IMG/VR virus record: IMGVR_UViG_3300045988_112172
Strand: one strand, 5' to 3'
Source of the DNA: a virus
Length of the DNA: 64,000 nt
Shown: positions 1-64,000 of the stretch, one piece after another
Numbering within the stretch: the stretch's first letter is position 1
How the letters are laid out: every line of letters begins with the position of its first letter
The notes under the pieces: model-generated
Told to the model about the DNA's origin: nothing
Seen by the model: the letters and a program-made list of their open reading frames with translations, nothing else
Databases searched by the model: none
Program-made: the position numbers and the translations under genes

Positions 1-2
1 CT

Positions 3-212
3 TTGGATCCGGGTAATGATGAGTATGCGGATTACTGGAATAACATTCACCAGAAGTGTCCTCAGTACTTCTTTGTAAAATACGTGAAGGAGGCTGTTCA
101 AGAGCGTCTTGATCAGATGAGGGATCCGTATATGAGAGGAATAAATATCATGCCCAACATGAATGACAAGTTTAGTAAGTTGAACGATTTTTTGCAAAAA
201 ATTTATGGCTGA
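3..212 (+). CDS. C-terminal fragment (69 aa) of a gene continuing upstream of the window; product unknown
   Basis: ORF open to the window edge, same strand as the structural block and abutting the next gene (stop overlaps the start at 205). Confidence 0.45.
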   Translation: MDPGNDEYADYWNNIHQKCPQYFFVKYVKEAVQERLDQMRDPYMRGINIMPNMNDKFSKLNDFLQKIYG

Positions 213-3200
213 TAATAACATAGATAGATATAATCCTGCTGCTAAAACCACTTACGAAGATGTGGCAAGGCAAAGGAAATTAGCCGAAGAAGAGAATTAC
301 ACTCCGGCTACATTACCAGAGACGACAACGCCTCTGGTTCCTAATTATATGCCTGGTGAAGGTGTGTATGCCCAACCTAAATTTCCGGATTACGCATCAA
401 GGATAGCTGCTGCCGAATACGAAGAACCGTATATAGCCAAGGAGATAAGCAACAGCTACTCGGAGGCACTGGCTCGTAACAGCTACAGGGGGGCTACACC
501 TGCCCCTCCGCCTCTTAATCCCTATGGACCGAAGGTAAGTATCCGTGAAAGTCATCAGATGGGTAATGATGGGGTATGGCGTACAAAATACCCCAACTAT
601 ATTCCGGGTATAAACAATGAGGATTATTATGCCAGAAGACAGAGCGGATGGAGTAAGTTTTGGAATGGTGTAGGTAAATTCGCTTTAAAGTCTGCATTGT
701 ATGGTGCTCAAGGAGTTGTGTCATTGCCTGACAAACTTATCAATATGGCATCTGAGGGAAGTTATAAAGCTGCGTTAAACACTAACATGGATAAGTTCGT
801 AGGTGATCTTGACCAGCAAATAGACATGCTTCTTCCCCATTATTACAAAAAAGAGGTAGAAGATTATAATTTCGGCCAGAAGCTTTTTAAGGATACCGGT
901 AATTTCTTGTGGAATGACGTCCTTGGTAATGGTATGTCTTTTACCGTAGGAGCCATGATATCAGCGTACATGACCGGAGGACTTGGAGTTGGTTCATTAG
1001 GAAACATAGGCGCTAAATTAGGTGGAAGAATAGGGGCTAAGTTGGCAGCAAGGCAAGCTGCCAATAGGGGCATAGGAAACCTTAAAAGTGTGTTTAATGA
1101 CTATGTGAGAAAAGGGGTTGCTACTGGAAGGAATGTAGGAGAGGCGGCTAAGACCTTAACGTTGTTAGCTACCAGTGCCGGATTCGAGTCATCGGTTGAA
1201 GCAAATTCCTTCATGAAACAATCCGAGTCCGATTTCAAGGATTATTATCGTAAGATTTATGGTCGTGATCCCAATGCAGAGGAAATGGCTGTTTTTCGTA
1301 ATTCTAATGCTGATGTAGGTAGTGCTATATTTGCCGCCAATATAGGTATCGTAGGATTATCCAACTGGCTTCTTTTTGGTAAGTATATAGGGTTAGGAGG
1401 CAAGGCTATACCTGGGTTGGAAAAGAAGCTCAACAAGCATTTATTTGGATTAGGAACGGAAGTTGCGAAACCAGGAGAGATGGCTATTAAAATAACCAAT
1501 CCCAATATAGGACAGAAGATAGCAGGCAATGTTTTCAATATCATGAAAAGACCGGTATCTGAGGGTCTGTGGGAAGAAGGGTCTCAAGGTGCTGTCCAGA
1601 ATACGGCTGAAGAATATGTTAAGTCAAGATATGATAATGTCGCCATGAACGGAGCCGTTGATGTTCTTGATGCTATTTCTGAAGGATTTAAAAAACAATA
1701 TACGTCTAAAGAAGGATGGACTGAAATAGGAATCGGTGCTATTATCGGTTCTTTGTTCGGTATGAGGGAAGGCTTCTTTGGAGTGAAAGAGTATAGTAAC
1801 AATCAGATATTGCTGGAAAGGCAAGTAAATGAATATAACAAAGCATCTTCTAATCTTAATACGGCGGCTTTGAATACGTTGAAAAAGTCAATGAGTTTAG
1901 GGCCTCAAGTTCGTTCCGATGCTCAGTCTATGACCGGCAAGGAGCTTGATGATGCAATGTTTGAAAAGATGTCTATTGACAACCAAATGGGAACCTTAGA
2001 GGATTCGGCTGAAAATTTCAGGCAGATGGTTGATATGATGCCTATTTCGGAAATAGCCGAAGCCAACGGAATGTCTTTGGAAGAGGCAAAGAAATACAAG
2101 GATTCTATTATTGATAATTATAATAATCGTCTTTCTGATTTCAGATCTGCTCAGGGTTTTGCCGAAGATCTTATAGGTGATGACTCTAAGATCGAATTTA
2201 GAAAATACGTAGCTCGTAATGCCTTCCTTGGCCTTCAATCAGAATCAAGGATGAAAGACATAGCTTCTGTCATAGAAACTCTTTCGGGGCAGCCTCGCGT
2301 GGCGGATGCGCTAAGTACGTTTTCCCGGCTGTCGGACAGAGCAAGGGAGCGGGCTATGGCTATTCGTGGCATACGGTCAAGGATAGAAGAGCTTGAATCC
2401 GAAATAGAAGATCTTGCTACTCGTCCTCGTAACGTAGATGGAAAAGACCCACAAGCTGAATCCATACAACGAAAAACCAAAGAATTGGAAGATCTTAGAA
2501 CCAATTACAATAATTCGTTGTCTGAGTTATCAACGTTAATAGGAAAAGAGTTTTCGATAGAAGAGTTGGTAAGTAAAACCGAATCTGTTTTATCATCTCC
2601 TCTTTCTCCCATAAGTTCACAAGATGTGATAGAAGCCTATGATACGCTTGTGGCTTTTGATGATTATTTTAATGTAAAATCAAGACAGGAAAAGAAGTTT
2701 ACAGCCAAAGACAAAGCCATGAGATCCTTGGTAAATGAATACCGAAGGAGTTTGATGGACTATAGGAATATGAATAACTTCTTGTCTAAGATGCTTGATA
2801 AAAGATTCTTAGCTGAGGAAAACAGGGGATTTTCAAAAGCACTGTCTTCTCTGTGGTCTACTCCTTATAAAGGGGATGACAAGGTTCCTGATTTTGCAGA
2901 GCCTAATAAAGTTGGTGAATATGACACTGATGAGGTAGTAGATCAAGCTGTGTCAGAAGGTAAGATCTCGGAAGACGAAGCTTGGACTATCAAGGCTTTT
3001 ATGCATGCTCTTGATAAAGTAAGGGAAGATAGGATGAAGGAAGCAGAAGATGATATAAAAGAGTCACCGCTTACGGAGTCTGTATCGGATGAAGATTATG
3101 AGGCTGCTATGGATAATCCTATTATGGTTCCGGTCGTAAGGCAGTCTATAATTGATAAACTATATACAGGTAATGCCGACCTTCTTACTGCGAGAGAAAA

Positions 3201-6200
3201 AGATGTGTATGATAAATACAAACAAGATTTTGATGATTATGTATCGTCTTTGGGTGACAGTCCCGTTAATCTCATAAAATCATTATCTGAAAAGGCTGAC
3301 AGGCTTACAAGTCCGAGATCTGTGTATGAGGATAATAAAGCTATTATTGATATGGCTAAATCCAATTTGGAACCAGATCAAAGGAAGGAACTTGATGATG
3401 CTATTTCTTCGTATGTTGATATAATGAACAGACGGGATAAAGGGGAGAAGGTTGACGAAGATAAGCTTGCTGATTCGGTATTTACCATAGAAGACCTTGG
3501 CCAGGTTGGAAACATCACGGATCTCCTTCCTTATATCGAACAGAACAGGATTATTGACAAAGGTCGTATCTCTGAATCTACGTTAAGTAATTTTGGGGAG
3601 GATGATACCAATATAGATTCTCTTGTAAATGAGTTAGATGAATCCGATAATACGCCTGGAGCTAACATAGATAGTGCCCAAAATCCAGAGACGTTGATGG
3701 TTAGAAGAATATCCAACGATGGCAACGAAAGGTATGAAATTGCGGGTCTTAGAGCCGATAAATTTATATCTTCTATAAAATCATTGGTTCCTATTCAAAT
3801 AAGCTCTGAAACGAACGCTAATGGTACTAAAAGGTATTCTCTTAACATAGGTGGAGAAACGGCTACTATAATTGAACTGCCTTATCATGCGAGATGGTCT
3901 ATAGACAAAGAATCGGCTCGTGTTCTTAACCGTTACACAGACGTGTCTATTCAGGACGTGGGTAATTCCTATTCTTTGGTTTATAAGCGTCTTGATTCAG
4001 ATGAATTGGTTCCGTACAGAACGGGTGTCGGATTCGGAGAGAATGAGGTAGATAAAATAGATCAGGAAGCATTATCTTCTTTGAAAAAAGGAGATAAGGT
4101 TAATCTCGAAATAGATGTAAATGATACTTATAATCAGTCTCTTTTTGCCGAATACAATGATGCTGTTCAGTCCGGCGATAAAAAAAGAATAGAATCTGCT
4201 GAGAATAAACTGGTGTCCAATATGGTTATCAAGGTTATGAGTGGGAACAGATTCGTTTCTGTTGTAAAAGCTGATACAGGAGGCATAGATGGTATAAGTA
4301 AAATAAGAAGAACGGCTTTTAACAAGTGGAAGAAGGACGCCGGCCGGTCGGCTACCATCGGCGTCGGCACGCATGTTGTTGCCCAGACCCTTCCCGGAAG
4401 ACCGGTGTTTAACATGAGAGTAAACGGTCAAGGATATGGTCAGGTAGAAAATCTCCCTATTACCGAAAAAGGTGCTGAAAAAGTATCTGATGTTGGATAT
4501 GTATTAAATGGCAAAGTCGTGCTTAAGAACGGATCTAAATACACAGGCTTCCCATTTGCTTATTCTATATTAAATGACAAGGGGAATAATTACAAAAATG
4601 TAAGAGTTCCGGTAGTCGTCATCAAAGGTAAAAACGGTCTTAATTATCTTTTCCCAGTTAGCCTACGTTCTGTAGAATCAGAGGAAGGGCAGAAATGGAT
4701 GTCTTTTATAGATATGCTGCTTGAATCTGGTGATTCTGAATTGCTACAGATGGGTCAAGATGACATACAAGATCTTAATGCGTATCTAACCAAGTTAGGT
4801 CTTGATCCGGCTTCGTATCAAGTATCGTATTTGAATCCTATTTCAGGGCTTAGAAAAGCTCGTGAGGCTATAGAAAAATTATCTACGGTTCCTGATGTTG
4901 TTAAGTGGGTAGAAGATGAAAGCAGGAATGTGAAAGACATTGTGACGTCTGAAGTAGAATCTGGAATAGATTTCGAAGGTGAGATGTTTGTCGCTCCTAA
5001 GATCAGGATTCAGTTTGGCAAATCATCTTCCAGACCTAAATCGCTTATAGAGGATGATCTTCCTTTCTCTGATGAGGGTAAGACCGTTACTTCTAAGGTA
5101 GAAGATGTGGAAGTTTATGAAGAGGAAATGCCAGAGGAAGGGGCTGCCCGGGAGACTCAGCCGGCGCCATTAGCTCAGCCGGCTCCTGCGGCACAAGCTA
5201 CGCAGTCTTTACCTGGCAAGAAGCGTACCTCCAGGAAAAACTTCTCTCTTATGTTAAACGAAATAGAATCTCATATAGAAAAAGAAGGATTGCCGTCTTA
5301 TGCTAATATTTTTGATTTTATAGCAAGGAAGATTGTAGGAGGTGATTTGAGGTTTCTTCGTGAGAGAGGTAATCCTAAAAGCCTTAAGGAGGAAATGGGA
5401 TTAGAACCTAAAGGAACAGTAGGTGATAAAATATCCACTCCTTCCAGTAAAGGTGGTAAGACTTTAGAAGAATACGTTTCTTGGCTTCGTTCTCAAACAG
5501 ATCAGGTGGTGGTTGATTATGTTGGGCCAAGATCTGACGAACAAATTATATCAGAGTTGAAAAACTTTTTGAAATATATTAATTTTATTCCGAGCAAGGC
5601 TTTGAATTATTCTCTTAGAGTCAATGGCATGGATACCCTAAAAGAATATGGCACAAAAGAGGAAGTAGAAAAAATGGAATCTGATATCAATAGTTTGGTT
5701 TCTAAAGTTTTGCCTACGGTGGATAATAAAACTGTAGAAGATGTTTCTACTGCAATAAAATCAAACAACTTGCCTGCCATATGGGAGCCCGTGGAAAGCC
5801 TTGATATGACAAACGAGGAAAAAATAGAGTTTTTGAATAACGTAGCAGATTTCCTTAGCGGCATACCAGAGTATGATGCTGTCGTGGAGTCTATAGAGTC
5901 AGAATCAGATAATATTTTAAATGATGGAAAAGAAGGAAGTGCAGAAGGCGGTGCAGTACGCACTGAGGAAGATGGCGATAAAAAGGGAGATGGAGAAGGC
6001 AAAGGACAATCCAGAACAAATGTCGAAGTTGAAGGAAATGTCGAATTACCTGGATCTACAAAAGGAGAAATAGAAAAAGACGAACCTCGTATATCCGAAG
6101 AACCGCTTACTCACATATCAAGGGTAACATCTCCTTATTTCCTGTACGGCGGTGATGAAGCATATACATCTGTTCCGGCTAAGGTAGAACCTATACCAGA

Positions 6201-6540
6201 GAAGATAATGGGTCGTAATGGCATTAAATTTGGTATGAGTGTAGTCGAGTTAACCAAATTAGGGTACAAAAAAGCTGGTGGAAACTGGATATATAAATTC
6301 TATATGAACCCAGGTGTGTATGATTTGTATAATATCAGTACCGGTGAAGCGTTTAGGGCAAAACCGGATCTTGGAGTTAAGATAAGTTCCAGCGCATTCA
6401 TCCGTTCTTTATCTCAATCTGGTAGAAAAATACAAAATATGATGAGTAACATGAGCCAGGAAGAGATAGATAGGAATAAGAATCTCGTAGAAGGTTCTGA
6501 TAATTCGGATTCGATAAATGAGTTAAATAAAGAGTGTTGA
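205..6540 (+). CDS. giant virion-associated or ejected protein (2111 aa), function unknown
   Basis: Uninterrupted 6.3-kb ORF. It has Gly-rich hydrophobic (glycine-zipper-like) segments around aa 230-290, long predicted helical and coiled regions, and an acidic/Lys-rich low-complexity C-terminal region. Giant proteins of this size are typical of crAss-like or other large podophage cargo and tail modules. I saw no polymerase DxDGD motif. Confidence 0.85.
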   Translation: MADNNIDRYNPAAKTTYEDVARQRKLAEEENYTPATLPETTTPLVPNYMPGEGVYAQPKFPDYASRIAAAEYEEPYIAKEISNSYSEALARNSYRGATPAPPPLNPYGPKVSIRESHQMGNDGVWRTKYPNYIPGINNEDYYARRQSGWSKFWNGVGKFALKSALYGAQGVVSLPDKLINMASEGSYKAALNTNMDKFVGDLDQQIDMLLPHYYKKEVEDYNFGQKLFKDTGNFLWNDVLGNGMSFTVGAMISAYMTGGLGVGSLGNIGAKLGGRIGAKLAARQAANRGIGNLKSVFNDYVRKGVATGRNVGEAAKTLTLLATSAGFESSVEANSFMKQSESDFKDYYRKIYGRDPNAEEMAVFRNSNADVGSAIFAANIGIVGLSNWLLFGKYIGLGGKAIPGLEKKLNKHLFGLGTEVAKPGEMAIKITNPNIGQKIAGNVFNIMKRPVSEGLWEEGSQGAVQNTAEEYVKSRYDNVAMNGAVDVLDAISEGFKKQYTSKEGWTEIGIGAIIGSLFGMREGFFGVKEYSNNQILLERQVNEYNKASSNLNTAALNTLKKSMSLGPQVRSDAQSMTGKELDDAMFEKMSIDNQMGTLEDSAENFRQMVDMMPISEIAEANGMSLEEAKKYKDSIIDNYNNRLSDFRSAQGFAEDLIGDDSKIEFRKYVARNAFLGLQSESRMKDIASVIETLSGQPRVADALSTFSRLSDRARERAMAIRGIRSRIEELESEIEDLATRPRNVDGKDPQAESIQRKTKELEDLRTNYNNSLSELSTLIGKEFSIEELVSKTESVLSSPLSPISSQDVIEAYDTLVAFDDYFNVKSRQEKKFTAKDKAMRSLVNEYRRSLMDYRNMNNFLSKMLDKRFLAEENRGFSKALSSLWSTPYKGDDKVPDFAEPNKVGEYDTDEVVDQAVSEGKISEDEAWTIKAFMHALDKVREDRMKEAEDDIKESPLTESVSDEDYEAAMDNPIMVPVVRQSIIDKLYTGNADLLTAREKDVYDKYKQDFDDYVSSLGDSPVNLIKSLSEKADRLTSPRSVYEDNKAIIDMAKSNLEPDQRKELDDAISSYVDIMNRRDKGEKVDEDKLADSVFTIEDLGQVGNITDLLPYIEQNRIIDKGRISESTLSNFGEDDTNIDSLVNELDESDNTPGANIDSAQNPETLMVRRISNDGNERYEIAGLRADKFISSIKSLVPIQISSETNANGTKRYSLNIGGETATIIELPYHARWSIDKESARVLNRYTDVSIQDVGNSYSLVYKRLDSDELVPYRTGVGFGENEVDKIDQEALSSLKKGDKVNLEIDVNDTYNQSLFAEYNDAVQSGDKKRIESAENKLVSNMVIKVMSGNRFVSVVKADTGGIDGISKIRRTAFNKWKKDAGRSATIGVGTHVVAQTLPGRPVFNMRVNGQGYGQVENLPITEKGAEKVSDVGYVLNGKVVLKNGSKYTGFPFAYSILNDKGNNYKNVRVPVVVIKGKNGLNYLFPVSLRSVESEEGQKWMSFIDMLLESGDSELLQMGQDDIQDLNAYLTKLGLDPASYQVSYLNPISGLRKAREAIEKLSTVPDVVKWVEDESRNVKDIVTSEVESGIDFEGEMFVAPKIRIQFGKSSSRPKSLIEDDLPFSDEGKTVTSKVEDVEVYEEEMPEEGAARETQPAPLAQPAPAAQATQSLPGKKRTSRKNFSLMLNEIESHIEKEGLPSYANIFDFIARKIVGGDLRFLRERGNPKSLKEEMGLEPKGTVGDKISTPSSKGGKTLEEYVSWLRSQTDQVVVDYVGPRSDEQIISELKNFLKYINFIPSKALNYSLRVNGMDTLKEYGTKEEVEKMESDINSLVSKVLPTVDNKTVEDVSTAIKSNNLPAIWEPVESLDMTNEEKIEFLNNVADFLSGIPEYDAVVESIESESDNILNDGKEGSAEGGAVRTEEDGDKKGDGEGKGQSRTNVEVEGNVELPGSTKGEIEKDEPRISEEPLTHISRVTSPYFLYGGDEAYTSVPAKVEPIPEKIMGRNGIKFGMSVVELTKLGYKKAGGNWIYKFYMNPGVYDLYNISTGEAFRAKPDLGVKISSSAFIRSLSQSGRKIQNMMSNMSQEEIDRNKNLVEGSDNSDSINELNKEC

Positions 6541-6579
6541 GTATGAGAAGGAGATTTTTTTAATGCTGCGGATAATTTC

Positions 6580-7074
6580 GTGGGAGGATGTTATAATAAG
6601 TTATCTAATGAAGATATAAAAAGGCTTGGAGGAAAAAGACCTTATGTATGTCAGTTTAATAAAATTCATATACATATAGGGCCTGTATTAAAAGATCATG
6701 ATTCTGATGTTAGTTACATAATGTTTAATAGTAATTGGAATTATGGTGGTTATGATTCTATGGTTTATAATCATAGCAATAATGGTATTTTTATATTAGG
6801 CGAAAATAAAATTGGTAATATAGAAAATCATATACAGGATCTAACATATTGGTACGAATATGATCCAAACATTAATGAAAATTATTGTTATTATTATTAT
6901 GAAGCTGATAATAGTGGAAATGCTATTAAGTTGAATGGTGAGTTTAGTGATGTTAGCACTGTTTTTAACATTCCCAGTTTGAAAGTTACCACTCTTCGTG
7001 ATGGCAGTTTGAGTTTCCCAGAGATTTATATAGAAGGAGTTTGGGATCCGTCATTGTATAAGTCGATTTTATAG
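6580..7074 (+). CDS. hypothetical Asn/Tyr-rich protein (164 aa) in a very AT-rich segment; possible passenger gene adjacent to the IS
   Basis: ORF with markedly lower GC than its neighbours, low-complexity Asn/Tyr-rich composition, lying between the giant gene and the left end of the tnpB element. Confidence 0.4.
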   Translation: MGGCYNKLSNEDIKRLGGKRPYVCQFNKIHIHIGPVLKDHDSDVSYIMFNSNWNYGGYDSMVYNHSNNGIFILGENKIGNIENHIQDLTYWYEYDPNINENYCYYYYEADNSGNAIKLNGEFSDVSTVFNIPSLKVTTLRDGSLSFPEIYIEGVWDPSLYKSIL

Positions 7075-7084
7075 TTAATTTTGC

Positions 7085-8480
7085 AAAAAAGTTAATTATT
7101 ATGATGCAAAATAATATCAAAAATAATTAATTCTATTTCATAATCCAAATGAAATATGTATCTTAGATACATGGTTTGTAAATAGCATTTAATGTATTAA
7201 AAATAATGAGATTAGTATATAAGTTCAACATAGGGCAAAATGAAAATATATCATCTTTGTGTAAGATTAGCAACAACTTGTACAACCAAGCATTGTATAT
7301 TTTCAGAGAAACACTTTCTAAAGAAGATAAGTGGTTATCCTATTTTGAACTTGATGATATCATGAAGAATACCAAGAACTTAGATGGAGACATTAATTAC
7401 AGATTACTAAAGGCGCAATGTTCTCAACAAGTTCTTCGTATTCTTGATAAAAATATTAAAAGTTATTACAAATCGGTCCAAGATTACAAAAAACATCCAA
7501 CTAAGTATAAAGAAAAACCTGGTCTTCCAAATTACAAAAAGAGAGGTTATGAGTTCAATTTGTATTACACGAGTCAGAGTTGCAAAATAAAAGATGGGAA
7601 AATAATCCTATCAAATTCCTCAATATGAGAAGTATTCTGATTTGATAAAAGATTTCAAACAGATTAGAATAAAACCATTAGCATGTGGATATAAAATAGA
7701 AATCATTTATGAGGTAAAAGATGCTGAAGTATCTAAAGGTAGAGAAGAGAAGATTGCTTCAATCGATTTAGGGATTGATAATCTTGCAACTCTTATCAGT
7801 GAAGATTTTACTGTTCTATTTAGTGGTAAATTTGTTAAATCATACAATAAGCTATTCAATAAGACATTAGCTAAATTAAATAGTATCAAAGATTTACAAA
7901 AGATAAAAGGAACAACAAGACGAATAAAGAAATTATATTATGATAGAGAACAGTACATAGAAGATGTCTTTCATAAAATCAGTAGAAAGATAGTTAATTT
8001 ACTTATCGATTCCAAGATAACAAAATTAATTGTAGGCTACAACAAGGGATGGAAAACTGGAGTAAACATGGGAAAAAGGAATAACCAGAAATTCACACAA
8101 ATCCCTTTTGCGAGATTGGTTAGTTACTTAGAATATAAATGTGAATTAGCTGGTATTGAAATAGTTATTCATGAAGAGTCATATACTTCAAAATGTGATT
8201 TTCTTGCATTTGAGAAGATAGGAAAACATGAAAACTATTTAGGAAAGAGGAAGAAACGAGGATTGTTTCAATCCTCGGTAGGAAAACTCATAAATGCAGA
8301 CGTAAATGGAGCATTAAACATTATGAGAAAAGTAGTCGGTGATTCCTGTGAATCAATTCGTAGGATAATCGATAGAGGGTTATTGTTTAACCCGGTGAGG
8401 ATTACGAATGTATTTTGTTAAGAAGGTGCATTCTGAAACTTATAAAGAAATGTAATAAGTTTTATTGAATTTAATATTTT
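7085..8480 (+). mobile_element. IS200/IS605-family (IS1341-like) tnpB-only insertion element, copy 1, degenerate
   Basis: TnpB ORF flanked by AT-rich ends. A perfect subterminal hairpin sits at 7156-7172 (atgtatc tta gatacat), as expected of IS605-family left ends. There is no tnpA. The element lies in an intergenic gap of the structural block. Its boundaries are approximate. Confidence 0.6.
7206..8421 (+). pseudogene. tnpB: tnpB (RuvC-like, IS605 OrfB family), split into two frames (7206-7628 frame 0, 7642-8421 frame 1); zinc finger degenerate
   Basis: The second part has RuvC-I (IDLGIDNLA), a RuvC-II-like segment and a C-terminal NADVNGALNIMRK motif typical of TnpB. The N-terminal part matches the TnpB N-terminal region. 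The junction is not at a homopolymer, and only one Cys remains in the Zn-finger region. Confidence 0.7.
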
Positions 8481-8487
8481 TCATAAC

Positions 8488-10746
8488 ATGGGTGTCAAAT
8501 GTCAGATAGAAAAAAAGGAAAATGAAATAAAACGGGTTAAGGCTCCTAACGGGGAGCCTTCCGTCCTTTACGAAAGTGCTTTAAAAGTATTAGGAAACAG
8601 CGAGCGGGCTCTTCAGGTATGGGCTAAGGCTTACACTCCTGGTTTTTTGTCGTATTACGGTCATTGGAATAATCCGGCTCCAGGGGAGATATTTAATACC
8701 GATCCCAATGGCGAACCTCTTTTAGAAGACGTGCTGTCGTATATGAAGCGTCAGACTTATTTTGCTGATCCTTTAACGGCTCAGGACATTAAGGATGTAA
8801 GGGATTTCCTTTTGTCTACTCATTATTTTTTCAATGCGTCTTCATTGTCTAATGCTATTCTCTTCGATTTTTATGTAGATGGCAGTTTGATACTGAATGA
8901 GCAGAAATTAAGGAGATCCGGTTTGTATGATGAAACAGAGATAAGTCGTATTTTATCCGATCCTTCTGTTTTAAACGAGGTTTTGACTTCCATGAGAAAG
9001 TTAATAGATTCTTCTATTAACGAACATGATAGGGAAAAAGATAATTATTTTATGTCTATTGACTATCAGTATGGTCCTATTGTTTACAAGGAGGGAGTGT
9101 TTAACCAATTTGGTAAAAAGGTACCATATAATCCTTCTGAGCTTTATTATGCTATGCGTAAAACAGTAGCCGGCATAAAAAACTTTTCTGAATTTTCATC
9201 TGCTTTTGAATCGTTGAGAAATTCCTATCCTGAACTGGTTGAGAAATTCGTTTCTGATAAAGAATTTGCCGAATCTATGTTTGATGAGTTCTCATCTACG
9301 AATAAGATTCCGGTAATAAACATAGAAGGGGATGATGTGGTAGAAGGCAAGAGAAGATCCTTGTCTAAGTTACAAGATCTGTCTTATTACAATCCTGGCA
9401 AAATAGAGTTCCTAAGAGCTCGTATATCAGCTTATTTACATAGGGTTAATGCCGACACCGAATCCGATTTAAGAAGCATGATATGGGATATAGAAGAGGC
9501 TTGTACGTGGTTTGGCATAGATATAATAGGGACATCGGAAACTTATGATGGCACAGAAGAATCTTTGAATAAGATAGATAATTTGATGCTGGATCTTGAT
9601 ATTTATGTGGCCAGGCATAATGATGTAAATTATGCTCCAACGCTGGCATCTTCTATAGATGATGTTCTTGGTGATAGCACAGATTATTATTCTGAATTAT
9701 TGCCGGAGTATATGGATAATTTGAATATCGTTTATTCTGAATCCAATATAGACCCAGTAGAAGCGTTTGAGAAACATTCATTGCTTAAGGTAGGAGATAA
9801 TCTATATCAAAGGATCAGCAAAGATGATATTAACGAGATGTATCAAACATCAACAGTGTTAGCCAAGCACAACCTAACTCATTTTTCTACTAAAATATAT
9901 CCTGAATCTTGTTTTAAGAACGGCGTTTTGGATAAAGAGAAAGTACGGAACGTAGATAATAATACGCTCATGGATTCCATTAAAAAATACGTCAGATCGT
10001 TCATGGATTCTCAGAACACAGAGGACATGATAATGACCAGGATGGCGTTTGGGCACCCGGAGGTACTTGACGTTCCTTACGTGGATGTGGATCGGGAGTA
10101 TAGTCGATACATGAACAAAAAACAAGATAGCGAAAACCCATTATCCTTATTCGATTTATACCAATCTTACCTTGACAACAAACTCCATAAAACAAAATTA
10201 TATGATAATGCCTATAAGTATCTTGACTTCAAACCTGGTCCATCTTTGGGCCTTATTTCTGATGATCCTGATATTTTGAAATCAATAGAATTATCTTTAT
10301 CTGGAAAAGACAGGTTGATGTTGTTTGATTATAGCATGACCAGTACCGACCCTTCTTTATCAGAATTGTTTTATTTGGAGAAGTATGACCCTTCGTATGC
10401 CGGGAATGATTTTGAACACTATTTTTACACCAGGCACCCGTATTTGTTAAAAGAAAAATCGGGCCCTAATATCGTAGAGCAAGATGGTGTTATAACAGCC
10501 GAAGGTATTTATGATAATTTTATAAGAGTAGGTAATAAGATATGGTCTAAAGTAAGCGAGAGTAGTTCCGGCTCTATCTACCAAAATCTGACAGGAACCG
10601 AATCAGAGGTGAAATACGATTCTACTCAGAAGGCTAAGACGGTAGAAACCGATTACGCTCCATACCAAAACAGATCTGGCTTGACGCAAGACATGACCGT
10701 AAGCAAGTCTGAATTGGATGATCTTAACAAATTGGAATGCAGGTAA
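8488..10746 (+). CDS. large hypothetical virion or structural-block protein (752 aa)
   Basis: Long uninterrupted ORF, co-oriented with the giant genes and followed by a hairpin terminator. Confidence 0.8.
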   Translation: MGVKCQIEKKENEIKRVKAPNGEPSVLYESALKVLGNSERALQVWAKAYTPGFLSYYGHWNNPAPGEIFNTDPNGEPLLEDVLSYMKRQTYFADPLTAQDIKDVRDFLLSTHYFFNASSLSNAILFDFYVDGSLILNEQKLRRSGLYDETEISRILSDPSVLNEVLTSMRKLIDSSINEHDREKDNYFMSIDYQYGPIVYKEGVFNQFGKKVPYNPSELYYAMRKTVAGIKNFSEFSSAFESLRNSYPELVEKFVSDKEFAESMFDEFSSTNKIPVINIEGDDVVEGKRRSLSKLQDLSYYNPGKIEFLRARISAYLHRVNADTESDLRSMIWDIEEACTWFGIDIIGTSETYDGTEESLNKIDNLMLDLDIYVARHNDVNYAPTLASSIDDVLGDSTDYYSELLPEYMDNLNIVYSESNIDPVEAFEKHSLLKVGDNLYQRISKDDINEMYQTSTVLAKHNLTHFSTKIYPESCFKNGVLDKEKVRNVDNNTLMDSIKKYVRSFMDSQNTEDMIMTRMAFGHPEVLDVPYVDVDREYSRYMNKKQDSENPLSLFDLYQSYLDNKLHKTKLYDNAYKYLDFKPGPSLGLISDDPDILKSIELSLSGKDRLMLFDYSMTSTDPSLSELFYLEKYDPSYAGNDFEHYFYTRHPYLLKEKSGPNIVEQDGVITAEGIYDNFIRVGNKIWSKVSESSSGSIYQNLTGTESEVKYDSTQKAKTVETDYAPYQNRSGLTQDMTVSKSELDDLNKLECR

Positions 10747-10790
10747 TTTTTATATACATATATATAGTTTTTTCATAGTTATAATTTGGG

Positions 10791-10824
10791 AAGTGAGGCT
10801 TGTGAAAGTCTCACTTTTCTTATA
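10791..10824 (+). terminator. rho-independent terminator after the 752-aa gene
   Basis: 7-bp stem aagtgag / ctcactt with a 12-nt loop, followed by ttcttatat. Confidence 0.5.
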
Positions 10825-11356
10825 TATGCACGTATATCAATGACATATAAGAAAAGTTAGATTTTCATTGTTTATGGATTATTTTTGTTAAGTTTGCAAT
10901 ATTAGTTTCAGGAAGGGATTATGGGAATAAGGAAAAAGTAAGAACCGGACGTAACTAATAACAGTAGGAAATGAGAATCAGTACCATCAAACGTAACAAC
11001 AGCATTCATCTTATGTATAAAAACATTATGAATGATTTAGGTCAATTAAGAACTGTAGTTTCAAAATCCTATATTTATAATCTGATACAAAATCAAACCG
11101 GATTAAGTATCAGAACTATATCCCATGTCTTGAATCACACAAAAGAACAGGATACAGATTCTTTGTGAAAACCATACATTTTCATACATTTGTGTGTTCT
11201 TTAGTTTTTAGATTTAAGTTTTTCATGGTATTAGTTTAGATTAGTGTAGATCAGGGTTCGCAGTGATGCGGGCCCTGGTTTATTTTAATTCATATTGTTT
11301 TATTTTAAATCTAATTAATTCATGAATGTCGTACTTTTGTTGAAAAAGTATTCTAT

Positions 11357-11584
11357 ATGGAAAATAAGGAAGATTACGTTGGTTACGAAGATCAAGAGCT
11401 GTGTAACCGGTATTACAAAGAGGCAGAAGCCATGAGGCAAAAGCAGGACTGGCCTCGGCTTAGGGCTGTCCCTGCTCCGGCTAAGGGAACCCCATCGCCC
11501 GGCTGGGGTCAGCTTGGACGTGGAAATGGTGTCCGTGTTAAGTATGTGAGTATCAATTCAGGATTGGGAGGAGATAGGTTATGA
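11357..11584 (+). CDS. small hypothetical protein (75 aa)
   Basis: First of three small ORFs with overlapping stop and start codons (coupled atga junction at 11581). Confidence 0.35.
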   Translation: MENKEDYVGYEDQELCNRYYKEAEAMRQKQDWPRLRAVPAPAKGTPSPGWGQLGRGNGVRVKYVSINSGLGGDRL

Positions 11585-11799
11585 CCGTAGAAGAATTAGC
11601 CAGTAAAAGATACGGTGGCGAATTTGTTTTCATGTTTGGTCATCTTGAAGGTAGAACAAGATTCGTTTTTGAATGCTTTGATCCCAGACCTGATCACGAA
11701 GGTAAAAACACTTACATGGTTTCCTATTTTGAAAAGGGACTTCATAGAAGAGATGTGGTAGATGTGCCGTGTTATATGAATGTTTTGCCAAAATCATGA
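11581..11799 (+). CDS. small hypothetical protein (72 aa)
   Basis: Protein-like composition and a start overlapping the upstream stop. Confidence 0.45.
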   Translation: MTVEELASKRYGGEFVFMFGHLEGRTRFVFECFDPRPDHEGKNTYMVSYFEKGLHRRDVVDVPCYMNVLPKS

Positions 11800-11999
11800 A
11801 AACACTACTTTTAAATGTACCTGTATTTTCCGGTAAGATTATTTCTCCTATATGGATTAAGGCTGTAAGAGATTTTCAATCCAGACCGAAGGAAGAAAGA
11901 GACTCGTATTGTTCGGTTTGTGGATGTACGGAAGGGTGTAACCTGTGCGATGATATAAGTAAATATAGGATTTATGAACAATTAAAATATTACAAATAA
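11769..11999 (+). CDS. small Cys-rich hypothetical protein (76 aa)
   Basis: ORF with a CSVCGCTEGCNLC cluster (possible zinc-binding). Confidence 0.4.
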   Translation: MLYECFAKIMKTLLLNVPVFSGKIISPIWIKAVRDFQSRPKEERDSYCSVCGCTEGCNLCDDISKYRIYEQLKYYK

Positions 12000-12065
12000 T
12001 GGAATTAAAAGATTTTAAAGATGTAATTAGAATGATGACAAAAGAAGAGTTCGAATCAACAATCA

Positions 12066-12773
12066 ATGAAGATATTAAATTCGTTGAAAGATTCAAGTAT
12101 TTTTTTTAAACATGATGATGCTACGAGGATATTGGAACACATCGAGTCCGTGTTAAAAGCATCAGTGGACTACTACTATCCTAATCATTCTAAACCTGAA
12201 GCAGAACCAGGAGACATGGGAGAAGTTTCTGACGGATACCATACTTTCAATGAATTGTATCGGTACCGTATGTTGTATAATGCCGCCTTCTTTAATTTAT
12301 TAGCCAGAAACGGACAGGTTGAAGTTTGCAAATCAAGGAGACACAGCGACGGAGAAAGATGCTTCGGTTCTGATGACTGGTTTATTGTGATGGCAATGTT
12401 ACCCACTGGTCAGGTGTCTAATCACTATGAAAGCAAATACTGGGATTTGTTTGATGTTCCAGAAAGAGAAACCGCTTTCGAATATGATGGCCATACACCA
12501 AATGAAGCCGCAGACAGACTTGAACAGTATCTTTTTCGAAAGAAATCGGGTTTAACATTTGAAGAAGCTTTTAAATTTTTGAAAAATGGTAATAATATCA
12601 AAAGGCATGGGTGGAAAAATGAACATCTTGATGCTTTTAGAAAAAGTGGTGTTAGCTCAATTCATGTGGAAAAGTCATTGATCATAATTATAAATGAAGA
12701 AACACGGAGGCTGACATCGTGGAATCCAAGTATAGAAGATATATCGTCGAATGACTGGGAGGTTGTGAAATGA
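12066..12773 (+). CDS. hypothetical protein (235 aa); N-terminus may extend to 12002 through a frameshift in a T8 run
   Basis: Good ORF. An upstream 36-codon ORF (12002-12109) ends inside a tttttttt tract where the 12066 frame continues. Confidence 0.55.
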   Translation: MKILNSLKDSSIFFKHDDATRILEHIESVLKASVDYYYPNHSKPEAEPGDMGEVSDGYHTFNELYRYRMLYNAAFFNLLARNGQVEVCKSRRHSDGERCFGSDDWFIVMAMLPTGQVSNHYESKYWDLFDVPERETAFEYDGHTPNEAADRLEQYLFRKKSGLTFEEAFKFLKNGNNIKRHGWKNEHLDAFRKSGVSSIHVEKSLIIIINEETRRLTSWNPSIEDISSNDWEVVK

Positions 12774-13045
12774 GTTTGTTTGTTTGTTCACGATGTGGCT
12801 GTATAGATAATACAGCCACATCGTGTTACTGGGCTCTTACAAGACCTTGTAAGAATCGTATTTACGATAAGTCGCTAAAGGGATATGAAGGTAAGCCTCT
12901 TTGTTCTGAATGTGCTGCTATTGAATATGATAAGGAAGACCAACTGGTGGTGGTTCCTGGAACGTGGCACGGTAAGTTCAAGAAAGAATGGCCTACTGAA
13001 GAAGAAAAGAAGCATATTGGTAAAAACGGTATTTTAAATTATTGA
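12770..13045 (+). CDS. zinc-ribbon protein (91 aa)
   Basis: CxxC ... CxxC pattern (CSRCGC ... CSEC); start overlaps the upstream stop. Confidence 0.5.
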   Translation: MSLFVCSRCGCIDNTATSCYWALTRPCKNRIYDKSLKGYEGKPLCSECAAIEYDKEDQLVVVPGTWHGKFKKEWPTEEEKKHIGKNGILNY

Positions 13046-13048
13046 TTT

Positions 13049-13354
13049 ATGTGTGATAAGGAAATCGTGATATGCGCGGCCATCTGGGTGCAGGACGGCA
13101 AGAAGCGTCCCCATCAGCCCACCAATATACCATCCGGCGCCGTGTTCTGTGGATTGAGACATTGTTCTATCATTTCTCAGTTTGCAGCTTATGGTATTGC
13201 TCATAAAAACCGCAGTGTTCAAGGATTTTTGACAAGCAAGAACCGGTTTTTAACAAGAGAGGATGCGTCTGAACTTGTTAAAAATAATAATCAGGAAATG
13301 GTAGTAGATAGGAGTGCCATTAGGGAACAATTGTATTCAGAAGATTTATATTAA
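13049..13354 (+). CDS. hypothetical protein (101 aa)
   Basis: ORF in the small-gene module, tightly spaced with its neighbours. Confidence 0.5.
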   Translation: MCDKEIVICAAIWVQDGKKRPHQPTNIPSGAVFCGLRHCSIISQFAAYGIAHKNRSVQGFLTSKNRFLTREDASELVKNNNQEMVVDRSAIREQLYSEDLY

Positions 13355-13375
13355 CAACTAAAAAAACAGAATAAT

Positions 13376-13726
13376 ATGGGATTTGTAATCAAAAAGTCAA
13401 TCACTTATAATATGATGGACGGCAATCAGTTAGAGTATGTATTTGACAACATTAATTTAGATCATATCACATTTAAAGGTAATGGTAAAGAATCTTTTTC
13501 ATTTAACAGAGCTCTTGTTGAAAATTTAATTGAGACATTTGATACTATGCAGGATATATACTCTGATAATTACGGGATTAAGGTTTATACCGGTAATTGC
13601 ATAATTCAACTGAATGTAAATCCAAAGAACTTAAGTGAATCCTTTTTTGACGTATATGATAGAGATGGGATGAAATTGATATATAGTATACAAAATAGTA
13701 TTTTGAAAGAAATGTTTATAATATGA
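13376..13726 (+). CDS. hypothetical protein (116 aa)
   Basis: ORF; its stop overlaps the next start. Confidence 0.5.
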   Translation: MGFVIKKSITYNMMDGNQLEYVFDNINLDHITFKGNGKESFSFNRALVENLIETFDTMQDIYSDNYGIKVYTGNCIIQLNVNPKNLSESFFDVYDRDGMKLIYSIQNSILKEMFII

Positions 13727-14043
13727 TTACCAAGCAGGACATACAAGCAGCAGCATCGTATATTTTCCAAAGTAGTTTTGTCTCGGAGGACCAGGCAAGG
13801 AAAGCGATGGTAAGAGCTGGCAATAACGCTACCAAGATCCTCATCAAGACCTTCAGAGGAAAGTTGTTCAAGAAAGCTTTTGGAAGAGCTCGTAGAGGAA
13901 AGGATATCAGTTCTTTTGAAAGACAGGAAAAAGAAAGTGGTTTCAATTTTCTTTACAATTCTAATAATGGTAGTATGCAAAGCGGTCATGTAAAAATAGA
14001 TGAAATTGGACTATTTAAACAAATAATAAAGTCGGGTACGTAA
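13723..14043 (+). CDS. basic hypothetical protein (106 aa)
   Basis: Lys/Arg-rich ORF (KAFGRARRGKD), possibly nucleic-acid binding. Confidence 0.45.
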   Translation: MITKQDIQAAASYIFQSSFVSEDQARKAMVRAGNNATKILIKTFRGKLFKKAFGRARRGKDISSFERQEKESGFNFLYNSNNGSMQSGHVKIDEIGLFKQIIKSGT

Positions 14044-14072
14044 GTTATCCGACTTTTTCATATATTTGTGGC

Positions 14073-14396
14073 ATGGCACGAGGTTATTATTGGATACCGC
14101 AGACAGATGAAACGTTAAATGGCATAAGCTATTACGTGACTAAGGTAGTAGGAGATATCACGTTTGATACTAAACGAAAAAGAATAGTGTTTCAAACTAC
14201 CAGGTATTTCCCAGTAGGATCCGTATTCCATTTTACTCACAACTGCTTTAAATACGTCATAACCTGCCGGCTCCGTAAGCCGGGGCTGTGGTATGAGGCA
14301 AGGAGGGAAGACTGCGGACCTATTGGACCGGATGATGTGGAAAGGTTCGAATCTGGAAGGTTTATTCATAAAAATGGGTACAAATATAATGCATAA
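14073..14396 (+). CDS. hypothetical protein (107 aa)
   Basis: ORF followed by a hairpin terminator. Confidence 0.5.
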   Translation: MARGYYWIPQTDETLNGISYYVTKVVGDITFDTKRKRIVFQTTRYFPVGSVFHFTHNCFKYVITCRLRKPGLWYEARREDCGPIGPDDVERFESGRFIHKNGYKYNA

Positions 14397-14447
14397 GCGT
14401 AACTTGACGATTTACGTCAGATTATAATTTTTTTTCATATTATTTTT

Positions 14448-14485
14448 AAGCCATCAGACTGAGAAGTTAGATGGCTTTATTTTTT
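14448..14485 (+). terminator. rho-independent terminator
   Basis: 8-bp stem aagccatc / gatggctt, followed by tatttttt. Confidence 0.55.
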
Positions 14486-14489
14486 ATGA

Positions 14490-15750
14490 TTATTTAACCA
14501 ATAAACCCACCATGCTTTAGAAGGTGGATGAATTGGTTTGATTAATTTTGAATCAAAATTACAGATAAAAAAAATGATTTCATACAAATACAACATCTAT
14601 CATTCCAAGAAAACGAAGTATCTTGACAAGATACTTCGCGAATGTTGTTTTGTATGGAATCATGCGTTATCTCTACAACGTAGGTATTACAAACTGTTTG
14701 GAAAATATATATCAATTGGTAAGATGAAGAAGCATTTTGCCAAAAGAATTAAAAGAAACTTGCTTCATTCTCAAACAACACAAGAGATACTTGAACGACT
14801 GGATGAATCTTACAATCGTTTCTTTAAAAGAAAATCAAAGAGACCTCCTAAGTTTAAAGGATCTGATTGCTTCAGCTCCTTTGTTTTTAAACAAGGAGGT
14901 TTTACTATAAATGGCAATATTCTCACAATAAACAAAGTAAAGAAACGTTTTAAGTTTTCATACAGTAGAGTCTATGAAGGTAATGTCAAACAAATTAGAA
15001 TAGTTAGAAAAACTTGCCATCGATATAGTTTGATTATAATTACAGATCATAATCATTCAAACTCTTATAGAAAGACACATAATGGTGCATCTATCGGATT
15101 GGATTTTGGGCTGAAAACTTATCTAACTAAAAGCGATGGTAGCAAAATCGATTCTCCATTATTCTTCAAAAAAATATCAAAACAAGATTAGAAAACTAAA
15201 CAAACGGCTTTCTAATGCAAAGAAAGGATCCAACAATAGAAGAAGGAGACTGTTTGAACTACAACAAACGTATCGTAAAATAAACGATCTTCGATCAGAT
15301 TTTCAATGGGGATTAGCACACCAGTTATGCAAACAGTATGATTATATTTTTATTGAAGATCTAAACATTGAAGGAATGAAACGTTTGTGGGGAAAGAAGG
15401 TTTCTGATCTTAGTCATTCTTCTTTTATTGATAAACTTACGTATGTTGCCTCAAAGTATGGAGTAACTGTACATAAGATTGACAAATGGTATCCTTCTTC
15501 CAAAACTTGTGAATGTGGCTGCATTAATAAAGGGCTGTCGTTACGCGACCGCACGTGGGTGTGCCCCTCGTGCGGCGCAATCAACGACCGTGATGTTCTT
15601 GCAGCCCGTAATATATTTCGGAAGGGCATTTCCGAATTGGAGAGTATGGGTAATTCCGATGGTAGTAATACCGAGGTTCCATACGTTTGTATCCAAGAAT
15701 CCCATAGCCTTTAGGCGTGGGAGTATGTCAAGATATGCTTGATTTTTAAC
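14490..15750 (+). mobile_element. IS200/IS605-family tnpB-only insertion element, copy 2, a different subfamily from copy 1
   Basis: TnpB ORF with a conserved 3' end and right-end region that recurs as a solo copy at 59.4 kb. It sits immediately upstream of the second giant gene. Boundaries are approximate. Confidence 0.65.
14538..15714 (+). pseudogene. tnpB: tnpB (IS605 OrfB family, with RuvC-II IFIEDLN and CxxC...CxxC zinc finger), frame-shifted in an A7 run near 15165-15171
   Basis: Part one ends in RuvC-I (IGLDFGLKTY). Part two carries the basic linker, IFIEDLN, CECGC...CPSCG and a RuvC-III NDRDVLAARNI motif. The two frames overlap at ttcaaaaaaatatc. Confidence 0.75.
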
Positions 15751-15781
15751 TACCTTTGTCTTATAACAAAAATGTTTTACT

Positions 15782-18700
15782 ATGACATCAACGTGTATTA
15801 TTAAAAGAGATAATAAAAAGAAAGTTGTTTCTGTCTCTACCAGATCAGGGGACAGGTCTATGTTGTTTGATAAAATAGCATCTATTCCTCTTATGGAGAA
15901 TAGGGAACGGGCTACTACTGTTTTTAAAACCGTATTTTCTAATAAGTTCTTAAAGGCTTTTGGTGACTGGAGAAGGAATGTACCTGTTAATAAACAGGCT
16001 TATAATAAGGTAAAATCCAACATCGGCCTTATTCCGGAATCCTATAGAGAAAGGGTGCTGGATAAGGCGTCTAAGATGAGTAACCCTGTTCTTGTGTCAA
16101 AATCAGATGCACCTTATGAAATCCAAGAATCGGGCTTTGGATTCTACAGCCAAGATCTGGGTGATAATATTATGTTGGTGGATGCTATGGTTCCGTCAAG
16201 CATTTCCGTGCTGGAAGGACCTGGAATAGACGCCGGTCAGTATCTACAAGATGCTATATCTTCGGACTTCACTCCCGTATCTATGGTACAGGATAAGGAT
16301 GCTAATTATATGGTTATAAAAGACGGTCTTAAGATATTTAGCCCAGAAGAGCTACCGGAGGCAGATCCTAATCCTGTGGGTGTAACGTATCAGACCGGAG
16401 AGCCTCGTTTGTTTTTTATGAACGATCGTAGTCAATTATTTGAAGATTACGGAGAAGCTCTTCGTTCTGGTGGGAATGATATTAGAATAGGATTCTTATC
16501 CGGCACCGTTCAAGAATCTACCGTGGATGGCGTGGCAGACATTACATACAAGGCTGGAAAGTATGTTCTTAATAATCCCAAGTCTTTTATACCGGTCATG
16601 ACCGCGTCTGCTTCTACTTCTTTATCAACAAAAGGTGGTATAATTAACTACCTTATAAAGAAAGGTCTTTTGTCCGGATCTAAGATATTAGATCCTGAAA
16701 CAAGAAGCTATTATCTTACAGGAGAAGGACATACAGGACAAATTAGACTTTTCAATTCATCCTTATCCTACACCGAGCTCCGTAATCATTTTGGTTCCGA
16801 TGTTTCCATGAACGACCAAGGTATGATAACCATAAGCTCGTTGGATAATAGTAAGGTAACTATGAGGCTCGCCACCGGAGGAACGGAAAGGGTTAGCAAA
16901 GAGCAGATAAAGAACGATCTTAAGTCAGGAAGATACAATGAATTGGATGCTAAGTACGATCATTTTGATGCGCTTGTAGTTTCATTCATATTAGAAGACA
17001 ACGATCTTTATGCTGATACTAAAGCTAAGATCGTATCGGATTATAGCAGGCAGGAACGTGACCAACGAAATTCTATTGTCGAGATACTGAAAACGCTTGG
17101 CGTTAGTGTCATAGGTATGACCGATTATATAGAGAAGTACCAAACCAAATACGGGCATGAACCTTCTGCTAAGGCATTGGCGGATATTGCCAATAACGTA
17201 ATAGCAGTTGGTGAAGATGCTACTTTATCTGATTTAGTAGAAGAAACATCCCACTTCCTTGTAGAGGCATACAGAGATCAGAATGCTGTTGAGGCTGTTC
17301 TGCAAGATGTAGAAGGTACGGAAGAGTGGAACCAGTATGCAGGTCAGTATTATAATACATACGGTAAGGTATATGAAGGATCTGAGCTTGATAATGCCGT
17401 TAGGAGAGAAATTCTTGGAAAGATCCTCGCCAGGGAGATGCAGACCGGCACAGCACAGGCGCCGGTAGAGCCCACCTCCTTCCTGGGGCGCGTCCGGCAG
17501 CTTCTCTCTGGAATCGTAAGCTGGCTTAAATCAGCTTTATCAACCCAAAGACAAGATTTGAATAACGTTATTAAAAGCATTCGTGATCTTGCCATTACTG
17601 ACATAGATAAAGGATTTGACACTTCTCTGTTAAAGGATAATGACTTTACATTATACTCCCTTTCTTCTATGAACAAGAACAAGTTTCTTGAGTCTAAGAT
17701 CAGATCGCTAAGAAAAACATTAAGAGACTTACGTCAGATAAGCTCTGATAGGGCTGTAACTACGTCTATGACCCTTGCTCAGCTTAAGACCATAGAAGAT
17801 AAGATAAATAAAGTAGAGACCGAGATAGACAAGAATGAGATGGCGGCTGCCATGAACAGCATGATCTCCACAGCCGAAGCTCAGGTCAGATACTTAAGTA
17901 ATGTGGTGAACACCATCCTTCATGGTGATACCAAAGACGGTAAGCTTCATTTCAATACCAATGATCGAAAGAATGTAGATATTATCAACAATCAGGTTCT
18001 TCCGATCATGAACGATCTCCGAGGATATATCCGTAACAGAAGTACCGAATTTGATGAACGTGAAAAGCAGGATTATACAAATAGGATCAATACCGTCATT
18101 GCCGACATCAATGGTATTCAGTCTGATATTAAATCAGTACAAGACCTTGATGAAAGTACGTTGCTTGATAAGTTAATGAACGAACTTCATGTGCCGGCAG
18201 ATAAGGTAAAGAGAGTAAAAGAATTTTTCGACAAGGTTCAACACGATGTTTCTTGGATAAGTAGGTGGTTTGGTATATTAGAGCATTCTTCCAGTCCGTT
18301 CAATAACGCTCTTGGAGCTATGATTGCCAAAGACAATTACAATGCGATGGTGAATGCCCAGCCCGCCATATCCGACTTCCTGGCATATGCTAAAAAGCAT
18401 GGTTTTAACAAATCTGAATTTGAAAAACTGCTTCAGAAAGTAGACGGCAAAACTTCTAATTACCTTCGTAGTGCTCTTGATATGGCTAAATACGATCGTA
18501 ATAAGAAGCTGGCGCAGATGCGAGCGTTTGCGACTGCCATGAACATAGAGATATCAGAAGAAGAAATTGGTGATGTGGTTGACAATAACCGTAATTACGT
18601 ATTTAAAAGAGAAGTAGTTGACAAGGATGGAAATACGGTTACTGAAAACGCTAAATTCAAACCATCGTCTGATAGAGTTAATACCGATATTTTTACCATC

Positions 18701-21700
18701 GAGCAGGAAAAGATCTATACGGAGCAGATGGAAAAGTGGGATGCTGAAAATTCAGAATTGGAATTTAGTGAAAGTTATGCCACAAGAATGGAATCCATAT
18801 ACAAAAAGGCTGAAGAAGAATTAGGACATCCGGTTTCTCAAACAACCAAAGAATACCTTAATGCCTTATCCCGGCAAAAACGGATATTGAGGCAGCCTTT
18901 TATTGATAGCGGTGGTAATTTTGATGAGGTTGCCTACTATAAGAGTAGTAACTACGAAGAAGAAGGACTGCTTCGTAAACAACGTAAGGAGGCAGCTTCG
19001 GAATACATATATGTAGGAACCAGGAGAGTGGAAAAAACCGGCGACCAACTTAAGATGGCCAAAGAAATACAAGCCATAAATGAAGTTTGGAGAAAAGAAT
19101 CAAATAATGCCACTAATGCCGTATCAGAATCGTTTTTGCAAAAATTAAGAACGATTCAGAGCGAGTCTGGAGGAGAAGCTGCGCTGAAGACGCTTATGTT
19201 GGGGGGTCACCTGTCATTCAACGATCGGTTTTGGAATGACGTAGAATCGGAACAGTCGGCGCGTACCGAATCAAATAACAAGGCTTCGTATCTTAAAATG
19301 GCGCATGATATCATTAGTTCTACGACAAGTGATAGAGATGCGACTGACGTGGACTCGATTGTAAAAGATATAGAAAAAAATAAGGCCATTATCAAGGAAA
19401 TAATCGGAAACAATCGCGATGTGGCTGATATCGGAGAAATCAATGAAGCGACATTTACCTCATCTGAAAGAGATGCTTTTAGGGCCGCATCTGAAGCTAT
19501 TGAAGCCGATTACGCTATTTTGATAGATTATGCTAAGATGGTGGGTCTTGAAGATATTGATAAGTACCTTACTAAAAGCAGTAAGGCTGAAAACGAAGTA
19601 AATCAGTCTTATTTAAATGCTCTTGCTGACTCTAAGGAAATTGAATGGCAGTTTGCACAGCGTCATACTACTGCCAAAAAAGCCAAAAGGATTCAGGCTC
19701 TTAGAGATAAGTTATTCATGGCTCAAGATAACAGGTATATGTTTACCGTCTCTGAAACCAACTACTTGTCAGAAAAATTGGGAATAGATAAAAAGCTAGA
19801 TCGTAGAGATTTTAGGAATGCGGTTAGAGCCAAGATGTCTGACATATTTGGACACGATAACGGAGTAGCTGAAGTGAACGATATCGTTAATGAATTTGCC
19901 AGGAGCCAGGTCTTTTCGTACTATAAACGCATGGCGCCTACCGGATATGCGGCTATGATCGACAAAATCGGTCGAGGTGAGATAGATGTGGCGCAGATGG
20001 TTAAGGACGTACAAAACGGTACATCCACCCAAGATTATGGCATGGACATATCGTACCTGTCTTTCGATCCTGCAAGGGCATGGGTGGCTGAATCTGAAGC
20101 CGAAAATAGCGGCCGTAATCCTGATTATGTAAAAGATCATGGGTATGGTCATCGCATGCCTAAGAAAAGCCTGTATCGTGATGAATCGTATTTCAATGAC
20201 TTTGGTATCAAGTATGATGCTGACGGTAATGAAGTTGCTACTAAAAACGTAGAGCAGTGGAATATGATTCAAAAACTCAAGGAAATAAAAAGACAATCCC
20301 TTGATCTATACAAAGAGCAGAGTCCCAATTTGTATGCTATTCCACAGATATCAAAACAAGACATAGAACGTATGGAAGGATTGGGTATTAACTTCAAAAA
20401 TACGGTTCGTAATTTCGTATCAGATCTGTGCCTGGACAGAGTAGACGATTCTCTATATGGTAAGACCAGGCAAGGGGAAGTATATGATCCGGAAGACAGA
20501 CTTAGGTCTATACCTAAATACTACATATATGAGTTGGAGAACCAAGATGATGTATCTCACGATTTTGGCTACTCTTATTCGATGCTTATGATGCAGTCAT
20601 CGTTATACAACGAAAAGCAGAAATCTATAGAGCTTGCCCAAGGACTGGAGCAGATGTTGCTGAATAAGCAATTTGAAGGCGGTAAGAAAGCTGAAGCGAC
20701 TCAAGCATATCAGATGTTTAGAGACTTCTTTAACGATCATTATTATGGCATTAGGATGAACACCAAAAAACTGACGGTAAACATCGGTGGATACACAGTA
20801 GACCTTACCAGGATAATGATGGCCGTTGAAAGATTTATGTCGGTCATGAACTTGGCACTGTCTCCGTTTGTGGCAGCTACCGGCGCCCTTACCGGCCATA
20901 TCAACCTCATCATGGAATCAGCCGTAGGACAGTATATAAGCAAAGACTCCCTTAAATACGCATCGGCTGAGTTTTCACGCCTTGCGCCATCTTGTATAGC
21001 AGAAACCGGAGACATAGATAGGAAAAGCAAATTATATGTCATAGGTGAGAGAATGGGTATTTTCAACATACGAAACAGAATGTATGGTGCCGGATACAAT
21101 AGAGTGGCCAGGACCTTAATGCGTTCGCCTATGTATGCTTTTATGGAAATCCTGAACTACCCTCTTGATCCGCAGGTTATGATTGCTACTATGGACAATG
21201 TTCGTTATTACAAAGGCCGGTTCTACACGTTCCAAGATTTCAAGATGGAAAAAGAACGTAATAAAGAACAGAGTACCATAAAAAGAGAATGGAATGCATT
21301 AAAAGATCGTACTTTATGGAGTATGGTAGACGTCGTGGATGGGAAGGTGGTTGTAAAGCCAGGATCGGGTGTTACTGCCGAGGAAGTTGAAACCCAGATG
21401 GCTATAACCAGAAATCAAGTTCGTAGCTTGTCGCAGATATGTAACGGATCTTTGAATGAAGAAAACCGAACTGCCGCATCGCGCAACTGGATAGCCAGGT
21501 TCATGACCGCCCACCGAGGATGGTTGGTGCTGGCGGCTCAACGTCTGTGGAAAAGGCGTGGCTTCAATTTCCAAACAATGCAAGAAGAGGAGGGACTGTC
21601 AATTACGTTAAAGAATATGATAGCCAAAACATTTAGCTTAGCTTCCGAGTCTGGTATGAAAAACATCATAGATGCCTGGAACGAAAATAAAGACAATATG

Positions 21701-22195
21701 AATGAGGTAGAGAAAACCAATCTAAAACGTCTCAGTGTCTATGCCGGCACGTTCCTTATTATGCAAGCCGTATCTATGCTTCTTGCCGGGTGGCGTGATG
21801 ATGATGAAAACGAGGAAAGTTGGCTTACTCAATTCGGATCCTACGTCGGATTCAGAACCATAAACGAAATAGCTTCACAGATGCCATTTATTATGGAGCT
21901 TAACGTGGTTGATATCATTAACGACCCATTTGTTATGGGACGGAAACTTAAGGATCTTACCGATCTTAGGAATTATTCACTTGATAAAGTAACATCTGGT
22001 ACATACAAGGGAGAGTCTAAGTTATTTAGGCAGCTCGCCAAACAGACGTTTATCAAACAATGGTATAACATCAAGACACCAGAAGACGTGGCACGCGCCT
22101 ATAATTGGTGGCAGCAGACGAACAATAAGTCAATGATGTTCTTTATCGGCGCCACTCCTGATTCGGAAGGAGATGATGATGTTAGCTACAAATAG
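15782..22195 (+). CDS. giant virion-associated or ejected protein (2137 aa), function unknown
   Basis: Uninterrupted 6.4-kb ORF, largely helical or coiled-coil composition, with hydrophobic segments near the C-terminus. It is the second giant protein of the block. Confidence 0.85.
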   Translation: MTSTCIIKRDNKKKVVSVSTRSGDRSMLFDKIASIPLMENRERATTVFKTVFSNKFLKAFGDWRRNVPVNKQAYNKVKSNIGLIPESYRERVLDKASKMSNPVLVSKSDAPYEIQESGFGFYSQDLGDNIMLVDAMVPSSISVLEGPGIDAGQYLQDAISSDFTPVSMVQDKDANYMVIKDGLKIFSPEELPEADPNPVGVTYQTGEPRLFFMNDRSQLFEDYGEALRSGGNDIRIGFLSGTVQESTVDGVADITYKAGKYVLNNPKSFIPVMTASASTSLSTKGGIINYLIKKGLLSGSKILDPETRSYYLTGEGHTGQIRLFNSSLSYTELRNHFGSDVSMNDQGMITISSLDNSKVTMRLATGGTERVSKEQIKNDLKSGRYNELDAKYDHFDALVVSFILEDNDLYADTKAKIVSDYSRQERDQRNSIVEILKTLGVSVIGMTDYIEKYQTKYGHEPSAKALADIANNVIAVGEDATLSDLVEETSHFLVEAYRDQNAVEAVLQDVEGTEEWNQYAGQYYNTYGKVYEGSELDNAVRREILGKILAREMQTGTAQAPVEPTSFLGRVRQLLSGIVSWLKSALSTQRQDLNNVIKSIRDLAITDIDKGFDTSLLKDNDFTLYSLSSMNKNKFLESKIRSLRKTLRDLRQISSDRAVTTSMTLAQLKTIEDKINKVETEIDKNEMAAAMNSMISTAEAQVRYLSNVVNTILHGDTKDGKLHFNTNDRKNVDIINNQVLPIMNDLRGYIRNRSTEFDEREKQDYTNRINTVIADINGIQSDIKSVQDLDESTLLDKLMNELHVPADKVKRVKEFFDKVQHDVSWISRWFGILEHSSSPFNNALGAMIAKDNYNAMVNAQPAISDFLAYAKKHGFNKSEFEKLLQKVDGKTSNYLRSALDMAKYDRNKKLAQMRAFATAMNIEISEEEIGDVVDNNRNYVFKREVVDKDGNTVTENAKFKPSSDRVNTDIFTIEQEKIYTEQMEKWDAENSELEFSESYATRMESIYKKAEEELGHPVSQTTKEYLNALSRQKRILRQPFIDSGGNFDEVAYYKSSNYEEEGLLRKQRKEAASEYIYVGTRRVEKTGDQLKMAKEIQAINEVWRKESNNATNAVSESFLQKLRTIQSESGGEAALKTLMLGGHLSFNDRFWNDVESEQSARTESNNKASYLKMAHDIISSTTSDRDATDVDSIVKDIEKNKAIIKEIIGNNRDVADIGEINEATFTSSERDAFRAASEAIEADYAILIDYAKMVGLEDIDKYLTKSSKAENEVNQSYLNALADSKEIEWQFAQRHTTAKKAKRIQALRDKLFMAQDNRYMFTVSETNYLSEKLGIDKKLDRRDFRNAVRAKMSDIFGHDNGVAEVNDIVNEFARSQVFSYYKRMAPTGYAAMIDKIGRGEIDVAQMVKDVQNGTSTQDYGMDISYLSFDPARAWVAESEAENSGRNPDYVKDHGYGHRMPKKSLYRDESYFNDFGIKYDADGNEVATKNVEQWNMIQKLKEIKRQSLDLYKEQSPNLYAIPQISKQDIERMEGLGINFKNTVRNFVSDLCLDRVDDSLYGKTRQGEVYDPEDRLRSIPKYYIYELENQDDVSHDFGYSYSMLMMQSSLYNEKQKSIELAQGLEQMLLNKQFEGGKKAEATQAYQMFRDFFNDHYYGIRMNTKKLTVNIGGYTVDLTRIMMAVERFMSVMNLALSPFVAATGALTGHINLIMESAVGQYISKDSLKYASAEFSRLAPSCIAETGDIDRKSKLYVIGERMGIFNIRNRMYGAGYNRVARTLMRSPMYAFMEILNYPLDPQVMIATMDNVRYYKGRFYTFQDFKMEKERNKEQSTIKREWNALKDRTLWSMVDVVDGKVVVKPGSGVTAEEVETQMAITRNQVRSLSQICNGSLNEENRTAASRNWIARFMTAHRGWLVLAAQRLWKRRGFNFQTMQEEEGLSITLKNMIAKTFSLASESGMKNIIDAWNENKDNMNEVEKTNLKRLSVYAGTFLIMQAVSMLLAGWRDDDENEESWLTQFGSYVGFRTINEIASQMPFIMELNVVDIINDPFVMGRKLKDLTDLRNYSLDKVTSGTYKGESKLFRQLAKQTFIKQWYNIKTPEDVARAYNWWQQTNNKSMMFFIGATPDSEGDDDVSYK

Positions 22196-22331
22196 ACGAA
22201 GAATATTGGGCTTGCATTGTTTTGATATGACCCCAATATACTATCTTAGCATTGTCAAAGAGTAGATTGTACGTTTTTTGTTCTTACTTGAAAGATTATG
22301 TAGGTTTAATTTTTTCTGAAATTGTTTTCTT

Positions 22332-22372
22332 ACCGGTTCTCAGTCAGAGATGATAGAGAACCGGTTTCTTTT
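22332..22372 (+). terminator. strong hairpin terminator at the convergence of the plus and minus blocks
   Basis: Perfect 10-bp inverted repeat accggttctc / gagaaccggt with a 14-nt loop, then ttctttt. It lies between the ends of the convergent genes. Confidence 0.6.
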
Positions 22373-22406
22373 GTTATGAAAAAAAGGTATATAATTACCT
22401 AAGTTT

Positions 22407-22895
22407 TTAAGCATTAACTTCATGACCTCCCCTATCCGTGAAAACTAAACCAATACCTTCTATGATATGTCCTACTACAGGAGCTTTGTCAAATTCCTCC
22501 TTCGTAGCCCAAGTAGCATTATCAGGCATCAGATCCTTAAATGCATCCGAAACATCACCTTGGCACCAGCAGTTATTTGATGTAACAATACCCTTCCCTT
22601 CGATATTGATATACATTTTTCTTCCACCACATCCAAGGCTATTCCATCCTCTTGGCACGTTTTCCACCATAGGCTTAAGCACCCAGCTTTCACCGTCTAT
22701 CCTAACCCATCCAGGATCGTCTTTGTGCTTGTCGTACATATTTTGCCAAAAAGAGCATTCGTAGCACCATCCCATGTCTTCCATGACAGTTCTTATCTCA
22801 CACCTTTCAAATCCATCTGCATCCATCGTGTGCGGAGAATGAGGCTGGTGAGGGGTGCCACATTTTGGACATACGAGTTTTAAATTCTTTTTCAT
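22407..22895 (-). CDS. Cys-rich hypothetical protein (162 aa)
   Basis: ORF with several CxxC pairs (CPKCG ... CYEC ... CWC). Confidence 0.55.
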   Translation of the reverse strand: MKKNLKLVCPKCGTPHQPHSPHTMDADGFERCEIRTVMEDMGWCYECSFWQNMYDKHKDDPGWVRIDGESWVLKPMVENVPRGWNSLGCGGRKMYINIEGKGIVTSNNCWCQGDVSDAFKDLMPDNATWATKEEFDKAPVVGHIIEGIGLVFTDRGGHEVNA

Positions 22896-22896
22896 A

Positions 22897-23112
22897 TTAT
22901 TTAATTTTTACGATCTTAATAGAATCTCCGATATTGTATTCCCCTTGGTGTCCAACGAATTTTATGATTCTATTATGTTTAAATATTGAAATTCTTTCGT
23001 CTTCAGCATAATACATCACACGTCCACCCTGTAAAGGACGTAGATCATATATAACCCATCCGTCATTAACCTGATGATTATTTGAACATGATGATAATAC
23101 TAATGTCATCAA
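22897..23112 (-). CDS. possible small lipoprotein (71 aa)
   Basis: N-terminal ...LVLSSC lipobox-like motif; the listed start is TTG, and the in-frame upstream sequence KYFILL continues the hydrophobic signal. Confidence 0.35.
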   Translation of the reverse strand: MMTLVLSSCSNNHQVNDGWVIYDLRPLQGGRVMYYAEDERISIFKHNRIIKFVGHQGEYNIGDSIKIVKIK

Positions 23113-23137
23113 TAAAATAAAATACTTTATATTATTT

Positions 23138-23329
23138 TCAGCATAAAAATTTGTAACCTGGTTTTACAGCTTCCGCTTCTTCTCTCGTATCAAACATTAA
23201 GGTAGTGACAGCTCCTATTCCTTCACAAACGTAAGACACTTTCACCCACCACCTAAAAATCCCAGAGCCGTAATCATCATAGTACGGCTCAGAAAGAATC
23301 TCCTCTACATACCCATCCAAATAATTCAT
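23138..23329 (-). CDS. small hypothetical protein (63 aa)
   Basis: ORF within the tight minus-strand tiling. Confidence 0.35.
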   Translation of the reverse strand: MNYLDGYVEEILSEPYYDDYGSGIFRWWVKVSYVCEGIGAVTTLMFDTREEAEAVKPGYKFLC

Positions 23330-24048
23330 GATCGCTCCTCCTTGTTTTTAGATTCTGCTTCTTCGAGTATGCTGATCACCTTGTCAACAATATCCGAATC
23401 AGACATTTTCTCAATAAAAACATCCATTGCCTTAGTTATGTCATTGGCTTCTTTTTCTTCAAGAGCTATTTCTCCACCGGTAATAGCATCAGATAATGAT
23501 GTAGATAAGTGTCTTATCTTATCAATGCTCATAAACGTAAATGGATTACCACCCCATCCACCACCCATTTCTTTCATGATCTGATATCCACCTGAAATAA
23601 GTCTGCCTGATGTCGTGGCCAAGGAGGATACGATTAGGGACAGTACCGCCGCTTCCGTCCGCTCCTCGGACACACCCCTCGACCACACGGCTGCCCTTAT
23701 AGCGCCGGACAGGTCGTCTATGTATGGCATGAGGAAATCTTCCATCGCTTGTGTTATATCAGCTATAACCTCATTACGCTCTTTATTTATGTAGTAGATA
23801 GAAGCATTGTACCTCTTTATCTCTTTGTCCATATCATTTAAAAGACGCTTGATATTGTGCTTATACATAGGACCACCCTTAATCACTTCCTTTAGCTTAA
23901 GAATGTAATTATAAGCCTGGTCGTTTACGAACAACGTCATGGTCTCAACCGTTGAATGAAGCGTGTTAAGACTGTTAAGAATCTTATCGAAATTATTTAT
24001 CAAATAAGCTTTTCTGGCTTTTGCTGCGTAATTAATCATCGCATTCAA
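23326..24048 (-). CDS. hypothetical protein (240 aa)
   Basis: ORF with stop and start overlapping its neighbours. Confidence 0.6.
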   Translation of the reverse strand: MNAMINYAAKARKAYLINNFDKILNSLNTLHSTVETMTLFVNDQAYNYILKLKEVIKGGPMYKHNIKRLLNDMDKEIKRYNASIYYINKERNEVIADITQAMEDFLMPYIDDLSGAIRAAVWSRGVSEERTEAAVLSLIVSSLATTSGRLISGGYQIMKEMGGGWGGNPFTFMSIDKIRHLSTSLSDAITGGEIALEEKEANDITKAMDVFIEKMSDSDIVDKVISILEEAESKNKEERS

Positions 24049-24562
24049 ATTTTAGATTTTCAAGTTCATTCAATTGTTTCTTAATAGATTCGATCAGGTG
24101 CGCTCTCCGTTCCTCTGCATGTTTTAGAGCTTCTTCTTTGCTCTCAAAAGCATCCCTTCCTATTTCATAAGGAGTGAACCTATCAGGAATGTCAGCTAAC
24201 AAAAGACCACCATACTCTTCTATTTTAGCTTTTACTTTTCTTATTATACCGTCTCTCAGGCACGCATCCGTAACCCATATAAATCTATCACATTCTTCTA
24301 ATTCCCTTTCGTACAATTCATACCATTCCGGCTTAGGGAATCTTAATGTGAATCTAATTTCGGTATCTTTCTCTAAGACATTAATATCATACGCCTCCGG
24401 CCACAGTTCTTTTATGCTGTCTTCATCTTCAGCATACGCCACCAATACAAATGAATTACTGGATTCTGCGCTACACCAATACGGGTATTTTATAGGCCAT
24501 TTGACTGGACGGTAATCATTGTCACAGTCATCCTTTCTAATGTGAAATCTTGCTCTGATCAT
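24032..24562 (-). CDS. hypothetical protein (176 aa)
   Basis: ORF in the operon-like tiling. Confidence 0.6.
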   Translation of the reverse strand: MIRARFHIRKDDCDNDYRPVKWPIKYPYWCSAESSNSFVLVAYAEDEDSIKELWPEAYDINVLEKDTEIRFTLRFPKPEWYELYERELEECDRFIWVTDACLRDGIIRKVKAKIEEYGGLLLADIPDRFTPYEIGRDAFESKEEALKHAEERRAHLIESIKKQLNELENLKFECDD

Positions 24563-24563
24563 A

Positions 24564-24872
24564 TTATTCTACTTTTTTGATTTCGCTCAAATCGTCTTCA
24601 TACACCAAATAAGATCCTCTTCCAGGTCTTCCTTCTTTATTGGGTGCCTGGATCGTAAATATAACTGTTCCAGTACTCATGATTTGAACGATCTTGAAGA
24701 AACCAACAAGAGATTCTTTCGAACGTTTGTAAAGAACGCTCACTTTATCTCCCTTCTTGAATCCATAAACAGAATCGAAATAATCCTTTTTAATTCTTTC
24801 AATATTACTTCTGTGTTTGTCCATTGCTTCAAACTCGTCGTCTAACAGACGAATCATTTGTTCTTTTGTCAT
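24564..24872 (-). CDS. hypothetical protein (102 aa)
   Basis: ORF in the operon-like tiling. Confidence 0.55.
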   Translation of the reverse strand: MTKEQMIRLLDDEFEAMDKHRSNIERIKKDYFDSVYGFKKGDKVSVLYKRSKESLVGFFKIVQIMSTGTVIFTIQAPNKEGRPGRGSYLVYEDDLSEIKKVE

Positions 24873-25426
24873 TCCTTTTCCTCCTTATTCAATGGTATTA
24901 ATCCTTTTCCGTGCTTATCATACCACAGCATAGCTATACAATTCCACGCACATTGTGCAAGATGAAAACACCCTGTATCTGAGTCTATTCTTTCTCCTTT
25001 CATGTATTCCATTAGGTGTCGAAATATTGCAGCACGATACCGTTCAATGCCATTGTCAAGATTCTGCCAAGTATTAGGACCGTACTTTTTGGCTCCGGCA
25101 TGATAGACTTTTACAATGTCCTCAATCTCTTCCATTGGAAGCAAATCCCATCGTAGTTTATCATCAATGATGTCATTTTTCACCGATTTGTTTTCTATGG
25201 GGTCTTTGGTAAGAATAATATCCATAATATCCGTTTCTATGACGAACGTCTCCCCATTGCAACAAACCTCAGCATATTTATCATTTACTTCTATGTCTGA
25301 TACTGCCTCCGCTATAGCTCCTTTGACGATTTTAAATTCGGCACTGATTATATCATCTTTTAATATGCGAAAAATAGATCCTTTTGGATAAAGGATATTT
25401 TTAGTATTATCATCCATCTTTTCCAT
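24869..25426 (-). CDS. dATP/dGTP pyrophosphohydrolase-domain (MazG-like, phage type) protein (185 aa)
   Basis: The C-terminal half (RWDLLPMEEIEDIVKVYHAGAKKYGPNTWQNL ... YRAAIFRHLMEY ... GERIDSDTGCFHLAQCAWNCIAMLW) matches the conserved pattern of the phage dATP/dGTP diphosphohydrolase N-terminal domain family. Confidence 0.5.
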   Translation of the reverse strand: MEKMDDNTKNILYPKGSIFRILKDDIISAEFKIVKGAIAEAVSDIEVNDKYAEVCCNGETFVIETDIMDIILTKDPIENKSVKNDIIDDKLRWDLLPMEEIEDIVKVYHAGAKKYGPNTWQNLDNGIERYRAAIFRHLMEYMKGERIDSDTGCFHLAQCAWNCIAMLWYDKHGKGLIPLNKEEKE

Positions 25427-25478
25427 TGCTTTATCGTTGTTTTACCTCATTTCGATAGTAATATAATCCATCTTCGTC

Positions 25479-25766
25479 TTATACCCTATCATTTCTGTTT
25501 TTCTCAAAATACTGTCTTACGGCTTCAATCGCCTTATCGTCATCAAAAGCCTCTACAAACCCCTCATAGAATCTATTTCGCTCCATAGAGAACGTATTGC
25601 TTCCATCCGGAATGGTTCTGAACACAACTACCTTCTCTCCATCTACGTTCGTTTCTATGATGTTGTTATGGAGAATAATAGAATACCGCCCAGAGTTTTT
25701 GTTCTGGACGACACTATGTTCGAGATTGTAGAGTCTAAGTAGTTCTCTTATTTCTTTTACTCCCAT
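25479..25766 (-). CDS. hypothetical protein (95 aa)
   Basis: ORF. Confidence 0.5.
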   Translation of the reverse strand: MGVKEIRELLRLYNLEHSVVQNKNSGRYSIILHNNIIETNVDGEKVVVFRTIPDGSNTFSMERNRFYEGFVEAFDDDKAIEAVRQYFEKNRNDRV

Positions 25767-25767
25767 A

Positions 25768-26484
25768 TTATTTTACGTTTTTAGAAGTTACAGCCTCTTC
25801 TCCCCATTTCTTTACATATATAGATCTCATCATGTTCATTAAATTAGAGAAAGAAGAGATGGTTCCCATTTCTATACAAAATGCAAGATTAGATTGAAGC
25901 ATTTCAAGTTCTTTTAACTGCTCTTGAGTTGCTCTGTTATCTAAAACATATTTATGTTTATTGAATACAATCCAGTTTAACTTATCAGCCATTTCTATAT
26001 AATCAACATCTTCAAATTTTGATACAGACCTTGAAAGAGTATTGTATTTATCCCCTATCTCTATTCTATCCAAAATAAGTTTATCATTTAACCATCCAGT
26101 AACTTCTGCATACAGCATAGGATTTAATTCTATAGCGACTAATACCCATATGTAGGGATCACACATAACATTTCTGTTTGTTCCTCTTCCTGTAGTCTTA
26201 TAGGCATTATACCACTTCATTACTTTTATCAAAGAGTTGTTTTCCACTATATCCATAAACTCTTTCAAGGTTTCACTTTTTATGTATTTCTGTTTTTTAA
26301 GAATATAAAATATCCTTTCTGCACTCTCCTTGTTCGAAAGAATATTTTCTATTCTCTTATCATTCCACCCCATCTCCACTCTTTTTCTTGTATATGCCTC
26401 TTGTAATCCAGTTAATGACATAAAGGAAGTTTTAATGTCCTGTCTGATTACCACTCCATACAATAACCTGTCTTTAGAAATCAT
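25768..26484 (-). CDS. KilA-N/APSES-like DNA-binding domain protein (238 aa)
   Basis: Central segment TGRGTNRNVMCDPYIWVLVAIELNPMLYAEVTGWL resembles the KilA-N core. Confidence 0.45.
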   Translation of the reverse strand: MISKDRLLYGVVIRQDIKTSFMSLTGLQEAYTRKRVEMGWNDKRIENILSNKESAERIFYILKKQKYIKSETLKEFMDIVENNSLIKVMKWYNAYKTTGRGTNRNVMCDPYIWVLVAIELNPMLYAEVTGWLNDKLILDRIEIGDKYNTLSRSVSKFEDVDYIEMADKLNWIVFNKHKYVLDNRATQEQLKELEMLQSNLAFCIEMGTISSFSNLMNMMRSIYVKKWGEEAVTSKNVK

Positions 26485-26510
26485 AACTTTTAAATTATTT
26501 AATAAAATAA

Positions 26511-26566
26511 GCTTGTATTAAAATTACACGACGTAAAAATATAGATTGTGTAACTTTAATACAAGC
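26511..26566. promoter_or_regulatory. 19-bp inverted repeat (one mismatch) with an 18-nt spacer in an intergenic gap; candidate operator or terminator
   Basis: gcttgtattaaaattacac ... gtgtaactttaatacaagc, between the stop of gene 26605-26961 and the start of gene 25768-26484. Confidence 0.4.
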
Positions 26567-26604
26567 GTATTGTGTTAAATTTTACTTATAGTGTTTTTAT
26601 GTGT

Positions 26605-26961
26605 TCATATTATTCCTTCTAAATTTACTTTTATAGAACCATTTATGGTTTTAATGCTCCCATCTATGGTTGAAATCACATCATCTATATCATTTATAAT
26701 GCCTTCCATGTCATCAACCACCTCCTCCATATCAGTTACAGCCCGATCTGATTCCCAATATCTTTCTGAGTCTTGTAACGATTCCGGTATATTATCTCTC
26801 GCCTCCGTCTCTTCATCTAAAATCATATCAATATCATCTTTGGCTGAATTTATGTTGTGCTTTAACTCCGATAACTTTGATTTGATGTATTCAAAATCTG
26901 TTTTATACTTATTTGCGTTTTTGATAACATCTGATATTTTTTTTCTTCTCTTGTTGTTCAT
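26605..26961 (-). CDS. hypothetical acidic coiled-coil protein (118 aa)
   Basis: ORF. Confidence 0.5.
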   Translation of the reverse strand: MNNKRRKKISDVIKNANKYKTDFEYIKSKLSELKHNINSAKDDIDMILDEETEARDNIPESLQDSERYWESDRAVTDMEEVVDDMEGIINDIDDVISTIDGSIKTINGSIKVNLEGII

Positions 26962-28382
26962 GCTTTTATCCTATTATAATATTCGATAATCTTTTCTTTC
27001 CTATCTCCCGGTTTTACTGCCATATTCTCAGCCAAGAACCTAAAATACGACACCGGTATGTCCTTGAATCTAATTCCTTCATATTTTCCAAACCACATTA
27101 TTATACTGTCAAGATCGTCTTCTCTCCTACCATCTCCATTCACAGATTTAAGAGAAGCTGCCCGGCGAAGGATTTCGTCTTTGGTAATAATATCCCCCAT
27201 CCTTATATTGGATAGAAGCTGATTGCCGGCAAACATACACCAGCCCTTAGAAGGAAATTGTTCGATCGTTAAATCTTCTATCCGGCCGAAACGCCTCATG
27301 TTGTCGCAGCAATCAACTATCAGTGCCTCTTTCTTGTCAGGATGAATACGAACGCACCTGCCGAGCACCTGGTAATATGTTGAATATGAGAATGTTGGGC
27401 GCCCAAACATCACACAATCAAGTTCGGGAAAATCAAATCCGGTAGCAAGCGTTGAATAATTAAAAACCACCTTCAACTTACCTTCTTTGAAATCGGATAT
27501 GATTTGTTCTCTTTTCTTTTTGGTTGTTAGCGATGTTACGACGCCGGTTATGGCTCCCATCCTGGCATTCATGAACTCTGATATTCTATTACATGATTCG
27601 ATAGAATCCATGCAAACCAAAATGGCTTTACGCTCGTTCATAAGCTGAAGAAGACGCTTATAGATAGAGTTGTTTAAGCCATTTCGTACAATACTTTCTT
27701 TAATAGATTCGTTGGTGTATTCGGCCCCGGTACTGTTTAACATCAGAGCCGATTCATCAAAAGACCATCGTTCGTACTTAAGAGGGCACCAAAATCCCTG
27801 AGAAGTTAGCTCTTGTATTTGAGTCACATGAACTATCTTCTTAAAGAAGTTATGTTCGTCTTTCGTCAGCATATTGAGCTTGCTATAGTTCCCTTCCAGC
27901 ATGGAGCTGTAGGTCCGGAGGCGGCAGGGCGTGGCAGTGAAGCCCAGCACCTTCGCCTCTGGGAACTCGTTCATAAACTCCATAAATTCAGAACCTTCTT
28001 CAGGAGAATACCCGCTATGCACCTCATCTATCAATAACGTGTTTATCCCTATATCTTTCAACCTTGCTACGTCTTTCTTTATGCTTTTAAGTGTAGCATA
28101 GGTCATATCCGATAACTCTTTCTTTTTACATGAAGCAGAATATATAGTAGGCTCAGAACCGAATGATACGGCCTTCGCATAATTCTGCTCCAGAATCTCT
28201 TTAGATGGCTGTAATACAAGGATGGGTCTTTTTAATTCATGAGCTATCTTGCTGATTATCAAAGATTTACCCGCTGCACACGGCAAGACTTCTATGCCAG
28301 GCTTCTTAGATCTTCCTGTAAGAAACTTAAGCCCGGCATCTACTGCCTCTTTTTGGTAAGGTCTAAGTTCAAAGCCCATCAC
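26958..28382 (-). CDS. SF2 DExH-box DNA helicase (474 aa)
   Basis: LRPYQKEAVD (Q-motif and motif I region), AAGKS, LLIDEVH (DEVH motif II) and GFTATP (motif III), followed by a C-terminal helicase lobe. Confidence 0.75.
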   Translation of the reverse strand: MMGFELRPYQKEAVDAGLKFLTGRSKKPGIEVLPCAAGKSLIISKIAHELKRPILVLQPSKEILEQNYAKAVSFGSEPTIYSASCKKKELSDMTYATLKSIKKDVARLKDIGINTLLIDEVHSGYSPEEGSEFMEFMNEFPEAKVLGFTATPCRLRTYSSMLEGNYSKLNMLTKDEHNFFKKIVHVTQIQELTSQGFWCPLKYERWSFDESALMLNSTGAEYTNESIKESIVRNGLNNSIYKRLLQLMNERKAILVCMDSIESCNRISEFMNARMGAITGVVTSLTTKKKREQIISDFKEGKLKVVFNYSTLATGFDFPELDCVMFGRPTFSYSTYYQVLGRCVRIHPDKKEALIVDCCDNMRRFGRIEDLTIEQFPSKGWCMFAGNQLLSNIRMGDIITKDEILRRAASLKSVNGDGRREDDLDSIIMWFGKYEGIRFKDIPVSYFRFLAENMAVKPGDRKEKIIEYYNRIKA

Positions 28383-28746
28383 AATCTATTATATTATTTT
28401 TTGAAAGTTCTATTATCGCCTCTTTCAACATCTCCCTTGCTTTATCTTCGTTATCTTCAAGCAAGCATACACTGCACGATATGCCCATACGATCTCCATA
28501 AGCCTCGGCATTACCTAATGTGAATGCGCAGCAGTAATCATAATCCATGTTTTTTGCTACGGTAATAAACTGATTATCTTCTATCAGTACAGCATATTCA
28601 GCATTGGTTTCACACATGATAATGGCTTTATCTTTTTTTATAGACAATACCTTGTTTCTGAAAAGTCCGTTATAAATCCATAGTTCCTTTCCTGCATTTT
28701 TATAAAACGCAGCCATATCTTCCTTGATTGTAACTTCTTTTTTCAT
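28369..28746 (-). CDS. hypothetical protein (125 aa)
   Basis: ORF. Confidence 0.5.
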   Translation of the reverse strand: MKKEVTIKEDMAAFYKNAGKELWIYNGLFRNKVLSIKKDKAIIMCETNAEYAVLIEDNQFITVAKNMDYDYCCAFTLGNAEAYGDRMGISCSVCLLEDNEDKAREMLKEAIIELSKNNIIDCDGL

Positions 28747-28749
28747 GAC

Positions 28750-29106
28750 TTACTTGTGTTTAACATCAGTAATTAAAACATATCTTTTAACAATATCTTC
28801 AAGACTCACAGAAGAACGTATATATAGTTTTTCTTCGTACTCATATAGAGCGTACCCTTCTTTTATGTCTAATATCTTAATCACATGCTTGCCTCTTTCA
28901 AATGGATCCTTAAAGTAGCTCTTATGTTCGTATCTTTGACCGACTTTGATTTTGTCAGTTTTCTTCTTCATCTTATAACGATCTACTGCTCTACCTGTTT
29001 TTATGAAAGCTGTCGTGAGTAAGTATAATAAAACTAAATACAAAAGGATCGCTACTCCACATATTAGATCTTCTTTCATTGGACTCCTTTTAAATAGTTG
29101 AACCAT
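28750..29106 (-). CDS. hypothetical membrane protein (118 aa)
   Basis: N-terminal hydrophobic helix (AILLYLVLLYLLTTAFI). Confidence 0.45.
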   Translation of the reverse strand: MVQLFKRSPMKEDLICGVAILLYLVLLYLLTTAFIKTGRAVDRYKMKKKTDKIKVGQRYEHKSYFKDPFERGKHVIKILDIKEGYALYEYEEKLYIRSSVSLEDIVKRYVLITDVKHK

Positions 29107-29245
29107 ATATCCTCCATCTTCTCCTGAAGCTCAAACGCTTTCTTGAAATTCTCGCATCGTACAGCAACGTCTCTCATGTATGTCAAGTTTATAACTTCCG
29201 GATCTTGCCGGTATTTTGTTCTTAACTTTTGAACGTCCTCGTATT

Positions 29246-30265
29246 TCATCGTTTTATCTTTTTAGACGGATCCCAATCCGAAGAGAAAGGGCATTCGTTT
29301 TTGTTATGTAATCCAAAGTCACAATAATAACACAGTGCTGACGGGCAGGGTAGCTTGTTTTGCGAAACAGGCTGGCTTAGGGTGGCACGCCTCTTGCTAT
29401 ACCTGGTTCCTTCTGCTCCCTGGATGTATGCTTGAAATGCTTTTACACTATTATCTTCAAAATCATACATTTTAGACAAAGTGTCATTTAGCATCTCTAT
29501 AGATTTTGTTTTACGTTCCTCATCTACCTTAACCTTTTGGTACTGTCTGGTCCTGGTAAAGAAATAGATGTTCATATCTGGCAGAACTCCGCCATATCTT
29601 CTATAGATGTAAAATGAATATATAGGATGCTGTAAATTTGTTTCCAACTTCTTAGAGTCAAAAACCTTATTACCGGATTTCCAATCTATGACATAATGGT
29701 GAACTACGTTCTTGCTTTTTATAGCCAGATGAAGGTCTACCGATCCTACTATGTACACATGAGTATGAACGGTCCCATTTATATCAACAGGCTTAGGAAG
29801 ACGGTACGGCAGCACAAAATCTTCTTCGACTCCAACTATGGCGCCGTGTCTGATAAGTTTCTCGCAGGGATTAAGATCACTATCAGCTATCATAAACCTA
29901 TTGCCGTCTTTTTTGAACAGATCCACAATCCAAGCAAGAAGTTCCCCAGATTGCTTCATGGCCATCATCATATTTTCCGGTGATTGCCAAGGTATGTCCT
30001 CCTGGTAAGCATAGTAACTTATCGCTTCTCCAAGGTCTTTACCAGAAGGCTGTCTTCCGTTCTTAAAAAAGTATTCCAGTGTCTTATGGATAACCGTACC
30101 ATAAGACGTAGCTTCTTGTTTTTCCGTAGACCTTTTGCCCTCTACGTAAGTCTTATACCATTTCATTGGACAGGTAAGAAACGTATCTATCTGGGAATAA
30201 GATATGGCAAGACGTTTCACACCATTAAACTCCTTATATAGCAAATGCGTTTCCGGGACCATCAT
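29246..30265 (-). CDS. PD-(D/E)XK nuclease, Cas4/RecB-like, with a C-terminal Cys cluster (339 aa)
   Basis: VGSVDLH ... VIDWKSGN (motif II/III-like D ... D/ExK pattern) and a C-terminal CPSALCYYC ... C cluster, as seen in Cas4/AddB-type nucleases. Confidence 0.6.
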   Translation of the reverse strand: MMVPETHLLYKEFNGVKRLAISYSQIDTFLTCPMKWYKTYVEGKRSTEKQEATSYGTVIHKTLEYFFKNGRQPSGKDLGEAISYYAYQEDIPWQSPENMMMAMKQSGELLAWIVDLFKKDGNRFMIADSDLNPCEKLIRHGAIVGVEEDFVLPYRLPKPVDINGTVHTHVYIVGSVDLHLAIKSKNVVHHYVIDWKSGNKVFDSKKLETNLQHPIYSFYIYRRYGGVLPDMNIYFFTRTRQYQKVKVDEERKTKSIEMLNDTLSKMYDFEDNSVKAFQAYIQGAEGTRYSKRRATLSQPVSQNKLPCPSALCYYCDFGLHNKNECPFSSDWDPSKKIKR

Positions 30266-30609
30266 AAGTCATTGTCTTTAAATCCTTCCGGGTAATATAC
30301 GACATACTTCTTACCGTCTTCTGGTGTCATGGCAAACTGCATGTAGTTATTACGATTACGATGCTTGCCATCTAATCCTCGCTTCCAATACAGGATGCCG
30401 TCTATATCCACATAAGACCGTCCGCGTTCGGCTCTAACTACGTCCGTGTGTAGCAGATACCCGTCGGAAGACACAATCCATACTTTATCCCCTTTGTTTA
30501 AATAAGATATTCTTTTTCTTACAACAACCTTTTTCTTATTATCCAATACAAATTCCTCATCAGTCATACTCTTCATCCTCCTCTTCTTCTGTTTCAAAAT
30601 CAATTCCAT
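30262..30609 (-). CDS. hypothetical protein (115 aa)
   Basis: ORF with its stop overlapping the nuclease start. Confidence 0.55.
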   Translation of the reverse strand: MELILKQKKRRMKSMTDEEFVLDNKKKVVVRKRISYLNKGDKVWIVSSDGYLLHTDVVRAERGRSYVDIDGILYWKRGLDGKHRNRNNYMQFAMTPEDGKKYVVYYPEGFKDNDL

Positions 30610-30639
30610 ATCCCATATTCTATTAAATATATTTAAAGC

Positions 30640-31152
30640 TATTCGTATGTTTTAATACATCCCCTCGGAGACCTTTCGGTCTCCTTGGTAGATGTAAATC
30701 CCGTTAGGGATAAGTCAGGATTTCTCCTGTAAGTACCCATCGCCAATGTTATTTAAGGTTTTGAATAAGCAACACTGTTCCTGAATACCAGAACTGTTTA
30801 ATCACTTACCTTAGAGCTACAGACTTGGGCAAACATCCGTAGGTAACTATCTATTCTTAAATAACGTAGCCTTTGTTTCAAGGCTTAGGCTAATAACCCG
30901 ATCTCTTAAAGAGATGTATTAAACTTTTATAATAGAATTATATTGGTTTAATACTATTTGGGGTTATAACACTGATCATAATGATTGGTCAGTTCTTCTG
31001 GTTCTAAATCTTGTCCAAAATCCATGTTAAAAATATCGTAATTAGTAAAGCACTAAAAATCACTATTCCTGCTGGCATGAAATCTATAAATGCTGCTTTT
31101 GCTTCTTCAATTAGGCCCAAGTGTAACCTTGGGCCATTGTATTTATTTTTTG
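30640..31152 (+). ncRNA. candidate structured noncoding RNA (about 500 nt), antisense to the flanking gene block
   Basis: A 530-bp stretch with no ORF of 60 aa or more on either strand, inside an otherwise gap-free gene block. It is GC-richer than its surroundings. It has several perfect hairpins (GGAGACC-tttc-GGTCTCC, CAGGA-tttc-TCCTG, ATCTCTT-aa-AGAGAT, AGCCT ... AGGCT). It ends in a canonical plus-strand terminator (8-bp stem ggcccaag / cttgggcc at 31114-31135, followed by attgtatttattttttg). Confidence 0.4.
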
Positions 31153-32843
31153 TCATCTCCTTTTAATTTCTTTAAAGTATCTGCAATCGGAAGCTGATCA
31201 ATGACTCCCAATGCCGGAGCGACGGTCTTGACAACATTGTTAAGGAAATTACCGGTACTGTTCTGACCGCCGTCAAATACCGTGATATTTCCGAGATTAA
31301 TGTGCTCAAATGCTTTAACCTGTTCTCCAGCAATTTCTTTCCACTGATTAACCATCTTGTACTGGATGGCGATCTGAGGATTGGATTCTGCTGCTTCCAC
31401 CATAGCCTTAAATCCGTCGGCTTCTGCCATCAACGATTTTTTCTTACCTTCGGCTTCTGCCTCCAGCTTCATCTGAATAGCTTTTGCCTCCGCCTCAGCT
31501 TTTGCCAAATGTGCTGCTGCCTCTGCCTCAGCCCGGCGTTTGATCTTCTCTGCCTCAGCATCAGCTTGCAAGATAGCCTCTTCCTTCTGGGTTTCAGCCG
31601 GCACAATCTTTTCAGCCTTAAGCGCAGCCTGAACTTTCTTAGCCTTAGCTTCTTCCACTTCTTTATCAGCAAGCTCTTTTGCCGTTTTTACAGCCGCTTC
31701 CGATTTAACTTTTTCTTCTCCGGCCTTCTTTTCTGATTGAGCTTTGATAATCTGTAGTTCTGATACTGACACAGCAACCTCCTTCTGGGCATTGTTGTAT
31801 CCTATAGACGCATTTTTCTCAGCCTCAGCCTTCTTAATCTGAGCTTCAGAGTCTTGTATTGCTATAGCTGCTTCCTTGTCAGCTTCAGCCTTATTCTTTC
31901 CGACTTCTTCCATCCTTTCAGCCTCGGCTTTATTTACTTCAAGTTCTGCCTTAGATCTTACAATCGCCGATTCCTTGTCGGTTAAAGTTTTTGCGATAAC
32001 CGCAGCCCTGTCTCTATCTGCTTGAGCTACGCCGATCTGTTTCTCTTTATCGGTTAAAGCCAAGGCTATTTCTTTTTCTTTCTTCGTTTCAGCTACTATC
32101 GTTTCCTTTTCTTTTTCAGTACAAGCAATTTGAATCTCTTGTTCTTTTTTGGTATTAGCCACAGCCGTTTCTTTCTCCTTCTGCTGTACAGCAATCTTAA
32201 TAGCACCCAGCTTCTCCTGCTCTTCGATATTAGCTTGTGCTTCGTTCAGAGCCCTACTTTCAGCCTCCTTACCAAGGTTCATAATATAACCTGCTTCGTC
32301 TCTGATGTCACTGATGTTGATGTTCAGGAGGTAAAGACCTAACTTGTTAAGCTCGTTATCAATGTTCTTTCTTGCCTTATCCAAAAACTCATCCCTGTCA
32401 GAATTAAGTTTTTCGATTGTCATTTCAGCAATAATCAAACGCATCTGACCGTAAACGATGTCCGTAATAAGATTTTCAGTAGATTCGGTATCCATCCCCA
32501 AAAGTCTTTCTGCCGCATTTTGCATGATTTCGGGATTTGTACTGATAGCTACTGTAATGGTCGTAGGTACATCTACTCTAATATTCTGAGATGACAAAGC
32601 ACCGGTAAGCTTGCAATCTATTTGCATAGGCTCCATTGACAAAACATCATAGCTTTGAATAATAGGCAAGACGAATGCCGCTCCACCATGATATAATTTC
32701 GCCGACTTCTTTTCCCCACCTGTCTTACCGTAAACGACCAAGACCTGATTAGGCTTACATCTACGATACCTTGATAAGACTCCGATGATTGTCAAAATAA
32801 TCACTACAGCTAAGATAGCTGACACGTACATGATTGTTGTCAT
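31143..32843 (-). CDS. flotillin-like SPFH/band-7 domain protein (566 aa)
   Basis: N-terminal transmembrane helix, then an SPFH-like domain, then a long Ala/Glu/Lys-rich coiled-coil (EAEAEKIKRRAEAEAAAHLAKAEAEAKAIQ) characteristic of flotillin (FloT/YqiK type). Confidence 0.75.
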   Translation of the reverse strand: MTTIMYVSAILAVVIILTIIGVLSRYRRCKPNQVLVVYGKTGGEKKSAKLYHGGAAFVLPIIQSYDVLSMEPMQIDCKLTGALSSQNIRVDVPTTITVAISTNPEIMQNAAERLLGMDTESTENLITDIVYGQMRLIIAEMTIEKLNSDRDEFLDKARKNIDNELNKLGLYLLNINISDIRDEAGYIMNLGKEAESRALNEAQANIEEQEKLGAIKIAVQQKEKETAVANTKKEQEIQIACTEKEKETIVAETKKEKEIALALTDKEKQIGVAQADRDRAAVIAKTLTDKESAIVRSKAELEVNKAEAERMEEVGKNKAEADKEAAIAIQDSEAQIKKAEAEKNASIGYNNAQKEVAVSVSELQIIKAQSEKKAGEEKVKSEAAVKTAKELADKEVEEAKAKKVQAALKAEKIVPAETQKEEAILQADAEAEKIKRRAEAEAAAHLAKAEAEAKAIQMKLEAEAEGKKKSLMAEADGFKAMVEAAESNPQIAIQYKMVNQWKEIAGEQVKAFEHINLGNITVFDGGQNSTGNFLNNVVKTVAPALGVIDQLPIADTLKKLKGDDKK

Positions 32844-32874
32844 AACTTTTAAAATTTAATTGTTGATAAAAAAA

Positions 32875-33369
32875 TTAGATACTTAATTCTCCTTCTTCAT
32901 ATTTTATATTCGCCTTGTCGCCGTTTTTGTAGGTTTTTCCAGACAAGCATCTTACTCTCATTTGCTCTTGTCTTCCATTTTTCGAAATATTTACCATATA
33001 ATGATTCTTCCCTGATCTAAATACTATCTCCACTTCTCTTCCGTTTAAATCTTCCGGACATTCGTACACCATTTCTTGCTTTAACTTAAGAAGTAACTTA
33101 TATACGTAAAACAAAATGATAAAGAAAAACGACCCTATCACAACCCCTACTAAATGGGAACCCGAAAAGTACGTGGCCCAGCTATATCCAAGAATAAAAT
33201 GCGTTATACCCTTGAATGATATGATGTCCGACAAAGACATGCTTAAATCAGAAGCACTGTCAATGTCAATATCCGTATCCAGATCAGATCCTAATATCGA
33301 CAACAAAAACTGTATAACAAAAGCAAATGACGCTATTAAAGCCATGCATAAAATTATATCACTTCCCAT
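32875..33369 (-). CDS. NfeD/YqiJ-like membrane protein (164 aa), partner of flotillin
   Basis: Two or three N-terminal transmembrane helices plus a C-terminal OB-fold-like beta segment (GREVEIVFRSGKNHYMVNISKNGRQEQMRVR). It lies immediately upstream of the flotillin gene, as in bacterial yqiJK/floA operons. Confidence 0.55.
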   Translation of the reverse strand: MGSDIILCMALIASFAFVIQFLLSILGSDLDTDIDIDSASDLSMSLSDIISFKGITHFILGYSWATYFSGSHLVGVVIGSFFFIILFYVYKLLLKLKQEMVYECPEDLNGREVEIVFRSGKNHYMVNISKNGRQEQMRVRCLSGKTYKNGDKANIKYEEGELSI

Positions 33370-33610
33370 ATCCTTTTGTTATTATTTTGTAAACAAGATC
33401 AGTCATATCTTTGATGGATTCTGTATCATAATCAATAATAACGATATTGAATTTTTGTTCCACCATCACATCAAGCTCAATTCGATCAATAGAATCTAAT
33501 CCAAGTTCTTCAAACGACACATCTTCTTCATGAACTATATCTATTTCCGAATGAAGAAACTGAGTAATAATTATATCCTCTATTATCTTTCTAATTCTTA
33601 CTTTTTCCAT
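33359..33610 (-). CDS. acyl carrier protein-like small acidic protein (83 aa)
   Basis: EELGLDSIDRIELDVMVEQKF matches the ACP phosphopantetheine-attachment motif (DSL-type Ser followed by an acidic helix). Small, acidic and single-domain. Confidence 0.6.
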   Translation of the reverse strand: MEKVRIRKIIEDIIITQFLHSEIDIVHEEDVSFEELGLDSIDRIELDVMVEQKFNIVIIDYDTESIKDMTDLVYKIITKGYGK

Positions 33611-34311
33611 TGCTTTCTAATTTTGTTAAATAAATACGTTTTTATATTTTTCAATCGCTCTTTGTCTGTTTCTGAGCTTCCGGTAAACAAATAATCCGGA
33701 TTTCCTTTAGCCGGCGGCGTGGGCAATTTAGATACAGCAAACAACCAATCCATTTCCTTATTCTTCTTAGGCTCCAAATAAGGCTCGGTAGCGATCTTAA
33801 ATTTTTCAGCTATTAAGTCAAAGAGTTTTGAGTTTTTGAGGTTCATATGAACCGAGAAAGCCTGAGAAGGCGGTTTCCATATGAAGTTACATAAACTCAT
33901 TGTGTAATCTCCTGACTCTGCTATATAAGATTCTGTTACTTGAAGTATGACCTCTTTCTTAAATGAAGTATTACCCATAAACCAACACAATCTGGATTCC
34001 GCTTCTTTTCTGCTGACACCTATGTCTTTTGAATATGATTCGTACATTCCTATCATAATCTTCAACGTCTCCAGAACCTCGTCCGTCATTTCCGGTGTCT
34101 CTATATAATTCACAAAAGACGTTCCTTTGTTGGTTAATCTCATCACGCCTGATTTTAATTTCTCAACCAGACCAAGCTCTATATATCTCCCAGCATCTTC
34201 TTCCGGCATGGCTTCGATCATAACCGTGTCCTTCTGTCTTATGGCAAGAAGATTGGCAAGATCATTAGGCGTCATGTCTGATGCTGCAAGTTGTCTGAAA
34301 TTGATGTACAT
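33598..34311 (-). CDS. hypothetical protein (237 aa)
   Basis: ORF at the head of the ACP-NfeD-flotillin gene string. Confidence 0.55.
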   Translation of the reverse strand: MYINFRQLAASDMTPNDLANLLAIRQKDTVMIEAMPEEDAGRYIELGLVEKLKSGVMRLTNKGTSFVNYIETPEMTDEVLETLKIMIGMYESYSKDIGVSRKEAESRLCWFMGNTSFKKEVILQVTESYIAESGDYTMSLCNFIWKPPSQAFSVHMNLKNSKLFDLIAEKFKIATEPYLEPKKNKEMDWLFAVSKLPTPPAKGNPDYLFTGSSETDKERLKNIKTYLFNKIRKQWKK

Positions 34312-34313
34312 GC

Positions 34314-34520
34314 CTAATCAGCTTTAATAAAAATAACATCCCTATTATCCTCTCTCTCTGCGTGATTACACGGACCTGCAATCACATCCACTGCCCCGCG
34401 TGTAAAGTAATTAAATATACATCCTTCACATCCTGCATCTGGTGCCATTGGTTCCACACATTTTAATCTCACAAGTCCGGCATCAAATACTTCTCCTACT
34501 TTAAATTCCTTCTTTTCCAT
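34314..34520 (-). CDS. small Cys-rich protein (68 aa)
   Basis: CVEP ... CEGC ... C cluster. Confidence 0.4.
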   Translation of the reverse strand: MEKKEFKVGEVFDAGLVRLKCVEPMAPDAGCEGCIFNYFTRGAVDVIAGPCNHAEREDNRDVIFIKAD

Positions 34521-34535
34521 ATTTCCTCCTTGTTT

Positions 34536-35138
34536 TTAACTGTTGTACCCTTCTTTGATAATCGAATTTCTACCGGTAGACACCGACTGACGAAGATCAT
34601 CATGTACAGAATCTACCGTAGAATACTTGTTTCTGGTTGTAAAAATCACTTCCAACATCTCCTTATAATCACCTAAAGCTACTTCATATCTCGGATCTAC
34701 TTTGGCTTTTCTTTCAGCTTCGGCATTACTCTTAGCCAGCTCCCGGTCAAGAAGATCTTCTTTGATTCGGTCAGCAATCATATCAAGCTCTTTTTTGATT
34801 ACTTCGCCGGCTGCCCGAAGTTGACCTTCTACATCACCAAGCTGGTCTTGGACGGTTCCTATTTCTTTCTTTAAACGATCATATTCGTTAATCATACCCA
34901 TATCACCTGCATAGCCGGAAAAGTCCTTGATTATTCTGGTTCCTTCTTTAAGGAGCTCAATGACTCGTCTTTTACGTTCTCTGCTTATTAAAGACGGAAG
35001 ACGATAATTCATATCCGCCACCGCCTTGTCATGTATGGAGTTGATTAAAAACATCTCTCTCTCATCCCCTGCAAACTCCGTAAGAACCAAAAGGAACTTA
35101 CTTATCAGGTATTCGTTTTCTTCTACTGTTAGTCTCAT
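34536..35138 (-). CDS. coiled-coil hypothetical protein (200 aa)
   Basis: ORF with heptad-like charged repeats. Confidence 0.55.
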   Translation of the reverse strand: MRLTVEENEYLISKFLLVLTEFAGDEREMFLINSIHDKAVADMNYRLPSLISRERKRRVIELLKEGTRIIKDFSGYAGDMGMINEYDRLKKEIGTVQDQLGDVEGQLRAAGEVIKKELDMIADRIKEDLLDRELAKSNAEAERKAKVDPRYEVALGDYKEMLEVIFTTRNKYSTVDSVHDDLRQSVSTGRNSIIKEGYNS

Positions 35139-35153
35139 GGTTCTTATTTTTTT

Positions 35154-36287
35154 TTAATACAATGACTGTTCTTCTCTTGTCTCTTGTTCTTGTTCCTGAT
35201 TGTCCGTAACATCTTCCACAGTATAGAGCTTGGGCGGCGTCGGCGGCTGGTTGGGATTCACGAACTTCGTCCCTCCCTCCCCGTACATCCATCCATGCCC
35301 CGGCAGAATCTCTGGGTGGATTGTGTTAGTAAGCTCTTCCATGCTAACCTGCCTTACTTTCAGTATATGATGAAACACCAGTCCGGCTGTCCTGAATGAT
35401 GTTTTGTTTTCAGTTTTAAACCTATCAAGAGTCTGATACCAATCTTTCCCAAATATCATATACTTATCCAGCCCGTACCGACGAGGATTATGCAAACCTA
35501 TCATTAACGTACATAACTGACCCAGTGTATCAGATTGGTAAAAATCAGAAAGACGAGGAGGCTGCTCTTGTGGACTTTTTATCCTTCCTTCTATCTCTCT
35601 GTTGAATTGGGATATGATGAGGAAAAATATGTTTTTATATACTAATTTAGCCTCATTCATAACCGCCACCAAATCATCTATAGCCGACTTAGGATCTAAT
35701 CCCATTCTTTTTATTAAAGCAATATGATCGACTTTAAATATTATAAGACGTTTGTTTTTGTGCTTGTTAGCTATATGATACACAGCCGCCTCAAACTCTT
35801 TTACCGTACACGGAGCATCGATGTATATTATATTATTTCTGATTTCACCTTGAAGGATTTCAAACATCCTCATCTCTTCTACTGTATTAGAATCTTGCCT
35901 TCTTAATATTTCAGGAGCTCGCTTTTTCATATCTTGGCTCATTCTGCGAAGAAGAAGATCCTGAGGATTCATTTCGAACTCGCAATTGACAAGAAAATAA
36001 TCTTCTGCTTGCGGGTTGATCATCGGATTCATCACATTTTCCAATATCTTTTGGGCCACATACGATTTACCTACAGATGGCCGGGCTCCTATAGCAATAG
36101 CATGCTGAGGAAAAATACCTCCAAGCAAAGCCTCGTCAATATAATCGTATCCGGTTTTAGCGGGGATAAGCTCTCCCCGCCTGTATTTTAAGATATTCTC
36201 ATACGCCTCTTCCATAACCTGTTTAGAGGTCTTGAATATCCTTCTTATATCTATCCTATTTGCTATCTCCTCTTGCATTTTTGTCAC
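35154..36287 (-). CDS. DnaB-family (RecA-fold) replicative helicase-like ATPase (377 aa)
   Basis: GYDYIDEALLGG ... IAIGARPSVGKSYVAQK (DnaB C-terminal-domain entry plus Walker A), Walker B-like IIFKVDH, and no DnaB N-terminal domain. Confidence 0.6.
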   Translation of the reverse strand: MTKMQEEIANRIDIRRIFKTSKQVMEEAYENILKYRRGELIPAKTGYDYIDEALLGGIFPQHAIAIGARPSVGKSYVAQKILENVMNPMINPQAEDYFLVNCEFEMNPQDLLLRRMSQDMKKRAPEILRRQDSNTVEEMRMFEILQGEIRNNIIYIDAPCTVKEFEAAVYHIANKHKNKRLIIFKVDHIALIKRMGLDPKSAIDDLVAVMNEAKLVYKNIFFLIISQFNREIEGRIKSPQEQPPRLSDFYQSDTLGQLCTLMIGLHNPRRYGLDKYMIFGKDWYQTLDRFKTENKTSFRTAGLVFHHILKVRQVSMEELTNTIHPEILPGHGWMYGEGGTKFVNPNQPPTPPKLYTVEDVTDNQEQEQETREEQSLY

Positions 36288-36534
36288 CTTTTGTATCCGA
36301 TTTGGACCCTCTATTAGCTTTTACTGATTTATACCTAAGACCGTTCTTGGTATGAGAACAATCCTTGCCTTTCCTCCAGCCCTTGCCCTTCTTCTTGTCC
36401 GTTTCGTAGTTTTTACGACCAAGCTCCCGGCGTTTGGCTTTCTGTTCCGGTCTGGCATTTATCTCCTTGTCCTTTTTAGCCTTTTTCTTCCTGGCTTCGG
36501 GATGAGTCCTGTAGTACTCTGTTGATCTGCCCAT
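36256..36534 (-). CDS. highly basic Lys/Arg-rich small protein (92 aa), possibly DNA-binding or histone-like
   Basis: More than 35% K/R, no hydrophobic core. Confidence 0.4.
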   Translation of the reverse strand: MGRSTEYYRTHPEARKKKAKKDKEINARPEQKAKRRELGRKNYETDKKKGKGWRKGKDCSHTKNGLRYKSVKANRGSKSDTKGDKNARGDSK

Positions 36535-36585
36535 GTGCTTATATTTTTTTGATTAATAATAGCACAAAGATAGGCAATTCGCGCC

Positions 36586-37152
36586 CTATTTCAACCTGCC
36601 GTAGCTCATATCAGGATCACACCAGACATATCCGTCTTTCTCATCATGAAGATACTCAGGACATCCTCTGCATGCGCTACTTCCTGACACTATTTGATTG
36701 TTCTTATTAGGGCACTTATCTCCAGGCTTATGCCATTCTATTCTCGAACCTGATCGCTCTTTGTTCACATGACAGAACTGAAAGACTTTTCCCATCGTCT
36801 TCTCGCCGAACATACCTATATGTGTGTACTCTTCCGGTATAGCGAGAAATTCAGATAAATCCTTATACATCCTTTCCCGTTCCTCCGGCGTAGACCATAG
36901 TCTGTCAAGTTCGGCATGGACTCTTATCTTAAGAGACCTTAGTGATGGCCCCGCAAGCCGGCCTTTAGCTTTTCCCTTATTCGGCCCTGATTCATGAACA
37001 CCGACATAAGCATTGCATGGTTTACACATCATAACCATCCCTAAGCCTTTTCTGCTATATATTTTATCGGCATTGACCAACTCGGTTTCTCTTCCACAAT
37101 AAGGACAAATTTCGCCTCTTAAAACCCGTTGTTGGCGCTCATTAAGTTCCAT
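36586..37152 (-). CDS. zinc-ribbon protein (188 aa)
   Basis: CPYCG ... CKPC at the N-terminus and C ... CRGC at the C-terminus. Confidence 0.5.
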   Translation of the reverse strand: MELNERQQRVLRGEICPYCGRETELVNADKIYSRKGLGMVMMCKPCNAYVGVHESGPNKGKAKGRLAGPSLRSLKIRVHAELDRLWSTPEERERMYKDLSEFLAIPEEYTHIGMFGEKTMGKVFQFCHVNKERSGSRIEWHKPGDKCPNKNNQIVSGSSACRGCPEYLHDEKDGYVWCDPDMSYGRLK

Positions 37153-37397
37153 ACCCTATTCTTTTGTTTTTCTTTAAACTTTTCATACAAACTGTTTTCA
37201 GTTTCCATTTCCGAGATCTCTACCTCTACGTCCTCTCTTTTGAAAATTACTTTCTTGGCTGTCGGATACGCGCATTTAGAGATACGAATAGCATTACGAA
37301 TAGCGTAAACAAAATACGTTTCTGGTGACGATTCGATCACCACTACCTCATTTAAAGTATTTTTATAATTTTCCATGTTGTTATCTACTTGCTTCAA
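37119..37397 (-). CDS. hypothetical protein (92 aa)
   Basis: ORF. Confidence 0.45.
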   Translation of the reverse strand: MKQVDNNMENYKNTLNEVVVIESSPETYFVYAIRNAIRISKCAYPTAKKVIFKREDVEVEISEMETENSLYEKFKEKQKNRVWNLMSANNGF

Positions 37398-37734
37398 TTA
37401 TATAACCCGGATGATCTTCACACGCCTCTTTGTATTTGATAAGAAACTTAAGAAATGAATCATAAGACCCCCATCCATTTTCTGGCTCGTATTTCAAAAG
37501 ACTTTTTCTCTTGGAGATCATAATACATATACCTTTTGTAAGTACATTCTTCATCTCATTGGTATCTATTTCCCTACCCAATTCTTCTGGTCTCCAAACA
37601 TAATCGTACAGCGTTTCTTTATTTTCTGATACGAATATTCTTTGTGCCATCTTGTTCATGTTGTGGGTGATGTTTGCAACCCATTCACGATCCTCTTCTT
37701 TCTTCTTGTTCTTAATATAAACATCCAGGCTCAT
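37381..37734 (-). CDS. hypothetical protein (117 aa)
   Basis: ORF. Confidence 0.5.
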   Translation of the reverse strand: MSLDVYIKNKKKEEDREWVANITHNMNKMAQRIFVSENKETLYDYVWRPEELGREIDTNEMKNVLTKGICIMISKRKSLLKYEPENGWGSYDSFLKFLIKYKEACEDHPGYIIEASR

Positions 37735-38725
37735 GATATTTCTCTTTTACCTTGTTATTAATTATCAAATCTGCCACATCATCTCCGTCTCCTACATTTT
37801 CAACATTTTGAAGATAGTCCGATACTTTTATCCTTGACTTCATCATCATCCCATCTATCTTTTTACTCCATGTCTCAAATGCTTGTCCTTTGTCCGGAAA
37901 AGCTACAGTCTTTCTATCTTTTAAGACATCTATCACTTCCGGCCTTAGATTCTGCAACCCACCGGTAGCTACAAATAACTCATCTGGTTTATTCACAGCG
38001 CATATAATAGCCGTCTTTTCTGATTCCACCAGATTAACCACCTTATCCGGATACTGGCTTAGAAGATGCTCTCCGAACAGGCATTGTCTAAACAAGAAGT
38101 CTCTTGCATGCAACGAGTGATAAAACATAACATGAGGCCGCTCATTGTCACCGTCTTTTTCCTTCACTCTTTTTACATCAATCTCATTCCCCTGGCTGTC
38201 GGTCTTTATATAAAAGTCCATGATTTTGCCAGTTCTACATACAAAATCCTTATCTATCTGCCAGAATATACAACACCCTTTCCATCCCCATAAGTCCATT
38301 GTTCCGACATGATATCTTCTAAACACGTCAGATACCCTTTCTTTTCCCCATAGAGACGATAAAAACCTAAACACAGTATTTCTATCATCTGGAACCACAG
38401 TCCTCTCAAACTCGCTAAAAGGTATGTAATTTACAACATCAGGATTTACAGGAGGGCGATAAGCTCTTATACACTTATTCCCAGAAATCCAAAGATCTTT
38501 GTCGCCCACATCCTTACCAGTAGGTCGTTTATCGTAACCGCAAGTCCGTTCATGATCGCATCTTCCGAACTCGTTGCCAACAACCTGACCTGTTGCCACA
38601 TCAATATAAGGAGTGAGGCACCGGCTTTTCCCGCAAGCCGGGCAGGTCAGCTTTAGTCGGCTCCTGCCAGGCCTGCGGTCAAGTTGAAACCGGGGTACGT
38701 TTTCGTATCTTCTAAAATCAAGCAT
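37712..38725 (-). CDS. DNA primase-like protein (zinc ribbon plus TOPRIM-like core) (337 aa)
   Basis: N-terminal CPACG ... C ... C zinc ribbon, acidic motifs (LVESEKTAI, VAFPDKGQ) consistent with a TOPRIM-type primase core, and a position next to the helicase. Confidence 0.5.
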   Translation of the reverse strand: MLDFRRYENVPRFQLDRRPGRSRLKLTCPACGKSRCLTPYIDVATGQVVGNEFGRCDHERTCGYDKRPTGKDVGDKDLWISGNKCIRAYRPPVNPDVVNYIPFSEFERTVVPDDRNTVFRFLSSLWGKERVSDVFRRYHVGTMDLWGWKGCCIFWQIDKDFVCRTGKIMDFYIKTDSQGNEIDVKRVKEKDGDNERPHVMFYHSLHARDFLFRQCLFGEHLLSQYPDKVVNLVESEKTAIICAVNKPDELFVATGGLQNLRPEVIDVLKDRKTVAFPDKGQAFETWSKKIDGMMMKSRIKVSDYLQNVENVGDGDDVADLIINNKVKEKYHEPGCLY

Positions 38726-38734
38726 AATGCTTAT

Positions 38735-40051
38735 TTATATTACAAATCTTTTAGACATTTCCTCAGCAATATCATATACGACAATATGATCCTCTTCATT
38801 GTAAGGCTTATTGATATTCAGCACTCCTTTTCTCACTTTGAACTTCTTATCTTTTCTAAGGTGATTCAACATACCTTGTTGGAACACGCAGTCCGCCTTT
38901 TCAAGTGCTATACTGTCTTCTGTCCATTCTTTCAACGTATATCCTTTGCTGCTCGTGCTTTTTGGAGAAAAGTTCATAATACGTGCATCAATCCCATACC
39001 ATGCTTTAACCATTCTTCTTTCAGCTTCTAATTGAAATGCGTATGATTCCCATATTCCCCCTGATTTAAAGTCGAGAATAACCACTTCTTCCTTCTCCAC
39101 GTCTCTTACCTCCTTCTTCGGATCACCTTTTTTGAACTGCCCTGTGGCCCTTTGATACACGGCTCCAAAATAACCTTCTTCTTTGTATTTGAATGTCATT
39201 TTAACCATCGCATCTATCGGCGTAGCTACCAAATAGTCCTCTAATGACAATATTCTTTCAATCATCATCGGCTTAACCTTATACTCCGAACAAAATTTGG
39301 CAAACTTCATAACTCTGACAATCATATCGTCAAGATCATCTATGCTGTTAAAGAATCGGTCAAGATTTTTCTTCGATATCTTCAGCTTACCTTCTTGTAC
39401 GGTCTTAACTATAAAACTTCGATTTAAGACCATATCTCTACCTGTTAGGTACAATCCGTATAGGTAGTGCATGATCGTTCCCTTATCGGCTTCATACTGC
39501 GCTATCTCTTCTGGATTGCGACCAAGCATCTTTATCTCTTGCTTCCATTCCTGAAGTGCTGTCTTATCATCTACATATCCGTCTTTGATTAAGGTTGTTA
39601 CCGAAGCATATATCTTGGCTGTCCCATCATCCATCTTCCTTACATAAAAACGATTGTCGTCTAATGTCAATCTTACGAATTTGGGAGTCTCAATCTTCTT
39701 TAACTCATCACAGATATAAAACGGTTCTAACGTTTCCTGATTTTCTGTAAACGGATTCGAATCCTCTTCTCCAGGGTTAGGAGCGGCTTCCTCCGCCGGA
39801 GCTTCCGGTTCCTCCTTCTGGGCCTGCTCTGTCTCAGGCGCCGGCTCTTCAACTACTGGAACCTGTCCGCCTCTTTCTGCTATGTCTCTGTTCTTTATTA
39901 AAGACATAACCTCCTTCTTCAACTGCTCTGGTGTTTGGTTAGGATCTGACACCGACATCACAACATCGTTCATTCTAAACAACGTATTTCCTTCTCCTTC
40001 CACCATAGGGACAAACCCTAAATCTGTCAATATTTTTATTTTCTCTTTCAT
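38735..40051 (-). CDS. PD-(D/E)XK-family nuclease-like protein (RecB/YqaJ-like) with an acidic Pro-rich N-terminal extension (438 aa)
   Basis: VVILDFKSGG (the D-x-K motif of RecB-family nucleases) and GTIMHYLYG upstream. Confidence 0.4.
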   Translation of the reverse strand: MKEKIKILTDLGFVPMVEGEGNTLFRMNDVVMSVSDPNQTPEQLKKEVMSLIKNRDIAERGGQVPVVEEPAPETEQAQKEEPEAPAEEAAPNPGEEDSNPFTENQETLEPFYICDELKKIETPKFVRLTLDDNRFYVRKMDDGTAKIYASVTTLIKDGYVDDKTALQEWKQEIKMLGRNPEEIAQYEADKGTIMHYLYGLYLTGRDMVLNRSFIVKTVQEGKLKISKKNLDRFFNSIDDLDDMIVRVMKFAKFCSEYKVKPMMIERILSLEDYLVATPIDAMVKMTFKYKEEGYFGAVYQRATGQFKKGDPKKEVRDVEKEEVVILDFKSGGIWESYAFQLEAERRMVKAWYGIDARIMNFSPKSTSSKGYTLKEWTEDSIALEKADCVFQQGMLNHLRKDKKFKVRKGVLNINKPYNEEDHIVVYDIAEEMSKRFVI

Positions 40052-40233
40052 GATCTTCCTCTAATCAATTCTTCTTTAATACAATGTAACACTGTTTCCA
40101 CTTCATCTTTATCTCTATCTTTCACTGCGATAGCTATATCCTTGCCATAACTCTCTCTTTTTATGTGCGCATAAAAGATAGTTTCATCGTCAGCTTCTAT
40201 TCTTATTTTATAAAGTTTTCTCATATCTATCAA
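40048..40233 (-). CDS. small hypothetical protein (61 aa)
   Basis: ORF. Confidence 0.35.
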   Translation of the reverse strand: MIDMRKLYKIRIEADDETIFYAHIKRESYGKDIAIAVKDRDKDEVETVLHCIKEELIRGRS

Positions 40234-40732
40234 TTATTTCAATAATTAATCTACCTCTTTCTTTAATCATTCCCCGGCTTTCCATATCCAGTACCTTCTT
40301 TACCGCATACTTCCACACAAAAGGAAATTCTGTTTCAAGTTTATCAAATTCCATCCGGTCAAGATACATGTCGAATACCGTATGCTCTGATTCATGAAGG
40401 AAAACTATATTATCCCTGCAAGTGGCAACCGACTTATATAACCTTTTCGGAAGTATGTGACAGACGTTACATACTGTAGGAAAATGAATAGCTTTACCAG
40501 TCATAGACATTCGAATAGTACTCAACTCCTCCAACATAAGACGAAAAAACCCGGATAAATCCGGGTTCTCTAACTTTTTCTTCTTGCTGCTGTTTTTAAT
40601 GGATGTAATTCTGTCTTTTTTCTTCGGAGTCAACTCTTTGCTCCTGCAAGCCTGGCATAAGCCATGACTTCTTATCATTACTTTTCGTCCGCATTTTTCG
40701 CAGACGTATAGCTTCTTCTCCTTGCTTTCCAT
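40208..40732 (-). CDS. zinc-ribbon hypothetical protein (174 aa)
   Basis: CEKCG ... CQAC at the N-terminus. Confidence 0.5.
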   Translation of the reverse strand: MESKEKKLYVCEKCGRKVMIRSHGLCQACRSKELTPKKKDRITSIKNSSKKKKLENPDLSGFFRLMLEELSTIRMSMTGKAIHFPTVCNVCHILPKRLYKSVATCRDNIVFLHESEHTVFDMYLDRMEFDKLETEFPFVWKYAVKKVLDMESRGMIKERGRLIIEIIDRYEKTL

Positions 40733-40917
40733 TCGAATAATAATGATATTATTGAAAAGAACAATCCCACTGAAGCCAGTAGATAAGGTGCGCTCATTAA
40801 CAATTTAGACACCTCGTCTGTCTTAATCACTATCAGAAGGAAAGCGACTGCTGAAAGCAATGATATTATCGCCACAACAAGCGCTATGTTGGAAACTACA
40901 TCAGCCTTACTCTTCAC
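40678..40917 (-). CDS. small membrane protein (79 aa)
   Basis: Two hydrophobic helices. Confidence 0.4.
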   Translation of the reverse strand: MKSKADVVSNIALVVAIISLLSAVAFLLIVIKTDEVSKLLMSAPYLLASVGLFFSIISLLFEWKARRRSYTSAKNADEK

Positions 40918-41377
40918 TCTTCTTCTCGCCTAATTTTTCAGCTCCCTTCTGAAGATCATATTTGAATACTTCAATGATTTTCGTTTCTGCAATAGATTCA
41001 CAATTCCAGTCGCCCAACGTGCCCTGCATGCCTTTAGTCAACACGGCTTCGGCATCTTTAGGATTGCCGGCCTGGACATACATATAGCATGGTGTTTTCT
41101 TTTCTTTGCCTTTCTTTTCATCCAGTGTAATGTAATTCACCTTACACTTATACCAGTACTCAGCTTCTCCGTTGAAGAAGATTTCAGACACTTTAATAGG
41201 ATTTATTTTTACAACCTCGAAAGAATTGTACAAATCCTTGAAAATTTCCAAAGATCTTGATTCTGCCTCTGTGTAAGACAAGGCATCTACCAAATACTTT
41301 TCAGTTACTTTCTTTTTTTTGCCGTTCTCGATATTATCAATCTCGGCTTTTACCGTAATTTCAAACCAGCGATTCAT
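40907..41377 (-). CDS. hypothetical protein (156 aa)
   Basis: ORF. Confidence 0.5.
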   Translation of the reverse strand: MNRWFEITVKAEIDNIENGKKKKVTEKYLVDALSYTEAESRSLEIFKDLYNSFEVVKINPIKVSEIFFNGEAEYWYKCKVNYITLDEKKGKEKKTPCYMYVQAGNPKDAEAVLTKGMQGTLGDWNCESIAETKIIEVFKYDLQKGAEKLGEKKSEE

Positions 41378-41388
41378 TGTATTAATAT

Positions 41389-41649
41389 TTAATTAGTTGA
41401 TTTCTTTCCTTTTTCTATTTCTGTTTGAAGCCTGGCTGAGCACCATTGTAGTACATCCATCATCATCATATTATTATTTGATAATACACCTTTTATAACC
41501 AAAGCCAGTTGACGAGGAGACATACGCTGACTCATATCAAACCTACATTCTTCTTCGTTTACTATCGTGGCCACAAAATATTTGCAATCTTCTAAATGTA
41601 TCAGGGCTTCAGTCATAGCCTCTTTAATCTTTTCTTCTTCCTCTTTCAT
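41389..41649 (-). CDS. hypothetical protein (86 aa)
   Basis: ORF. Confidence 0.45.
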   Translation of the reverse strand: MKEEEEKIKEAMTEALIHLEDCKYFVATIVNEEECRFDMSQRMSPRQLALVIKGVLSNNNMMMMDVLQWCSARLQTEIEKGKKSTN

Positions 41650-41717
41650 GTTTCTTATTTTTCGGACAAAGATATGTCTTTTGTTGCTTAATAAGAAACA
41701 GAATGATTTAATATAAA

Positions 41718-42386
41718 TTAATTTTCTTCTGGGTTAACATCGATAGACATATTGTATCTTTTCCTGATAAAGACTTCTGTTTCTTCATTAAACGGGCAGG
41801 CTTCTTTCAAGAAAGCCATAGCCCGCTCCGCATCTTTATCTGCTATCTCAATATATCTCTCGAAAGTCATGCAAAGGTCGATGTTGTACGCACGCTCCTG
41901 TTTTATCTTGTCCACGTATTTCAACACTCGGCTTCTTATGTTGTTGGCTTCCTCTACTGTCTTATTAAATGATCCTATTTTTGCTGATTCAGGATCATTG
42001 TTTTCTTTGTTAACTCTTTCAAATTCTTCATTGGTGTATCCTACGCAACCCTCTACTGCCGGCACGACGCCCTCGTTTATGACGTTTAACCTCTCATAAG
42101 ATCGGTTTAAATACTTTGAACCCACCTTAAAAGCCCTGGACCTGACCAGTAAATTCACCACCTCTGTAGCGTCCTCTATCTTTCTAAATCCTACACCTAT
42201 GTCTTTAATAACAAATATCGGAACCCCGCAATCCGGGTACACAACTTCCTTTTCGTTCTTTATATTCCAATTTTTAGCTTCAATTGGAATACCCTTACCA
42301 GCAAGCTCTTTGTCTATATACAGACTTATCTCTTCGTCTGTCAATGCCACAATCTCATCTCTGCTTAAATCAAAAACTGTTTTCAT
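41718..42386 (-). CDS. hypothetical protein (222 aa)
   Basis: ORF. Confidence 0.55.
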   Translation of the reverse strand: MKTVFDLSRDEIVALTDEEISLYIDKELAGKGIPIEAKNWNIKNEKEVVYPDCGVPIFVIKDIGVGFRKIEDATEVVNLLVRSRAFKVGSKYLNRSYERLNVINEGVVPAVEGCVGYTNEEFERVNKENNDPESAKIGSFNKTVEEANNIRSRVLKYVDKIKQERAYNIDLCMTFERYIEIADKDAERAMAFLKEACPFNEETEVFIRKRYNMSIDVNPEEN

Positions 42387-42585
42387 TTCTTTTATTCATT
42401 AAATTAAACAATCTACCTCTTTGTTCAGGCTCCGTATATTCCACCCATATATCGGCTGCCACATTTCTCAGAAATTCCATAAAGTCTTGATGATCTCTAT
42501 ATTCAGTAGAATCTATTTTCTTTATAAAACTTAGGATTTCCTTTAGCATTTTATTGTTTTCTTCAAGAAGCTCTCTGTCGGTCAT
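42370..42585 (-). CDS. small hypothetical protein (71 aa)
   Basis: ORF. Confidence 0.4.
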   Translation of the reverse strand: MTDRELLEENNKMLKEILSFIKKIDSTEYRDHQDFMEFLRNVAADIWVEYTEPEQRGRLFNLMNKRNENSF

Positions 42586-42606
42586 GATCTCGTGAAAATA
42601 TATTAT

Positions 42607-42942
42607 TCAACATGTAATAGGCAGTAAATTTTCGATGTAGGCCCATCTTACGATATGGAAAATTCTAACAGCTATTTTCCAATTAGAGTTATTTGGCCCA
42701 CAGACAATAGGAGTTTCATCTTGTTTAATAGCAATCAACATTCCACTGTGTTGTGGTGTTTCGCTTGCATCATGCCACGCGCTGCTGATGCTCCATTCTG
42801 CACCTGCCATGAAGTCTTCATAGCAATTATCCTTGCGTAAAACATAATCGTCTGCATCCACTTCTTTGAGAACGTTTCGCCGAAAATGTGTTTTACCTAT
42901 GGTATAATCTTTTGCTGCTTTTTCAATATCTTCTCGTTTCAT
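42607..42942 (-). CDS. hypothetical protein (111 aa)
   Basis: ORF. Confidence 0.45.
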   Translation of the reverse strand: MKREDIEKAAKDYTIGKTHFRRNVLKEVDADDYVLRKDNCYEDFMAGAEWSISSAWHDASETPQHSGMLIAIKQDETPIVCGPNNSNWKIAVRIFHIVRWAYIENLLPITC

Positions 42943-42955
42943 TTCTTTTTAAATT

Positions 42956-43375
42956 TTACAGCATAGATTGAACATATTCCAAATATTCTTGAGCTTGTTC
43001 AGGGGATTCGAATTGAGATGTCTCTTCGTTATATAAAGGAGCATAGTTGGCTTGTTTCAATAAATTGTCGTAAAACATATTGATGAATATTTTTAATAGA
43101 TCGGCTGTATTATTCGCTGTTCCCATTGTTACTCCATGACATCCATCCCCCATATTTACATATTCGTTACTAAAAGACATCCCACCTTTTATACCATATC
43201 GAATTTGAGCGATGTATATGCGTTCGAAATGTACTTCAAACCAAAGATTATGTTCTGATTTTTCATATTCTTTGATTGATAAGCAGAATATGCCAAAAAC
43301 AAATTTCAACTCTTCTTTTGTAATTCCTGCCGGATTTTTTGTCAATATTTCTTTAACTTGTTCTTTCGTTATCAT
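42956..43375 (-). CDS. hypothetical protein (139 aa)
   Basis: ORF. Confidence 0.5.
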   Translation of the reverse strand: MITKEQVKEILTKNPAGITKEELKFVFGIFCLSIKEYEKSEHNLWFEVHFERIYIAQIRYGIKGGMSFSNEYVNMGDGCHGVTMGTANNTADLLKIFINMFYDNLLKQANYAPLYNEETSQFESPEQAQEYLEYVQSML

Positions 43376-43397
43376 GATTCGCTATTTTTTTATATTA

Positions 43398-43658
43398 TTA
43401 CCAATCTCCGCCATCATTTGGAATATTTATAGTATCTATAGAATTGTTGTAATTACTGCCACCAAATTTTTCAAATTCCGGTTCAGGATTATCTTCTGTA
43501 TCTCCATGCATCATTACATGTAGCGTTCCACTTGCACTATAAAGCCAAAGACGCTTACCATACTTTTCCCACTTTTTTGCAAGTCGTTTCAGAGAGTCAA
43601 TCAACTTACATTCTTCTGGAGTACATTCTATTCCGGCTTCTGTTCTGTATTTGCTCAT
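43398..43658 (-). CDS. hypothetical protein (86 aa)
   Basis: ORF. Confidence 0.45.
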   Translation of the reverse strand: MSKYRTEAGIECTPEECKLIDSLKRLAKKWEKYGKRLWLYSASGTLHVMMHGDTEDNPEPEFEKFGGSNYNNSIDTINIPNDGGDW

Positions 43659-43669
43659 ATCTTTTTATG

Positions 43670-43885
43670 TTATTTTAAATCATCAATTTCACAACTCCAA
43701 TTTATCGCATCTTTTTCTACGATGTTATCAGCGAGCCATTCAGCCGCAATGGAATCTTCAGGAACTTCCCACACTCCGTTATCGTAGTTTTCTATTAGAT
43801 CATCATATACTTCTTCTGGAACTTCTATATCCTCTAATCCTACTGTGTAAGTAACCGTTACAGTCAAATTCTTTATAGCTTTCAT
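43670..43885 (-). CDS. small acidic protein (71 aa)
   Basis: ORF. Confidence 0.4.
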   Translation of the reverse strand: MKAIKNLTVTVTYTVGLEDIEVPEEVYDDLIENYDNGVWEVPEDSIAAEWLADNIVEKDAINWSCEIDDLK

Positions 43886-43888
43886 GAC

Positions 43889-44320
43889 TCAATTATTTTT
43901 AGTTGTTATTTGATCTTCTAAATTGCCTTTACCCTCTAATTTAGATAATGCTTGTTCAAATTCCTTTATTTCCTTTAAGGCGCATTCCTTACAATAGGTG
44001 ATAATATCAAATTCCTTTATTTCCTTTAAGGTATATTCCTTACGATAGGTGATAATATCAAGTTGTGTATAATCCGTAAAAAATCTGTCTATCATGTTCT
44101 TATAATGAAACCGTACAGGTTCTTCACAATGATTTAGTAAAATCACAAAATTGGAATTTCTCGGATGAAAACACAAGAATCTGTAATAATTCACTTTCCC
44201 TGCTATACATTCAATTAACTTTTCATCCATCTTCAATTTATTGATGTCTTCTATGTTTAATATCGGTTTCATATCTTTAGTTATTGGATAGAGATAAAAG
44301 CGATTCGTTTGACTCCGCAA
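43889..44320 (-). CDS. hypothetical protein with an internal 17-aa tandem duplication (143 aa)
   Basis: The ORF contains an in-frame 51-bp tandem repeat (two copies, 43957-44058), giving DIITYRKEYTLKEIKEF / DIITYCKECALKEIKEF. Confidence 0.5.
   Translation of the reverse strand: MRSQTNRFYLYPITKDMKPILNIEDINKLKMDEKLIECIAGKVNYYRFLCFHPRNSNFVILLNHCEEPVRFHYKNMIDRFFTDYTQLDIITYRKEYTLKEIKEFDIITYCKECALKEIKEFEQALSKLEGKGNLEDQITTKNN
43957..44058. repeat. 51-bp tandem repeat, 2 copies (about 90% identical), in-frame inside a CDS
   Basis: caaattcctttatttcctttaagg[cg/ta][c/t]attccttac[a/g]ataggtgataatat occurs twice. Confidence 0.7.
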
Positions 44321-44513
44321 TTGCTTTTATTTGTTCTGGATTGATAAAACTCTTAATTTGTTCACTTATCTTACAAATAGATTTGATCATATCAACGAAT
44401 AATTTTGAGGTGCATTCGTTACATTCCACTTCCATTACCGGTTTATGTCTATTGTATGATATGCATGTTACACAATTCAACCAGTGTGTATAAGTTCCTT
44501 TTTCTGCATTCAA
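44277..44513 (-). CDS. small Cys-containing protein (78 aa)
   Basis: ORF that overlaps its neighbour by 44 nt. Confidence 0.35.
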   Translation of the reverse strand: MNAEKGTYTHWLNCVTCISYNRHKPVMEVECNECTSKLFVDMIKSICKISEQIKSFINPEQIKAIAESNESLLSLSNN

Positions 44514-44617
44514 TCTATCGTATTCTACCTTTGTCTCTCCATTTCCATATTCAATTACTCTTTTTAGAAATGGTTTTGCATAAATACTAAAACCGAAAGG
44601 TTGGGTGTTTAAGGCAT

Positions 44618-45016
44618 CTAAACGGGAAGTTCCATCTCTCCATTTTCATCGCCTCCTGTCCATTCCTTAGAGGGGTTAGGGACAATATTTCCGTTTTTGT
44701 CATAGGAAAACACGCAATTCGTTTCCAGTTGATACTTAATAACAGGCACTTCTTCTACTATTTTATAACTCAAACATCTCTTCAGAACTTCCCTGATTTG
44801 ACTTTCCAAATCAGAAAGTGCTATACTATTGAAATATCCTTCGTTGCCTAATCTGTTTGTAGGTAATTTGATCCCATAAGAATGAATCTTATCCACATCT
44901 TCTTTTGACAAGGTAGTGGTAAACACCCCTTCTTTGGTGACATTCACTTTAGCAGTTACAGACAAACTGTTATTAGCGTTCTTTTCCGTTATATTTAGTG
45001 TTGTTAATGCTGCCAT
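44618..45016 (-). CDS. hypothetical protein (132 aa)
   Basis: ORF. Confidence 0.5.
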   Translation of the reverse strand: MAALTTLNITEKNANNSLSVTAKVNVTKEGVFTTTLSKEDVDKIHSYGIKLPTNRLGNEGYFNSIALSDLESQIREVLKRCLSYKIVEEVPVIKYQLETNCVFSYDKNGNIVPNPSKEWTGGDENGEMELPV

Positions 45017-45034
45017 AATCAGATCTTTTTAAAA

Positions 45035-45286
45035 TCAATTCGAATAAATATAATACATTCCTGCTTCATATACCTTATGTACATCAGGGTCATTCTTGTC
45101 TTCCGGTTCCAATTCACTCTCTTCACAAGTATAATCCCATTCAGAGTTGTAGTACATATCCTCGTCTGTTTTCTCCAAGGAACAATCTTTCATTAGATTC
45201 ATATTTTCTCCCCATACTGCAACTTCTTGTCGTTGCTCTTCTTCCGTCATAAGGGATATTTTGTCTTTTAATTCTTTCCAGGTCAT
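45035..45286 (-). CDS. small acidic protein (83 aa)
   Basis: ORF. Confidence 0.45.
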   Translation of the reverse strand: MTWKELKDKISLMTEEEQRQEVAVWGENMNLMKDCSLEKTDEDMYYNSEWDYTCEESELEPEDKNDPDVHKVYEAGMYYIYSN

Positions 45287-45310
45287 GATTTTTAAAAGAT
45301 GATTAATAGT

Positions 45311-45694
45311 TTATTCTACATCAAAAAGCTGATCTAACACCAACAATTCCGCATTCATATCTTCATCTTTCGGGAAACGAACTTTTATATTTCCAAACTT
45401 AGATGTCTTAAACAAGATGTAGGGGTTCATATCTTCGGCAGTCACCGGCTTATATTCCTTAACTTCCGACATCTTGAGATACCAGTCACCTATTTTTACA
45501 AACCCAGAAAAGATAGAACACAGATGCGCTTTTACAGACTGTATCTCCTTTTTATCTTTGAAAGGTATAATTTCGTCCTTTCCCCTTATCCTGATTGACA
45601 AGAAAGGACGAATGTTATCTGTTTCATTTTGAAATTTGAAGCCTGTTATGGCTTGCTTGGGGATTCTTCTTCCCATTAATATAAAATAGCTCAT
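45311..45694 (-). CDS. hypothetical protein (127 aa), downstream partner of the ABC ATPase
   Basis: ORF. Confidence 0.5.
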   Translation of the reverse strand: MSYFILMGRRIPKQAITGFKFQNETDNIRPFLSIRIRGKDEIIPFKDKKEIQSVKAHLCSIFSGFVKIGDWYLKMSEVKEYKPVTAEDMNPYILFKTSKFGNIKVRFPKDEDMNAELLVLDQLFDVE

Positions 45695-45734
45695 TGTGAT
45701 AAGTTTATAAAAAAATGGTATATAATTACTTCAA

Positions 45735-46532
45735 TTAATTAGATGCAAATATGCTAATTTTGTTTAGATATCCTTCTGTCATCTCTATGAAATTCACACA
45801 ATCTAATTTGCTTAACTTGTAAATCAATGCCGGATTGTGTACTATGGCTATAATTTGCGTTTGTGGTTTATGGAATGACAATACATTATAAATTTGCATT
45901 ATATTGTCAATGTCAAGATTTCTGTCTGGCTCATCCATGAGAACCGTGTATTCAAAACTGCTTTCTGTTAATGTTATGCGGTTTCTTCCATAATACTTCA
46001 ACAGGTTATCAATTCTTTTAATCCAAAACGCATTTGATTTTTTCTTGTATTCTACAAGATCTTGTATTGGAAATGTATAATCCTTTTGACCGAACATTAA
46101 ATTGAAGAGTGATTCCAATGATAACACCACTTTCTCTCCATAAGATCTTCGAATATTATTCACATACAAATCGAAATTGCTGATGTTTTTCAATACGCTA
46201 TCTCGATTCATCTCCGCCGATGGCAATAAACGGAATACTTTCCCTGCATAATCAGATGATATGTCAATCCCATCAAGAACCTTGTCATCATCATCAAATA
46301 TAGGTGGAAAATCCAGCGCCTCAGCCGGCATTTCAGAGCACATGGACTTCTCGCATAACGCATACATTGATATGATGTTAAGCAAAGTTGTTTTTCCACT
46401 ACCGTTTTTACCTATAATTACATTCACTCCTGGCTTGAAAATAAATTCTTTACCATTTTCAAACGCTTCTATGTCCGAAGCATATTCAAATGGAGTTTTT
46501 GTATTGTCTTTTATTTTTACTGATGTTATCAT
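45735..46532 (-). CDS. ABC-type (AAA_21/SMC-like) ATPase (265 aa)
   Basis: Walker A VIIGKNGSGKTTLL, degenerate signature RRSYGEK, Walker B VLMDEPDRNLD and H-loop IAIVHNP. Too short for a transporter NBD with a canonical LSGGQ. It resembles small defence or abortive-infection-type ATPases. Confidence 0.65.
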   Translation of the reverse strand: MITSVKIKDNTKTPFEYASDIEAFENGKEFIFKPGVNVIIGKNGSGKTTLLNIISMYALCEKSMCSEMPAEALDFPPIFDDDDKVLDGIDISSDYAGKVFRLLPSAEMNRDSVLKNISNFDLYVNNIRRSYGEKVVLSLESLFNLMFGQKDYTFPIQDLVEYKKKSNAFWIKRIDNLLKYYGRNRITLTESSFEYTVLMDEPDRNLDIDNIMQIYNVLSFHKPQTQIIAIVHNPALIYKLSKLDCVNFIEMTEGYLNKISIFASN

Positions 46533-46543
46533 TGTAATCCTTT

Positions 46544-47050
46544 TTAAAAATCAATTACCGCCCGAACCATGTCTCCGATGTGCTTGTTGCCGGTGCCCGT
46601 GAGGCCACTGGAGAAGACCACGTACCACGCGACGGCCTGGCTGCTCTCAGTACTGGACCAATACCACGTCGAGGAGAGGGGAGATGCCGAAACATAAGCG
46701 AATGCTTTGTTTAGTTCGTTCATATAATGGGCCATTAAATTTAATTGACCAAGAGATGGTATATACTCGCCATCTTCCAGCAGATTTCTCAATTTTGGAT
46801 TTCTGGCTACAAGGCGTTCCGTATTGCCGCGTCCGTCAATGTCAAACAGCGCATCACATTCACGTTCGTAATATGTCCCACTTCCGGATTCTTCACGGCT
46901 ATCATCGTCAAGCAACCGTACACTATCATGCTCCGCCAATGAGATAGCAAACGATACGTCTTTGTGTTTTAATCCGATATAACGCACATTCTTTTTGAAA
47001 TTCTCTCCAGTAAACGGCTCAGCATGTCCGTTTCCGTAGATTAGATACAA
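46544..47050 (-). CDS. DUF1566 (Lcl C-terminal)-like domain protein (168 aa)
   Basis: The C-terminal segment SSTWYWSSTESSQAVAWYVVFSSG ... RAV matches the conserved W-rich pattern of DUF1566. Confidence 0.4.
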   Translation of the reverse strand: MYLIYGNGHAEPFTGENFKKNVRYIGLKHKDVSFAISLAEHDSVRLLDDDSREESGSGTYYERECDALFDIDGRGNTERLVARNPKLRNLLEDGEYIPSLGQLNLMAHYMNELNKAFAYVSASPLSSTWYWSSTESSQAVAWYVVFSSGLTGTGNKHIGDMVRAVIDF

Positions 47051-47332
47051 ACCATCTTTTCTTTTTTTACAAGCTTTTCCAATAATGGTTCTATGTTTTT
47101 GATTATATCTTCTTTGGTAAGGTGAAGTTCATTTAATATGAAGTTCCTTACCGCCTTGTATTCTTTACTTGCGCTCATAATATATCTACTTAATACTGTG
47201 AATTATATTTTTTCTCTCTCCCACTGTCTTCCCCTATAGGATTATTCCATCCGTATTTTACAGCCATAGCTTTAAATAGAGGAAGTCCATAAAATTTATA
47301 ATCATTCTCAGGATGAGCATATACTGTTGATT

Positions 47333-47996
47333 TCATTTCAGTTCTTTAATTAAAGCATCCGCATATATTACAGCTAATTCAGCCGCCTTATCACACGTCT
47401 CCAATATTAATTCACCGTGAGGTCCACGCCCTGATACGAGTGTGATCGGAAGCATGGTTTTTGCTATCTCGTATCTACGTTGTTCCCAATCTACATGGGT
47501 GTTACACGGTTCTTGATTGACCTGTATATATCTTCCTTCAATATTAGAAGATCTTAATGTTTCCGCATTCTCTTCGCCGAATGCGACCAGAATAGACCCA
47601 CATCCTGGACTTTCACCTATTGTTCCATCTTCTCTGTGGAATTTTATCCTTCCTTTCATGAACAATACACCTTTTGCTTTCGGGAATACAACATCCTGAA
47701 ACATCTTATTGTCAAGACGATTAAAAAGAAGAGCTATTCCATTATTGTGCTCTACCATACGAGTAATAAAATGCTCTATAGTCGGTCTTGAATAAGGTGG
47801 GTTTAACCATACCCCTTCCTTCCCATTTTTGTTTTAATCCATCTTGCTCTTTGTTATACATAACCCTGGCTGTCCTCCATAACGGACGCATAGGCGCACA
47901 TGGATCTAAATCAAATTCCCCTAAAGCGTCTATAATTTCTTTAGGTGTGTACCATTCATCTGTACTGTTTTTAGATTTCTCAAATGATGTATTCAT
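47333..47996 (-). pseudogene. Dam-like N6-adenine DNA methyltransferase (phage DNA N-6-adenine-methyltransferase family), split by a frameshift at a G4/C4 run (47812-47815); may be intact if the run length was miscalled
   Basis: The N-terminal ORF (47742-47996) has DEWYTPKEIIDALGEFDLDPCA, the hallmark of this methylase family. Translating the alternative frame across 47790-47830 gives VWLNPPYSRPTIEHFITRMVEHNNG, that is, an intact catalytic NPPY motif, which joins ORF 47333-47758. Confidence 0.6.
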
Positions 47997-48014
47997 ATAT
48001 CTATGTTTTATAAG

Positions 48015-48692
48015 TTAATCCCATCCTCCAGTAGTGTACAAAGATACATCTTCCTCCTCTACGTTTACACCTTTAATAGCCTGTAGAAGTTTTTTCTTTG
48101 TCTCCCGGCACATATTGTAACCATATCCTTTATACCGATATGAGCGTTCCCATGTGCTTACTGGAAAAGGAATATTTTCATCAATGACCAGTCTCTTCAT
48201 ATGAAGATGTTCGAAGAATTTCTCATGGTAGAGTAGTTTGTACTCGTATGCTACTATACTTGCAGATGAGAATGGAAAATAATCATCTTCCTCTTCTTCG
48301 TATTCCTCTTCTTCGTATTTAGGCTCCTTGTAGTAAGCCATTTTTGCCACAGTAAAGTCGAAGCTCCTGAGAATCTCTTCTGGCTTTCCGAACTCTGACT
48401 CTATGAACTCTCCCCATACCTTTTCTCCCTCTTTCTGGAATGCGCATACCTTCTCATTCCTGTACTTAAATTTCCATCCTTCTTTCTGATGTTTTTCATC
48501 ATTGAACAAATCAACAGCTTCCTGAAAATCGTCTTCGCTTTCAAAGAAAATATCAATGTCTTTTACTCTTTCTCCGGAAAGGATATTTTTAAAACATCCA
48601 CCAGCTATGAATCCTTTGTGGCCTTCCATATACTTGTCAAGCCATCTTATTTGCCAGAAATTATCTGGAGTATCTATTACAAAATTATTCAT
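48015..48692 (-). CDS. minimal nucleotidyltransferase-fold protein (Pol-beta-like or SMODS-like) (225 aa)
   Basis: GFIAGGCFKNILSGERVKDIDIFF fits the NTase hG[GS]x9-13Dh[DE]h signature. A third acidic residue lies in SFDFTVAKM. It is adjacent to the methyltransferase. Confidence 0.55.
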   Translation of the reverse strand: MNNFVIDTPDNFWQIRWLDKYMEGHKGFIAGGCFKNILSGERVKDIDIFFESEDDFQEAVDLFNDEKHQKEGWKFKYRNEKVCAFQKEGEKVWGEFIESEFGKPEEILRSFDFTVAKMAYYKEPKYEEEEYEEEEDDYFPFSSASIVAYEYKLLYHEKFFEHLHMKRLVIDENIPFPVSTWERSYRYKGYGYNMCRETKKKLLQAIKGVNVEEEDVSLYTTGGWD

Positions 48693-48710
48693 ATTGTTTA
48701 TGTTTTGCCG

Positions 48711-48965
48711 TTACCAAGCGAGATAAAAATTCCGCTTCACAATAATACAATGAGTGTAATTACTCAGGTCGATTCCGTTGTCCGTAAATGCATCCAGGAC
48801 CCGTTTTTCCACGTATTTGAGTTTTACTGTTATCCCCTTCTTAAACACTTCTATTAACTTCTCATTGCACTCAATAGGTCCAATAAGACAGTATCTATTC
48901 GAAGGACTGTCTGATATACAATATGTCTGACATCCTAACATGTTGCTTAAAATTACTTCGTTCAT
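48711..48965 (-). CDS. hypothetical protein (84 aa)
   Basis: ORF. Confidence 0.4.
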   Translation of the reverse strand: MNEVILSNMLGCQTYCISDSPSNRYCLIGPIECNEKLIEVFKKGITVKLKYVEKRVLDAFTDNGIDLSNYTHCIIVKRNFYLAW

Positions 48966-48972
48966 AATTTCT

Positions 48973-49449
48973 CTATGATTCTAATATGGTGTCTACAAAC
49001 TCCGTTATTTTATCAACGGATTCTTTTGATAAGGTATATCTTCTCCAATCCCATCTAAAATGCGCTTTTGGGAGATTTTTAGTAGAATATTTTTCATTTC
49101 CGTCCTTGTTAGTCCATTCGTAATTATCCTCTGGATCCGCCACTTTTATCCCCGATTTAGGTCCGTTACGAAAGCTATATAGCATTCTTATAACCGATTC
49201 AAAATCCGAACCTATATCAAATATCATATGATACACCTTGTTTATTAAAGCCCTATCAGCTTGTTCCAAGTCTTCACCAAACAACTCTCTTACACTCCAA
49301 TTTTTCATTTCTGAATAACGAATGAAATTAAGTTTCCCTTTTTCTATATTAGGATCTTTTCTTGATAATACAAGCTCCAAATCTTTCACAAATGATTCTT
49401 TTAGTTTCTGTTGTCCTAACAAGGCGGTGTATTTGCTCACTATATCCAT
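48973..49449 (-). CDS. hypothetical protein (158 aa)
   Basis: ORF. Confidence 0.5.
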   Translation of the reverse strand: MDIVSKYTALLGQQKLKESFVKDLELVLSRKDPNIEKGKLNFIRYSEMKNWSVRELFGEDLEQADRALINKVYHMIFDIGSDFESVIRMLYSFRNGPKSGIKVADPEDNYEWTNKDGNEKYSTKNLPKAHFRWDWRRYTLSKESVDKITEFVDTILES

Positions 49450-49820
49450 TATCCAAAGTTTTTTAATATTGCTCCAAACGAATCATATTTAATCCCTAAT
49501 GTATCATGTGCCTTTTGGGATCCACATTCACATTCACCAACTCTTGCGCCGGACCCACACTCGCATAAGTCTATTCCCCAATGGTTGACGCAGTGGTTGC
49601 AGCAGCAGGACTGGTGAAGCCATGTGGCATCACCAGCATCCAAATCCAATTTTTCAAATGTTTCCCAAAACATGCTATTCGAAGCACCATTATCAAAGCT
49701 GATAGTGACTGCGCCGCATTTACATTTTTGTATGTATTCTATTTTCATATATGTTCCATTTTCAAAATTTCTGGGGATAGATATTCTTGTAACTCCAATT
49801 TGCGTATTGGGACAAGACAA
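49449..49820 (-). CDS. Cys-rich protein (123 aa)
   Basis: CKC ... CCCNHC ... CEC ... CEC; overlaps the upstream gene by about 75 nt, so the real start is probably internal. Confidence 0.4.
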   Translation of the reverse strand: MSCPNTQIGVTRISIPRNFENGTYMKIEYIQKCKCGAVTISFDNGASNSMFWETFEKLDLDAGDATWLHQSCCCNHCVNHWGIDLCECGSGARVGECECGSQKAHDTLGIKYDSFGAILKNFG

Positions 49821-50191
49821 TCCAGATGTTTAGCGTCCATTTCTTGCCTATTCTCATCTACCCACATTAAAGTATCTTTACTGCTACATTCTGGGCATTT
49901 GTCAGCTCCACATGGAAGAAGCATTTGTGCTCCACATAAGACACATCTTACCCAGTCTCCGTGCTGCACCCCTTCGTATGTTCTTGTTTTCATATTTGTC
50001 ATTTTATCATTTACAACTTTCACTTCTTCGCTCCACAAACGTCTCTTATATATCGGAGTGATGCCGATCAGAATACCACTATCTTCACCCCAATACTGAA
50101 GTGTTTTGGACTCAATTTTATGATGCAATTCCTGTATTCCTCCTTTGTTTCTGTCATAAGGATAAAAATCAGATAATTTTACCATTTTCAT
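49745..50191 (-). CDS. zinc-ribbon protein (148 aa)
   Basis: CVLCGAQMLLPCGADKCPEC. Confidence 0.5.
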   Translation of the reverse strand: MKMVKLSDFYPYDRNKGGIQELHHKIESKTLQYWGEDSGILIGITPIYKRRLWSEEVKVVNDKMTNMKTRTYEGVQHGDWVRCVLCGAQMLLPCGADKCPECSSKDTLMWVDENRQEMDAKHLDCLVPIRKLELQEYLSPEILKMEHI

Positions 50192-50925
50192 TTTTCTGGA
50201 TTTTCAGTAGTTCCTAAAAGACATTCATTACCCTCAAAATGAATACAATAATCCCATAATGTTCCATTGGAACATTCGTACTTATAAGGCAATCCATTAT
50301 AATCGTCCACAATTTCCCTTGCAAACAAACTGATATTCCATTTTTTATTTCCTTCTTTTCTTACCAGCACTTTGTCAAACGGCTTAAAATCATATTTCAG
50401 CTTTTCTTCAATCCCGAAGAAGCGTTTCAGATACTCTTTAGCTTCAGGTTCTTTGCTTGCCTTTAATGCGTCAACCAACTTTTGTCTTTCGGATTCAGTG
50501 GCAAATCTGTATTTTTCTATCTTATTTTCCCAAGCAGATAAACCATCTTCTATTTTAAGAATACCTTTTTGATTTAAAGAGGCATAAAAAAACGTTAAAT
50601 ATTTCCCATGTGTATTTAAAATAAAGATATAGCTACCATCTTTATTACTTAACACCTCTCCATCTTTAAACGTAGTATATTCTGGAACTTCAAGAAGGAG
50701 TCGATTTGCGCTGCTAAGTGCTTTTCCTGTAGCAGAAAACCAGTCTGCCGATACAGAAATCGAATGAATTACAACCAATAACGGACAATTTGACGAATTG
50801 TCTTCATATACGATTTCTGCTCTATTTTGTCCTTTCTCTGTCACAATACGACCTGCTATTTCCCCTATGTTTATTTTTTTCGCCGTTTCTAAATCAAACG
50901 GGATTGTTACTGTTTTCTGTTCCAT
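50188..50925 (-). CDS. hypothetical protein, paralog A (245 aa)
   Basis: Same length and colinear similarity with 51273-52010 (PFDLETAKKI / PFDLNTARKI; FKPFDKVLVRK / LKPFERVLVRR; C-terminal YECSNG ... C ... EGNECLLGT / YECLGG ... C ... EGNEHLLGT). Confidence 0.6.
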   Translation of the reverse strand: MEQKTVTIPFDLETAKKINIGEIAGRIVTEKGQNRAEIVYEDNSSNCPLLVVIHSISVSADWFSATGKALSSANRLLLEVPEYTTFKDGEVLSNKDGSYIFILNTHGKYLTFFYASLNQKGILKIEDGLSAWENKIEKYRFATESERQKLVDALKASKEPEAKEYLKRFFGIEEKLKYDFKPFDKVLVRKEGNKKWNISLFAREIVDDYNGLPYKYECSNGTLWDYCIHFEGNECLLGTTENPEK

Positions 50926-51272
50926 AATCTTATTTGTTTTAGTAATTATATACTATTTTACGACATCTATGTTATAAAACATACGAATGATAATTAATTT
51001 CATATTCTTCTTTTCTAACTTTGTTTTACTCAATCGAATCAATAAGTCCCTTGTTTCGGACAAGACGGTTGAGTAAAAGAGGTCTTTGATATAAGGTTCC
51101 GTCTTGAAAACGTAAGATGGGTAAAATCAAAAACGTTTTTTAGTAAAAGAATCCGGCGATCTCACTTTTGAGCAATCGGTAGAGGGTATTGGTGATACCC
51201 AGTATGATGCTTCGTACAAATGTATATCATTTTTCATCTTTGATATAAAATGGTGTATAATCACCTTAGTTC

Positions 51273-52010
51273 CTAAAAATGTTTGTTAGTTCCTAAAAGA
51301 TGTTCATTCCCTTCGTATGGGATACATTGACTAAATCCTACCCCTCCTAAGCATTCGTATTTATTATCTCCTCCTGATTCTCTGGAAAATAGATGCACTT
51401 TCCATCTCTCTTGGTTATTTCTTCTCACCAGCACTCGTTCAAATGGTTTGAGGTCGTGTTTCGGCATCTCATCTAATAGATACTCATATTCACTTAAATA
51501 TCGTTTTATTATATCTACCTTTCTACTGTCTTCGGCTTTTATAATCTTTTCTGCTAAAAATTTCTTCTCTTCCTCTATAGCCTTTCTTACATGCCGTTTT
51601 TTATATCCGTCATACACATTAGTCCATAATTTGCAATCAAACCCAATATCTCCAAATGATGCCATTCCGCATATACATCCCATTACCCCTTTGGTAATAA
51701 TACCATTATATATAAATGGGTTCCCAAGCGTGCTTATTAATACATCTCCTTTCTTAAAATACGCTCCAGCCTCTACTTCCAATTCCAGATCGTTGTTGAA
51801 AAAAGTACGACCTTCTGTATCGGCATATATAGCACTTATCCCAGATTCATCTTTTTTTACAAAAAGTAAATTATAACGATCTGCACAGTCTTTTGACTCA
51901 TATACAAATTCTATTTTAATATTACCAATTAATACTGAACCTTCTATTTCTCCGCTTTTAATTTTTCTCGCCGTATTTAAATCAAACGGAACAACAATTG
52001 GATTTTCCAT
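51273..52010 (-). CDS. hypothetical protein, paralog B (245 aa)
   Basis: Paralog of 50188-50925 (see that entry). Confidence 0.6.
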   Translation of the reverse strand: MENPIVVPFDLNTARKIKSGEIEGSVLIGNIKIEFVYESKDCADRYNLLFVKKDESGISAIYADTEGRTFFNNDLELEVEAGAYFKKGDVLISTLGNPFIYNGIITKGVMGCICGMASFGDIGFDCKLWTNVYDGYKKRHVRKAIEEEKKFLAEKIIKAEDSRKVDIIKRYLSEYEYLLDEMPKHDLKPFERVLVRRNNQERWKVHLFSRESGGDNKYECLGGVGFSQCIPYEGNEHLLGTNKHF

Positions 52011-52050
52011 ATCTTTTCGTTTTTAATTGTTATAAAACAGGATGAGCTAC

Positions 52051-53115
52051 TTACACCCATCCCAGTTGTTTAGCAATGCCTTCCATCTCGCTATATGCAA
52101 TGCGATGACACCCGGCTGTCAGTATATCGTTTTCATACCGGTTTATGCTCCACTGGTGACCGGTGACGTCCTCCACCAGACCGTGCCGGAACGGGCCTCC
52201 CCGGTGCAACAGTGACACCATCTGCCACATCCTTCTGGCTTCTTCTATCCCGATTTTTATTTGTTTGCTCGTTTCAATAATTCCCCCTTTTATGCGCATC
52301 CAAGCATTTACGTCAGCACAATCAATAAAATAATATGAATGCAAGAAATTAAGTTCTCCCGACTTCCATTTTTCTAATTTTTCATAAAAATCCTTACGAA
52401 ATTTGTCTAATTCTTCTTCCCTTGCCCTTCGCTTTTTTTCCTGTTTTGCTTCTATATTTATTCTATATTTTTCAACTCTTTCCCGATATTTCAACCAAGT
52501 TCCTTCACCACAAACTTCATCTACAATCACAATAACGGTTCCAAGGACTTCCAGTGCTTGATGATTCAATAATATCTGGAAAACACGTTTCAACTCACGG
52601 ACATGTTCACGTTTAATCTTATCTGATTTCCATGATAATTCATGGTTAGTTCCAAGCCATTCGTCTGCGCTCTTTTTAAGAAGACGCTGGGGAGTCCCCA
52701 TATCGAAGAACTCAATATAATCCATCAGATTTTTAAAATTCCCCCAAACATCCCGATAAGACAATTCAGTTCTGGCTTTCTTGTATTTTTCAATAGCATC
52801 TTTAATACATTCCAACATATTGGTAACAAAGAGCATGTTACCGATACAATATGATATATTACATTCAACATAGAACACCTTTGAGCCAGTTGGTATTGCT
52901 TCACGAACATAATATTGATGCTTGCTTGTAGTAGAAGAATAGTATGTATCATTAATCAAATACGCCTTTTCTCCACGCTTGTTTCGCACGATTCTTCCGA
53001 CCTCAAAATGTCTTCCATAGGAGTAAATACTTTCACCTTCAAAATAGAAATTACTACCATTTGCAGATTCTTGCTTTTTGTTTGCCCACAAGTGAGCGAC
53101 CATTGAATTGTTCAT
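52051..53115 (-). CDS. hypothetical protein (354 aa)
   Basis: Long ORF. Confidence 0.6.
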   Translation of the reverse strand: MNNSMVAHLWANKKQESANGSNFYFEGESIYSYGRHFEVGRIVRNKRGEKAYLINDTYYSSTTSKHQYYVREAIPTGSKVFYVECNISYCIGNMLFVTNMLECIKDAIEKYKKARTELSYRDVWGNFKNLMDYIEFFDMGTPQRLLKKSADEWLGTNHELSWKSDKIKREHVRELKRVFQILLNHQALEVLGTVIVIVDEVCGEGTWLKYRERVEKYRINIEAKQEKKRRAREEELDKFRKDFYEKLEKWKSGELNFLHSYYFIDCADVNAWMRIKGGIIETSKQIKIGIEEARRMWQMVSLLHRGGPFRHGLVEDVTGHQWSINRYENDILTAGCHRIAYSEMEGIAKQLGWV

Positions 53116-53127
53116 ATAAATATCTTT

Positions 53128-53442
53128 TTAATTGTTTAACTTACCTTTATCATATGACATTCTCTTTTCGTATTTTTCAATACGTTCGGTTATCATATCG
53201 CAGAAGACTTGCCCCTCTTTTTCGGAACCTCTGAAGTAACCAACCATCTTCAGAATATTTCCGTCAAATTCATGGACAAACTTGTTATAATAATGTTCAC
53301 CCATAACTTTCCCGTATTTTCCCATAAACAAATCCTTGTCTAACGACTCATCCTTGAAACAACGGTTGTAATCCCATCTTACAATACGAAACAATGTTTC
53401 AAAATCCAATCTTTCCATATCCTGTATTTTATTTAAGCTCAA
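53128..53442 (-). CDS. hypothetical protein (104 aa)
   Basis: ORF. Confidence 0.5.
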   Translation of the reverse strand: MSLNKIQDMERLDFETLFRIVRWDYNRCFKDESLDKDLFMGKYGKVMGEHYYNKFVHEFDGNILKMVGYFRGSEKEGQVFCDMITERIEKYEKRMSYDKGKLNN

Positions 53443-54439
53443 ACTTAATACCTTCCGGCAACTGAGAGCGGTCTACCTTATTCACAAAATCATCAAACTC
53501 TTCCTGTGTGATTTTTTCTCCATAACCGTTCCAGTTGAAAGACAAAGTGTTCGTGTGAGAATAATATATAACATTATCGGTAGACAACCCATAATCAAAC
53601 ACACAGAGCATTATCTTCTTTTCTGCTTCTGCTTGTCTGATTTTCTTATCGTATCGCTCACAAATTTCAGCACGTTTTGCCGCCATCTTTGCTTTATGGG
53701 CTTCCACTCTGCGTTTCTCTATATTTTCTGAGGAATAATGCCCGGCTTTAATACGCTCTTCAATAAGAGATCGTTCCTCGTCCGTTAGTGTTAAAACAGA
53801 TCTTTCTTCTTCCGGCTTATATGGATTAACCCACTTCTTACCACACAATTTTTCAAGTTCCGCAATAAGTTCTTCTAATTCTCTTTTCCATCTATCCACG
53901 ATCCCCAGATTGAAAAGCATATACCTGAAATACAACTTATCCTCAGAGGCTTTATATAATTCTACGCATTCTTGTTCTGATATACGCAAATACTCCATTG
54001 CCACAGACATACCACTTCTTCTAACGTGATATATGCCATTTTCCACCGGATACATAGGAGCACCATAATGGTTACAAAGATGCAACGATATGAATTTCGA
54101 CAATTCCGGAAAATGTTTTGCGACTTCATCGTGGCAGCAGCCTCCTAAGTAATCCTCATATTTTCCATGCTTGTTTTTCCAGTCAACGTCGGCTTCCCGC
54201 CACAACCGGTCATACAATGCAGCCAGTTCACGATTGCTTTCATAATGCTGCCAGATTTTATGATTCAATACCAGCGTCAATTCTGTAAAGAACTTATAAT
54301 CGTCTTTCCATTCATTAAACGCACGTCTGTAGGTATCCTTGACACCTGCTATACTATACTTGTCGGCTATGCTGAAATCTTCCCAAAAGGTAGTCATTAG
54401 GTTATAGCCCACTTCTTTCATAAATTCTTTGAATGTCAT
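53429..54439 (-). CDS. hypothetical protein, possible HD-like metal-dependent hydrolase (336 aa)
   Basis: His and HD cluster (HGKYEDYLGGCCHDEVAKH ... HLCNH). The assignment is weak. Confidence 0.5.
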   Translation of the reverse strand: MTFKEFMKEVGYNLMTTFWEDFSIADKYSIAGVKDTYRRAFNEWKDDYKFFTELTLVLNHKIWQHYESNRELAALYDRLWREADVDWKNKHGKYEDYLGGCCHDEVAKHFPELSKFISLHLCNHYGAPMYPVENGIYHVRRSGMSVAMEYLRISEQECVELYKASEDKLYFRYMLFNLGIVDRWKRELEELIAELEKLCGKKWVNPYKPEEERSVLTLTDEERSLIEERIKAGHYSSENIEKRRVEAHKAKMAAKRAEICERYDKKIRQAEAEKKIMLCVFDYGLSTDNVIYYSHTNTLSFNWNGYGEKITQEEFDDFVNKVDRSQLPEGIKFELK

Positions 54440-54470
54440 AAGCTATTATTTTAGGTATATAATTACCTCA

Positions 54471-54761
54471 TTAAATTTTTGAATTGTCATATAATTCCCC
54501 TGAATATGGACTGTATATTGTTCCGGCTTCCACCGCTCCAGGTTCTACCGCCATCAGTCCTACACCTACTTCATAATACAATTCAAGTTCTATTGGCTCC
54601 ATCGCCATCCTCTCAGCTTCTTTCTTGCTAAGACCTGAAAGCATTAAACATTTCACCTTATTTGCGTACGCAATAGGATACTCTTCTGGAGTTAATCTTA
54701 TTAAGATTAACTCTGCTTCTTCTGCGCTGTTAAGTTTTAATTCGTTTCCCATTTTATACAT
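54471..54761 (-). CDS. hypothetical protein (96 aa)
   Basis: ORF. Confidence 0.45.
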   Translation of the reverse strand: MYKMGNELKLNSAEEAELILIRLTPEEYPIAYANKVKCLMLSGLSKKEAERMAMEPIELELYYEVGVGLMAVEPGAVEAGTIYSPYSGELYDNSKI

Positions 54762-55019
54762 TGTTTTCGTTGTTCACTATCTGATTAATGTATAATCCTG
54801 GCCACGAACAGCCAGGCTGGCCTCATTGTAAGGCAGGCGCCGCCTTATTCTGGCTGTTCTACCCACTCTCTGTACCCTACATTAAAACCAATAGGATCAT
54901 ACCTTTTGATCATAGTGCCGTAATTCTCTCTACCGCAATACCTGTTCTTTCCTCCAATGATCCATGCCTCATCGTCTCTATCTGGAGATATGGAGTTAAG
55001 ATATTTTTCATAATCCTTT

Positions 55020-55388
55020 CTACTCTTTCCCATCTTTGTCTTGATTTAAGCAATAGTTAATAAAATAAGCAACCTGTTCATTTTCCCCTGGATTATTATA
55101 ATCATAAAAAGTCATATCAGTATAATCCAGCATGACTACACGAAAATCGTTTTTTTTGACATACACTTCCGTTAAATACATAGGATTTTCATCAATTTCT
55201 ATTATCACCGGAAACTGATCATCAAAGTCAAATACATCATTAGTTTCTTTAAATTCTTTAAACCCTTTAAATTTTAGCCTTATAATTCCATTGTTTTCTG
55301 CTAATGCTTCTCTGATGTACTCTAATCTTTTTGCATTCAGACTGGCCTCTGCTTCTTCTATTTCTTTATACAACTTATTTAAATCCAT
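55020..55388 (-). CDS. hypothetical acidic protein (122 aa)
   Basis: ORF. Confidence 0.45.
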   Translation of the reverse strand: MDLNKLYKEIEEAEASLNAKRLEYIREALAENNGIIRLKFKGFKEFKETNDVFDFDDQFPVIIEIDENPMYLTEVYVKKNDFRVVMLDYTDMTFYDYNNPGENEQVAYFINYCLNQDKDGKE

Positions 55389-55890
55389 ATTCCACTATAT
55401 TTATGTTATCGAATTTTTCTTTTATAATATCCAAGGCGCGGCACTCGTTTGTTATCATGGCATACTTACCTGGCTTCATTCTCCACAAATTAAAATACCT
55501 TGTCACATTCATAGTGGCATTAAATAATGATATTTCATATTTTGTGTTTCCATTTTTATCACGTCCTATGTTTTTAACATAACATATGTCTGGCTCGTAT
55601 TTGAAATAATTTAAAAGCCTATACCAGCCTTTTCCCTGACATGTCTCAAAATTCCATTTTCCAACAAGCCTTCTGTATCCTCTTACTGGTATTTTCACTA
55701 TTTCCCTTGGCACGATTTCAATATACTTTCCTTCTCCGATTGGTATAGTCATATTACCTGCCTCTTCCGTGCAAAAGTATTCTATTTCAGATGCCATGTC
55801 TTTATATACATAGAACCGGTATAGGTTCCCGTCAGGGTCTACCCGATCCATGTAATATAATATCACTTTGTCTACTTTTATCGTTTTCAT
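55375..55890 (-). CDS. hypothetical protein (171 aa)
   Basis: ORF. Confidence 0.5.
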   Translation of the reverse strand: MKTIKVDKVILYYMDRVDPDGNLYRFYVYKDMASEIEYFCTEEAGNMTIPIGEGKYIEIVPREIVKIPVRGYRRLVGKWNFETCQGKGWYRLLNYFKYEPDICYVKNIGRDKNGNTKYEISLFNATMNVTRYFNLWRMKPGKYAMITNECRALDIIKEKFDNINIVEYGFK

Positions 55891-56138
55891 TCCTTTATTC
55901 TACTTATCTTTAAATCGTTATTCCCACAGTATTCCTTCAACCAACTATCCGTTAGATAACGATTAACTCTATCGTATTTCTTTTTCGGACCCTTGCTCCA
56001 GAATTTCCATTCGTTTGTGATATCATACCCATATTTATCAAACCAATGGATATAATACACTACGTTACCGTACAAATCCACTCTTTTTCTTTCCTGTATG
56101 ACTACCTCGTAAGGCATCTTCTTGCCTCTTTTCTCCAT
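55887..56138 (-). CDS. hypothetical protein (83 aa)
   Basis: ORF. Confidence 0.45.
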   Translation of the reverse strand: MEKRGKKMPYEVVIQERKRVDLYGNVVYYIHWFDKYGYDITNEWKFWSKGPKKKYDRVNRYLTDSWLKEYCGNNDLKISRIKE

Positions 56139-56216
56139 CTTTGTCCTCCTTTCTTGAATAAAAAAAACGGCACCTATCTTCGCAGACCAGTGCCGGTAAC
56201 TAACTTACATGGAAAA

Positions 56217-56627
56217 CTATTTTACTTCACTAAATTCTACAGAGCTGTAGAATTTAGTGAAGCTACCAACAAATTCTCTTATATTTTTATATTCTTCTGG
56301 TCGTTTTCTGTTACCGTCTTTTATATAATTTACCCACAGTCTATCTTCTATGCTCTTAATCGCATTTTCTATAGTAAATTCGTCGCTGACACACATTAAA
56401 CACGAAGATCCGGTTTTCTTATGTGGTTTATACACCCTTGAAAAAGACCACATTTTTATCCTGTCGTATATATATCCGTTGTTTGGATAAACGAATCCTA
56501 TCCGGCTGTCACCTTCTTTAGCGTAAAACACACCTGGCTCCTTCCCGCCCTTTCTATATACTACAAATCCTTTTTCTTTTAGGATCTTAACTACTTTATC
56601 TAATTCATTTTCTACGTTCATTTTCAT
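56217..56627 (-). CDS. hypothetical protein (136 aa)
   Basis: ORF. Confidence 0.5.
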   Translation of the reverse strand: MKMNVENELDKVVKILKEKGFVVYRKGGKEPGVFYAKEGDSRIGFVYPNNGYIYDRIKMWSFSRVYKPHKKTGSSCLMCVSDEFTIENAIKSIEDRLWVNYIKDGNRKRPEEYKNIREFVGSFTKFYSSVEFSEVK

Positions 56628-57078
56628 GCAAAAATTTAAAAACGACCTTCATTACATTTCCAAAGTTCTCCACCTTAACCCACTCATGAGCTACTGCTCT
56701 AAGTACGGATGTCTCGTATGTCGGAATATCGTCTTCTTCAACCACCTTACAAGAAGCCAGAACTCCTTCGGTCGGCTTTAGTCCTCGGTCATGCAGCTCG
56801 CAGAGACCGTCCGGCTGGCGGAATGCGCACCACCCGTCTTTCACTGTTGGCTGGATCATCGCTATTGGTTTTTCTTTCACTGCAAGATACCCTACCATCC
56901 ACATTGTTTCTTTTAACCTGTCAGCGTATCCGGCATCTATGATAGCCTCTATGTCTTTTGGCGTACCAATACAAGGAACTTTACACATGTTTTTACATTT
57001 ATCACATGTACAAGGTTGCTCCCATCTGTTATGATCTATGCCAACCAACTTCTTTATCCGTTCTACTTCCTCTTTCAT
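56605..57078 (-). CDS. Cys-cluster protein (157 aa), possible metal or Fe-S binding
   Basis: CTCDKCKNMCKVPC followed by further Cys (C ... C ... C). Confidence 0.45.
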   Translation of the reverse strand: MKEEVERIKKLVGIDHNRWEQPCTCDKCKNMCKVPCIGTPKDIEAIIDAGYADRLKETMWMVGYLAVKEKPIAMIQPTVKDGWCAFRQPDGLCELHDRGLKPTEGVLASCKVVEEDDIPTYETSVLRAVAHEWVKVENFGNVMKVVFKFLHENERRK

Positions 57079-57079
57079 A

Positions 57080-57364
57080 TTATACTGTCTCTGTTAGTTT
57101 TTCGTAATACAACTTCATTTCCGGTGAAGCGTATTCCATGAATGCTTCGAATAAGTGTGGTACCTCTATTATCATATTCACATTACAACCTTCTGTCTGT
57201 GAAAGCGATTCAAGATCATTACTGTACAGGCACGTAACATAGGCACCTATATTAAATACATGCAAATCTATCCTTACGTATTCTATACATGAAGACAATG
57301 CATTAAACAAATTCTTTACTTCATTCTTGTCAAAAAGTTCTACAAATTCTCTCAACCCCATCAT
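57080..57364 (-). CDS. hypothetical protein (94 aa)
   Basis: ORF. Confidence 0.45.
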   Translation of the reverse strand: MMGLREFVELFDKNEVKNLFNALSSCIEYVRIDLHVFNIGAYVTCLYSNDLESLSQTEGCNVNMIIEVPHLFEAFMEYASPEMKLYYEKLTETV

Positions 57365-57744
57365 TTTACCACCCTTTCTATGTGTTTAATTAATACTACT
57401 GCTATTCCCTTACCGGTTTTTATCGCACATTCCGACCCTTTTATCCATTCTACACACCCTACATACTTTTCCGTAGCATGAAATCCGGGATTGTATTTTC
57501 CAGATGTACTGAACTCTACCGTATCCCCTACCCTCAGATCATCAAAAGCAATAGACCATGTGGTCCAAATTCTGTCATGTCTCCCAGGCTGAATGGCCCC
57601 GATTACGCCTTTTTTACGACCGTTTTTTATTGCCCTTAGTATTATCTTCCTATCACCTTCGATAAGGCTGCAAAAGCGCCCGTAAAAGGTCAAATCAACC
57701 TGTTTTCCTCCTATTTCTTCTCTTATTTTTATTATTCTGTTCAT
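57361..57744 (-). CDS. hypothetical protein (127 aa)
   Basis: ORF. Confidence 0.45.
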   Translation of the reverse strand: MNRIIKIREEIGGKQVDLTFYGRFCSLIEGDRKIILRAIKNGRKKGVIGAIQPGRHDRIWTTWSIAFDDLRVGDTVEFSTSGKYNPGFHATEKYVGCVEWIKGSECAIKTGKGIAVVLIKHIERVVK

Positions 57745-57968
57745 TTTCTGATTTTGTTTTATTTTTTTCTTTGTTTTTTCTATCTTCTATAGAAGATGAT
57801 AATAACATTATCTTTTCTATGTTACTTTTTGACTGTAAAAAAGAATCGCATTTCATTACTACTACCACCTTCTTAAGTTCCCCATTATCGTATAGCGATA
57901 CACGCATCATGTTTTGCACCTCGTCCACTATCAGACCTGGAGTAGTCTTAGCCATTTTGCGTAGCTTA

Positions 57969-58253
57969 TTATACTCCGGTCTTTCCATTTCCTCTGTTTA
58001 TTACTCTATAGTATTTATCCTTATCCCCTTCTTTTAACTTCTCCAGATAGAAAATTCCATCATGTAAATGAGACAAACAAAACCTGTATCCGTATTTCTG
58101 TACTCTTCTTACATGATCCCGCAGTCTTATCTCTTCACTTTTGTCTTGTACTTTGATTTTAATACTGTCTCCTTCTTTGATTGTGTATAAAATAGTTTGA
58201 ATCTCTTCTTTTTTCATCTTATAAAATATTTTAACGGCAGCACCTATACTCAC
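57969..58253 (-). CDS. hypothetical protein (94 aa; the listed start is GTG, and an internal ATG 12 codons in is also possible)
   Basis: ORF. Confidence 0.45.
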   Translation of the reverse strand: MSIGAAVKIFYKMKKEEIQTILYTIKEGDSIKIKVQDKSEEIRLRDHVRRVQKYGYRFCLSHLHDGIFYLEKLKEGDKDKYYRVINRGNGKTGV

Positions 58254-58280
58254 GCACCACTACTGCCTTATGTTTAACAA

Positions 58281-59090
58281 TTAAATACTTAACTCTTCAA
58301 TGGTCAAGCCTTTTTCTTTTGCCCACTTTAGCATCGCGCATAATTCTGTTTCTGACTTATATTTCGGATCACGCCACGCCCATCCGAATTTATCCAGGAC
58401 ATGATGATATAATTCGTCGGCCTTTGCCGTGTAAATGTCTTTGAATAAATGCTCCGAACCTTCCGGTATAAGCATCTCTGTTGTTGCAAAATCGGAATAC
58501 GATAAACATCCGTAAGCATATTCTGTTATTTCACTCCATGCTTCTCCGGCTTTAAATCCAAATTCTTTTACAAAAGCCAAAGTTAGATACATATTTAATA
58601 ATATTGTTACATCATATCCGGAATCCGACTTTCTTTCTATTATTTCCTTTTCAAATTCCTTTAAATCTTCAGGTCCTAAAAAGATGTATCCTGATACCGA
58701 CCGGTAATTAGTCTCCGCATACTTCTTGCATTTATCATCATTGACAATCTTACTAATGTTAGATAACATCTTTTGCCTCCATTCATCACAAAACTCTACC
58801 TCTACGTTCATCCAATCAGTACCATAATTATATTCTTTCGGATATCCGACCGATGTTACCTTTATACTATTCACGCCATATCCGTAAAGGCGTTCACTTA
58901 CCTCATTCGCCCATTCCTGTACAAAAGGAATAAACTTATTGTAATAAGAATCAAAATCAAAATCTAATTCCTCCTCATATTCCGGCATCTCTTCATAATC
59001 CTGTTCAAAGAAATGACGAGGATCTGCTATTGTTTCGTAGAAACTTACGTTAATGAAACAAAACTCGTTGGTTGTCGTTTTTAATATCAT
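58281..59090 (-). CDS. hypothetical acidic protein (269 aa)
   Basis: ORF. Confidence 0.55.
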   Translation of the reverse strand: MILKTTTNEFCFINVSFYETIADPRHFFEQDYEEMPEYEEELDFDFDSYYNKFIPFVQEWANEVSERLYGYGVNSIKVTSVGYPKEYNYGTDWMNVEVEFCDEWRQKMLSNISKIVNDDKCKKYAETNYRSVSGYIFLGPEDLKEFEKEIIERKSDSGYDVTILLNMYLTLAFVKEFGFKAGEAWSEITEYAYGCLSYSDFATTEMLIPEGSEHLFKDIYTAKADELYHHVLDKFGWAWRDPKYKSETELCAMLKWAKEKGLTIEELSI

Positions 59091-59341
59091 AACTTTTTGT
59101 ATTTACGTACATTTTTCTTGCCATAGAATCTACACATGGCACGAATCTGACTATAAAATACTTTTGTCCTCCTGGCCTCAAAGTATTTAAACATTTCTTC
59201 ATTCTTTGTTTCCCAAACGTAATCCGTTTGGGAACTCATGCGATCTTTCTCCTTGCGTGAATAATGGTAATATGATACCACAACACGTTTCATACCATTC
59301 TTTACAGGTACGATATTTACGTCTATACTATTCTCTGTCAT
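59087..59341 (-). CDS. hypothetical protein (84 aa)
   Basis: ORF. Confidence 0.45.
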   Translation of the reverse strand: MTENSIDVNIVPVKNGMKRVVVSYYHYSRKEKDRMSSQTDYVWETKNEEMFKYFEARRTKVFYSQIRAMCRFYGKKNVRKYKKL

Positions 59342-59419
59342 ATTATTATTGTTTTATGTTATTTAATGGTAATACTGATCCCATTTATGTGTCAGATGAT
59401 AATTAAACATTATATTTGC

Positions 59420-59549
59420 CCTGTCTTGCGACCTCGGAAGGGCATTTCCGAGTTGGAAAGTACGGGTGATTCCAACGATTGTAAAACCGGGGGTTCCGTA
59501 CGTTTGTATCCAAGAATCCCGTTTGCTTTAGCGATGGGAGTATGTCAAG
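59420..59549 (+). mobile_element. solo remnant of the IS605-family tnpB 3' end plus right end (omega-RNA/reRNA-like scaffold), related to tnpB copy 2
   Basis: About 80% identity over roughly 105 nt to 15628-15732 (tcggaagggcatttccga[a/g]ttgga ... gttcc[a/g]tacgtttgtatccaagaatccc ... gggagtatgtcaag). The only coding potential is a relic of the TnpB C-terminus (RKGISELES.G.S); no tnpB body is present. Confidence 0.65.
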
Positions 59550-59651
59550 CATTATACAAATACAAAGAGCGCATACCTTCACAGGCCGGCGCTCCTTTCA
59601 ATAAAAATGAAAAAACTAATATTACATAAACATATTGTTTTCTACTCTTTA

Positions 59652-59885
59652 TTACAATACTTTTGTTCCGCAATTATTATATCTTCCGTACTCTTTTTTC
59701 GTATCATTCAAGATTTCAAAAACCATCTTCTTGTGATCTTCGTTTGGTAACCTATCCTTAACAGCCGATATTACGCCCACTATAGACGTAAAGCCTGAAT
59801 CTGTTATTGAACACAGCAACACGCCTCTGTCGGCTCCGGTGCTTATTGCTGACGCCTTTATAATATCATTCTTATATATTCTCAT
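59652..59885 (-). CDS. hypothetical protein (77 aa)
   Basis: ORF whose start lies 21 nt downstream (in minus-strand sense) of T-arm-like motif 1. Confidence 0.45.
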   Translation of the reverse strand: MRIYKNDIIKASAISTGADRGVLLCSITDSGFTSIVGVISAVKDRLPNEDHKKMVFEILNDTKKEYGRYNNCGTKVL

Positions 59886-59906
59886 AACTTTTTTGTTTTA
59901 TTGTTT

Positions 59907-59985
59907 GTGAGATGCCCAGAATCGAACCAGGACCGGCACATACGCACCGGCACGCCGCGTCATCCCCCTATATGATACAGAAATA
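59907..59985 (-). other. tRNA-like element 1 (T-arm plus acceptor-3'-like motif; cloverleaf not confirmed)
   Basis: The minus-strand sequence reads ...CCTGGTTCGATTCTGGGCATCTCAC, a T-stem-loop with the TTCGATT loop. I could not pair a canonical 5' acceptor strand by hand, and the only candidate gives a roughly 61-nt molecule. Confidence 0.3.
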
Positions 59986-60061
59986 GGCATGCCTATCCTC
60001 ACGAACCGACATGCCAAAACCCAAAACTTAATTTGATGAATAAAATAGATTAACAAAAATA

Positions 60062-60376
60062 CTATTCTAATTCTTTTATAATATCTTTCACAATATTCAG
60101 CCTTACCTCCTTCGTTTCTGGACTAAGACAACCAAACCACCCATAAAACGTTCTTGTTTCCTCTGGTTCTGTGGCCATACTTATCTTCTCCTCCAATTCC
60201 GGGAAATATATTCTCACCATTTCGTCTGAACGAAACTCATAGATATTTTTATGTGTTTTGAAATACATAAACACTACATTTCTTAACGCAACACATATGT
60301 ATTCCCCATCCTCTAACCTATCAATCATCTCATATACCTTTTTCCATATGAATAATCGCTCTTCTTTTGTAAACAT
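60062..60376 (-). CDS. hypothetical protein (104 aa)
   Basis: ORF. Confidence 0.45.
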   Translation of the reverse strand: MFTKEERLFIWKKVYEMIDRLEDGEYICVALRNVVFMYFKTHKNIYEFRSDEMVRIYFPELEEKISMATEPEETRTFYGWFGCLSPETKEVRLNIVKDIIKELE

Positions 60377-60384
60377 ATCTTTCT

Positions 60385-60732
60385 TTATTTTTGTGGTATT
60401 ATTTGACTGTATGCAGACTTTTCCATGTACACAACACTATGCTCCTGTCCAAGTATTTTCTTTGCTGCCTCTTTCTTTATCGCACAATATCTCCCTGTAC
60501 GATACGGATTCTTTTGATCTGATCCATCCTCAACTTCGATAATAAAACAACCTCCGTCATCTATTATCTTTTTGCAATTGTCACATATTTCTCCCGTGCA
60601 TATATGATGCGGCGCCTGCCCTTTGATGTTATTCCCTAATAAAGCAATCCCCATCTCTTCACCGCATACTATGCATAGTTCTATGGATGGATTCAACCCA
60701 TGCTCTGGATGCAATACAATACCGTCTTTCAT
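60385..60732 (-). CDS. zinc-ribbon protein (115 aa)
   Basis: CIVCGEE ... CTGEICDNC. Confidence 0.45.
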   Translation of the reverse strand: MKDGIVLHPEHGLNPSIELCIVCGEEMGIALLGNNIKGQAPHHICTGEICDNCKKIIDDGGCFIIEVEDGSDQKNPYRTGRYCAIKKEAAKKILGQEHSVVYMEKSAYSQIIPQK

Positions 60733-61133
60733 TTTCTATCCTCATTTATTAATTCTATTATAAACTTTTTATCTTGTTCCCACAATGGCAGCCCTTCTTT
60801 TACTGTGTATGCCACTGTTTCCCTCTCTCCTATTAATCGCACGGCAATCTCTCTTGCTTTCAAGTCATCCTCCTCATGCGATTTGTTTATTAAATCATAG
60901 GCACATGATTCCACCTTTTGCCTTTCGATTATTATCGAACCCATTAACTCGCTTATATGCGATCCTAAAAACGATAAGACATTAATAGCTTTCCCAATAT
61001 CATTTGAAATAGCACTTGCTAAATACATCTTATCCATATACTCCGGCAAAGCCTCGTATGCCGTTTCTATGTTTTTATACTGATTTTCGTTTACCTCCCT
61101 TTTAATCAGTTCTTCAAATTCTTCTTTTAACAT
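60729..61133 (-). CDS. hypothetical protein (134 aa)
   Basis: ORF whose start lies 23 nt downstream of T-arm-like motif 2. Confidence 0.45.
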   Translation of the reverse strand: MLKEEFEELIKREVNENQYKNIETAYEALPEYMDKMYLASAISNDIGKAINVLSFLGSHISELMGSIIIERQKVESCAYDLINKSHEEDDLKAREIAVRLIGERETVAYTVKEGLPLWEQDKKFIIELINEDRK

Positions 61134-61156
61134 GTTCTTCCCTATTTTAATGTTGT

Positions 61157-61245
61157 GTGAGATCGCCGGAATCGAACCAGCCTACCGCACCATGAATCCC
61201 ATAAAGCAAATGCTCCGATCTTCGCAGATGGGAGCATTCTGTCTA
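61157..61245 (-). other. tRNA-like element 2 (T-arm plus acceptor-3'-like motif; cloverleaf not confirmed)
   Basis: Minus strand ...GGCTGGTTCGATTCCGGCGATCTCAC. Upstream of it is a perfect 8-bp hairpin AATGCTCC(14 nt)GGAGCATT. No canonical acceptor closure found by hand. Confidence 0.3.
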
Positions 61246-61801
61246 AAGCATAAGAAAATTAATGAAGAAATTTTTCTCACTTACGCCATAGCATCTAAAA
61301 TAGCTATCAGCACTATTTCTATGACAAACATAATAGAAAATATCTTAAATGCCTTTTTCATATCGCTATCTCCTCCTTTTTATTTTTTTAGTTCCACAAT
61401 AAACTGTTCCGGCTCTGCTCCGAACTACGTTCCACCTACAACCGCAGGCCTTAGCCCAAGGCGCCGCCTACTCCCCCTCTATGGCAGCCTGTTCGTACCT
61501 ACAAATCCAGTCTCCTTCCATACAACTATCACTACGCGATAACAAACATGTATCTTTATAACAATCATAAAAAAATACATCTCTCACAACTGTAATCCCT
61601 AATTTCTACACAGCTAACTACCTTAGCATATACTATTCCATCACTGCCTTCTATTCCTCTTACCCCAAAAATAGAACCTTCTCCCTCCTTACTCAAATCT
61701 AAGTCAGGCGCAAAGTCATATACGTTCATGTTGTTTATGTTTTAATTGTTATACATTCCGATTACTACTAATCTATAGAATATAGTTTTCAACTCTCAAC
61801 C

Positions 61802-61922
61802 TATTGAATTTTGTTGAATAAACTCACATTATGCCGTTTTAAAGCACTGATCTGTTGAATTTTGTTGGATAAACTCACATTATGCCGTTTTAAGGCACTG
61901 ATCTGTTGAATTTTGTTGGAAG
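61802..61922. repeat. 51-bp tandem repeat, 2.4 copies, noncoding
   Basis: t[a/g]ttgaattttgttg[a/g]ataaactcacattatgccgttttaa[a/g]gcactgatc at 61802, 61853 and partially at 61904. The overlapping 67-aa ORF is probably a translation artefact of the repeat. Confidence 0.7.
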
Positions 61923-62442
61923 GAAGTGCCCTCCCTCTCCCCAACCCCGGCTGATCCTCCGACTTTCTGCATAGAAACTGCGCTCTCGGCCTCACTACAG
62001 GCATACGGAGAGCGTTACAAGCTTATACTATGGCATGGGATATGGGGTATTTAGAGATAATATCATTCCATAGAGAGAATAGAGAGCCTTCAGCCCACGC
62101 CCTACCGCCTGCTCCTCCTATCAAGATAGATATTTAAGCCTATAATCAAAGCCAACAAAGAAAAGCAAAAAGCCATTACGATATTATACTGATCCGGTCC
62201 GTACTCCAACATAGAACGAATACCAACCGACAGAAAATACAAGTCAGCTACTAATAAAAACCACAACATAAAATAAAAAAAATACAATAAGTATATCCGA
62301 AAATACGGGGATTATAAAACCTAACTAATTGATAATCAAGCATACATCATTTTTAAGAAAAATACAATAAGCCTAATTTTCAATCCATAGAGACGAAAAA
62401 GGCGGCATCCGACGCCCTATTTTGGGTCAGAAAACCGCCTAA

Positions 62443-62535
62443 AGTTTCGTTTTAGACCAATTTTAACGACATGATATAGACAAAATACCGGCATTATATC
62501 CGAATACTCCTATTTTAGTTTCGTTTTAGACCAAT
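62443..62535. repeat. 19-bp direct repeat, two copies 74 bp apart
   Basis: agtttcgttttagaccaat at 62443-62461 and again at 62517-62535. Confidence 0.6.
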
Positions 62536-62640
62536 ATAGCTCACATCCGCCGTTCACTCTCAGAATATTCTACCCGTAAATAGAAAGAGTAGGATACAAA
62601 AATAGGGCTGCTCCGATATTCGAAACAACCCTATTCATAT

Positions 62641-62847
62641 TTAAATACTGTTTATATTTTCCTTAACGTACGTTCGTGACGTATGAACCTTACGTTTGCA
62701 TTTGTCCTTTCCTGTATCGGCATGATACGCTTCTTTAAGATCACGATACAGCATAAATTCACGATACGCTCTTTTCCGCTTTTCTTTAGCTTCTTTCCTG
62801 GACAGACCGCGGACGTCTACCATATGAGATTTAAATTTCCCTTCCAT
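62641..62847 (-). CDS. small basic protein (68 aa)
   Basis: Lys/Arg-rich ORF. Confidence 0.35.
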   Translation of the reverse strand: MEGKFKSHMVDVRGLSRKEAKEKRKRAYREFMLYRDLKEAYHADTGKDKCKRKVHTSRTYVKENINSI

Positions 62848-62880
62848 TTTCTTTATGCTTTAATTATGATTAACTCCAGC

Positions 62881-63054
62881 GGTTAAGTGCTTCGATATAG
62901 AAACCTTCCGCCTCTTTGTACTCACTTTCGCTCAATGTTTCCACCGTCTCGATATAGTTACGCAATGTTATTTTTACGCAACTGTTTTTAGATTTATTGA
63001 ACGCTTCAATTAAAGCGTTGATCATTGCTTTCTTTTCCATGCTATTATATTATT
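62881..63054 (-). CDS. small protein (57 aa; MEKKAMINALIEAFNK...), below the ORF-track cutoff
   Basis: Clean ATG-to-stop ORF that starts 24 nt downstream of T-arm-like motif 3. Confidence 0.35.
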
Positions 63055-63063
63055 TGTAATTTA

Positions 63064-63135
63064 GAGGTTGCTCCGGAATCGAACCGGACACGCATTCCTA
63101 CCCTGTACGAATTTTATGCTACAACCAACAGCCCG
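63064..63135 (-). other. tRNA-like element 3 (perfect T-arm TCCGG-TTCGATT-CCGGA; cloverleaf not confirmed)
   Basis: Minus strand GTCCGGTTCGATTCCGGAGCAACC. A 5' acceptor can only be paired with a 1:72 mismatch, and that would leave no D-arm (about 64 nt). Confidence 0.3.
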
Positions 63136-63599
63136 TAATTAGTACGTAGTTCTTGTGTACAGGCCCGTACTATGTTGTTATTATATTTTCCGTCTGCTAC
63201 ACAATTTAGCCACAAATAAAGGCGATTGTGTCCTTGCGTTTTGATATAAGATGCTCCTACATGATAGGTTACATGCTCATACCCTGTAATTTAATCTACA
63301 GCCTTGTCCTATTTTACGTGTAGGCAAGTAAGACACGTTCCCGAACGGAGACAAACCTCGTACAACGGTATATTTTCTAAACTATACTCACATACCTAAC
63401 ATAAACCATACCTATTCGGATAGTCCATGCAGTAATACCGGCCCTTTAATTGCCAACGGCAAGGGCAATGGTATATCTATCTCCAATATGTAAAATAACT
63501 CTCTGTTTTGTCAGCTTCAGTCTAAAGCATACGCGGGACGTGCACCCACCAACAACGGCGTACAGACGCGTTTAAAGGTACGCGCCCAACCTTGTTTTT

Positions 63600-63941
63600 T
63601 TACTGCTGATTACTTTCGTGTGCTAAATACTCAGATACGCACTTTGCAACGGTGTGGATAGAATAAGACTTAATCTTAACGGCCACATAAGTGGCTTTAT
63701 ATTCGCCCGTCTCTTTAACGATCCATTTTGCACTACTTTTCGTTTCCAACGTTTCCGCGGTTGCAAATCCGAAAGGCTTATACTCACCGCCATAAACTAC
63801 ATTATCGAAACACCAATCAGCCGTTTTTGCCTCAATTCCTTTCTCTTTATCTACTTTGCTATCCTTATATACTTTAGAGTATAGGGAAAACTTAACAAAG
63901 GTATCATCAACTTTTGGTAACATTTGGCTACACACAGCCAC
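63600..63941 (-). CDS. hypothetical protein (113 aa)
   Basis: ORF at the right end of the window. Confidence 0.45.
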   Translation of the reverse strand: MAVCSQMLPKVDDTFVKFSLYSKVYKDSKVDKEKGIEAKTADWCFDNVVYGGEYKPFGFATAETLETKSSAKWIVKETGEYKATYVAVKIKSYSIHTVAKCVSEYLAHESNQQ

Positions 63942-64000
63942 CAGGCGTTTTTTATCCTTGGCCAGAGATGCAACCTTTACAGCGTATTCTGCCGGTATTT

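Follow-up and report, generated by a model that had tools for sequence, protein, structure and literature searches.

What is the 3' end of a tnpB gene doing on its own in a phage genome? The question is posed by the DNA analysed here, a stretch of 64,000 nucleotides from a virus (IMG/VR record IMGVR_UViG_3300045988_112172; hereafter the window), in which the original prediction had picked out a solo segment at 59420-59549 as a remnant of the 3' end and right end of an insertion sequence (IS), and had left three options for it: a decayed IS, a guide RNA locus that acts in trans for other TnpB copies, or an adopted regulatory RNA. The parent of this segment is an IS200/IS605 family that lives in human-gut phages of ~80-160 kb. 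On the evidence set out below, the feature very probably arose from an IS1341-type element by loss of tnpB, is PATE-like and keeps a complete omega-RNA gene; we lean towards the further reading that this is an orphan guide-RNA gene of PATE-like form, which depends on TnpB from elsewhere acting in trans.

Boundaries, target and sibling of the solo segment

A blastn comparison of 59300-59700 (query) with 14401-15900 (subject) returned a single strong match, in which 59434-59549 aligns with 15618-15732 at 83.6% identity over 116 columns (E 3.5e-31; 18 mismatches and 1 gap). The proposed resemblance to tnpB copy 2, in its 3' end and the adjoining right end, was thereby borne out, but its extent needed adjusting: the similarity starts at 59434 rather than 59420 and takes in the final 97 nt of the reading frame, the stop codon of which lies at 15712-15714, together with 17-18 nt of the right end. 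Within the window, the shared 22-mer TACGTTTGTATCCAAGAATCCC is found in 2 places, the solo segment and tnpB copy 2 (0.00 expected by chance), and the end sequence GGGAGTATGTCAAG is likewise confined to these two (0.34 expected by chance). When both halves of TnpB were used in tblastn searches, the solo site was found to encode TnpB codons 349-379 only, at 59435-59531, and no transposase body was found upstream of the segment, as had been anticipated; the nearest tnpB of the same family lies 43.8 kb away, in agreement with the isolated position first described. An 87-aa open reading frame on the + strand (59366-59629) spans the element and is a frame-scrambled relic of the TnpB C-terminus.

The window is ~96% identical to the phage csAssE-Sib (OR575929.1, human gut, 151 kb), of which we found no mention in the literature. 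Relative to this phage the window carries 191 extra bases, referred to here as the mini element, the flanks of which join seamlessly in csAssE-Sib; one G at the ends is ambiguous, so that 59359-59549 is a placement as valid as that in Table 1. The empty site reads ...TTGTTTTAT(G)CATTATAC..., that is, ...ATTATTGTTTTATG joined directly to CATTATACAAATAC..., and the corresponding empty site for the full-length IS reads ...TTTTTTATG joined to ATATGCTTG..., at which point the window holds a 1244-bp element. Both insertions lie after TTTAT(G), start with (G)(A)TTATTTAA and end with GTATGTCAA, and comparison with csAssE-Sib reveals a target duplication for neither; as read from these junctions, duplication-free insertion after TTTAT(G) with common ends is the signature of IS200/IS605 elements. 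The similarity extends to the target and the start of the left end, since 59346-59366 matches 14477-14497 at 91%. At ~25 other sites of the family the right-end flanks read GTCAA and then any base, from which we place the right end at the cleavage motif TCAA and take TTTAT as the target. Among type-A full-length relatives, each of 8 distinct insertion sites closes with T(T)TAT(G).

Given the precise empty-site junctions and the shared ends, the solo segment is therefore part of a discrete mini element with a left terminus of its own. What had been described as a remnant does consist of a scaffold and right end without a nuclease gene, but it belongs to a 191-bp unit and is not a relic spanning 59420-59549. 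A relic eroded or decayed in place is ruled out by the discrete 191-bp insertion relative to csAssE-Sib. No stable DNA hairpin was found in the left end of the mini element (z +0.07, versus -2.9 for the left end of the full-length element).

Table 1 Features of the mini element and of its full-length sibling (positions in the window)
Feature	Position	Strand	Basis
Target / transposon-adjacent motif (TAM) TTTAT	59353..59357	+	5' of the mini element; csAssE-Sib empty site
Whole 191-bp mini element (G TTATTTAA ... GTATGTCAA)	59358..59548	+	Absent from csAssE-Sib
Left-end part, (G)TTATTTAA terminus followed by degenerate hairpin region	59358..59433	+	
Promoter-like site GTGTCA-16 nt-TATATT, overlapping TATATTTG	59389..59418	+	Sigma-70 scan
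Complete omega-RNA scaffold, 115 nt	59434..59548	+	Covariance model R1, covariation
Predicted 16-nt guide GCATTATACAAATACA, flanking phage DNA	59549..59564	+	Identical to the sequence after TTTAT at the empty site
Full-length sibling, tnpB-only IS, 1244 bp	14488..15731	+	csAssE-Sib empty site
tnpB copy 2	14574-15714	+	Frame interrupted by a surplus A (run 15168-15174)
Omega-RNA scaffold of the full-length sibling, reference copy	15618..15731	+	Covariance model R1, 130.6 bits

The tnpB gene of the sibling (copy 2) has OrfB_IS605 and Cas12f1-like TNB domains (Pfam), and removal of one A restores a frame for a 379-aa TnpB that is continuous in 88 related loci and is homologous to the TnpB of ISDra2 (8bf8/8h1j; E 2.2e-29). 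The restored protein contains the RuvC motifs GLDFG, IEDLN and DRDVLAARN, as identified by eye, which argues that the cognate TnpB is not a nuclease-dead protein of the TldR type. The other tnpB gene in the window, copy 1 (7206-8421), is unrelated to copy 2 in sequence and is also frameshifted. A Y1 transposase, TnpA, was not seen among the scanned open reading frames or in the annotated part of csAssE-Sib. Since a TnpB search of genome contigs yielded a single distant relative, 54% identical and encoded in a Ca. Cryptobacteroides MAG, we tentatively assign the phage to a host from the Bacteroidales, which we regard as likely.

The omega-RNA scaffold

Across the 88 full-length relatives, the homologous 114 nt comprise codons 349-379 plus 17 nt and end in GTCAA, beyond which the flanks diverge. 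An RNAalifold consensus of 21 distinct sequences, taken from an independent MAFFT alignment, consists of stem 1 (columns 1-18), a long central stem with a covarying apical stem (columns 20-80) and a terminal hairpin with a UUUA loop (columns 84-106), followed by the single-stranded tail GUAUGUCAA. In this independent alignment 98% of the cells are paired, compared with 30-53% in slid controls, and 8 of the 36 pairs have changed on both sides. The covariance model R1 was built from this consensus, and 58 distinct sequences aligned to it gave 97.7% paired cells (slid controls 30-56%) and change on both sides in 20 of 36 pairs; no shuffle among 500 reached the observed values on any of four discriminating measures, with the proviso that this larger alignment leans towards the structure because it was fitted to the model.

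The mini scaffold matches R1 over model positions 1-115 at 127.1 bits, and the sibling, at 130.6 bits, is also matched over the full length of the model. Between the two scaffolds there are 19 differences, 11 of them at paired positions, and 10 of these 11 keep or restore pairing, with three pairs (30/65, 47/52 and 92/99) changed on both sides, so that the earlier suggestion of compensatory substitutions holds. The remaining substitution breaks an apical pair, giving A.C at 45/54; the mismatch is present in 21 of the 22 genomes that carry the element and lies next to a G run that varies in length from 4 to 7. When folded on its own, the mini RNA is no better than its shuffles (z -1.05), as against z -2.88 for the sibling scaffold. 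Because the mini scaffold differs from every full-length copy by ~12-17%, and yet nearly all of its changes at paired sites preserve pairing, we take it to have diverged under structural constraint, at least before the deletion took place. The reading of the conserved 115 nt as a full-length and structurally intact omega-RNA scaffold is thus well supported, and the prediction of a scaffold and right end that persist without a nuclease gene is upheld by the covariance model, the covariation and the comparison with the empty site.

The same model finds an RNA 3' of the 54%-identical TnpB in the Ca. Cryptobacteroides MAG, in which stems 1, 2, 3 and 5 are maintained through multiple compensatory changes. 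No Rfam omega-RNA or IS605-orfB family matched the window at the gathering score, and at E values of up to 10 the interval 59300-59650 gave only noise, which means that no curated family covers this lineage and does not count against the RNA.

The scaffold of the mini family can be compared with the omega-RNA of ISDra2, in which 116 nt of scaffold and a 16-nt guide make up the functional core, the 5' extension and apical stem 3b can both be dispensed with, and a UUUA tetraloop occupies -20 to -17 (Nakagawa et al. 2023, PMC10097598). The RNA of the mini family resembles its ISDra2 counterpart in its overlap with the 3' end of tnpB, in stopping at the right end of the element, in a 16-nt guide supplied by the flank, and in folding into several stems with a UUUA loop some 20 nt short of the 3' end. 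Sequence similarity between the two is not detectable at the RNA level. The dispensability of the upstream RNA in ISDra2 fits the deletion boundary of the mini element, and the broken apical pair at 45/54 lies in the stem equivalent to stem 3b, which ISDra2 can do without. An ISDra2-like pseudoknot is a candidate only: GGC in the loop of stem 1 (G8 G9 C10) is complementary to GUC in the tail (G111 U112 C113), and these columns, which are conserved even in the Cryptobacteroides relative, are essentially invariant, so that covariation is uninformative here.

Recurrent loss of tnpB and related elements

To survey the family, we scanned IMG/VR with two conserved words, which gave more than 160 family loci in gut-phage contigs. 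Among these are at least six independent tnpB-less derivatives, namely the element in the window, L025, L031, the class formed by L170, L175, L182 and L211, the L192 class and L255. In all six, homology starts 0-10 nt upstream of TCGGAAGGGC, the first base of which is the first base of stem 1. What precedes this point varies: one arrangement has a left end of type A followed by the A-run that comes just before the tnpB start codon, and others have a type-B left end with its junction at TAATA, a promoter box, or phage DNA that is unrelated. Derivatives that keep the scaffold were found in up to 22, 7 and 4 genomes (the L192 class accounting for 7 contigs), whereas those that cut into it, L051 and L026, are singletons; this census is biased, as the second search word required stem 1. 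Other partial copies begin at codon 321 (L049), codon 331 (L186) or codon 110 (L174), and L019 has an internal deletion.

Uniformly placed breakpoints cannot, on this count, yield the clustering seen at the 5' edge of the scaffold. Selection for an intact, promoter-proximal guide gene would be the simplest account of it, and a deletion hotspot at the foot of stem 1 may be another. We also considered microhomology at the recurrent breakpoint and found it unconvincing, with TAATA in one class, 0-3 nt elsewhere and an AT-rich gene that is full of such motifs.

A candidate promoter accompanies the scaffold. The box TATATTTG (59411-59418) stands 15 nt upstream of it and has only 5 occurrences across both strands of the window; type-B relatives carry the same box ahead of tnpB, and in the independent mini element L025 it precedes the scaffold. 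It fits the Bacteroides-type -7 consensus TAnnTTTG, which is used, for example, in PMC4747536. We infer that the box drives transcription of the mini scaffold.

Elements of this general kind are already known: bacteria and archaea have both yielded IS200/IS605 derivatives that lack genes but retain an omega-RNA. According to Meers et al. (2023, PMC10055086), the omega-RNAs that PATEs often encode depend on TnpB provided in trans, and the PATE-like elements of Geobacillus stearothermophilus described there are, like the mini element, gene-less and bounded by the left and right ends of a TnpB-encoding IS; the homing logic that we propose below is the one put forward for them. The mini element differs in that it resides in a phage rather than a bacterial chromosome, has a degenerate left hairpin, occupies a single orthologous locus instead of being present in many copies, has no TnpA in sight, and is represented in nature by both occupied and exact empty alleles. 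In Haloquadratum walsbyi, PATEs such as HqIRS71 keep a C-terminal coding part of tnpB, and these elements, together with the terminal-only derivatives of ISHwa23, are also core deletions of IS1341-type elements without inverted repeats or target duplication (Dyall-Smith et al. 2011, PMC3119063). Unlike the mini element they are archaeal, chromosomal and high in copy number, and they were described before the omega-RNA was known, with scaffold integrity unassessed; moreover, their deletions are repeat-mediated and lie at palindromes, whereas breakpoints of the mini type cluster at the 5' edge of the scaffold.

With PATEs the mini element shares a length (191 bp) too short for a transposase, IS200/IS605 ends, the absence of terminal inverted repeats and of target duplication, and a position 3' of TTTAT(G). 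Two further features of PATEs are lacking: palindromes at both ends, of which only the right hairpin (helix 5) is present, and covarying, with none at the left; and several copies at different sites, in place of which IMG/VR holds the element at a single locus. For these two reasons we call it PATE-like, or PATE-derived, and not an active PATE.

Guide, empty alleles and competing explanations

The element was found at one and the same locus in 21 IMG/VR contigs and the window, making up 22 genomes. The empty allele, in which TTTAT is followed directly by GCATTATA(C/T)AAATA, is present in csAssE-Sib and in ~100 IMG/VR contigs, and provides an exact match to both TAM and guide. No other match to the guide was found in the window at up to 3 mismatches, so that a search for a target of the adjacent 16-19 nt, as originally suggested, came back empty within the window itself and found its exact, TAM-flanked site in ~100 related phages. 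Of the three options initially offered, a guide RNA locus acting in trans fits best. The TAM of the mini family, TTTAT, differs from that of ISDra2, which is TTGAT. An intact 379-aa sibling tnpB is present in at least 6 of the 21 IMG/VR contigs with the mini element (L024, L045, L046, L178/L249, L193 and L198), a lower bound that rests on contig fragments.

Taken together in a model, + strand transcription from the TATATTTG box would run across the scaffold and into the flank, and the resulting omega-RNA would carry the guide GCATTATACAAATACA. TnpB supplied in trans, whether by a full-length sibling in that phage, by a co-infecting phage or by the host, would load this RNA, and the complex would then cut genomes with an uninterrupted TTTAT-GCATTATACAAATACA; an occupied locus would escape, as it has TCAA where the TAM would stand. 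A cut genome could acquire the element when repaired from an occupied one (homing or retention), or the cut could simply damage the rival genome. That this activity is real, from transcription through loading of the sibling TnpB and cleavage of the empty allele to homing or exclusion, we put forward tentatively, as a plausible proposal just short of one we would favour. Occupied alleles (~22) are outnumbered by empty ones (~100), so any drive must be weak.

Population data are compatible with this mechanism without amounting to evidence for it. Among the 22 genomes, the 191-nt element has 3 variable sites and one polymorphism in the length of the G run, with none at all in its left-end part (59358-59433), compared with 26 variable sites in 259 nt of the left flank; as the insertion lies inside a locally conserved island, this lower diversity is suggestive only. 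Each flank has two diverged haplotypes, and the element is found with every one of the four left-right pairings; for the SNPs at -17 and +8, all four gametes appear when each is scored against its presence or absence, a pattern that homing or repeated precise excision would yield. We rejected the mixing of haplotypes as evidence for homing: the same left-right recombinants occur among the empty alleles (49, 19, 9 and 6 genomes), and ordinary recombination suffices to explain it.

The main rival to activity is that the element is an inert fossil, a dead remnant of an internal deletion that is passively carried, shuffled by recombination and too young for its scaffold to have decayed. This reading, in which the option of a decayed IS lives on, would account for the degenerate left-end hairpin, the A.C mismatch and variable G run of the apical stem, the frameshifts in both tnpB genes of the window, the confinement to one locus as a minority allele, and the haplotype pattern, for which recombination of the kind seen among empty alleles is enough. 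In three contigs (L064-L066), moreover, the left end has been kept and the scaffold lost through rightward deletions. We nevertheless consider it the less likely reading, and not the best fit, in view of the preservation of pairing in 10 of 11 changes at paired sites despite ~12-17% divergence from full-length copies, the 5' boundary shared by six derivatives, of which scaffold-keepers recur in several genomes while scaffold-cutters are singletons, the retention of a promoter-like box, and the contrast between 3 variable sites in 191 nt and 26 in 259 nt of adjacent coding DNA.

An active non-autonomous PATE or MITE, moved by a Y1 TnpA acting in trans from the host or another element, with the homology to omega-RNA incidental to the need for a right end, appears improbable. 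Precise, duplication-free insertion 3' of the target and a right-end hairpin ~10 nt from the TCAA end are what such an element would display, the ~25 distinct insertion sites of the family in related phages show that something moves it, and the four gametes at the -17 and +8 SNPs could stem from repeated precise excision. On the other hand, a right end needs only the ~35-nt terminal hairpin, which leaves unexplained why 115 nt were kept in six derivatives, and IMG/VR contains neither a full-length parent with the mini-specific scaffold variant GGAAAGTRCGGGTGATTCCAAC, every match to which is at the same locus, nor the mini left end TTATTTAATGGTAATACTGATCCC at any other locus. Because the left hairpin has been lost, only a single locus is occupied and no TnpA was seen, the mini element is probably no longer able to transpose.

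Exaptation as a regulator, in which the insertion alters a minus-strand neighbour through antisense RNA or a new 5' leader, or guides a TnpB-derived repressor, is very improbable, and nothing supports the adopted regulatory RNA originally offered as an option: although the insertion is flanked by a hairpin (59567-59594), at which the upstream minus-strand gene ends, and by the minus-strand ORF 59087-59341 (start codon at 59341, 17 nt from the insertion), so that a + strand transcript would be antisense to a read-through message, its guide matches just its own flank (the empty allele), with neither a promoter nor a gene matched in the rest of the window, the cognate TnpB keeps its RuvC motifs (by eye), ~100 relatives live without the insertion and 3 have deleted the scaffold, and the other tnpB-less derivatives lie in unrelated contexts.

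Read as a PATE-like orphan guide-RNA gene, the locus offers a clean natural system, with one such gene, intact or broken TnpB in sister genomes and ~100 exact empty alleles. The trans activity of gene-less derivatives has mostly been assumed and seldom tested, and this locus could reveal whether TnpB homing takes place between co-infecting phages and whether a guide can last as a selfish unit by itself. For anyone engineering this TnpB lineage, the recurrent deletion boundary is useful as well, since through natural variation alone it marks where the minimal functional scaffold has its 5' edge. More speculatively, and in our view doubtfully, tnpB elements of these gut phages may repeatedly lose precisely the nuclease ORF and be reduced to a left end, a promoter and an omega-RNA, forming guide-only selfish loci that hijack a sibling's TnpB against genomes that lack them. 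If true, this would explain the nucleotide-sharp recurrence of the 5' boundary at the first base of the scaffold, and orphan omega-RNA genes, in parallel with HEARO/IscB guides, would be cheap loci for homing or exclusion between phages, parasites of a parasite.

The window holds a second orphan guide RNA of that class, a full-length HEARO (RF02033) at 30611-30968 within a ~355-bp insertion without an IscB gene, which adds to the value of this phage and is the only real Rfam match in the window. Like the mini element, the HEARO, an omega-RNA of IscB, has kept its guide and lost its nuclease; it differs in belonging to the IscB rather than the TnpB class, in lying at the left end with a 5' guide, and in being unrelated in sequence.

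Relatives and tnpB-less derivatives of the mini-element family

For the insertion sequence (IS) family to which the mini element (the 191-bp tnpB-less insertion) belongs, a single bacterial relative was found: L063, in a Ca. Cryptobacteroides sp. metagenome-assembled genome (MAG). Its TnpB is 54% identical, the fold of its omega-RNA is maintained via many compensatory changes, and the omega-RNA tail GAGUAUGUCAA is identical. This relative hints at Bacteroidales as the host or source of the IS family. Among related phages in IMG/VR, we found five more independent tnpB-less derivatives of the same family, each at another site (see table). All five start within 10 nt of the first base of the omega-RNA, a breakpoint that is both sharp and recurrent.

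Features in the window and related loci
Feature	Sequence	Positions	Strand	Details
L063	MAG JBGVNX010000030.1	4044-4153		bacterial relative
tnpB-less derivative	IMG/VR L025			
tnpB-less derivative	IMG/VR L031			
tnpB-less derivative	IMG/VR L170/L175/L182/L211			
tnpB-less derivative	IMG/VR L192/L199/L204/L229/L233/L236/L241			
tnpB-less derivative	IMG/VR L255			
tnpB copy 1	window	7206-8421	+	Pfam OrfB_IS605 (4e-21) plus TNB domain
WDGH + Thoeris anti-defence 2-like (Tad2) ORF	window	12066-12773	+	
HEARO RNA (IscB omega-RNA, RF02033)	window	30729-30967	-	full-length; 112.9 bits (gathering score 83)
tRNA-like copies (35 nt, 80% alike)	window	59896-59930; 61146-61180	-	tRNA 3'-half-like ..GGTTCGATTCTGGGCATCTCACA..
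AAAAAAnGGTATATAATnAC motif	window	22374-22405; 45705-45736; 51240-51271; 56035-56066		intergenic
51-nt tandem duplications	window	61801-61902; 43956-44057		94%; 92% identical

Frameshifted tnpB genes of the window

The two tnpB genes of the window are unrelated in sequence, and a covariance model of the omega-RNA of the mini element's family detected no RNA of that family beside copy 1. A frameshift near 7615-7640 breaks copy 1 into two ORFs of 140 and 259 aa; the surrounding segment, 6556-8472, is different in csAssE-Sib, a human-gut phage (OR575929.1) ~96% identical to the window. In copy 2, the gene of the full-length sibling IS, the frameshift comes down to a single extra A in a homopolymer A7 (15168-15174); a G run within the mini element also ranges in length, from 4 to 7, across IMG/VR contigs. 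Both the extra A and the variation in the G run may stem from homopolymer sequencing error and, because such an error is possible at A7, the copy 2 nuclease may really be intact.

A second orphan guide RNA

The HEARO RNA is a second orphan guide RNA in the window. It is housed in an insertion of ~355 bp (30611-30968) that is absent from csAssE-Sib and has no IscB gene present with it; one insertion boundary is flush with the 5' end of the RNA. The insertion appears to have contributed the ATG (30609) of the ORF at 30262-30609, and the gene beside it (29246-30265) encodes a PD-(D/E)XK nuclease.

Right flank of the mini element and other features

Rightwards of the mini element, the stretch at 59560-60150 is indel-prone, with four different deletions among the relatives L012, L031, L064, L065 and L066, some of which begin within the mini element or 9-10 nt beyond its right end. 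At L031, ~1.4 kb (58409-59804) has given way to a solitary, oppositely oriented omega-RNA scaffold. csAssE-Sib carries ~394 bp extra adjoining the first of the two tRNA-like copies. ARAGORN called no tRNA in the window, nor any at this position in csAssE-Sib.

The WDGH/Tad2-like ORF is a candidate anti-defence gene, with the tnpB insertion lying shortly downstream. Two separate 51-nt tandem duplications were also observed, as was a motif repeated at four intergenic positions, ..AAAAAAnGGTATATAATnAC.., which resembles an extended -10 promoter and may represent a phage promoter class.

Follow-up and report, generated by a model that had tools for sequence, protein, structure and literature searches.

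T-arm motifs ahead of minus-strand genes

The window considered here, a 64-kb stretch of DNA, comes from a gut Epsilon crAss-like phage with 93% identity to crAssE-Sib. Three of its minus-strand genes are preceded by tRNA-like elements, termed A, B and C, each containing one copy of the motif GGTTCGATTCYGG. Exactly three copies of this motif are present in the window, all on the minus strand (63085-63073, 61178-61166 and 59928-59916), in agreement with the original prediction. When up to two mismatches were allowed, five matches were found against 1.74 expected, a count reached in 0 of 100 shuffles; the other two near-matches (14344 on the plus strand and 47587 on the minus strand) have no T-arm-like stem. 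The minus-strand ATGs that follow the motifs lie at 63040, 61133 and 59885; the last two had been given correctly, but the first had been placed at 63054. Counted from the motif's GG, the ATG lies 45 nt away for A, 45 nt for B and 43 nt for C. The spacing is thus near-constant, as had been proposed, although the range quoted for it (44-46 nt) becomes 47-49 nt when counted from the starts of the intervals first reported (49, 49 and 47 nt). The spacers are A-rich, and B and C have the string ATCTCAC in common, both as originally described.

Between the last nucleotide of each element and the start codon lies a short leader. Leader A (63041-63063, minus strand) comprises 23 A/U-rich nucleotides and reaches the ATG of a 56-aa ORF (63040-62870), while leader B (61134-61156, minus strand), also of 23 nt, precedes a 134-aa ORF and measures 29 nt in genomes that carry a 115-aa-type gene directly after it. 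Leader C (59886-59906, minus strand) is A-rich, spans 21 nt to the ATG of a 77-aa ORF, and is 20 nt long where the alternative MEVITF gene follows. Leader length is therefore kept at 20-23 nt (29 nt in one arrangement) despite differing downstream genes. At least two alternative genes are found after each element, and there is a single recombinant between B and C, which are 80% identical over a shared stretch of 35 nt. The downstream proteins received no function from PHROG or Pfam scans. One of the elements is annotated in GenBank as a 52-aa hypothetical protein.

Two of the elements also have a conserved hairpin on their upstream side. Hairpin B (61209-61238, minus strand), located 7 nt upstream of element B, is formed by AAUGCUCC...GGAGCAUU with an inner AUCU-GCGA-AGAU, and is followed by the U-rich UUGCUUUA; its diversity (pi) is 0.029, and variants carry a compensatory A-U to G-C change. 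Hairpin C (59986-60015, minus strand), upstream of element C, consists of GGCAUGUC...GGCAUGCC and is followed by the U-rich UAUUUCUGUAU. Downstream of element A, a terminator-like hairpin with a U-run (62598-62632, minus strand) closes a two-gene unit just before the point that matches the terminus of the crAssE-Sib genome (window position 62558), and this hairpin has the motif CGAAnAUCGGAGCA in common with hairpin B.

Architecture of the three elements

Each motif belongs to a canonical T-arm, with a 3' acceptor strand of 7 nt immediately after it and then a discriminator C. The 26-nt intervals of the original prediction were accurate, each corresponding to these three parts. In all three T-arms, a stem of 5 bp carries a UUCGAUU loop and the G53-C61 pair is present; A, B and C alike conform to the tRNA pattern of a 5-bp T-stem, a UUCRANY loop and an adjoining 7-nt acceptor strand with discriminator. 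The 3' acceptor strand pairs with a 5' strand located 13-32 nt upstream, at 7/7 positions in B, 6/7 in A and 6/7 in C. The original view that no 7-bp acceptor stem could be paired thus gives way to stems of 6-7 bp, while its corollary, that no room is left for D and anticodon arms, stands. The elements are acceptor/T-arm minihelices of 45-64 nt with neither arm, in which 13, 29 or 32 nt separate the acceptor strand from the T-arm and hairpin loops measure 3-4 nt.

Element A (63064-63127, minus strand) is a 64-nt minihelix recognized by its fold, its variants and its alignment to tRNA-Cys. Its 5' acceptor strand UGGUUGU (63127-63121) is followed by a 32-nt insert with a small hairpin, the T-arm UCCGG-UUCGAUU-CCGGA (63088-63072) and the 3' acceptor strand GCAACCU (63071-65), with C63064 as discriminator. 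The minimum free energy (MFE) structure is the proposed fold (z = -2.28), and variants with ACAACCA form 7/7 Watson-Crick pairs with UGGUUGU; an alternative 5' strand, GGGCUGU (63134-63128), is less supported. Element B (61157-61201, minus strand), the shortest at 45 nt, is recognized by pairing in its variants and by the fold of the majority variant. It comprises the 5' acceptor strand UGGGAUU (61201-61195), a 13-nt linker, the T-arm GCUGG-UUCGAUU-CCGGC (61181-61165), the 3' acceptor strand GAUCUCA (61164-61158) and the discriminator C61157. All seven acceptor positions pair, as do 100% of cells in 10 variants; for the majority variant, both the MFE and centroid structures are the proposed minihelix, whereas the MFE structure of the variant in this window is an alternative pairing. 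Element C (59907-59967, minus strand) is a 61-nt minihelix with 96% of cells paired in 17 variants. Here, the 5' acceptor strand GGGGAUG (59967-59961) is followed by a 9-nt linker, an inner 8-bp hairpin (59951-59932) that is deleted in a few genomes, the T-arm CCUGG-UUCGAUU-CUGGG (59931-59915), the 3' acceptor strand CAUCUCA (59914-59908) and the discriminator C59907.

Single-sequence statistics for these folds are modest. Acceptor complementarity alone, a measure affected by the fact that the 5' strands were picked by complementarity, gave p = 0.41, 0.066 and 0.49 in a shuffle test, with a weakly significant joint value of ~0.013. The folding energy of B and C is no better than that of shuffles (z ~0). 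A generic T-arm and acceptor scanner was non-specific (26 matches vs ~22 in shuffles); among its matches, the three G/C-rich UUCGAUU arms stand out.

Dedicated tRNA finders bear out the original statement that none of the three folds into a canonical tRNA. With default settings, ARAGORN called 0 tRNA genes and no tmRNA in the whole window, and an Rfam search of 59500-63500 at E<=10 returned neither a tRNA nor YrlA; the sole Rfam match at the sites covered 17 nt of T-arm with 9.8 bits. It was only under ARAGORN -ps70 that A and C came up, as weak 'tRNA-Thr' calls of 64-71 nt alongside several that are plainly false. Calls made in the relaxed, mitochondrial and intron modes, the last of which produced a spurious tRNA-Val, are not credible as tRNAs. 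Together with the gaps of 13-32 nt, these searches argue against a canonical tRNA gene, with its cloverleaf of D and anticodon arms, at any of the sites.

Two classes of tRNA mimic invite comparison. The tRNA-like domain of tmRNA and minihelices of tRNA-Ala likewise consist of an acceptor stem and T-arm without an anticodon arm, and B and C share their G3:U70 pair; however, neither the mRNA-like tag ORF and pseudoknots of tmRNA nor an encoded CCA end was found in the phage elements, and their discriminator is C. YrlA is a tRNA mimic of the same phage- or bacterium-encoded type with a canonical T-arm, but the phage elements lack a Ro-binding stem, do not lie beside rsr, and gave no match to the YrlA covariance model at any of the three sites (E<=10).

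Conservation and tRNA ancestry

Across the paralogs, 93.4% of cells in the 12-bp coaxial helix pair, against 76.6% for shuffled sequences (0/500) and 38-61% if the partner strand is slid, and 6 of the 12 pairs are altered on both sides; because the comparative data represent one shallow lineage with effectively three deep paralogs, these figures reflect few independent covariation events. Within families, stem changes nearly all preserve pairing (~15 vs 2, p = 0.001). Variation in the T-loops obeys tRNA rules, with G57 changing to A and positions 59/60 free. Many of the helix pairs are G-U and would be A.C mismatches on the opposite strand, so the genes' sense strand alone can adopt the fold.

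In 77 related genomes, pi is 0.024 for the T-loops, 0.030 for the acceptor strands and 0.029 for the upstream hairpins, close to codon positions 1-2 (0.028 and 0.020), whereas inserts (0.089), leaders (0.080) and codon position 3 (0.069) vary more. Diversity in T-loops and acceptor strands is thus 2-3 times lower than in inserts, leaders and codon position 3, with 8/63 vs 183/554 polymorphic sites (p = 0.0008). By this comparison of sequences, the helix is under purifying selection, and its conservation equals that of codon positions 1-2. Between diverged genomes, element B taken as a whole is no more alike than the genes next to it. All IMG/VR matches come from the same lineage; one gene context (L204) is that lineage with a swapped cassette, and the homologous gene context of a more distant phage (L200) contains no such element.

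The origin of the elements can be read from their resemblance to tRNAs. Element A aligns to the phage tRNA-Cys over 13 nt at the 5' side and 35 nt at the 3' side, a resemblance that includes the trailer, and judged by this alignment it arose by remodelling of a copy of the tRNA-Cys that the phage itself encodes. In B and C, the acceptor stem is of the tRNA-Ala type, and the ends of element C, GGGGATG...CATCTCAC, are those of a real tRNA-Ala. Of the original suggestions, that of degenerate or non-canonical tRNAs was therefore correct with respect to derivation but not to decoding, there being no anticodon arm; that of tRNA 3' remnants was incomplete, since conserved 5' acceptor strands are also present. 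Elsewhere in the whole crAssE-Sib-type genome, good T-arms occur only in six real tRNAs and a YrlA-like RNA. The genuine tRNA-Cys ends 17 nt before the next ATG, and the phage tRNA cluster is directly preceded by a hairpin and U-run, an arrangement that parallels the three elements.

Such an ancestry would also suit decaying, functionless pseudogenes, in which duplicated phage tRNAs lost their D and anticodon arms and the distance to the ATG simply follows from a compact genome. Element A is clearly a scrambled copy of tRNA-Cys, all three elements are rejected as tRNAs by ARAGORN and Rfam, folding z-scores are unremarkable, only one lineage carries the elements, C can lose its inner hairpin, and a real tRNA lies similarly far from the next ATG. 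Decay should, however, affect all parts equally, whereas T-loops and acceptor strands are selectively conserved, stem changes preserve pairing, and the same two arms were kept independently by all three elements. We consider this explanation unlikely.

Candidate roles of the elements

A further reading is that CCA-tailed tRNA-like RNAs of 45-64 nt are released and act in trans, either as decoys or sponges, whose targets might be tRNA-binding host factors or tRNA-targeting defence toxins, or as alanine-accepting minihelices resembling the tmRNA domain. Acceptor/T-arm minihelices are substrates of RNase P, the CCA-adding enzyme and AlaRS, and B and C have the tRNA-Ala-type stem with G3:U70. The phage, moreover, already invests in tRNA-related RNA biology: its repertoire includes six tRNAs, Rsr and a YrlA-like RNA, a polynucleotide kinase and NrnA, the YrlA-like candidate adjoining rsr in the related phage genome that encodes Rsr, away from the three elements. 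The invariant parts of the linkers contain GG, which could mimic a D-loop. Against this stand the discriminator, which is C instead of the A73 of tRNA-Ala and tmRNA, a 1-72 pair that is U-A or a G.A mismatch, and G3:U70 itself, which is absent in A and lost in some C variants. ARAGORN calls no tmRNA, the Rfam match is confined to 17 nt of T-arm, and the fixed short distance to start codons would be left unexplained. A role in trans is accordingly rated as doubtful.

The elements could alternatively be attP-type fragments, i.e., 3' parts of host tRNA genes for site-specific integration, given that tRNA-targeting attP cores usually consist of a T-arm and 3' acceptor strand and that repressor and anti-repressor genes are reported for crAssE-Sib (PMC11054128). 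The authors of that paper found no integrase in their search (PMC11054128), and the three copies here differ from one another, each with a 5' acceptor strand that is conserved as well. When 185,579 species genomes were scanned with the B/C signature alone, 56 matches were obtained, approximately the chance number; most lay in coding DNA, 0 in a tRNA of gut Bacteroidales, and none showed the exact identity to a host tRNA or tmRNA 3' end expected of such a site. This origin is extremely improbable.

Signals acting at the DNA level were also considered, namely early promoters (for example, of a virion-packaged RNA polymerase) or recombination boundary cassettes of variable early-gene modules. Each element has a terminator-like hairpin on one side and a gene start on the other, a position that would call for a promoter if the hairpins do terminate transcription. 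The early promoters used by crAss-like virion RNA polymerases have yet to be defined, and in phi14:2 no common motif was detected (bioRxiv 10.1101/2020.03.07.982082). The alternative genes after each element, the B/C recombinant and the 35 nt shared by B and C would suit exchange cassettes; recombination may, however, be a by-product of sequence similarity and is compatible with an RNA function. Furthermore, on the other strand the fold would replace its G-U pairs with A.C mismatches, and that strand cannot form the same helix, which may bear on an N4-like promoter with a template-strand DNA hairpin upstream of a primary transcription start. The loop varies exactly like a tRNA T-loop, and a promoter would have no use for a complementary 5' strand that is conserved but variably spaced. 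A scan for the Bacteroides -7 box (TAnnTTTG) found it ahead of many other genes in the window but nowhere in the stretches that separate the elements from their ATGs; one box lies upstream of hairpin C. A sigma-70 promoter scan is uninformative for a Bacteroidota host. The original prediction had taken the fixed spacing as favouring a promoter or 5'-leader element. The genuine tRNA-Cys has a similar, 17-nt leader, so fixed spacing is not evidence for a promoter; of the two, the leader fits the location and the 20-23-nt spacing, while the promoter found no positive support. DNA-level signals are quite improbable, and more improbable still is the specific version in which the minihelices would be start signals for an injected crAss-type virion RNA polymerase, or dual promoter-and-processing cassettes. 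Were that version true, hairpin, element and leader would constitute a mobile 'early cassette' of Epsilon crAss-like phages.

The reading we favor, at a probability of roughly 45%, is by analogy: the three elements may serve as tRNA-like punctuation at which RNase P and RNase Z cleave. Plant-mitochondrial t-elements are cleavage signals for these two enzymes, generating 5' and 3' termini of mRNAs (PMC1920247). Like t-elements (Forner et al. 2007, PMC1920247) and haloarchaeal tRNA-like elements, those of the phage are tRNA-derived and non-decoding, with an acceptor-like stem on a T-arm in a presumed mRNA precursor beside a coding region and close to putative mRNA ends; they occur solely in the sense orientation, with start codons 20-29 nt downstream. 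Unlike t-elements, they belong to a Bacteroidota phage and not to an organelle or archaeon, they are shorter (45-64 nt), two are paired with a conserved upstream hairpin, and their cleavage is predicted.

In this scheme of punctuation, the minihelices would be transcribed within minus-strand messages of the phage. Host RNase P would recognize the acceptor/T-arm helix and cut on its 5' side, leaving an upstream message that ends in the conserved hairpin, and a tRNA 3' endonuclease of the RNase Z type would make another cut past the discriminator C. The latter cut would free a downstream message with a 20-23-nt A-rich leader, which may suit Shine-Dalgarno-independent initiation in Bacteroidota. 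We infer both that cleavage occurs and which enzymes perform it. Because the phage tRNAs have no encoded CCA, endonucleolytic 3' trimming is needed anyway. Counting against punctuation, hairpins B and C, if they are efficient terminators, would make read-through transcripts scarce, and a promoter would then be required.

Comparable separators are known. In mitochondrial tRNA punctuation and in phage tRNA-mRNA units, coding units are likewise parted by a tRNA-shaped structure, although the separators in this phage are not functional tRNAs. PeSLs, found in the hyperplastic regions of T4-type phages, are regulatory cassettes of a promoter and a stem-loop. They, too, recur between genes as stem-loop cassettes on either side of small, variable early ORFs, at points of module exchange; in contrast, the repeated unit described here is tRNA-shaped and no promoter was identified in it.

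No description of these elements was found in the literature, and tRNA finders miss them. Early gene expression in crAss-like phages is poorly understood, and the elements coincide with the points at which early-gene cassettes are swapped between genomes. Punctuation by tRNA genes is known from organelles but has not been described for crAss-like phages; if RNase P and RNase Z do cut the elements, very abundant gut phages would be dividing their transcripts by means of remodelled tRNA genes.

Anatomy and genomic setting of the elements

The original prediction had described a T-arm-like motif recurring at a fixed distance upstream of minus-strand start codons. The motif, GGTTCGATTCYGG, is real: the window holds exactly three copies, all on the minus strand (63085-63073, 61178-61166, and 59928-59916), and allowing up to two mismatches yields five matches against 1.74 expected, a number reached in 0 of 100 shuffles. 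Two of the start codons assigned to these sites (61133 and 59885) were correct, whereas that at 63054 was an error for 63040; counted from the motif's GG, the next ATG lies 45, 45, and 43 nt away (ATGs 63040, 61133, and 59885). Each motif forms a T-arm of textbook form, with a 5-bp stem, a UUCGAUU loop, and a G53-C61 closing pair. The next 7 nt are placed like a 3' acceptor strand and are followed by C as the discriminator, and a complementary 5' strand is present upstream of each T-arm. In element A (64 nt, 63064-63127), UGGUUGU (63127-63121, minus strand) pairs with GCAACCU, with a 32-nt insert; in element B (45 nt, 61157-61201), UGGGAUU (61201-61195, minus strand) pairs with GAUCUCA at 7/7 positions, with a 13-nt linker; and in element C (61 nt, 59907-59967), GGGGAUG (59967-59961, minus strand) pairs with CAUCUCA around an interior of a 9-nt linker and an 8-bp hairpin. 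The elements are acceptor/T-arm minihelices devoid of D or anticodon arms.

ARAGORN detected no tRNA or tmRNA in the whole window, and an Rfam search of 59500-63500 gave no tRNA match even at E≤10; with the ARAGORN threshold cut to 70%, A and C appeared as weak "tRNA-Thr" amid clear false positives. The earlier failure to fold a cloverleaf by hand thus holds, and both it and that of the tRNA finders arise because units of 45-64 nt leave no space for D and anticodon arms, so that a canonical tRNA identity is excluded. Folding gave a mixed picture. For element A, the MFE structure agrees with the fold proposed here (z = -2.28), and that of C retains the acceptor stem and inner hairpin while losing the weak T-stem; the folding energies of B and C are no better than those of shuffles. 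The B variant of this window adopts a competing pairing as its MFE structure, a pairing destroyed in the commonest variant; this majority form folds exactly as the proposed minihelix. A 52-aa "hypothetical protein," WOZ57404.1, is annotated in GenBank across element C and its upstream hairpin (59898-60056, minus strand; 2541-2699 of stretch L001 of OR575929, record positions 148558-148716). It is probably not a gene, because related genomes carry 1-nt changes in G-run length and a 20-nt deletion inside it.

Region 59600-63300 is 93% identical to crAssE-Sib (OR575929), a 151-kb Epsilon crAss-like phage from the human gut, of the proposed genus Epsilonunovirus (PMC11054128). The plus strands of window and record coincide; the record ends at window position 62558, the PhageTerm-predicted terminus, and its position 1 onward corresponds to 62559 onward, placing the three sites 0.5-2.7 kb from the predicted genome terminus. 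All three lie inside a long minus-strand block of mostly small hypothetical ORFs. Within it, about 0.9 kb (61730-62640, minus strand) is largely non-coding and rich in repeats; it holds a 51-nt tandem repeat of about 2.3 copies (61801-61918), a 19-nt direct repeat without mismatches (62443-62461 and 62517-62535), a strong terminator-like hairpin (62418-62399, minus strand), and short doubtful ORFs. A large number of IMG/VR contigs terminate 0.7-1.0 kb upstream of the gene for a 134-aa protein. The 0.9-kb stretch may serve packaging or replication, or may encode a long non-coding RNA as in phi14:2.

Derivation from tRNA genes

Element A aligns with the phage tRNA-Cys over its first 13 nt and last ~35 nt, trailer CUCUAAA included, the D and anticodon region being unrelated. 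Element C starts with GGGGAUG and ends with CAUCUCAC, identical to the ends of a genuine tRNA-Ala retrieved in a genome scan, and B has in common with these the GGGAU/AUCUC core and a G3:U70 pair. The elements are therefore remodelled tRNA genes. That they are attP fragments is extremely improbable: that scan, run with the B/C signature over 185,579 species genomes, gave 56 matches against ~70 expected by chance (our estimate), most in coding DNA and 0/56 in gut Bacteroidales tRNA, and the authors of crAssE-Sib did not find an integrase (PMC11054128).

The related genome carries six real tRNAs, none located in the window and 6/6 lacking an encoded CCA. Its tRNA-Met/Gln/Arg/Cys cluster has a hairpin and U-run directly upstream, and the 3' end of its tRNA-Cys lies 17 nt before the next ATG; the order of hairpin, tRNA-shaped unit, short A-rich leader, and ATG is thus common to real tRNAs and the elements. 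Outside the window, the related phage also encodes the Ro60-like protein Rsr (L199 23091-24725; OR575929 73091-74725). Just upstream of rsr lie tRNA-Tyr, tRNA-Lys, and a candidate YrlA-like tRNA-mimicking RNA (L199 22601-22705; OR575929 72601-72705; 28.5 bits, E=0.0035, below gathering score). Rsr and this candidate make up a phage-borne Ro/Y-RNA module.

Elsewhere in the window, HEARO RNA (RF02033), the omega-RNA of IscB/IS605-type elements, is matched over its full length at 30729-30967 (minus strand), with 112.9 bits (gathering score 83) and E=1.7e-22. Because the next large ORF 3' of it (29246-30265) is a PD-(D/E)XK nuclease and not IscB, the match may be an orphan or degraded element. A 566-aa SPFH/Band-7 and flotillin-domain protein (Pfam E=7.6e-26 and 2.1e-9) is encoded at 31143-32843 (minus strand).

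Conserved pairing and selection

Relatives comprised 77 IMG/VR contigs gathered via the 134-aa protein and 119 further stretches gathered via the B/C signature, all of one lineage. Within families, stem cells were paired at 87-100% per helix in A, 100% in B, and 96% in C, versus 27-58% when the partner was shifted by 1-3 columns. Stem changes within families are one-sided, via G-U intermediates; by our count, acceptor and T-stem changes were pair-preserving in ~15 cases and pair-breaking in 2 (binomial p=0.001, null 0.5). When the three paralogs are compared, pairing in the 12-bp coaxial helix reaches 93.4% versus 76.6% in shuffles (0/500), with both sides changed at 6/12 pairs, a covariation that rests on just three deep lineages. 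The 5' strands were picked by complementarity, for which a shuffle test was weak (p = 0.41, 0.066, and 0.49 for A, B, and C); T-stem covariation is independent of this choice.

Nucleotide diversity (pi) among the 77 related genomes separates the features into two sets. T-loops (0.024), acceptor strands (0.030), and the hairpins upstream of B and C (0.029) match codon positions 1 (0.028) and 2 (0.020), and T-stems (0.070), inserts and linkers (0.089), leaders (0.080), and the 0.9-kb non-coding stretch (0.103) group with codon position 3 (0.069). Diversity in T-stems is high, yet pairing is kept through the changes. Polymorphic sites number 8/63 in T-loops and acceptor strands against 183/554 third codon positions (Fisher p=0.0008), which argues against neutral decay, and the reading of A, B, and C as neutral pseudogenes, weakened by this pattern, appears unlikely. 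When four diverged genomes are compared more crudely, element B taken whole lacks excess identity because its linker and wobble positions vary. Population variants in the T-loop are G57 to A, U59 to G, and U60 to C, with U55 to C seen only once; tRNA T-loops tolerate exactly this pattern. The elements are tRNA-derived and selectively maintained, and they are not tRNAs.

Many pairs are G-U, so the helix forms only on the sense strand of the genes, which points to a signal in RNA and away from one in double-stranded or template-strand DNA. A DNA-level promoter or recombination cassette might be entertained since no early promoter has yet been defined for crAss-type virion RNAP and the elements sit after terminator-like hairpins; strand-specific G-U pairing and tRNA-like loop constraints speak for RNA and render it quite improbable.

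Hairpins, gene cassettes, and a proposed role in transcript punctuation

Upstream of both B and C lies a conserved hairpin (61209-61238 and 59986-60015) followed by a U-rich stretch, and the two-gene unit 3' of A is closed by a strong hairpin and U-run just before the terminus. The leader between discriminator and ATG measures 20-23 nt in all unique contexts for A, C, and B before the MLKEEF gene, and 29 nt for B before the MKDGI gene. Each element precedes two or more alternative genes, and in one case a C-type cassette follows a B element; the elements therefore fall at module boundaries.

The motif CGAAnAUCGGAGCA (minus-strand sense) recurs in three hairpins (61211-61224, 61416-61429, and 62609-62622), including hairpin B and the terminator after a 68-aa ORF, and suggests a terminator or hairpin module present in several copies. 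A 26-aa hydrophobic mini-ORF (MKKAFKIFSIMFVIEIVLIAILDAMA; 61281-61361, minus strand), kept in the diverged locus L204, follows an AGGAGG-like sequence, which is unusual in Bacteroidota phage. Hairpin B and element B of this lineage also occur on NZ_DXLG01000138.1 (3.9 kb), a contig of a "Veillonella sp." MAG that is probably of phage origin and was binned there in error. Bacteroides-type -7 boxes (TAnnTTTG) lie 20-35 nt 5' of many start codons in the window (41674, 36572, and 60061, minus strand; 15751, 14061, 11185, and 7076, plus strand), in keeping with promoters for host RNAP and with a host among the Bacteroidota. None lies between any element and its ATG, though many window genes have one upstream; that at 60061 lies between a 104-aa ORF and hairpin C.

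In a pre-tRNA, RNase P measures the acceptor/T-arm helix, which also suffices for 3' cleavage of the RNase Z type, for addition of CCA, and for modification of the T-loop. Released minihelices could instead act in trans, as decoys or as alanine-accepting RNAs that mimic the tRNA-like domain of tmRNA. The G3:U70 pair of B and C makes this conceivable, as do other tRNA-related genes of the phage (Rsr with the YrlA-like RNA, polynucleotide kinase, and NrnA), but C as the discriminator, an atypical 1-72 pair, and a G3:U70 pair that varies leave such a function doubtful. Transcript punctuation is the most likely role: the elements would work like the t-elements of plant mitochondria (PMC1920247), a reading to which we assign a probability of about 0.45. 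RNase P would cleave the transcript on the element's 5' side, so that the upstream message keeps a protective 3' hairpin, and a 3' endonuclease would cut after the discriminator, setting free a message with a short A-rich leader.
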